21,736 nucleotides of DNA from Candidatus Heimdallarchaeota archaeon (GTDB lineage: Archaea; Asgardarchaeota; Heimdallarchaeia; Heimdallarchaeales; Heimdallarchaeaceae), in NCBI GenBank assembly GCA_016839945.1, contig JAEOTE010000010.1, forward strand, positions 1 to 21,736. Reading direction: 5' to 3'. Position numbers and translations under genes: made by a program. Position 1 is the first letter of the stretch, and each line of letters starts with the position of its first letter. Positions 1 to 21,736 of this stretch are shown one piece after another. The notes beneath the pieces were generated by a model, which did not search any database, was not told where the DNA came from, and saw nothing but the letters and a program-made list of their open reading frames with translations.

Positions 1-292
1 GTATTTATGGATAGAAGCATTGGATGAAATAGCTCTTCTAGCTCCTGAAATAATCATTCCAGGTCACGGCGAAATTACAAACCTAATGCGATTAAGGGAA
101 CAGAAACAACATATGATAAATTGCATAGGTTGGATGGAACATTTTCTAGAAGATGGAGGAACTCTTGAAGAGCTTGAAACAAGAAATGATTACCCTCATA
201 AAGAAGAGGTACCCGGAATTGAATTTATTGTTAAAATTTCTAAGGAAAGACTTTATTCTGAAGTAAAGAAAAAGAAGGAAGAAGAGGATTAG
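1..292 (+). CDS. MBL-fold metallo-hydrolase, C-terminal part (5' end truncated by window edge)
   Basis: Frame is open from base 2 (YLWIEALDEIALLAPEIIIPGHG...). The W..AL....L....IIPGHG pattern is the last metal-ligand motif of cyclase/glyoxalase-II-like MBL proteins. The TTG at 20 is therefore internal. Confidence 0.75.
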   Translation, partial: YLWIEALDEIALLAPEIIIPGHGEITNLMRLREQKQHMINCIGWMEHFLEDGGTLEELETRNDYPHKEEVPGIEFIVKISKERLYSEVKKKKEEED

Positions 293-307
293 AAGGAGCC
301 AATTTAG

Positions 308-347
308 AATATAGCAAAGAAGGTTTTTTCTTATACCTTCTTATATT
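308..347. terminator. Stem-loop between convergent genes, possible terminator or 3'-end structure
   Basis: AAGAAGGT (317-324) pairs with ACCTTCTT (335-342) around a T-rich loop. AATAT (308-312) pairs with ATATT (343-347). Confidence 0.3.
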
Positions 348-412
348 GTCTCCCTTACTGAAAAATGGGTTTTTAGAATACAGTCTAGACCTTACTAGAA
401 GATACCTAGATT

Positions 413-1174
413 TTATTTTCCTAGGAAAAGCAATTTCAGAAAACCAGGTAATCTACGAATTGGAAACATAAACGCTGATCGTTTTATGTATTCCTTATGT
501 TCTTCTCCACTGCGAGCTATTAATTCTCTATCTTCCCTTAGGCCTATTACGACACAGGGAATAATCTGAAATGTAGCTGCAACAAGAGCTATCCAAGTAT
601 TACTCACAAAACCCATTGCAAGACCACCCGAGAATAAAGCGAGATGTAGAGGATGCCTGATAAACGAATATATTTTGCCTCTGACTATTCCTGTTTCTTC
701 TGGAAAGACAGTAAAAAGATCCATACCATGAGTCATCATTGAAAATCCTGATTTCTCTATTTGAATTGAAGTAGATACAAATAGAAATACACAGAACACT
801 ATAAGTATAACTTGAGCCCAGATTGGAAGTATTTTTGAGCCTTTGATGAAAGCAGGATGGAAGAAACAAGCATACCAAGCGACTAAATAAGGTAAGATAA
901 ACACATATAGGAATCTCTGATATGCAAGATCTTGATATTTCTTCCTATATATTAATGCATAACTGAAATGTATAAGTCCAATTATGCAAACAATCACGCA
1001 CATAATTGCTTGAGATAAAAGAGGTCCCCACCATTCAACCTTATTTACAAAATAGAAGAACAATACTGAGATTGCTATTAAACTAATCACATATAAGATA
1101 GTTAGAAAAACATATTGCCATTTTCTTAACAATGGAACTTTTTCGAGGAAGAGTTTGAAATCATCTGCATTCAT
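413..1174 (-). CDS. Isoprenylcysteine carboxyl methyltransferase / PEMT-family integral membrane methyltransferase
   Basis: Several hydrophobic helices. GKIYSFIRHPLH resembles the family motif G.Y..vRHP.Y. C-terminal REDRELIARSGEEHKEY...FMFP resembles EE..L...fG..Y..Y.....fiP. Confidence 0.7.
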   Translation of the reverse strand: MNADDFKLFLEKVPLLRKWQYVFLTILYVISLIAISVLFFYFVNKVEWWGPLLSQAIMCVIVCIIGLIHFSYALIYRKKYQDLAYQRFLYVFILPYLVAWYACFFHPAFIKGSKILPIWAQVILIVFCVFLFVSTSIQIEKSGFSMMTHGMDLFTVFPEETGIVRGKIYSFIRHPLHLALFSGGLAMGFVSNTWIALVAATFQIIPCVVIGLREDRELIARSGEEHKEYIKRSAFMFPIRRLPGFLKLLFLGK

Positions 1175-1313
1175 GGTTTACATCTTCTATAACAAACTAA
1201 AGGTTTCATTTTGTTTTAATTTGGTTCTTTTTACTATATAACACTGAGCAAGAATTATAAGTTTTAGGTGATTGTTAGTAAAGAATATTAATGTTTTAGA
1301 ATGTTGCCACTTC

Positions 1314-2288
1314 ATGAATAATGCAGAAGTAAATAGAGTAGCTGAAGAATATCTTATCAAGATAGGAAAGTTATACGATTTTAATCATGATGTTCTCTCT
1401 TATGTAGGTGGAATAGAAAATCATGTTTATTCTTTTTCTAAAGAGAATCAAGAGTACTTTGTTCGTATTGGTGATAGCAAACATATGACCTTCGAACTTG
1501 TAGAATCAGAGATTGATTGGGTAGTTTATCTCACAGAAAATGATGTACCAGCAGTTAGACCCATACAATCTACAAATGGGAGATATATCGAAAAAGTGGA
1601 AAAAGATGGAGGACATCTCAATGTAGTGGTTTTTGAGAAAGCTAGAGGAAAACATCTAGACCATAGAAATCCACAGGATTGGTCAGATGAAACCATTATA
1701 GATTTTGGAAAAATAACTGGTAAGATGCATACCCTTGCAAAGAACTATCAAACAAAGACTTCGAAGCGTTATGAGTTTCAACCCTCTCTAGACATAAAAA
1801 ACATGCTAAAGAACGAAGATGATGAAATAGTGGAAATTATAGTAAAAATTTTTCATGAAGCTGAGAGTTTACCCAAAGACAAAAATGGATATGGTTTGGT
1901 TCACGGTGATCTACATACAGGAAATTTCTTTGTTGAAAATAATAGAATATCTGCTATTCTAGACTTTGATAGAACTTGCTATAAGTGGTTCATTTCAGAA
2001 GTTGCCGTAGCACTATTCTATCCTCTATATGCTACTCATTTAAGTAAAGATAAGGAAAAACAAATAGAATTTATCAAACGTTTTATACCCTTATTCATGG
2101 AAGGGTACAATACAGAAAATACATTAGACTCTTTTTGGATGGAGAAGATTGATCTCTTCGTCAAAGTCAGGCATGCCATTTTATACATGTATCTCCCCCC
2201 ACAATTGAATCACCTAAAAGAAGAAAGTGGACAAAGATTAAGGGAAGATAATTACCTTGATATTCAAGAAACATTGAAAACCGTTTGA
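1314..2288 (+). CDS. APH/choline-kinase-fold phosphotransferase (homoserine kinase type II / YerI-like)
   Basis: Brenner motif HGDLHTGN, metal-binding ILDFD, N-lobe GGIENHVY...VRI and ESEIDW. The start is uncertain: ATG at 1314 was chosen, and TTG at 1272 is in frame. Confidence 0.8.
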   Translation: MNNAEVNRVAEEYLIKIGKLYDFNHDVLSYVGGIENHVYSFSKENQEYFVRIGDSKHMTFELVESEIDWVVYLTENDVPAVRPIQSTNGRYIEKVEKDGGHLNVVVFEKARGKHLDHRNPQDWSDETIIDFGKITGKMHTLAKNYQTKTSKRYEFQPSLDIKNMLKNEDDEIVEIIVKIFHEAESLPKDKNGYGLVHGDLHTGNFFVENNRISAILDFDRTCYKWFISEVAVALFYPLYATHLSKDKEKQIEFIKRFIPLFMEGYNTENTLDSFWMEKIDLFVKVRHAILYMYLPPQLNHLKEESGQRLREDNYLDIQETLKTV

Positions 2289-2330
2289 AATTGATGAAAA
2301 AACTGAGATCACATAACATGGCCCAGACCT

Positions 2331-2355
2331 CTTTTTTGTTCTCTCTTTTCTCTTC
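2331..2355 (+). terminator. Pyrimidine/oligo-T tract, archaeal-type terminator
   Basis: CTTTTTTGTTCTCTCTTTTCTCTTC about 40 nt after the kinase stop codon. Confidence 0.4.
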
Positions 2356-2411
2356 TAAAACTTTTTATTCAACTCATTCTTTGTAATGAGTCGTACATTT
2401 GAGGTTTAATA

Positions 2412-4787
2412 ATGAAGTTATTAGAACCATTTGTTTTGAACAAAATCAAGTTGAAAAACCGCATCATCATGCCCAGCATGGATACTAATTTTGGGGATGA
2501 AGAAGGAAACGTTCCTGATAAGTCAATAGAATATTATGAACTAAGGGCGAAGGGAGGAGCGGGTTTAATCATAGTTGAAGCAGCTTATTTTAACAAAGTG
2601 GGTGCTGGAACAACAACAATGCTTAGTATTGACAGCAATAAGAGAATCAAAAAATTCAAGGAAATAGTCAATGTGATTAAGAAACATGGATCACGTTGTT
2701 TAGTCCAAATCTATCATGCTGGTGCTCAAGCATCTTCATTTATGATTGGTCTTCAAGCTGTTGCTCCTTCCGCTGTACCTTTTGAAATGTCAGGAGAAAC
2801 TCCTATACCACTAACAAAAAATCAGATTTCTAAATTTGTTAAAGAATATGGGGATGCTTGTCTAAGGGCAAAGAAGGCAGGTTTCGATGGTGTTGAAATT
2901 CATGCTGGTCATGGTTACTTGCTCAACCAATTCTTTTCTTTAAGAACAAACAAAAGAAAAGACGAATATGGAGGACAATCTTTTGAGAATAGAACAAGAA
3001 TAGCAATAGATGTTATCAGAGAAGTAAGAAAAAGATGTGGTAATGACTTTATTTTAGGAGTTAGAATCAATGGTAGCGATTATATTAAAGATGGCTTAGA
3101 AATTGATGACATTATTCAAATCTCCAAGATACTTGAAAATGAAGGTATTGATCTTATAAATGTTACAGGGGGGGTTTTTGATAGTCCTAGATTTCCAGTT
3201 GTTCCATACATGAATTATCCTCGAGGTTGTTTTGTAGAAGATGCTCAACGAATTAAAGAAGCGCTTAAAAAAACTCCTGTTGCAGTTGTTGGAAGGATAA
3301 ATACTCCAGATGTTGCAGAAGAGATTCTACAAAATAATAAAGCAGACCTTATAGCTATAGGTAGAGCGTTATTAGCAGATCCGGAATTTCCAAACAAAAT
3401 AAAAGAAGGGAGAATTGAATCAATTAGAACTTGTATTGGTTGTAATACTTGTTTAAATCAAATTATGACTGAGCAACCAGTGCTTTGTTCCATTAATCCC
3501 AATCTTCTAGATTCAGAAGAAAGTATTCAGAAATCAGAAACTCCAATAAGCGTTCTAGTGGCAGGTAGTGGGCCTGCGGGATTAGAATTTGCTCGTATTG
3601 CTAAATTGCGAGGTCATGATGTGAAAATAGTTGAAAAGGATTCAACGATCGGGGGATCATTGAACCTAGCAAAAATAGCTCCAATGAAAAAAGAAGTAGA
3701 GAATTTGATCAATTATTATCAATACATCATAGAAAAACTAGGAATAAAAATTGAATTTAATACTTCTCTTTCCAAAGAAGTTATAGATGAATTTAATCCC
3801 AATTCCGTTGTTCTAGCAACGGGAATCAAGCCAAAAACACCGGATATAATAGGAATTAAAGAAGTTAAATTCTATAACTACGTAGATGTTCTAAAAGGGA
3901 ACATCCCAAAAGGACAAAGAATTGTCGTATTAGGAGGAGACATGATTGGAATCGAAATTGCTGAATTTCTATCATGTGCAAATAAAGAGATCGTTGTAGT
4001 TAGTGAAAAGAAAAGGTTGGGTACTGATCTTTATTCACTTGTAGCTAGAGAAGTAGTGCAAACAATTGAGGAAGACGATAAAATAGAAATAGTGCTCGAA
4101 ACAGAAGTTAAGGAAATCAAGGAAAATAAGCTAATTGTTCTTCAAAATAATCAAGAAGCAAGTATTGTTTTCGATGATATTGTTACTACTTCTGTCGAAC
4201 CTTCAATTGATTTAGAAAACGTTGTTAAGGATAATGTTGAGAAATCTTTCAAAATTGGTGATTGTAAGGAAGTACATCCAAGAAAAATCTTGGATTCAAT
4301 TAGCGAAGGTTATGAATTAGGTTTGATTATAGAAACACCTGAAGCCGATCTGTTATATTCTGACATTCTAGAACTAAAAGAAGGGGATTTAAAATCATTA
4401 ATTAAAATGAAAATGAAGAGACGTACATTCACTAATGATGACATTCCTGAATATCTAGAAATGATGGTTCAAATATGTAATGAAAATGAGAAAATACGAA
4501 AGAAGAATAAGAAAACTCAGCTCTTATTTCAGATACAAATAGGTGATGATAAAAATTATTACATAAAAATTGAGAATGGTCATTTCTCTGCTGGTGAAAG
4601 CAAAGTGGAAAATCCTAATGTTACAGTCTGCATGGATGAATCTATTGCTAGTGGCATCTTTATGGGAACAATAAACGCAGCTTCAGCTTATATGGCAAAG
4701 GAATTGAAATTTGAGGGATCGATGATGCAAGGAATAAAATTTAGAACTTTAACCGATGCAGTAATCAAAGAATTAGAAAATACATAA
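2412..4787 (+). CDS. NADH:flavin oxidoreductase (OYE-like FMN TIM barrel + 4Fe-4S + FAD Rossmann; 2,4-dienoyl-CoA reductase/BaiCD-like) with C-terminal SCP2 lipid-binding domain
   Basis: LKNRIIMPSM, RAKGGAGLII, GFDGVEIHAGHGYLLNQFFS, Fe-S motif CIGCNTC-x11-C, GSGPAG and VVLATG. The last ~110 aa have an SCP2 pattern (YYIKIENG...PNVTVCMD...G.INAASAYM..ELKFEGSM). SD-like GAGGT lies upstream. Confidence 0.85.
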   Translation: MKLLEPFVLNKIKLKNRIIMPSMDTNFGDEEGNVPDKSIEYYELRAKGGAGLIIVEAAYFNKVGAGTTTMLSIDSNKRIKKFKEIVNVIKKHGSRCLVQIYHAGAQASSFMIGLQAVAPSAVPFEMSGETPIPLTKNQISKFVKEYGDACLRAKKAGFDGVEIHAGHGYLLNQFFSLRTNKRKDEYGGQSFENRTRIAIDVIREVRKRCGNDFILGVRINGSDYIKDGLEIDDIIQISKILENEGIDLINVTGGVFDSPRFPVVPYMNYPRGCFVEDAQRIKEALKKTPVAVVGRINTPDVAEEILQNNKADLIAIGRALLADPEFPNKIKEGRIESIRTCIGCNTCLNQIMTEQPVLCSINPNLLDSEESIQKSETPISVLVAGSGPAGLEFARIAKLRGHDVKIVEKDSTIGGSLNLAKIAPMKKEVENLINYYQYIIEKLGIKIEFNTSLSKEVIDEFNPNSVVLATGIKPKTPDIIGIKEVKFYNYVDVLKGNIPKGQRIVVLGGDMIGIEIAEFLSCANKEIVVVSEKKRLGTDLYSLVAREVVQTIEEDDKIEIVLETEVKEIKENKLIVLQNNQEASIVFDDIVTTSVEPSIDLENVVKDNVEKSFKIGDCKEVHPRKILDSISEGYELGLIIETPEADLLYSDILELKEGDLKSLIKMKMKRRTFTNDDIPEYLEMMVQICNENEKIRKKNKKTQLLFQIQIGDDKNYYIKIENGHFSAGESKVENPNVTVCMDESIASGIFMGTINAASAYMAKELKFEGSMMQGIKFRTLTDAVIKELENT

Positions 4788-4867
4788 TAAACCACTATAA
4801 TATTAAAAAACTTAATATGATGTGTTTTAGAATGGAACTGTAATTAAACTATAGAAGGTTCAGCTAG

Positions 4868-5944
4868 ATGCCTACAGTTTTCAAATATGATAAAGGTATT
4901 AGATTCTATAATACAACAAATGATGTAAGGTTTATAGCAGATCCTACCACAACAAAAGCTGCTCAAGATTGTAATGCTGCTTTTATAACTCATGCTCATA
5001 CAGACCATTCTATAGCTTTTCCAAATGTTAACATTAAGGTTTACTCTACGAAAATTGCGAGTTATTTGTATGAAAAACTCACTTCAAGAGAAGTCAAAAA
5101 CACACATTTTGCAGAATTTAATAAGAAGATTAATATAGAAAATATTGACGTTAAATTTCTACCAGCAGGACACCTACTAGGTGCTGCACAAATAATGTTC
5201 TATTTCGATGATTTGAACATATTATATACCGGAGATTTAAGTACAGACGAAATGTTAACGGTGCCAAAAGCTTCTATCCCTGAAGAACAAACAGATATTC
5301 TACTTATTGAGTCAACTTACGGATTGGAGGAATTTGTTTTTGATTCTAGGGAAAAAATCAAAACATCAATTTTGAAGTGGGTGGTCGAAAGTCTTCAGAA
5401 AAATTGTATACCAGTTATCAATATTGGACACTTAGGACCAGCTCAAGAAATAATCTCATATCTAAACGAAATGCTATCCGTAGACATTTATTGTGACCTT
5501 AGAACAAGTGAAATTAACAAAGTATACGAAAATGAAGGTATAAAATTAAACTGGACTAGCTTTGATTCACTGAATGATTCGGATTTTAAATCCGAAAAAG
5601 GTGTTGTTCTTTTACCTCGAGCAACTAAGGAGCTACCACTTTTTCTTAATAATAAAAAAACATCTAGAGCCATGATTACTGGACAAGCTATAAGATTTCA
5701 CTATTCTAGTTTTGAACAAGCGTTTCCTTTCTCTATGCATTCAAATTGCAGAGAATTATTAGAATTTATTAAGAAAGTAAATCCAAAGAAAGTTTATACT
5801 CTCTACGCTTATGATTCAAAATTTGCAGAAATTATTGAGAAAAAGTTGAAAATAAAAGCACAAAAATTGAAAGCGTTTACGAAACCTACTGAAATAGATA
5901 AAAAGAAGAAAACACTTGATGAATTTAAAGAATTTAAAAAATGA
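4868..5944 (+). CDS. MBL-fold beta-CASP nuclease (COG1236-like)
   Basis: THAHTDH (HxHxDH), PAGHLLGAA, YTGD, IESTYG and FSMHS motifs in the expected order. Confidence 0.8.
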   Translation: MPTVFKYDKGIRFYNTTNDVRFIADPTTTKAAQDCNAAFITHAHTDHSIAFPNVNIKVYSTKIASYLYEKLTSREVKNTHFAEFNKKINIENIDVKFLPAGHLLGAAQIMFYFDDLNILYTGDLSTDEMLTVPKASIPEEQTDILLIESTYGLEEFVFDSREKIKTSILKWVVESLQKNCIPVINIGHLGPAQEIISYLNEMLSVDIYCDLRTSEINKVYENEGIKLNWTSFDSLNDSDFKSEKGVVLLPRATKELPLFLNNKKTSRAMITGQAIRFHYSSFEQAFPFSMHSNCRELLEFIKKVNPKKVYTLYAYDSKFAEIIEKKLKIKAQKLKAFTKPTEIDKKKKTLDEFKEFKK

Positions 5945-5946
5945 AA

Positions 5947-6435
5947 TTAGAGTAAGTATTCGTCCTCTTTTTCTTTTTCTGTTGCTTTTTCAACAACACG
6001 AATAGATTCACCAGAAATAGTCACTGGTATTTGAAGATCCATAGCAAGTAATTCAACTGTTACTTCCTCTTTGCCGACGTTTATATCTAAAATCCTTGCT
6101 CTAGAACCTTTGAAAGGACCATTAACGACCTCAACTATATCATTAATATCCACACCTTCAATAACTGGTCTTGGAACTAGAAAGTGGTCTAATTCGTTTA
6201 TTGGGATTTCTTCTGCTCTAGATGCCCTGGGTCGTTTTCTTACATGTCTCATTCCTTCAACCAAGAGTTCAACATCATCAATTGATTTAGCCTCTACGAA
6301 AATATACCCTTTCAAGCCACCAGGAACTAAAACTGAAAAAATTTGAAGTTTAGGTCGGTTTTCTGCTCTACGTGCAAGTTGTTCACTAAGAGTGTGTTCC
6401 TGACCTATTGTAGTTCTAAGAGCATAAATTGCCAT
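5947..6435 (-). CDS. spt5: Transcription elongation factor Spt5 (archaeal NusG homolog)
   Basis: NGN domain (IYALRTTIGQE...LKGYIFVEA) and KOW motif (DIVEVVNGPFKG). Start moved to ATG 6435, which has AAGTGA 5 nt upstream and does not overlap secE. Confidence 0.95.
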   Translation of the reverse strand: MAIYALRTTIGQEHTLSEQLARRAENRPKLQIFSVLVPGGLKGYIFVEAKSIDDVELLVEGMRHVRKRPRASRAEEIPINELDHFLVPRPVIEGVDINDIVEVVNGPFKGSRARILDINVGKEEVTVELLAMDLQIPVTISGESIRVVEKATEKEKEDEYLL

Positions 6436-6445
6436 TCCTATCACT

Positions 6446-6643
6446 TTATCCTTGTTGTATTGCACCTATTATTGCGTTAAATAAAAGACTTAGAACATAT
6501 CCTATAACACCGATAACAACTACACCTATTGCACTCATTTTAGTAGTAATAGAGAGTTCTCTTCGTGTAGGCAATTTTGTGTGTCTTAGTAATCGTTTAC
6601 TGCTTTGAAGGAAATTTCTAGTCTTTACAACGATTTTACTCAT
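6446..6643 (-). CDS. secE: Protein translocase subunit SecE / Sec61-gamma
   Basis: 65 aa with RLLRHTKLPTRREL followed by a single TM helix IGVVVIGVIGYVL. Lies directly upstream of spt5. Confidence 0.9.
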   Translation of the reverse strand: MSKIVVKTRNFLQSSKRLLRHTKLPTRRELSITTKMSAIGVVVIGVIGYVLSLLFNAIIGAIQQG

Positions 6644-6710
6644 TTGGTTTTCCTCTGAAGTTAAATTGTTATGTTACTTTTATTTATTCTGGTGATTAAC
6701 ATCGCTTGAA

Positions 6711-7208
6711 TTACACATCGTCTTTAGTTAGAAGGTCGTCATATTTACCTTCATCTATTTCTTTTTGCACATCTCTTGGATCTTTTTCTTCACAAGTTAC
6801 TCCCATTGTGACCATTGTTCCAAGTATCTCTTTACACCCTGATTTCAACTTTGAAGCAGCTAAATCAATCATTTTGGAATTGGTAATTTCAATCAATTGT
6901 TGGAAACTAATATTACCAACAATTTCAGTATTTGGAGTGCTAGAACCTTTTGAAATCCCTGCAGCTTTAAGAACTAATGCAGATGCAGGGGGAATACCAA
7001 TATCAAGTTCAAAGGTTCGAGTTGTTTTATTAACTGTAACTACAACAGGAACCTTCATTCCTTGATAAGCGCTTGTTTTCTTATTTATTTCATCAACTAT
7101 TTTTTTAATATTCACTCCAAGTGGCCCTAGAGCTGGACCCATTGCGCCGCTTGATGATGCGTTTCCACCATCTACAAGTAAATCTACGGTAACTATTTCC
7201 GCACTCAT
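6711..7208 (-). CDS. rpl11: 50S ribosomal protein uL11
   Basis: GPALGPLGVN, GMKVPV, GIPPASAL, KEILGT..TMGV and archaeal-type tail KDPRDVQKEIDEGKYD. Confidence 0.97.
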   Translation of the reverse strand: MSAEIVTVDLLVDGGNASSSGAMGPALGPLGVNIKKIVDEINKKTSAYQGMKVPVVVTVNKTTRTFELDIGIPPASALVLKAAGISKGSSTPNTEIVGNISFQQLIEITNSKMIDLAASKLKSGCKEILGTMVTMGVTCEEKDPRDVQKEIDEGKYDDLLTKDDV

Positions 7209-7325
7209 GGATTATTCCTCATATATATGTTGTTCAAATCAGAAACAAAAGAAACGCTACTTAAAGGTAACGATTTTTAACTAAAGGTTTTGCTAGTCGA
7301 GAATTTTGCTTGACTTCTTTGAAAT

Positions 7326-7343
7326 CAAAATGTTTATAATAAA
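7326..7343 (+). promoter_or_regulatory. Candidate BRE/TATA promoter for the Sm-rpl37e unit
   Basis: CAAAATG-TTTATAAT about 45-50 nt upstream of the Sm ATG. A GGAG SD lies before the ATG. Confidence 0.4.
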
Positions 7344-7382
7344 ACTTCAAGTTCAGAAAACGTAAGAACTGGAGTTATAACT

Positions 7383-7619
7383 ATGTCATCAAATAAACCA
7401 ATGGATATACTTAACGATTCTCGCGAAAAAAGAGTATTAATTCGATTAAGAGGAAAAAGACGAATGAGAGGAATTCTCAAAAATTACGACCCTCATCTAA
7501 ATCTTACATTAGAAGACGCAGAAGAAATAGGTGAAGAAGGAAGTAATAAACTTGGAGATATAATTGTTCGTGGAGATAATGTTATAATGATTAGTCCACC
7601 CCCCCCACAAGAAAAATAA
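7383..7619 (+). CDS. Sm-like archaeal protein (SmAP/LSm)
   Basis: Sm1 motif (RGILKNYDPHLNLTLEDAEE) and Sm2 motif (IIVRGDNV). The linkage to rpl37e is conserved in archaea. Confidence 0.95.
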   Translation: MSSNKPMDILNDSREKRVLIRLRGKRRMRGILKNYDPHLNLTLEDAEEIGEEGSNKLGDIIVRGDNVIMISPPPPQEK

Positions 7620-7631
7620 GAAGTGATAACT

Positions 7632-7796
7632 ATGACAAAAGGTACACCATCATTTGGAAAACGTAACAAAAAAGCACCTCATATTATTTGTAGAAGATGT
7701 GGGAACCGTTCTTTTCACAGACGTCACAAAATGTGTGCGTCTTGTGGTTTTGGAAAAACTACAAAGATAAGAAACTATGCGTGGCATAGACACTAA
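7632..7796 (+). CDS. rpl37e: 50S ribosomal protein eL37 (54 aa; absent from the ORF track)
   Basis: Hand translation: [54 protein letters not shown]. Contains the TKGT.SFGKR signature and a CxxC...CxxC zinc ribbon. Confidence 0.97.
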
Positions 7797-7819
7797 TCTT
7801 ATTGTGGTTGATTTTTGTA

Positions 7820-7896
7820 GGGCCGATAGATCAGCCTGGAAGATCGCTTCCTTGGCATGGAAGAGGCCGCGAGTTCGAATCTCGCTCGGTCCACCA
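7820..7896 (+). tRNA. tRNA-Ala(GGC), CCA encoded
   Basis: Acceptor GGGCCGA/TCGGTCC with G3.U70. Anticodon arm CTTCC-TTGGCAT-GGAAG. T arm GCGAG-TTCGAAT-CTCGC. Ends in ACCA, followed by a T tract. Confidence 0.97.
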
Positions 7897-7908
7897 TTTT
7901 GTTTTTTA
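7897..7908 (+). terminator. Oligo-T terminator after tRNA-Ala
   Basis: TTTTGTTTTTTA directly after the CCA. Confidence 0.5.
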
Positions 7909-7987
7909 TACGAAAATTTTGGTAATTTTTCTCTATTTTTTAGTGTGTTCAGTACATCGTTTAGACGCTTCCAATTTCAGCCTTAAA

Positions 7988-8000
7988 TAAGTTTATATAT
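7988..8000 (+). promoter_or_regulatory. TATA box for the 546-aa gene (probably leaderless or short-leader mRNA)
   Basis: TAAG-TTTATATAT, with the TATA core starting 30 nt upstream of ATG 8022. Confidence 0.5.
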
Positions 8001-8021
8001 TGTAATTGTGGTTTTAGAGGT

Positions 8022-9662
8022 ATGGAAAAGTCTTATGACGAGAACTTAGCTAAACTCATGTCAGAAGCCCGAGATTTGTTTAAAAGTGAAAATTTTGCAG
8101 ACTCTGCTAGAAAGTATCTAGAAGCAGCAAAAAATCAAGAAGCTACTAGAGGAATGGCACAAGCAGAGGATTTGTATCATGAAGCAATTAAGAATTTTAT
8201 TCGAGCTTCAGAAGAAAACAAAGAGAAGAAACAATTTCGCATGAGTGCCCAAAATCTTTTTTATGTGGTGCAAGTTTTTCGAAAACTTGGAGCTGATGAA
8301 GACTGGAAAGCTGCTACTCAAGCAGTAGTTGATGATCTGCTTAATGCAGCACAAGAATATCTGATGTGGAATGAGTACGATAGAGGAATCATACTTGTAT
8401 CAACAGCTTGCTTTTTCCTGTTTTCAATTGAAGATTTTGGAACAGCAGAACAGCTTTATGGTCAATATATTGATCAAATAAAAGATGATCCTGGTTTTAC
8501 AAGAGCTCAACAAATACTTTATGCAGCAGGACATGCCATTAAAGCAGTCAAAGATTTGGACACTACATCTCTTCTCAATTCACAACAATTAGTTGGTAGT
8601 CATTTAAAGCCAGGATTAGGACAAATTGTTGGTGATTTATTCTTCCCTGCAATAGATAATGCAATGGACACAGTAGTTAGGATGTTTCGTTCTAAAATTA
8701 AACTTCCTAAAATTGTACCAGAGTTTAAGATATCCAGAGATTTGGTTCTCAATGAAGCAACTGTTTTAACTATTTTTGTTGAAAATGAAGGCCAAGGTGA
8801 TGCTTTCAACCTTTCTTTTAGATTGAATGTTCCTGAAAATATGGAAGTTCTTGAAGGTAGTAGAGAATTTACTATAGATCAGCTGCAAGCACAAAAAACA
8901 TCTGAACATAAATTAGTTATAAGATGTATGTCGTCAACAGGAGATATTGAACTTGAACTCAGTGCAAATGTCACTTTCTATGATCAACTTCAAACAAAAC
9001 AAACTATGATGATAGGTCCTTACGATCTCATATTTAGAGCTAAAAGTTTGTCTAAAGAACTAGAAGTTGAACTTGCATCATTAGCAGAAAAGAATTCCGA
9101 ATACAAAAAACAGATGGAAGAAACAAACGTAATCCCAAATGAAGCAAGCAAGATGATGCTTGACTTTGTATCAAGTATAATAAAAGATTCAGAGAACTTA
9201 GTTGAAAATGAAGAATTTGAAACCATCCATGCAAACATTAGAAGTGTAAAAAATGTTCATGAAATGGTTGAAAAAATAACTAGTGAAGAATTTCTTGAAC
9301 CAATTTTGGAAGCGCGTAAAAGGGAATTTGATGCCAAAATTGAAGAAGCAAAAATAGAATGGAACGAACAAGTTGAAGAAATAAAAGAGAATCTCAGGAA
9401 ATCCTTCGAAGAAGAAAAGATTGTATTAAGAGAAGAATTCAACGAAGATCAGAAGGAGCTTCTAGCAAAGATTGATGAAGACCATAAAAAAGAGATTGAT
9501 CTTTTAGGAGAAGAATATAACAATCGACTAGAACAAGCTCTAGAAGAACAAAATAAGAATTTTGAAGATCAAAAGAAGAAACTATTGGAAGAGCAAGAAG
9601 AAGTATTAAGAGCGGAATTCCAAAGACTGTTATCTGAATCACAAGATAAGAAAAGACGATAA
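8022..9662 (+). CDS. Hypothetical soluble protein: SNAP/TPR-like helical repeats + Ig-like (CARDB-like) beta-sandwich + long acidic coiled coil
   Basis: aa 1-225 contain helical-repeat patterns (F..SA..Y..AA, A...Y..A, Y..G). aa ~229-339 contain alternating beta strands with VENEGQGDAFNL. aa ~430-546 are an E/K-rich coiled coil. No signal peptide or TM segment is visible. Confidence 0.85.
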   Translation: MEKSYDENLAKLMSEARDLFKSENFADSARKYLEAAKNQEATRGMAQAEDLYHEAIKNFIRASEENKEKKQFRMSAQNLFYVVQVFRKLGADEDWKAATQAVVDDLLNAAQEYLMWNEYDRGIILVSTACFFLFSIEDFGTAEQLYGQYIDQIKDDPGFTRAQQILYAAGHAIKAVKDLDTTSLLNSQQLVGSHLKPGLGQIVGDLFFPAIDNAMDTVVRMFRSKIKLPKIVPEFKISRDLVLNEATVLTIFVENEGQGDAFNLSFRLNVPENMEVLEGSREFTIDQLQAQKTSEHKLVIRCMSSTGDIELELSANVTFYDQLQTKQTMMIGPYDLIFRAKSLSKELEVELASLAEKNSEYKKQMEETNVIPNEASKMMLDFVSSIIKDSENLVENEEFETIHANIRSVKNVHEMVEKITSEEFLEPILEARKREFDAKIEEAKIEWNEQVEEIKENLRKSFEEEKIVLREEFNEDQKELLAKIDEDHKKEIDLLGEEYNNRLEQALEEQNKNFEDQKKKLLEEQEEVLRAEFQRLLSESQDKKRR

Positions 9663-9682
9663 TTCTATCTTTTATTTTTCTT

Positions 9683-10084
9683 TTACTTTATTTTTAGCAT
9701 TTGTTTTTCAGTATCTATTTGAATTGTATCACCAGTTTTGATAATAGTAGTAACATCTTCTTCAAATTGGTCAACAAGAGTGATTTCAGCTAAAATTGCA
9801 CCGGCGATTACTATCGTTTCTGCCTTGTTTGTAACTAAAGCTAGTGGAGATGCTTGATTCTTCTTTAAACCATAAATAACGTAGGATCCAACAGTAGACC
9901 CTCTCCCCCCAGGAAAAACAAATATCTTATTAGCTATTGTTTTGCCATACAAAGGATTTTTTGAATCAAGCACTATCCCTGATTGAGGATCGATTTCTCC
10001 AAAAAATGAAATTGGGTTAGGTGACACTATTGCTTCTCCTTCAACCTTACCATCAACTATTGATCTAAATTTCATTTTTTTCAT
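9683..10084 (-). CDS. Aconitase X swiveling-domain small subunit (DUF126); probable phosphomevalonate dehydratase small subunit
   Basis: GKVEGEAIVS..PISFFG.IDP.SG and FPGGRGSTVGSYVIY. ATGA overlap with the large-subunit stop codon. Confidence 0.88.
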   Translation of the reverse strand: MKKMKFRSIVDGKVEGEAIVSPNPISFFGEIDPQSGIVLDSKNPLYGKTIANKIFVFPGGRGSTVGSYVIYGLKKNQASPLALVTNKAETIVIAGAILAEITLVDQFEEDVTTIIKTGDTIQIDTEKQMLKIK

Positions 10085-11280
10085 TTTATTACTCGCTCCA
10101 TTATCTTCTCTAATTGTAACAATTTAACTTTGATATGTTCGTCGCGAGACAAGTAAAATGCTGCTTTTGCTGAATTTGTCATAATGTTCGAAAAATTGTT
10201 TCTAACTACAGGTGATACAACCATACAAGTATCTGCAAATATCTTTATACCTCTGCTTTCAAGATTCTCTATTGTATTTGATGCATCTTTACTTTGTATT
10301 ACTTTGTTAGATGAGAATACCCAAAATTCAACATCTTCCTTTAATGATTGATTCTTTAAATATGACTCAATTAATACTAACTCACTTAAACTTGTATGAG
10401 GGCATCCCACTGTCACAAGATCTACTTCTCCTTCAGTAGAATCGTATAACTCATAAATCTCTTGTTTTTCATTTTCAGTAAAAATAATGTGTTCTTCAAC
10501 ATCTTTCTGATTAATTGTTTTTGCATCTGGAGTTACGTTTTGAATGTGAAAATGAGCAACACTCCCTACAGAAGCCATTGCAGAAGCCATCATCTTAGTT
10601 TTATCTAGAGTCACATTCTTAATGTTTGAGAAAAATGGTATAAGTCCATGAAATTTCTCGCCAAACCAGTAACCCAAAGCAGAAAAATCAGAAGGGTGAA
10701 TAATTTGAGCTTCAACATCTATTAATACATCTGGTAACCTATTTTCTTTTTTATGCAAACCATAATATGCAGTTAAGCCAGTAATAGCTGCTGCTAAAGA
10801 TGAGGGTGCTCCTTCTCTATTTGTTCTAGCACCAAAAAAACCATTTGCCATTATTACTGCTGAAGATTCACTCCAGGCTAAATGTTCTCCATAAGAAGGT
10901 TGATGTCCAATTAAATAAGGAGTACATGAAAGAGTTGTTTCAATCCCCATTTTTTCATAAGTTTGAATTATTTCAAACTGTTTTTTCGCGAATTTTTCAT
11001 CTATCTTCATAGCTTTCCATTTATTTCTATCCATTCCTGCTGGATTTAACCAACTTGGAACACTAACTTTAACTTCGTCCTTTAGAAGCAAATCAAAAAA
11101 AGAAAAAATAGAGTCACCAACTGTAAAGTACGAAACTCCTGCTATTTGAGCACTTTTTATTGGTATAAGTTTTTCCGCTTTATTTACCTCACCTATCTTT
11201 ACAATTAATTGCATCAACTTGGCTATAGCATCACCTTTTTCTCCATCTAGCATCTTTTCTTGATGTTTTGTGAGGTATAT
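10081..11280 (-). CDS. Aconitase X catalytic large subunit (DUF521); probable phosphomevalonate dehydratase large subunit
   Basis: SCTPY, AWSESSA, GARTNREG, GCPH and DTCMVV Fe-S Cys motifs. Start is uncertain: ATA 11280 (preferred, see findings), GTG 11289 or TTG 11316. Confidence 0.88.
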   Translation of the reverse strand: MYLTKHQEKMLDGEKGDAIAKLMQLIVKIGEVNKAEKLIPIKSAQIAGVSYFTVGDSIFSFFDLLLKDEVKVSVPSWLNPAGMDRNKWKAMKIDEKFAKKQFEIIQTYEKMGIETTLSCTPYLIGHQPSYGEHLAWSESSAVIMANGFFGARTNREGAPSSLAAAITGLTAYYGLHKKENRLPDVLIDVEAQIIHPSDFSALGYWFGEKFHGLIPFFSNIKNVTLDKTKMMASAMASVGSVAHFHIQNVTPDAKTINQKDVEEHIIFTENEKQEIYELYDSTEGEVDLVTVGCPHTSLSELVLIESYLKNQSLKEDVEFWVFSSNKVIQSKDASNTIENLESRGIKIFADTCMVVSPVVRNNFSNIMTNSAKAAFYLSRDEHIKVKLLQLEKIMERVIK

Positions 11281-11312
11281 CTTTACCACCTTTGATATTT
11301 GATTTACTAAAG

Positions 11313-11942
11313 TCAAGTACTATTGTTTTTCTTAGTTTTATAAATACAGTTATTTCTTAATAGGCACATATCACATTTTGGTTTATTTTTTAAACAAGAA
11401 TTTTTAGCATGTTTGACTAAGAGTGCATGAAATTCCTTATACAGTTGTATATCTTTAGGAAGATTATTCATAAATACTCTTTGGAGTTCTGAATAATTTC
11501 TGCCAGAATAAATTCCAATCCTTCTCATTATTCTAAATGTATATGAATCAATAACAAAATGGGGTTTCTCGAATAAATACAACAAAATAGAATCAGCTGT
11601 CTCTAACCCTATACCGTTTACTGCTAACAAATCCTCTCTACTTGGATCGGAATTGATTGAAAGTAATTTAATAAGATTCTTTAATCTTTGAGCCTTTACT
11701 TTATAATATCCACTAGATTTGATTAATTGTTCTAATTCTCCAATGGATATTTTTTCCAAGCATGTCAAAGATAAACAATTTGCATCCTTCAGTTTAGTAA
11801 GAGCTTTTTCAACATTACTCCAATTAGTCTGTTGTGTTAATACAGCCCCTACAGCGATTTCTAGACCTTCTCCTGGCCACCACTCTTGTGATCCGTAAAA
11901 ACTTAATAATTTATCGAAAATTTGTCTAAGTAACTCTTCCAT
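11313..11942 (-). CDS. HhH-GPD DNA glycosylase related to endonuclease III (COG2231-like) with 4Fe-4S motif
   Basis: GAVLTQQTNWSNV, HhH GIGLETADSILLY, catalytic VIDSY and C-x6-C-x2-C-x5-C. Glu replaces the lyase Lys, which suggests a monofunctional glycosylase. Confidence 0.88.
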   Translation of the reverse strand: MEELLRQIFDKLLSFYGSQEWWPGEGLEIAVGAVLTQQTNWSNVEKALTKLKDANCLSLTCLEKISIGELEQLIKSSGYYKVKAQRLKNLIKLLSINSDPSREDLLAVNGIGLETADSILLYLFEKPHFVIDSYTFRIMRRIGIYSGRNYSELQRVFMNNLPKDIQLYKEFHALLVKHAKNSCLKNKPKCDMCLLRNNCIYKTKKNNST

Positions 11943-12051
11943 TTTACTGTATTCGATTTTGTTTGAAATTTTTTAATACTTTTGTGGTTGATTTTATATT
12001 TCTCCTACAAAAACTTAAACTTTAAATCTTATATAACATAGAAATAAATGA

Positions 12052-12660
12052 TTGAATTTGAACTCTGATGAATTTGATTCTGAACTAGTTTCAATCAATT
12101 GCCCAATTTGTAAAAGTAAAAATACTAAAGTAACTCAAAAAATCTTAGACCTTCCTCATTTTTCTGAATTATGGTTGTTTAATATAGTGTGCTCTGATTG
12201 CCACTTTAAGCACAATGATTTTCTAAATTTATCAGTTAAAGAGCCAGTTAGATATGTCTATCATGCAGAAAACAAGGACGATTATGAAACTAAAATTGTT
12301 AGAGCTGCAAATGGCACTATTATGTTTCCACAAATCGGTGCTATGATTGAACCAGGTCCTAACGCAGAGGGGTTCATAAATAACATCGAAGGGATACTTC
12401 GAGACATTCGAAGTAAAGCATTGCATTTATTGAAGGACGCAACTGATGAGCAAGAAGTATCAAGAATTAGAGAATATTGTGATTTATTAGATGAATACAT
12501 TGAGAATAACCTACCTATTGACATAATAATAGAAGATCCTTTTGGAAATTCATCAATAATACCAAATGATTCTGCAAAACTTGAAACTCACGAATTAACG
12601 CAAGAAGAAGCAGAGAAATTAAAAACCAGTTTCATTGTTTTTGAAGATGTGAAGAAATAG
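12052..12660 (+). CDS. ZPR1-type zinc finger protein (single archaeal module)
   Basis: CPIC...LPHF...CSDCHFK zinc finger, IEPGP.AEGFI.NIEG.L and IIEDPFGNS. TTG start at 12052 or 12058. Confidence 0.9.
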   Translation: MNLNSDEFDSELVSINCPICKSKNTKVTQKILDLPHFSELWLFNIVCSDCHFKHNDFLNLSVKEPVRYVYHAENKDDYETKIVRAANGTIMFPQIGAMIEPGPNAEGFINNIEGILRDIRSKALHLLKDATDEQEVSRIREYCDLLDEYIENNLPIDIIIEDPFGNSSIIPNDSAKLETHELTQEEAEKLKTSFIVFEDVKK

Positions 12661-12682
12661 GTTTTAGAAGATGTAGATTAGA

Positions 12683-14803
12683 CTACTCTTCAAGTGTTAT
12701 TTTCACATCTAGAGCTGATACACCTTCGTTTTCTTCATAAACAAAGAAGGGATTTACATCAAGCTCCTTTATTTCAGGAAAATCAGAAACAAGCAACGAT
12801 ATTTTAAGTAATGTGTCTATAATTGCATCAATATCTGATGGGGATTCTCCTCTTACTCCTTTTAGCAATGTAAATATCTTTGTTTGTTCAAGCATTTTGA
12901 TTGCTTCTAATTTGGTTAAAGGAGCAAGACCAAATGCTACATCTTGAAAGAAATTTGTATACACTCCTCCCATCCCAACCATAACTAAAGAACCAAATTG
13001 TGGATCTTTCAATGAACCAACAATTAATTCTCGACCTGTCTTTTCCATCTTTTGGATGTCTACTGCTAATATCTTTGATTCAGGATGATGTTTTTTTGCA
13101 TTCTCTATTATCTCTATATATGTTTGAATGGCTTCTTCTTTGTTTTTTATATTTAATTTTACTCCCCCAATATCTGTTTTATGAACTATATCTGGGCTAG
13201 TAATTTTCATAACTACAGGAAATCCTATTTCCTCTGCAAACATTCCTGCATCCTCAGCTGACATAGCTAGCTTGGTTGGTGGAGTTTGAATTCCATATGC
13301 TTTAGCAACTTCAATTGCCTCTGTTCCTAGAAGATTTGTTCTTTCTTCAGATTTTACTTTACTAAAAATCTCTCTTACTCTCGCTTTATCTCTATCTAGG
13401 TCAACAATTTCTTCAATAGAAGGTCTTTCTTTTATAACAGCATATTCAACTAAAGCTGCCATTGCTTTAACTCCTCTTTCAGGATGAGGATAACATGGTA
13501 TTCGATTTTTCTTCAAATGGTAAATACTTGGACCTAGGATTTCTCCTCCAATGAAAATGCTAACAATAGGTTTGTTTGGATATTTGTTTCTAATTTCAAC
13601 AATTTTGTCAGCTGTTTCTTGACCTTCTGTCATAGCTTGAGGAGTAAGTATAACAATTGCCCCATCAATTCCTTCATCTTTTAAGGCTAATTCTAGAATT
13701 CGACTATAGTCTTCTGCTTGAGCGGTTCCTAGAGCATCTATTGGATTATTAAAATTCGCTGCTGGAGGTAAAAATTCTTTCAATTTTTCCTTAAATTCAG
13801 ATGATATGGATGCAAGTTCAAGACCATTTCTTTCGGCTTCATCTGTTGCTAAAATACCTGGACCACCAGCGTTGGTTATTATTGCAATTCTATTAGATTT
13901 AGGAATAGGCATGTAGCTGAATGCAAAAGCCATATCAAATAATTCTTGTGCGTTATCTGCTCTAATAACACCACACTTCTCAAAAGCAACATCATAGGTT
14001 GTGTCAGCTCCAGTCATACTGCCTGTGTGAGAAGATGCTGCTTTTGAGCCAGCCTCTGATCTACCAGATTTAATTACAACTACAGGTTTTTTACGAGTAA
14101 CTTTATTACAGACTTCAATAAACTTAGATCCTCTATTTATACTTTCTAGATATGCCAATATTGCGAGAGTTTGCTCATCATCAGCTAAAGCTTCAATAAA
14201 ATCTGATTCATCAAGATCTGCTTTGTTTCCAAGAGAAACAAAACTTGAATATCCAATGCCCTCAGCTCTACTCCAATCCAATATACCTGTTAAAAGAGCT
14301 CCACTTTGACTTAGAAAAGCAACTTCACCTTTTATGGGAGAGCGTTCTGCAAAGCTCGCATTAATGGGGGCTGAAGTATCTATAACACCCAAAATATTTG
14401 GTCCAACAATTCTAAGTCCATATTTTTTAGCAATCTCAACAATCTGGTGCTCAAGTTTTGCGCCATCACTTCCTGTCTCCTTGAAACCAGCTGTTATTAT
14501 TGCTGCGTATTTTACACCTTTCTGCCCTAATTCTTCAATTAAAGAGGGCATAAAACGTGCAGGAATACACACTACTGCTAAATCTATTGTGTCAGAAATT
14601 TCACTGATGTTGGCATAAACCTTTACACCTTCTATTTCACCATATTCAGCTGCTTTTGGATTTATTGCATATAGTCTACCTTTAAACCCACAGTCAACCA
14701 TGTTTCTTAAAGCAGCATAACCTACCTTCTTTTTATCAGGACTAGCTCCAATTATAGCAACACTATCTGGGTGAAACAGTTTATCGAGTTTTTTTAATGC
14801 CAG
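12683..14803 (-). CDS. ADP-forming acetate/acyl-CoA ligase (ACD), fused alpha-beta
   Basis: CoA-binding SVAIIGAS, GPN.LG, SQSGAL, phospho-His SSHTG, TNAGGPG and NPID. ATP-grasp domain with HKTDIGGV and ELDVNP. Start is CTG 14803 (preferred) or GTG 14812. Confidence 0.93.
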   Translation of the reverse strand: MALKKLDKLFHPDSVAIIGASPDKKKVGYAALRNMVDCGFKGRLYAINPKAAEYGEIEGVKVYANISEISDTIDLAVVCIPARFMPSLIEELGQKGVKYAAIITAGFKETGSDGAKLEHQIVEIAKKYGLRIVGPNILGVIDTSAPINASFAERSPIKGEVAFLSQSGALLTGILDWSRAEGIGYSSFVSLGNKADLDESDFIEALADDEQTLAILAYLESINRGSKFIEVCNKVTRKKPVVVIKSGRSEAGSKAASSHTGSMTGADTTYDVAFEKCGVIRADNAQELFDMAFAFSYMPIPKSNRIAIITNAGGPGILATDEAERNGLELASISSEFKEKLKEFLPPAANFNNPIDALGTAQAEDYSRILELALKDEGIDGAIVILTPQAMTEGQETADKIVEIRNKYPNKPIVSIFIGGEILGPSIYHLKKNRIPCYPHPERGVKAMAALVEYAVIKERPSIEEIVDLDRDKARVREIFSKVKSEERTNLLGTEAIEVAKAYGIQTPPTKLAMSAEDAGMFAEEIGFPVVMKITSPDIVHKTDIGGVKLNIKNKEEAIQTYIEIIENAKKHHPESKILAVDIQKMEKTGRELIVGSLKDPQFGSLVMVGMGGVYTNFFQDVAFGLAPLTKLEAIKMLEQTKIFTLLKGVRGESPSDIDAIIDTLLKISLLVSDFPEIKELDVNPFFVYEENEGVSALDVKITLEE

Positions 14804-14886
14804 AATTGCCACCTAATTTGAGCGGTGTGAGAATTAATTTAAGTTTGTCGTTTGAAAGACTAAATGCTTCTTGATCTCCTTGAATA

Positions 14887-15627
14887 CTATTCCCAAGCTA
14901 AATTCTCATCAGTTTTACCATTTGACTTAGAAAGAAAATTTTCTTCAAACAATTGCTGGCTTGCAAGTATCTGAGATACAACAGCAAAAAGGTCTAATCC
15001 GTCCTCATAAATAGCGATTTTTTTATCAACCAAATCATGTGGAAGTGATTCGATTTCACCATGAGGAAAAGCACCGAAGATTAATAATGGATTTGTCGCT
15101 TCATAAATTAGTTTTGAATAGTTAGAAGAAGAAAGCTGTTCACCTTTCACACTAAATTCTATTACTAAATCGTGTTCTAGACGTAATTTTTGGATTAAAT
15201 CGGGTAAAGACGATTCTGCTAAAGTCATAAGTGGTTCTGATGTTGTAGGTGGTACTTGTTTATCTTTGAGTAATTGCAAAATTAATCCATTAAAGCGATC
15301 GACATTCTTAGGTAATCTAATATCTGGATTAAGGGATATTATTTTGTCATTGATTGTATGAATCATTACATTTAGTCTATGTTCTCTTGCTAATATAGAA
15401 CCAAAACAAGATAATAATGTAAAATGAACTATATCAGGCCTACCTCTTTTGTCTTTATTTGGTAAACTTTCTATTAGATGTCCATGTTGACTTGTATCAA
15501 GCATAATATCTTCTGGTGATTTCTTTATTTTCGAGAAATATTGTCTAACTTTCATGTCCTTTAACAATTCTTCAGGAAATGATTCGAGTGATGCTTCAAC
15601 AATTAAAATAGTTAGAAATTTAGCCAT
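14887..15627 (-). CDS. nep1: rRNA small-subunit pseudouridine N1-methyltransferase Nep1/Emg1 (SPOUT)
   Basis: EASLE, RGRPDIVHFTLL, IHT, RLPKN..RF.GL..QL and GAFPHG. Start moved to ATG 15627, which removes the overlap with lipB. Confidence 0.9.
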   Translation of the reverse strand: MAKFLTILIVEASLESFPEELLKDMKVRQYFSKIKKSPEDIMLDTSQHGHLIESLPNKDKRGRPDIVHFTLLSCFGSILAREHRLNVMIHTINDKIISLNPDIRLPKNVDRFNGLILQLLKDKQVPPTTSEPLMTLAESSLPDLIQKLRLEHDLVIEFSVKGEQLSSSNYSKLIYEATNPLLIFGAFPHGEIESLPHDLVDKKIAIYEDGLDLFAVVSQILASQQLFEENFLSKSNGKTDENLAWE

Positions 15628-15745
15628 TAGTAACCAAGTATAACTGTTTACGAAGTGACTTTTCAATCTTACTGAAGTTTTGTACAAAATTCCAAAATAT
15701 AGACAAACCAAAATCGCTAAAAGGATTCATTCTGAACAGAAAACA

Positions 15746-16450
15746 ATGCAAAGGTGCTATTTAGTAGAGTATGAAACTCTTGAATACAGAAAGTCCCTCA
15801 AATTACAAAATCAAATAAGAGAACAAAAAGAAAACAATAGAGACTTTGATGATTTTCTGTTAGTCCTACAGCACAATCCAATTTTCACTATTGGTAAAAA
15901 GGGAACAAGAGAAGATATAATTGCACCTACTGATTTACTACAAAAAGAAGGGATAGATGTTTTAGAGGTTAAAAGAGGAGGAGAGGTAACTTACCATGGA
16001 CCTGGACAGTTAGTTGTTTATTTACATTTGAATCTTACAAGAGCAGGAATAAGTGTAGAAGAATTTGTTTGGAAAATGGAAGAAACACTTATTGAATTGT
16101 TAGAACTATATGGAATAGAAGGGTGGAGAATGGAAGGTTACCCTGGAGTTTGGGTTAACTATCAAAAAAGAAAATGGAAGATTGCTGCTATTGGTGCAAG
16201 GGCATCAAAAATGATTACATCCCATGGATTGGCTCTAAATGTAAACACAAATATGGATCATTTCAAATTAATAGTTCCTTGTGGTATAACTGAATATGAA
16301 CCAATTTCGATAAAACGAATCTTAGGAAAAACGATAGACATAAAGAAACTATATGAGAACTTTGAGAGAATCTATGAAAAAGTTTTCAAAATGAGTCTAG
16401 AAAGGATTTCAAGTAAAGAATTAGAAGAGAGGATAGGAGAAAATGCCTAG
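15746..16450 (+). CDS. lipB: Octanoyltransferase LipB (bacterial type)
   Basis: LQHNPIFTIG, RGGEVTYHGPGQLVVY, KIAAIG, HGLALN and catalytic IVPCG. Start taken as ATG 15746. Confidence 0.93.
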   Translation: MQRCYLVEYETLEYRKSLKLQNQIREQKENNRDFDDFLLVLQHNPIFTIGKKGTREDIIAPTDLLQKEGIDVLEVKRGGEVTYHGPGQLVVYLHLNLTRAGISVEEFVWKMEETLIELLELYGIEGWRMEGYPGVWVNYQKRKWKIAAIGARASKMITSHGLALNVNTNMDHFKLIVPCGITEYEPISIKRILGKTIDIKKLYENFERIYEKVFKMSLERISSKELEERIGENA

Positions 16451-17306
16451 TATCAAAAAACCAGAATGGTTAAGAATAGGAAGGATGGATAGAGAAAAAA
16501 TCCAAGAAGTTCAACAGCTTCTTCGTAAATTCAATTTACATACTGTATGTGAAGAATCAATGTGTCCAAACATTGGTAAATGTTTTGAGAAAAAAACCGC
16601 AACATTCCTTATAATGGGAGACATTTGCACAAGAAAATGTAAATTTTGTGATATAAAATTTGGAAAACCTGAACCTTTAGATTCTCATGAACCCGACCAT
16701 TTAGTTAAAGCTGCAAAAGAATTAGGATTAAAACATGTAGTAATCACATCGGTTACAAGAGACGATCTTCCTGATGGAGGAGCTGCTCATTTTGCTAAAA
16801 TTACAGAAAAGTTGCGAGAATATGATGAAAATTTAATTATAGAACTCTTAATACCAGATTTAAAGGGGAAGGAATCAGATATAAGAAAGGTTGTTGAATC
16901 TAAACCAGATATAATTAACCACAACGTCGAAGTAGTACCCAGGCTGTTTAGAAAAGTCACACCTCAAGCCAATTACGATAGATCATTAAAACTATTAAAG
17001 ATGGTTAAAGAGATGGATCCTGCAATATACACGAAATCTGGGTTGATGGTTGGCTTAGGTGAAACAAAGGATGAAGTTATTGAATTGATGAAGGATTTAA
17101 GGGAAGTTGAATGTGATATTTTAACTGTTGGACAATATCTTAAACCTCCAAGTTCTGATTTAGAAATTGAAGAATTCGTTCATCCAAGTATATTCAAAGA
17201 ATATGAAGAAAGAGCATATGAAATGGGTTTCCAATTTGTTGCTTCAGCTCCGTTTGTAAGAAGTTCATTTAACGCAGAAGAAGCAGATTTCTTGCTAGAG
17301 AATTAG
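16443..17306 (+). CDS. lipA: Lipoyl synthase LipA (radical SAM)
   Basis: KPEWL, auxiliary cluster C-x4-C-x5-C (CEESMCPNIGKC), radical-SAM CTRKCKFC, TSVTRDDLPDGGA and C-terminal RSS. Overlaps lipB by 8 nt. Confidence 0.96.
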   Translation: MPSIKKPEWLRIGRMDREKIQEVQQLLRKFNLHTVCEESMCPNIGKCFEKKTATFLIMGDICTRKCKFCDIKFGKPEPLDSHEPDHLVKAAKELGLKHVVITSVTRDDLPDGGAAHFAKITEKLREYDENLIIELLIPDLKGKESDIRKVVESKPDIINHNVEVVPRLFRKVTPQANYDRSLKLLKMVKEMDPAIYTKSGLMVGLGETKDEVIELMKDLREVECDILTVGQYLKPPSSDLEIEEFVHPSIFKEYEERAYEMGFQFVASAPFVRSSFNAEEADFLLEN

Positions 17307-17344
17307 AAATAGTAGATAGTTAGTATATTATAATAGGAAGAACT

Positions 17345-17456
17345 TGGTGGGGCATGCAAGATTCGAACTTGCGACCATCCGGTTTCTCCAAATGATTTTG
17401 GGGATTTTCAATCATGATATGAGCCGGACGCTCTAACCAGGCTGAGCTAATGCCCC
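17345..17456 (-). tRNA. tRNA with CAU anticodon, most likely tRNA-Ile2, with a 34-nt intron at 37/38 (17384-17417); CCA encoded
   Basis: Minus strand: GGGGCAT-TA-GCTC...GAGC-G-TCCGG-CTCATA[intron]A-CCGGA-TGGTC-GCAAG-TTCGAAT-CTTGC-ATGCCCC-A-CCA. It lacks initiator marks (A1-U72, three consecutive G-C anticodon-stem pairs). The GGG- start and CCGG stem match archaeal Ile2 better than elongator Met. Confidence 0.9.
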
Positions 17457-17583
17457 TTGGTCTATATGTTTTCCCTTTAATCTTTTCTTAAATCTTTCTT
17501 TTCATTCTTAACAAAAATTGGTCTAACCACAATTCTTTATTATAGATGAGTATAGCTTATTTAATTGTTATATGGTGATTTAA

Positions 17584-18522
17584 TTGGATACTAATTTCCT
17601 TAAAATTGTAGAAGATATTCAAACTTTACGCATTCAAGGTGCCACTAATATTGCTGTTGAAGGAGTCAAGGCTTTTGCTTTATTAGCTGAACGACTTGAT
17701 ACTGGATCTTTAGAACCTTTTTTTGATGAATTAGAAAAAGCAAGATATGCTTTGGCAACAGCTAGGGCAACTGAACCTGCTTTAAGAAATGGACTACGAT
17801 ATATTATATATAATCTTCATGAAAATGCTTCTACAGTTAAAGAAGCAAAAGAGATTGTTAATTCACTTTCAAATGAATATATCCAATTACTTAAAGAATC
17901 AAAGAAGAAAGTTATCTCATATGGTGCTCATCGTATTAAAGATGGTAGCACTATAATGACACATTGTCATTCTTCTCTATCTACTGGAATAATCCTTGAA
18001 GCTCATCGACAAGGCAAAGAAATTCAAGTTTTTTGTACTGAAACTCGACCCTTATACCAAGGACGAATAACTGCTAAAGAGTTAGTTGATGCAGGGATTA
18101 CAACCACACAAGTTGTTGACAGCGCTATGCGATGGGTAATAAACAGTTATAATGTAGATATAATTATAACTGGAGCAGATGCTATAACCAGCCAAGGAAC
18201 GGTTATAAATAAAATTGGAACTAGACTACTAGCTCTAGCAGCTAAAGAAATGGATGTCCCATTTTATTCTGCTATCAATCTTCTAAAGTATGACCCAGAA
18301 ACAAGCATTGGAAAGTTATCAGAAATAGAGATGAGAGCTGCATCAGAAATATGGGATAAAGCACCTGATGGATTGAATTTTCTAAATCCTGCATTTGAAA
18401 CAGTATCCCATGATTTAATTGATGGTATCATTTCAGAATCAGGAGTTTTTTCACCATCCATTGTATATTTAATCATAAAGGAAAATTATCCGTTTATGAT
18501 AATTAGTGAAGAAATGAAATAA
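17584..18522 (+). CDS. Ribose-1,5-bisphosphate isomerase (eIF2B alpha/beta/delta family)
   Basis: IQGAT.IA, ARATEPALRN, catalytic THCHS, ETRP.YQG, GADAI, NKIGT and NPAFE. TTG start with a GGTGA SD. Adjacent to RuBisCO. Confidence 0.9.
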   Translation: MDTNFLKIVEDIQTLRIQGATNIAVEGVKAFALLAERLDTGSLEPFFDELEKARYALATARATEPALRNGLRYIIYNLHENASTVKEAKEIVNSLSNEYIQLLKESKKKVISYGAHRIKDGSTIMTHCHSSLSTGIILEAHRQGKEIQVFCTETRPLYQGRITAKELVDAGITTTQVVDSAMRWVINSYNVDIIITGADAITSQGTVINKIGTRLLALAAKEMDVPFYSAINLLKYDPETSIGKLSEIEMRAASEIWDKAPDGLNFLNPAFETVSHDLIDGIISESGVFSPSIVYLIIKENYPFMIISEEMK

Positions 18523-18554
18523 ATAATCAGAATTATTACGAAAAGTGAAAAATT

Positions 18555-19805
18555 ATGACAGAACGATATAAAGAATTGCTTGTTGCTCGATATTATGTAG
18601 AGCACGTCAAAAGCGTAGATGTTGCTGCAGAAGAAATCTGTGATGAAGAATCTGTAGGAACATGGACTGATTTAAGAACAACTGAGGGAAGACCTCATGT
18701 TGCTAAACTTCGTGCAGAAGTATTAGATAAGAAAGTCTTTGCTGATCATGAAGGATATCAGAGTGGAGAGGTTACTATAGGTTTCCAAACAGAAACTTTT
18801 GACATGGAAGCTGGAATAACAAGTATATTATCCATGTTAGCTGGAAATCTATTTGGTTTAGGAGCTTTGAGAAACATCAGATGGCTTGATGTTGATTTTC
18901 CAAGAAGTATTGCTGAATACTTTCCAGGTCCAAAATTTGGTGTAGAAGGAGTTAGAAAAATAATTGGTACTGATAAAGGGGAGTTTCCAAATCGTCCTCA
19001 TGTAGGTACAATTGTAAAGCCTAAGATGGGGTTGACTGCTAAGGAATGGGCAGAAGTTTCTTATGATGCGGCTTCAGGGGGTGTTGATTTCATTAAAGAT
19101 GATGAAAATTTAAGTAACCAACCATTTTGTCCGATAGATGAAAGAACAGTCAACGTTTTGGAAAAACTTGATTTAGTTAAAGAAGAGACAGGAAGAAATG
19201 TAATTCACGCCGTTAATGTAACAGCTACTCATGATGTTATGTGGAGACGAATCGAAGAAGCTCTAGATAATGGAGCTAAGTGTTTGATGATTGATGCGGT
19301 ACTAACTGGTTATCAAGAACTTGCACAAATGGCAAGAGATCCTAGTGTTAAGGTGCCTATTCATGTTCATCGAACAATGCACGCTGCATTTACTCGAAAT
19401 CCCTTGCATGGTATTTCTATGCTTCCCATTGCAAAGATAGTTCGTATGACTGGCGGAGATCAATTACACATTGGGTCATATGGTCAAGGTAAAATGGATA
19501 CTGATTTAGACCTTGAGCTTAAACTGAAAGATGCTTTGCTCAATAACATGTACGAATTCAAAACAGTATTTCCAGTAGCTTCTGGGGGACTTTATCCTGC
19601 CAAAATTCCTAATTTAGTGAAATATGGAGGGAATAATATTGTCCTGCAAGCTGGTGGTGGAATTCATGGTCATCCTGATGGAACCCGCAAAGGAGCAATG
19701 GCTATGCGTCAAGCTCTAGATGCAACTCTAAAAGGCATATCTCTTGATGAATATGCAAAGGAACACATAGAACTTGCTAAAGCTCTTGAGAAGTGGGGAA
19801 AATAA
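18555..19805 (+). CDS. rbcL: RuBisCO large subunit, form III
   Basis: Active-site residues present: E60/T65 (EESVGTW), N123 (GNLFG), K175/K177 (GTIVKPK), K201-D203-E204 (GGVDFIKDDE), H294/R295 (HVHR), H327, K334 (GKM), SGG and GGG. No small subunit gene. Confidence 0.92.
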   Translation: MTERYKELLVARYYVEHVKSVDVAAEEICDEESVGTWTDLRTTEGRPHVAKLRAEVLDKKVFADHEGYQSGEVTIGFQTETFDMEAGITSILSMLAGNLFGLGALRNIRWLDVDFPRSIAEYFPGPKFGVEGVRKIIGTDKGEFPNRPHVGTIVKPKMGLTAKEWAEVSYDAASGGVDFIKDDENLSNQPFCPIDERTVNVLEKLDLVKEETGRNVIHAVNVTATHDVMWRRIEEALDNGAKCLMIDAVLTGYQELAQMARDPSVKVPIHVHRTMHAAFTRNPLHGISMLPIAKIVRMTGGDQLHIGSYGQGKMDTDLDLELKLKDALLNNMYEFKTVFPVASGGLYPAKIPNLVKYGGNNIVLQAGGGIHGHPDGTRKGAMAMRQALDATLKGISLDEYAKEHIELAKALEKWGK

Positions 19806-19820
19806 GAATACACTAATTCC

Positions 19821-19840
19821 CTCTTTTCAATTTATTTTTT
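19821..19840 (+). terminator. Oligo-T terminator after RuBisCO
   Basis: CTCTTTTCAATTTATTTTTT starting 16 nt after the stop codon. Confidence 0.45.
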
Positions 19841-19880
19841 AGATAAACTTTATGAATGAGAAATTAGAATAATTGAAATT

Positions 19881-20666
19881 ATGCCAGAAAACTATATTGA
19901 AGTTAATGATTTAAACATGTTTTATATTGAAAAAGGGAAGGGTCTCCCATTAATCCTTCTTCATGGAGGAATAACAACAGCTGAAGCTAATTGGTCAAAA
20001 CAAATTGAATTTTTCTCTAACCATTTCAGAGTTATAGCACTTGATAGCAGAGGTCATGGGAGAACAGACAATCCAACAGGAGAATTCAGTTATAAGCTGA
20101 TGGCGGATGATATAGTGGCTCTAATTCAAGCTTTGAATCTGGAAAAACCTTTTGTTTGCGGTTGGAGTGATGGTGGTCAAATAGCATTAGAAATCGGTAT
20201 AAACTACCCAGACTCATCAAAAGCTTTAGTTTTAGGAGGAGTTTTGAACGAAATCACTGAACACTACACTTCAGGTATGAAACACTGGGGTATAGAAGGA
20301 CCAGGGAAAGTCGATTTTGATAAAAGTAGAGAGGCAAGTCCACAATTTATAGATGCACTGTCAGATATGCATTCACCAGTATATGGTCCAGAATACTGGA
20401 AAAAACTTCTTCAGGATATTTCAAAAATGTGGTGGGATCCATTGCAATTTCCTGAGAAAAGAATTGAACAAATTGGTGTACCCACTTTAGTGATTGCTGG
20501 TGATAGAGATTCAATTATTTCTATTGAAGAGTGTGTGAAAATGTACAAATTAATTCCAAATGCGGAACTTGCAATTATTCCAAATGCGGATCACGATGTC
20601 TATGAGACAAAACCAGAATTGTTTAATGATACAGTACTGGAATTCTTGACGAGACATAAGGAATAG
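19881..20666 (+). CDS. Alpha/beta-fold hydrolase
   Basis: LLHGG oxyanion motif, DSRGHGRT, nucleophile elbow GWSDGG, GDRD (Asp) and ADH (His). Confidence 0.92.
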   Translation: MPENYIEVNDLNMFYIEKGKGLPLILLHGGITTAEANWSKQIEFFSNHFRVIALDSRGHGRTDNPTGEFSYKLMADDIVALIQALNLEKPFVCGWSDGGQIALEIGINYPDSSKALVLGGVLNEITEHYTSGMKHWGIEGPGKVDFDKSREASPQFIDALSDMHSPVYGPEYWKKLLQDISKMWWDPLQFPEKRIEQIGVPTLVIAGDRDSIISIEECVKMYKLIPNAELAIIPNADHDVYETKPELFNDTVLEFLTRHKE

Positions 20667-20673
20667 GGAGGTT

Positions 20674-21132
20674 TCAAATAATATATTCTATTACTGGAGA
20701 ATCCATTTTTAGGAGTCTAAAATATACACTTAATTGCCCTCTATGGTGAATACTGTGTTCTATCATTTCTAGAATAATTTCTTCCTTTGTCGCAGGTCTG
20801 TTAAAATCTTTTACCACAACTTGGAGAATATCTGGGGAAAGTTTTTCCAAGTAAGTTTCAGTCGTTCTTACAACAGATTCATACAACTTTTTAATTTTTT
20901 GAGCTGAAAAATATTTTTCCAAAGAATAAGGTTGAGGTTCCCATATATCTTCTGCACATCCTCTCAGGTAAAAATGAATGGATCTTATCATATGGAGAAC
21001 TATCTCTCCTAAGGGACGACTTCCGCTTATTGGTTCTTGCAATATTATCGTGTCGTCAAGCTTTTCAATAAACAAGCTCGTTTCATTCAGATGACGTAAA
21101 ATAGATTTTTTTAATGTACTTACATTCATCAT
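20674..21132 (-). CDS. DinB/YfiT-family protein
   Basis: LGEIVLHM and C-terminal EHSIHHRGQL..Y.RLL metal-binding His pattern. Start is 21132 or 21129. Confidence 0.85.
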   Translation of the reverse strand: MMNVSTLKKSILRHLNETSLFIEKLDDTIILQEPISGSRPLGEIVLHMIRSIHFYLRGCAEDIWEPQPYSLEKYFSAQKIKKLYESVVRTTETYLEKLSPDILQVVVKDFNRPATKEEIILEMIEHSIHHRGQLSVYFRLLKMDSPVIEYII

Positions 21133-21214
21133 TAATCACATTTCACTAAGCTTGTTTCTATTTCTAAATCTTTTTTGTCAAACAACTTTAGCTCTGAAAC
21201 AGAAAGATTAAAAA

Positions 21215-21228
21215 TAAAAGCTTAAACA
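21215..21228 (+). promoter_or_regulatory. BRE/TATA-like promoter of the tRNA-Gly pair
   Basis: TAAAAG-CTTAAACA, with the TATA-like core starting 25 nt upstream of the first tRNA. Confidence 0.45.
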
Positions 21229-21245
21229 ATGAATTGTAGTTATAT

Positions 21246-21320
21246 GCGCTAATAGTCTAGTGGCTATGACTTCAGCCTTCCAAGCTGAAAACCCGGGTTC
21301 AATTCCCGGTTGGCGCACCA
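21246..21320 (+). tRNA. tRNA-Gly(TCC), CCA encoded
   Basis: Acceptor GCGCTAA/TTGGCGC. Anticodon arm TCAGC-CTTCCAA-GCTGA. T arm CCGGG-TTCAATT-CCCGG. Ends in ACCA. Confidence 0.97.
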
Positions 21321-21334
21321 AATATCAATTGTAA

Positions 21335-21409
21335 GCTCGTGTAGTCTAGTTGGTAGGACTCAGCCCTGCCACGGCTGGAACCCGGGTTCGAATCCCGGCG
21401 CGTGCACCA
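21335..21409 (+). tRNA. tRNA-Gly(GCC), CCA encoded; U3.U70 mismatch
   Basis: Acceptor GCTCGTG/CGCGTGC. Anticodon arm CAGCC-CTGCCAC-GGCTG. T arm CCGGG-TTCGAAT-CCCGG. Ends in ACCA. Starts 14 nt after tRNA-Gly(TCC). Confidence 0.95.
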
Positions 21410-21736
21410 TAATTCTCTATTTAGTTTTCATTTCATAATTTTTAATGTAATTTTCAAGTATTATTTACGTATTATTTCTAAAATATCTTTTTCCAGTTAC
21501 TCTCATAATATAAAGTTTCAAGTGTGCTTATTATATGTTAGTGCTCTCCTAAGTCTAATTTACAAATGGCATTACTTCAACTTTCAAAAAATAGTTTAAA
21601 CATAAAAACTTTCACAGTGTAATACTGACGAGTCTTCTAGGTCATATTTGTTTTGTTATTTTATTTCACAATTGCATCATTGATAGAGTATGGATGATCA
21701 TTTTATCATTAATATTCCTAATGAGGAAGATGAAAA

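Follow-up and report, generated by a model that had tools for sequence, protein, structure and literature searches.

The window analysed here is a 21,736-nt stretch of a Candidatus Heimdallarchaeota contig (JAEOTE010000010.1, assembly GCA_016839945.1), in which an open reading frame encodes a 546-residue protein with a TPR-like, an Ig-like and a helical C-terminal part (Table 1). The protein begins with the same residues as its relatives and the start codon is conserved. A tRNA-Ala gene (7820-7896) lies between this gene and the upstream L37e gene, and the gene on its 3' side, which encodes the small subunit of AcnX, is convergent. Because the tRNA gene splits it off from L37e and the downstream gene runs toward it, the open reading frame is a stand-alone transcription unit, and with the TATA-like octamer in front of it this bears out the sequence-only reading, which had proposed a stand-alone gene with its own TATA box. 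By the position rule for the TATA box in archaeal promoters, the placement of the octamer implies that the transcript would be leaderless or near-leaderless, and the T-rich spacer shared with the AcnX gene is a plausible termination region. In a principal component analysis of codon usage against 1827 long open reading frames, the gene was unremarkable (23rd percentile on axis 1), with no sign of extreme expression. The gene order LSm, L37e, tRNA-Ala, this gene and AcnX is conserved only within Heimdallarchaeaceae; in 12 distant genomes, outside that family, no neighbour was held in common with the window. Since the neighbourhood is kept only in Heimdallarchaeaceae, the context offers no functional clue.

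Table 1. Features of the TPR-Ig-coiled-coil gene and its flanks (positions in the window).
Feature	Position	Strand	Basis
TATA-like octamer TTTATATA, ~26 nt 5' of the ATG	7992..7999	+	read from sequence
CDS of the 546-aa protein (P0001)	8022..9662	+	open frame; homologs matching over full length
N-terminal TPR-like domain, aa 1-225, ten helices in five hairpins	8022..8696	+	AlphaFold2 models, fold searches, per-domain identity
Linker and first strand, aa 226-232, family consensus IKLPKI	8697..8717	+	conservation analysis
Ig-like beta-sandwich, aa 231-339, CARDB/DUF11/TRAP-beta type	8712..9038	+	AlphaFold2 model, HMM and fold matches
Three-helix bundle, aa 343-419	9048..9278	+	AlphaFold2 model
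Single long E/K-rich helix, aa 422-543	9285..9650	+	AlphaFold2 model, periodicity
T-rich 20-nt spacer shared with the convergent AcnX small-subunit gene	9663..9682	.	read from sequence

The AlphaFold2 model of the whole protein (pLDDT 85.8) consists of ten helices (aa 2-225), eight strands (231-339), three helices (343-419) and one final helix (422-543), in agreement with the earlier proposal of three modules in one protein. The protein is acidic (pI 4.8, net charge -36) and contains only two cysteines. Its N-terminus is polar, neither a signal peptide nor a membrane helix is present, as the sequence-only reading had also stated, and the highest 19-residue Kyte-Doolittle mean, 1.62, falls within a TPR-like helix (H119-135) of the confidently modelled N-domain. 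These properties support a cytosolic three-module architecture. Searches of NCBIfam, PADLOC and PHROGs with the protein gave no matches, and no catalytic, defence or phage family was matched in these collections or by hmmscan against Pfam. Sequence searches of the PDB by phmmer and with the family profile gave nothing above noise (designed PPR repeats, apolipoprotein E, kinases). The matches of the whole model in Foldseek, which included STAT, AlkC, Integrator, COPI and Brr2/Sec63, were rejected: they superimposed with an rmsd of ~20 and reflect a mixture of helical and Ig parts rather than a shared architecture. Conservation declines from the linker to the TPR-like domain, then to the Ig domain and finally to the helical parts, a gradient that fits a binding head and a structural tail.

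Folded alone, the N-terminal domain was modelled with a pLDDT of 95.1 and a pTM of 0.90. It is the best-conserved large domain, with a mean identity of 78% within Heimdallarchaeaceae. Its 225 aa contain ten helices, each 15-24 residues long, which makes the hairpins ~45 residues in length against 34 residues in a TPR repeat. The canonical TPR models of Pfam (TPR_1/2/8/12) do not match the 546-aa protein, and relatives give scattered sub-threshold matches.

The linker that follows is the most conserved short element of the family, with 53% identity among distant members and an invariant P229. It leads into the beta-rich domain that had been placed at nt ~8706-9038, for which AlphaFold2 gives eight strands at nt 8712-9038. 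This domain carries an N-x-G-x-G-x-A motif, in which N255, G257, G259 and A261 vary little or not at all. Its top Foldseek match is TRAP-beta (E 2.7e-7, rmsd 2.2 over 115), and the CARDB structure 3idu superimposes with Z 10.1 and rmsd 3.0 over 101 residues. The window's protein itself reaches no Pfam cut-off (it scores 17.0 bits with TRAP_beta, whose threshold is 22.4), and its relative P0073 passes those of CARDB (27.8 against 22.7) and DUF11 (28.4 against 24.6); at E ≤ 0.01, 14 of 54 family members match TRAP_beta and 8 of 54 match CARDB. The P0073 matches and the 3idu superposition support the CARDB-like nature first read from the sequence. CARDB, DUF11, NPCBM_assoc and TRAP-beta are the Pfam families that this domain matches among family members, and the Asgard sandwich resembles them in carrying the motif. 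Macroglobulin, BBS9-GAE, complement, transglutaminase and CARDB domains match it about equally well, and it is a generic CARDB/TRAP-beta-type sandwich. Unlike CARDB-type surface arrays, it is cytosolic, single and flanked by helical domains.

The C-terminal part had been described as a long acidic coiled coil. The long E-rich helix is there, but it is preceded by a three-helix bundle and its period is not that of a heptad. For the bundle, only generic matches were found, such as the myosin VI lever-arm extension (Z 11.3) and designed bundles. In the tail helix of the window's protein, hydrophobic residues recur with a period of 3.72 (26/7) rather than the heptad value of 3.5. The same holds for 26 of the 28 long-tailed Heimdall-type members, with periods of 3.69-3.77; another member has 3.65 at chance-level power. 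Except in that member, the power at the tail period is 2-5 times the 95th percentile of shuffled sequences, with almost none at 3.5, and the periodicity persists among distant members whose tails are only ~16% identical. This conserved period of ~3.73 is new here. We predict that the tail is a non-heptad coiled coil, ~18 nm long if straight; AlphaFold2 draws it as a lone helix (pLDDT 57-87), and a single stable helix fits as well. No C-terminal motif is conserved family-wide, a KKRR end being confined to close relatives.

The gene is under selection, with 47-95% identity across Heimdallarchaeaceae and relatives still detectable at 20-29% in other Asgard classes. All named relatives are Asgard archaea, assigned to Heimdall, Hod, Baldr, Odin, Thor, Loki or "Asgard group". 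A locus search with a narrow alignment returned 20 loci, of which 15 belong to Heimdallarchaeota/Heimdallarchaeum, one to Thorarchaeota, one to Promethearchaeati and three to archaea listed under no lineage name. Full-length matches at E<1e-80 occur in the Asgard families f1-f7, f10, f11 and f28-f33, and genomes inspected from f8, f9, f12-f14, f19, f20, f23 and f26 gave domain-level matches only. This distribution supports a restriction of the TPR-Ig-coiled-coil protein to Asgard archaea, the phyletic profile that had been suspected. The sequence-only reading had also named an outcome that would speak against it, with only generic structural matches and an architecture widespread outside Asgard archaea. 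Half of this is borne out: generic matches are what the structure searches gave, whereas the architecture does not occur widely beyond the group. A head-only profile (A5) found no longer or fused forms at E ≤ 0.01, a negative result that is nearly worthless because the search missed true 670-aa relatives too. We found neither a Pfam or NCBIfam family for the protein nor any mention of it in the literature.

The A..Y..AA repeats of the N-domain had been read as a possible sign of kinship with SNAP/Sec17. The protein would then be distantly homologous to alpha-SNAP/Sec17, or analogous to it in function, and would serve as an adaptor between a Cdc48/NSF-like AAA+ ATPase and a substrate that forms a helical bundle; we consider this very unlikely. 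The N-domain does share with alpha/gamma-SNAP and Sec17 (PF14938) an all-helical, TPR-like array of hairpins with long helices, and Sec17, alpha-SNAP, gamma-SNAP and the SNAP-like HAP40 take the top ranks in Foldseek, but these matches are weak (E 6e-4 to 1e-2, TM 0.3-0.43, rmsd 11-16). VIA-align gave Z 11.5 with rmsd 4.4 over 190 residues for Sec17 (9nly_H) and Z 11.6 for gamma-SNAP, yet SNAP is not separated from other folds, since Sec17 scores of 11.2-11.8 stand beside LGN (11.9), sNASP (11.0), AspH (10.8) and 14-3-3 (10.6). PF14938, whose membership threshold is a gathering score of 25 bits, is touched by 3 of 54 family members (E of at least 0.0014, all under the cut-off), whereas the window's protein does not match it in hmmscan even at E ≤ 10. 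The same model matches 18 places in the window's genome, this gene not among them, and of 14 control genomes 11 contain ordinary TPR proteins that it picks up. The family profile found no SNAP in the PDB, and the nearest language-model look-alikes are ordinary archaeal TPR proteins merely labelled SNAP. SNAP is a protein of ~290 aa with 14 helices, arranged as a nine-helix twisted sheet and a C-terminal globular bundle, and its free C-terminus contacts NSF (1QQE, 20S structures); the Asgard domain has ten helices, is acidic (net -8) where SNAP is basic, and has its C-terminus fused to the Ig domain, not free to contact NSF. The suggested kinship is therefore not supported, as no PF14938 match is found and the structural scores tie with those of LGN, NASP, AspH and 14-3-3. 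The order of domains, a solenoid, an Ig domain and then a rod-like coiled coil as in tethers, also recalls solenoid-plus-Ig trafficking proteins (TRAPPC8/11-type, adaptin/GGA appendages), and the protein might be their archaeal forerunner or analog, acting as a membrane tether, although we regard this as quite improbable. TRAPPC8 and TRAPPC11, large TRAPP subunits, consist of an alpha-solenoid followed by Ig-like domains (PMC8204870, PMC4094338). The Asgard protein shares this order, a likeness that is architectural only, and differs in having a single Ig domain and a coiled-coil tail. A feature search of the ESM Atlas with aa 1-345 listed TRAPPC11-like (0.77) and TRAPPC8-like (0.76) as the sole eukaryotic clusters, but shuffled proteins also reach scores of this size, in the range below 0.8. 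Among trafficking-related domains, the Ig domain matches the alpha-adaptin appendage (Foldseek E 8e-5), GGA2 GAE (Z 10.0) and BBS9 GAE (Z 12.1); the A2M macroglobulin domain (Z 13.3) and complement (Z 11.9) do as well or better, and TRAPPC11 (7b6h; Z 8.6, rmsd 10.1) is a generic structural match. Foie-gras_1 (PF11817), Gryzun-like (PF12742) and the TRAPPC8 Ig model (PF24545) do not match the open reading frame at E ≤ 10, and TRAPP families are absent from hmmscan at that threshold. With 546 aa, the protein is under half the size of these eukaryotic subunits and has no element for binding membranes; the neighbours scanned include neither a GTPase nor a longin gene. Of the layout seen in TRAPP and adaptins, the domain order is thus shared, but kinship is not supported, there being no TRAPP Pfam match and the Ig domain being generic.

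The protein is probably a soluble, acidic, non-enzymatic, Asgard-specific scaffold or adaptor with a protein-binding head and a coiled-coil rod, and its most likely role is that of an oligomeric adaptor without enzymatic activity; "scaffold" is what a combination of TPR, Ig and coiled coil suggests by default. The five-hairpin domain and the CARDB-type Ig domain, joined by the conserved linker, would form a head that may bind a protein ligand. The three-helix bundle comes next, followed by the ~120-residue helix, which may assemble into an elongated, slightly right-handed coiled coil. Two or more heads would then be held at the end of the ~18 nm rod, an oligomerisation suggested by the periodicity alone. 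As an unlikely alternative, the protein could be an acidic analog of the SHNi-TPR proteins NASP/Hif1 or of Acl4 and act as a chaperone of histones or ribosomal proteins, which are basic: NASP-family TPRs are among the best matches of the N-domain (AtNASP Z 10.7, sNASP Z 11.0, Hif1 Z 9.0) and Acl4 is present in its Foldseek list, but the NASP scores tie with those of many unrelated TPR folds and NASP has no Ig domain. The strong acidity of the protein would suit such a chaperone, though it may merely reflect the E-rich tail, and the proximity of L37e, LSm and L11 genes in Heimdallarchaeaceae is kept in that one family only. CARDB/DUF11/BatD-type domains are mostly extracytoplasmic, and the weakest sequence matches are multi-CARDB proteins of 857-1264 aa, which would agree with a surface or secreted protein exported via an unrecognised route. 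The lack of a signal peptide and membrane helix, the two cysteines, the acidic TPR and coiled-coil build and the start codon conserved across relatives make such export extremely unlikely. Of the sequence-only reading, which had tentatively tied an Asgard scaffold or tether to eukaryotic trafficking, the cytosolic three-module layout, the CARDB-like Ig domain and the confinement to Asgard archaea are supported, and kinship with SNAP, TRAPP or adaptins is not. It is very improbable that the TPR-Ig head survives in archaea as a relative of the solenoid-plus-Ig modules from which eukaryotic trafficking scaffolds (TRAPPC8/11-type subunits or a SNAP-like adaptor) arose. In that case the protein would take part in the dynamics of Asgard membranes or protein complexes, either as a tether with a coiled coil or as an adaptor of an AAA ATPase. 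The null result on kinship also serves as a warning that an archaeal TPR protein labelled "SNAP" is no evidence of SNARE machinery.

Widely conserved Asgard-specific proteins without bacterial or other archaeal counterparts are few, and such proteins may underlie the cell biology by which the Asgard lineage differs from others. The identity of the partner would tell whether Asgard cells already used solenoid-plus-Ig adaptors. The gene is single-copy in the window's genome, where it is the only match of the A4 profile. Also new here is a TPR-Ig-Ig sister architecture of 432 aa (alignment A4; L033:529-1827 is one example). Found with the A4 profile only in the Asgard families f19 and f20, where the tailed form has no full-length match, this Loki-type form is complementary to the tailed form in phyletic distribution; a similar TPR-Ig-Ig protein of 424 aa is present in f12. 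The single copy, the occurrence in most Asgard families searched and the two forms not being found in the same family argue for a conserved core job. Like the tailed form, the Loki-type protein is Asgard-only and cytosolic and has an N-terminal TPR-like domain of similar length. Its C-terminal Ig domain is homologous to that of the tailed form (hhalign of A2 against A4, 98.5% probability), with a collinear stretch of the N-domain at 82% (E 1e-5). It differs in having an extra, unrelated first Ig domain and in lacking the three-helix bundle and the tail. From these alignments, both forms would belong to a wider Asgard TPR-Ig superfamily. The Loki-type gene adjoins an AMP phosphorylase gene.

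The 546-residue protein is encoded by a gene that stands alone, because a tRNA-Ala gene lies between it and the LSm and L37e genes upstream and the AcnX (Aconitase X) small-subunit gene converges on it from downstream, leaving a T-rich spacer of 20 nt. Together with the octamer TTTATATA, located ~26 nt 5' of the ATG, this agrees with the sequence-only reading, which had described a stand-alone gene with its own TATA box. The order LSm, L37e, tRNA-Ala, TPR-Ig gene and AcnX is retained in one same-family genome and is not kept in eleven genomes of other families, where the TPR-Ig gene is flanked by unrelated housekeeping genes. The pairing with AcnX, an enzyme linked to the modified mevalonate pathway of archaea, is retained only inside Heimdallarchaeaceae.

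Features of the window (nt) and of the modelled protein (aa)
Feature	Position	Strand	Remark
ORF	413-1174 nt	-	253 aa; no Pfam family at E<=0.001
Fusion protein gene	2412-4787 nt		791 aa; Old Yellow Enzyme-type FMN oxidoreductase, pyridine-nucleotide-disulphide oxidoreductase domain, C-terminal SCP2 sterol-carrier domain
LSm, ribosomal L37e, tRNA-Ala(GGC)	7383-7896 nt		compact cluster directly 5' of the 8022-9662 ORF
tRNA-Ala(GGC) gene	7820-7896 nt		
Octamer	7992-7999 nt		
TPR-Ig ORF	8022-9662 nt	+	546 residues
AcnX small and large subunit genes	9683-11316 nt	-	convergent with the TPR-Ig ORF
Ribose-1,5-bisphosphate isomerase (IF-2B family) and RuBisCO large-chain homolog	17584-19805 nt		
tRNA-Gly genes (TCC, GCC)	21246-21409 nt		two genes
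Ten helices	aa 2-225		AlphaFold2 model
Eight strands	aa 231-339		AlphaFold2 model
Three helices	aa 343-419		AlphaFold2 model
Single long helix	aa 422-543		AlphaFold2 model

The whole protein was modelled with AlphaFold2 from 21 homologs with a mean pLDDT of 85.8, and the N-domain modelled alone from 50 sequences reached a pTM of 0.90 and a pLDDT of 95.1. Of the three modules proposed from sequence, the helical N-domain and the Ig sandwich were reproduced in the model, and the presumed coiled coil was divided into a three-helix bundle, which resembles only generic bundles in the structural search, and the long helix. The protein has a net charge of -36, a pI of 4.8 and two cysteines. We consider it fairly probable, and the best-supported reading, that it is a cytosolic, non-enzymatic, oligomeric adaptor, in which the TPR-Ig head would act as a binding module and the coiled-coil tail as a rod carrying the head in the oligomer.

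Mean identity to the window's protein, within Heimdallarchaeaceae and in distant members, is 86% and 53% for the linker, 78% and 20% for the TPR-like domain, 63% and 26% for the Ig domain, 40% and 15% for the three-helix bundle, and 44% and 16% for the tail; the constraint therefore sits in the head. The hydrophobic residues of the tail (aa 421-546) recur with a period of 3.72 (26/7), with almost no signal at 3.5. The period is 3.69-3.77 in 26 of the 28 long-tailed Heimdall-type members, and one further such member peaks at 3.65, barely over the shuffle threshold; this one excepted, the power in long-tailed Heimdall-type members is 2-5x the 95th percentile of shuffles. A period of ~3.73 persists despite a tail identity of only ~16% among distant members. 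Four Thor-type members of 564-592 aa (P0075, P0086, P0091 and P0092) have a period of ~3.5, apparently a switch of tail geometry from one clade to another. In coiled-coil theory, a relaxed helix has ~3.63 residues per turn, and a longer period leads to a straight to right-handed bundle; the Heimdall-type tail, whose period exceeds this value, would have that geometry.

The sequence-only reading had likened the N-domain to alpha-SNAP/Sec17. A SNAP-like adaptor is favored by Foldseek, which ranked Sec17, alpha-SNAP, gamma-SNAP and HAP40 first (TM 0.3-0.43, rmsd 11-16 Å, E 6e-4 to 1e-2). The VIA-align Z-scores, which for helical repeats may show no more than a common arrangement when below ~13, are 11.8-11.2 for Sec17 and 11.6 for gamma-SNAP, no clearer than those for LGN (11.9), sNASP (11.0), AspH (10.8) and 14-3-3 (10.6). 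The case from sequence is weaker still: PF14938, the Pfam SNAP model, does not match the protein, none of its 18 matches in the whole genome falls within the ORF, only 3 of the 54 family members are touched by it (best E 0.0014), and the family profile found no SNAP among PDB sequences. PF14938 is unspecific, since E. coli and B. subtilis are among the 11 control genomes, out of 14, that it matches, and "SNAP" labels on archaeal proteins therefore call for caution; the nearest named language-model clusters are SNAP-labelled archaeal TPR proteins (Thor, Loki, Methanobacteriota and Bathyarchaeota), all below 0.9. Unlike SNAP, which has fourteen helices, the N-domain has ten, is acidic and does not have a free C-terminus. 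The likeness probably reflects long-helix hairpins of ~45 residues, and a SNAP-like adaptor is very unlikely; a NASP-type acidic chaperone is unlikely. Separately, a 265-aa TPR protein (locus L001:1396-2193 on contig G000:C1) reaches 39.5 bits (E 4.7e-10) with the Pfam SNAP model, above its cut-off, touches Foie-gras_1 (E 0.09) and looks like an ordinary TPR protein.

By sequence, the Ig domain groups with the CARDB, DUF11, NPCBM_assoc and TRAP-beta families, as its earlier description as CARDB-like had anticipated. TRAP-beta was matched by Foldseek (E 2.7e-7, rmsd 2.2 over 115), and Z-scores were 13.3 for a bacterial A2M macroglobulin domain, 12.1 for BBS9 GAE, 11.9 for complement C3, 11.7 for HAP2 domain III, 11.5 for transglutaminase C-terminal domains, 10.1 for CARDB 3idu and 10.0 for GGA2 GAE. 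Neither a signal peptide nor a membrane anchor is visible in the sequence, as first noted, and the highest 19-residue Kyte-Doolittle mean (1.62) lies inside helix H119-135 of the TPR-like domain; an exported CARDB protein is highly improbable. The suggested kinship with TRAPP large subunits or adaptin appendages was not supported: the macroglobulin domain scores above GGA2 GAE, and the ORF is missed by the TRAPPC8 Ig, Foie-gras_1 and Gryzun-like models. On the model, adaptin or TRAPP domains are not singled out by any Ig structural match. Eukaryotic TRAPPC11-like (0.77) and TRAPPC8-like (0.76) clusters appeared in the ESM Atlas at scores that shuffled proteins often reach. The window's protein shares the solenoid-then-Ig order described for TRAPPC8/11 (PMC8204870, PMC4094338), a likeness of architecture only, and a TRAPP- or adaptin-like tether is quite unlikely.

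A word-indexed search returned 60 relatives (47-95% identity, mostly 547-581 aa), and those with organism names all belong to Heimdallarchaeota or Heimdallarchaeaceae. Phmmer, run exhaustively on 1.84 billion cluster representatives (E<=0.001), gave 60 proteins, among them full-length relatives of 437-700 aa at 20-29% identity. The named cluster members are Baldr-, Odin-, Thor-, Loki-, Heimdall- and Hodarchaeales archaea or "Asgard group", with no non-Asgard organism among them, supporting the Asgard-restricted distribution raised earlier. The weakest matches are unrelated multi-CARDB proteins, aligned through the Ig domain only. When the 54-member family profile was searched against 400 Asgard species genomes, full-length matches (E<1e-80) occurred in genome families f1-f7, f10, f11 and f28-f33, and domain-level matches only in the inspected genomes of f8, f9, f12-f14, f19, f20, f23 and f26 (handles are anonymous; clade names follow source annotations). 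The window's genome has a single copy. Candidatus Heimdallarchaeum endolithica, with a complete genome, is among the named relatives.

In f19 and f20, the partial matches lie within ~432-aa proteins with a ~205-aa TPR-like N-domain followed by two Ig domains, without the helical tail; this large Loki-type family is annotated solely as "TPR repeat protein". In profile-profile comparison, its C-terminal Ig matches that of the window's protein (98.5% probability, E 1.5e-15), the two N-domains share a 65-column collinear stretch (82%, E 1e-5), and its first Ig is unrelated. Among 121 genomes, the Loki-type profile matches 16, from f19 and f20 only, and none in tailed-form families, so the two distributions are complementary across the Asgard families sampled; in the window's genome its only match is the 8022-9662 ORF. 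A TPR-Ig-Ig protein present in f12 (424 aa) is more divergent. We infer, with moderate strength, that both forms belong to a single Asgard TPR-Ig superfamily, whose two architectures were not found together in any one family.

In our reading, the isomerase and RuBisCO homolog of the window both belong to the AMP salvage pathway of archaea. In a same-family genome (L021:4607-9542), their genes lie immediately upstream of LSm, L37e and the TPR-Ig gene, and in Loki-type genomes (loci L033-L035) the TPR-Ig-Ig gene directly adjoins AMP phosphorylase, the third enzyme of the pathway. These adjacencies may be due to chance; the AMP phosphorylase homologs of the window's genome are on other contigs (C177 and C78).
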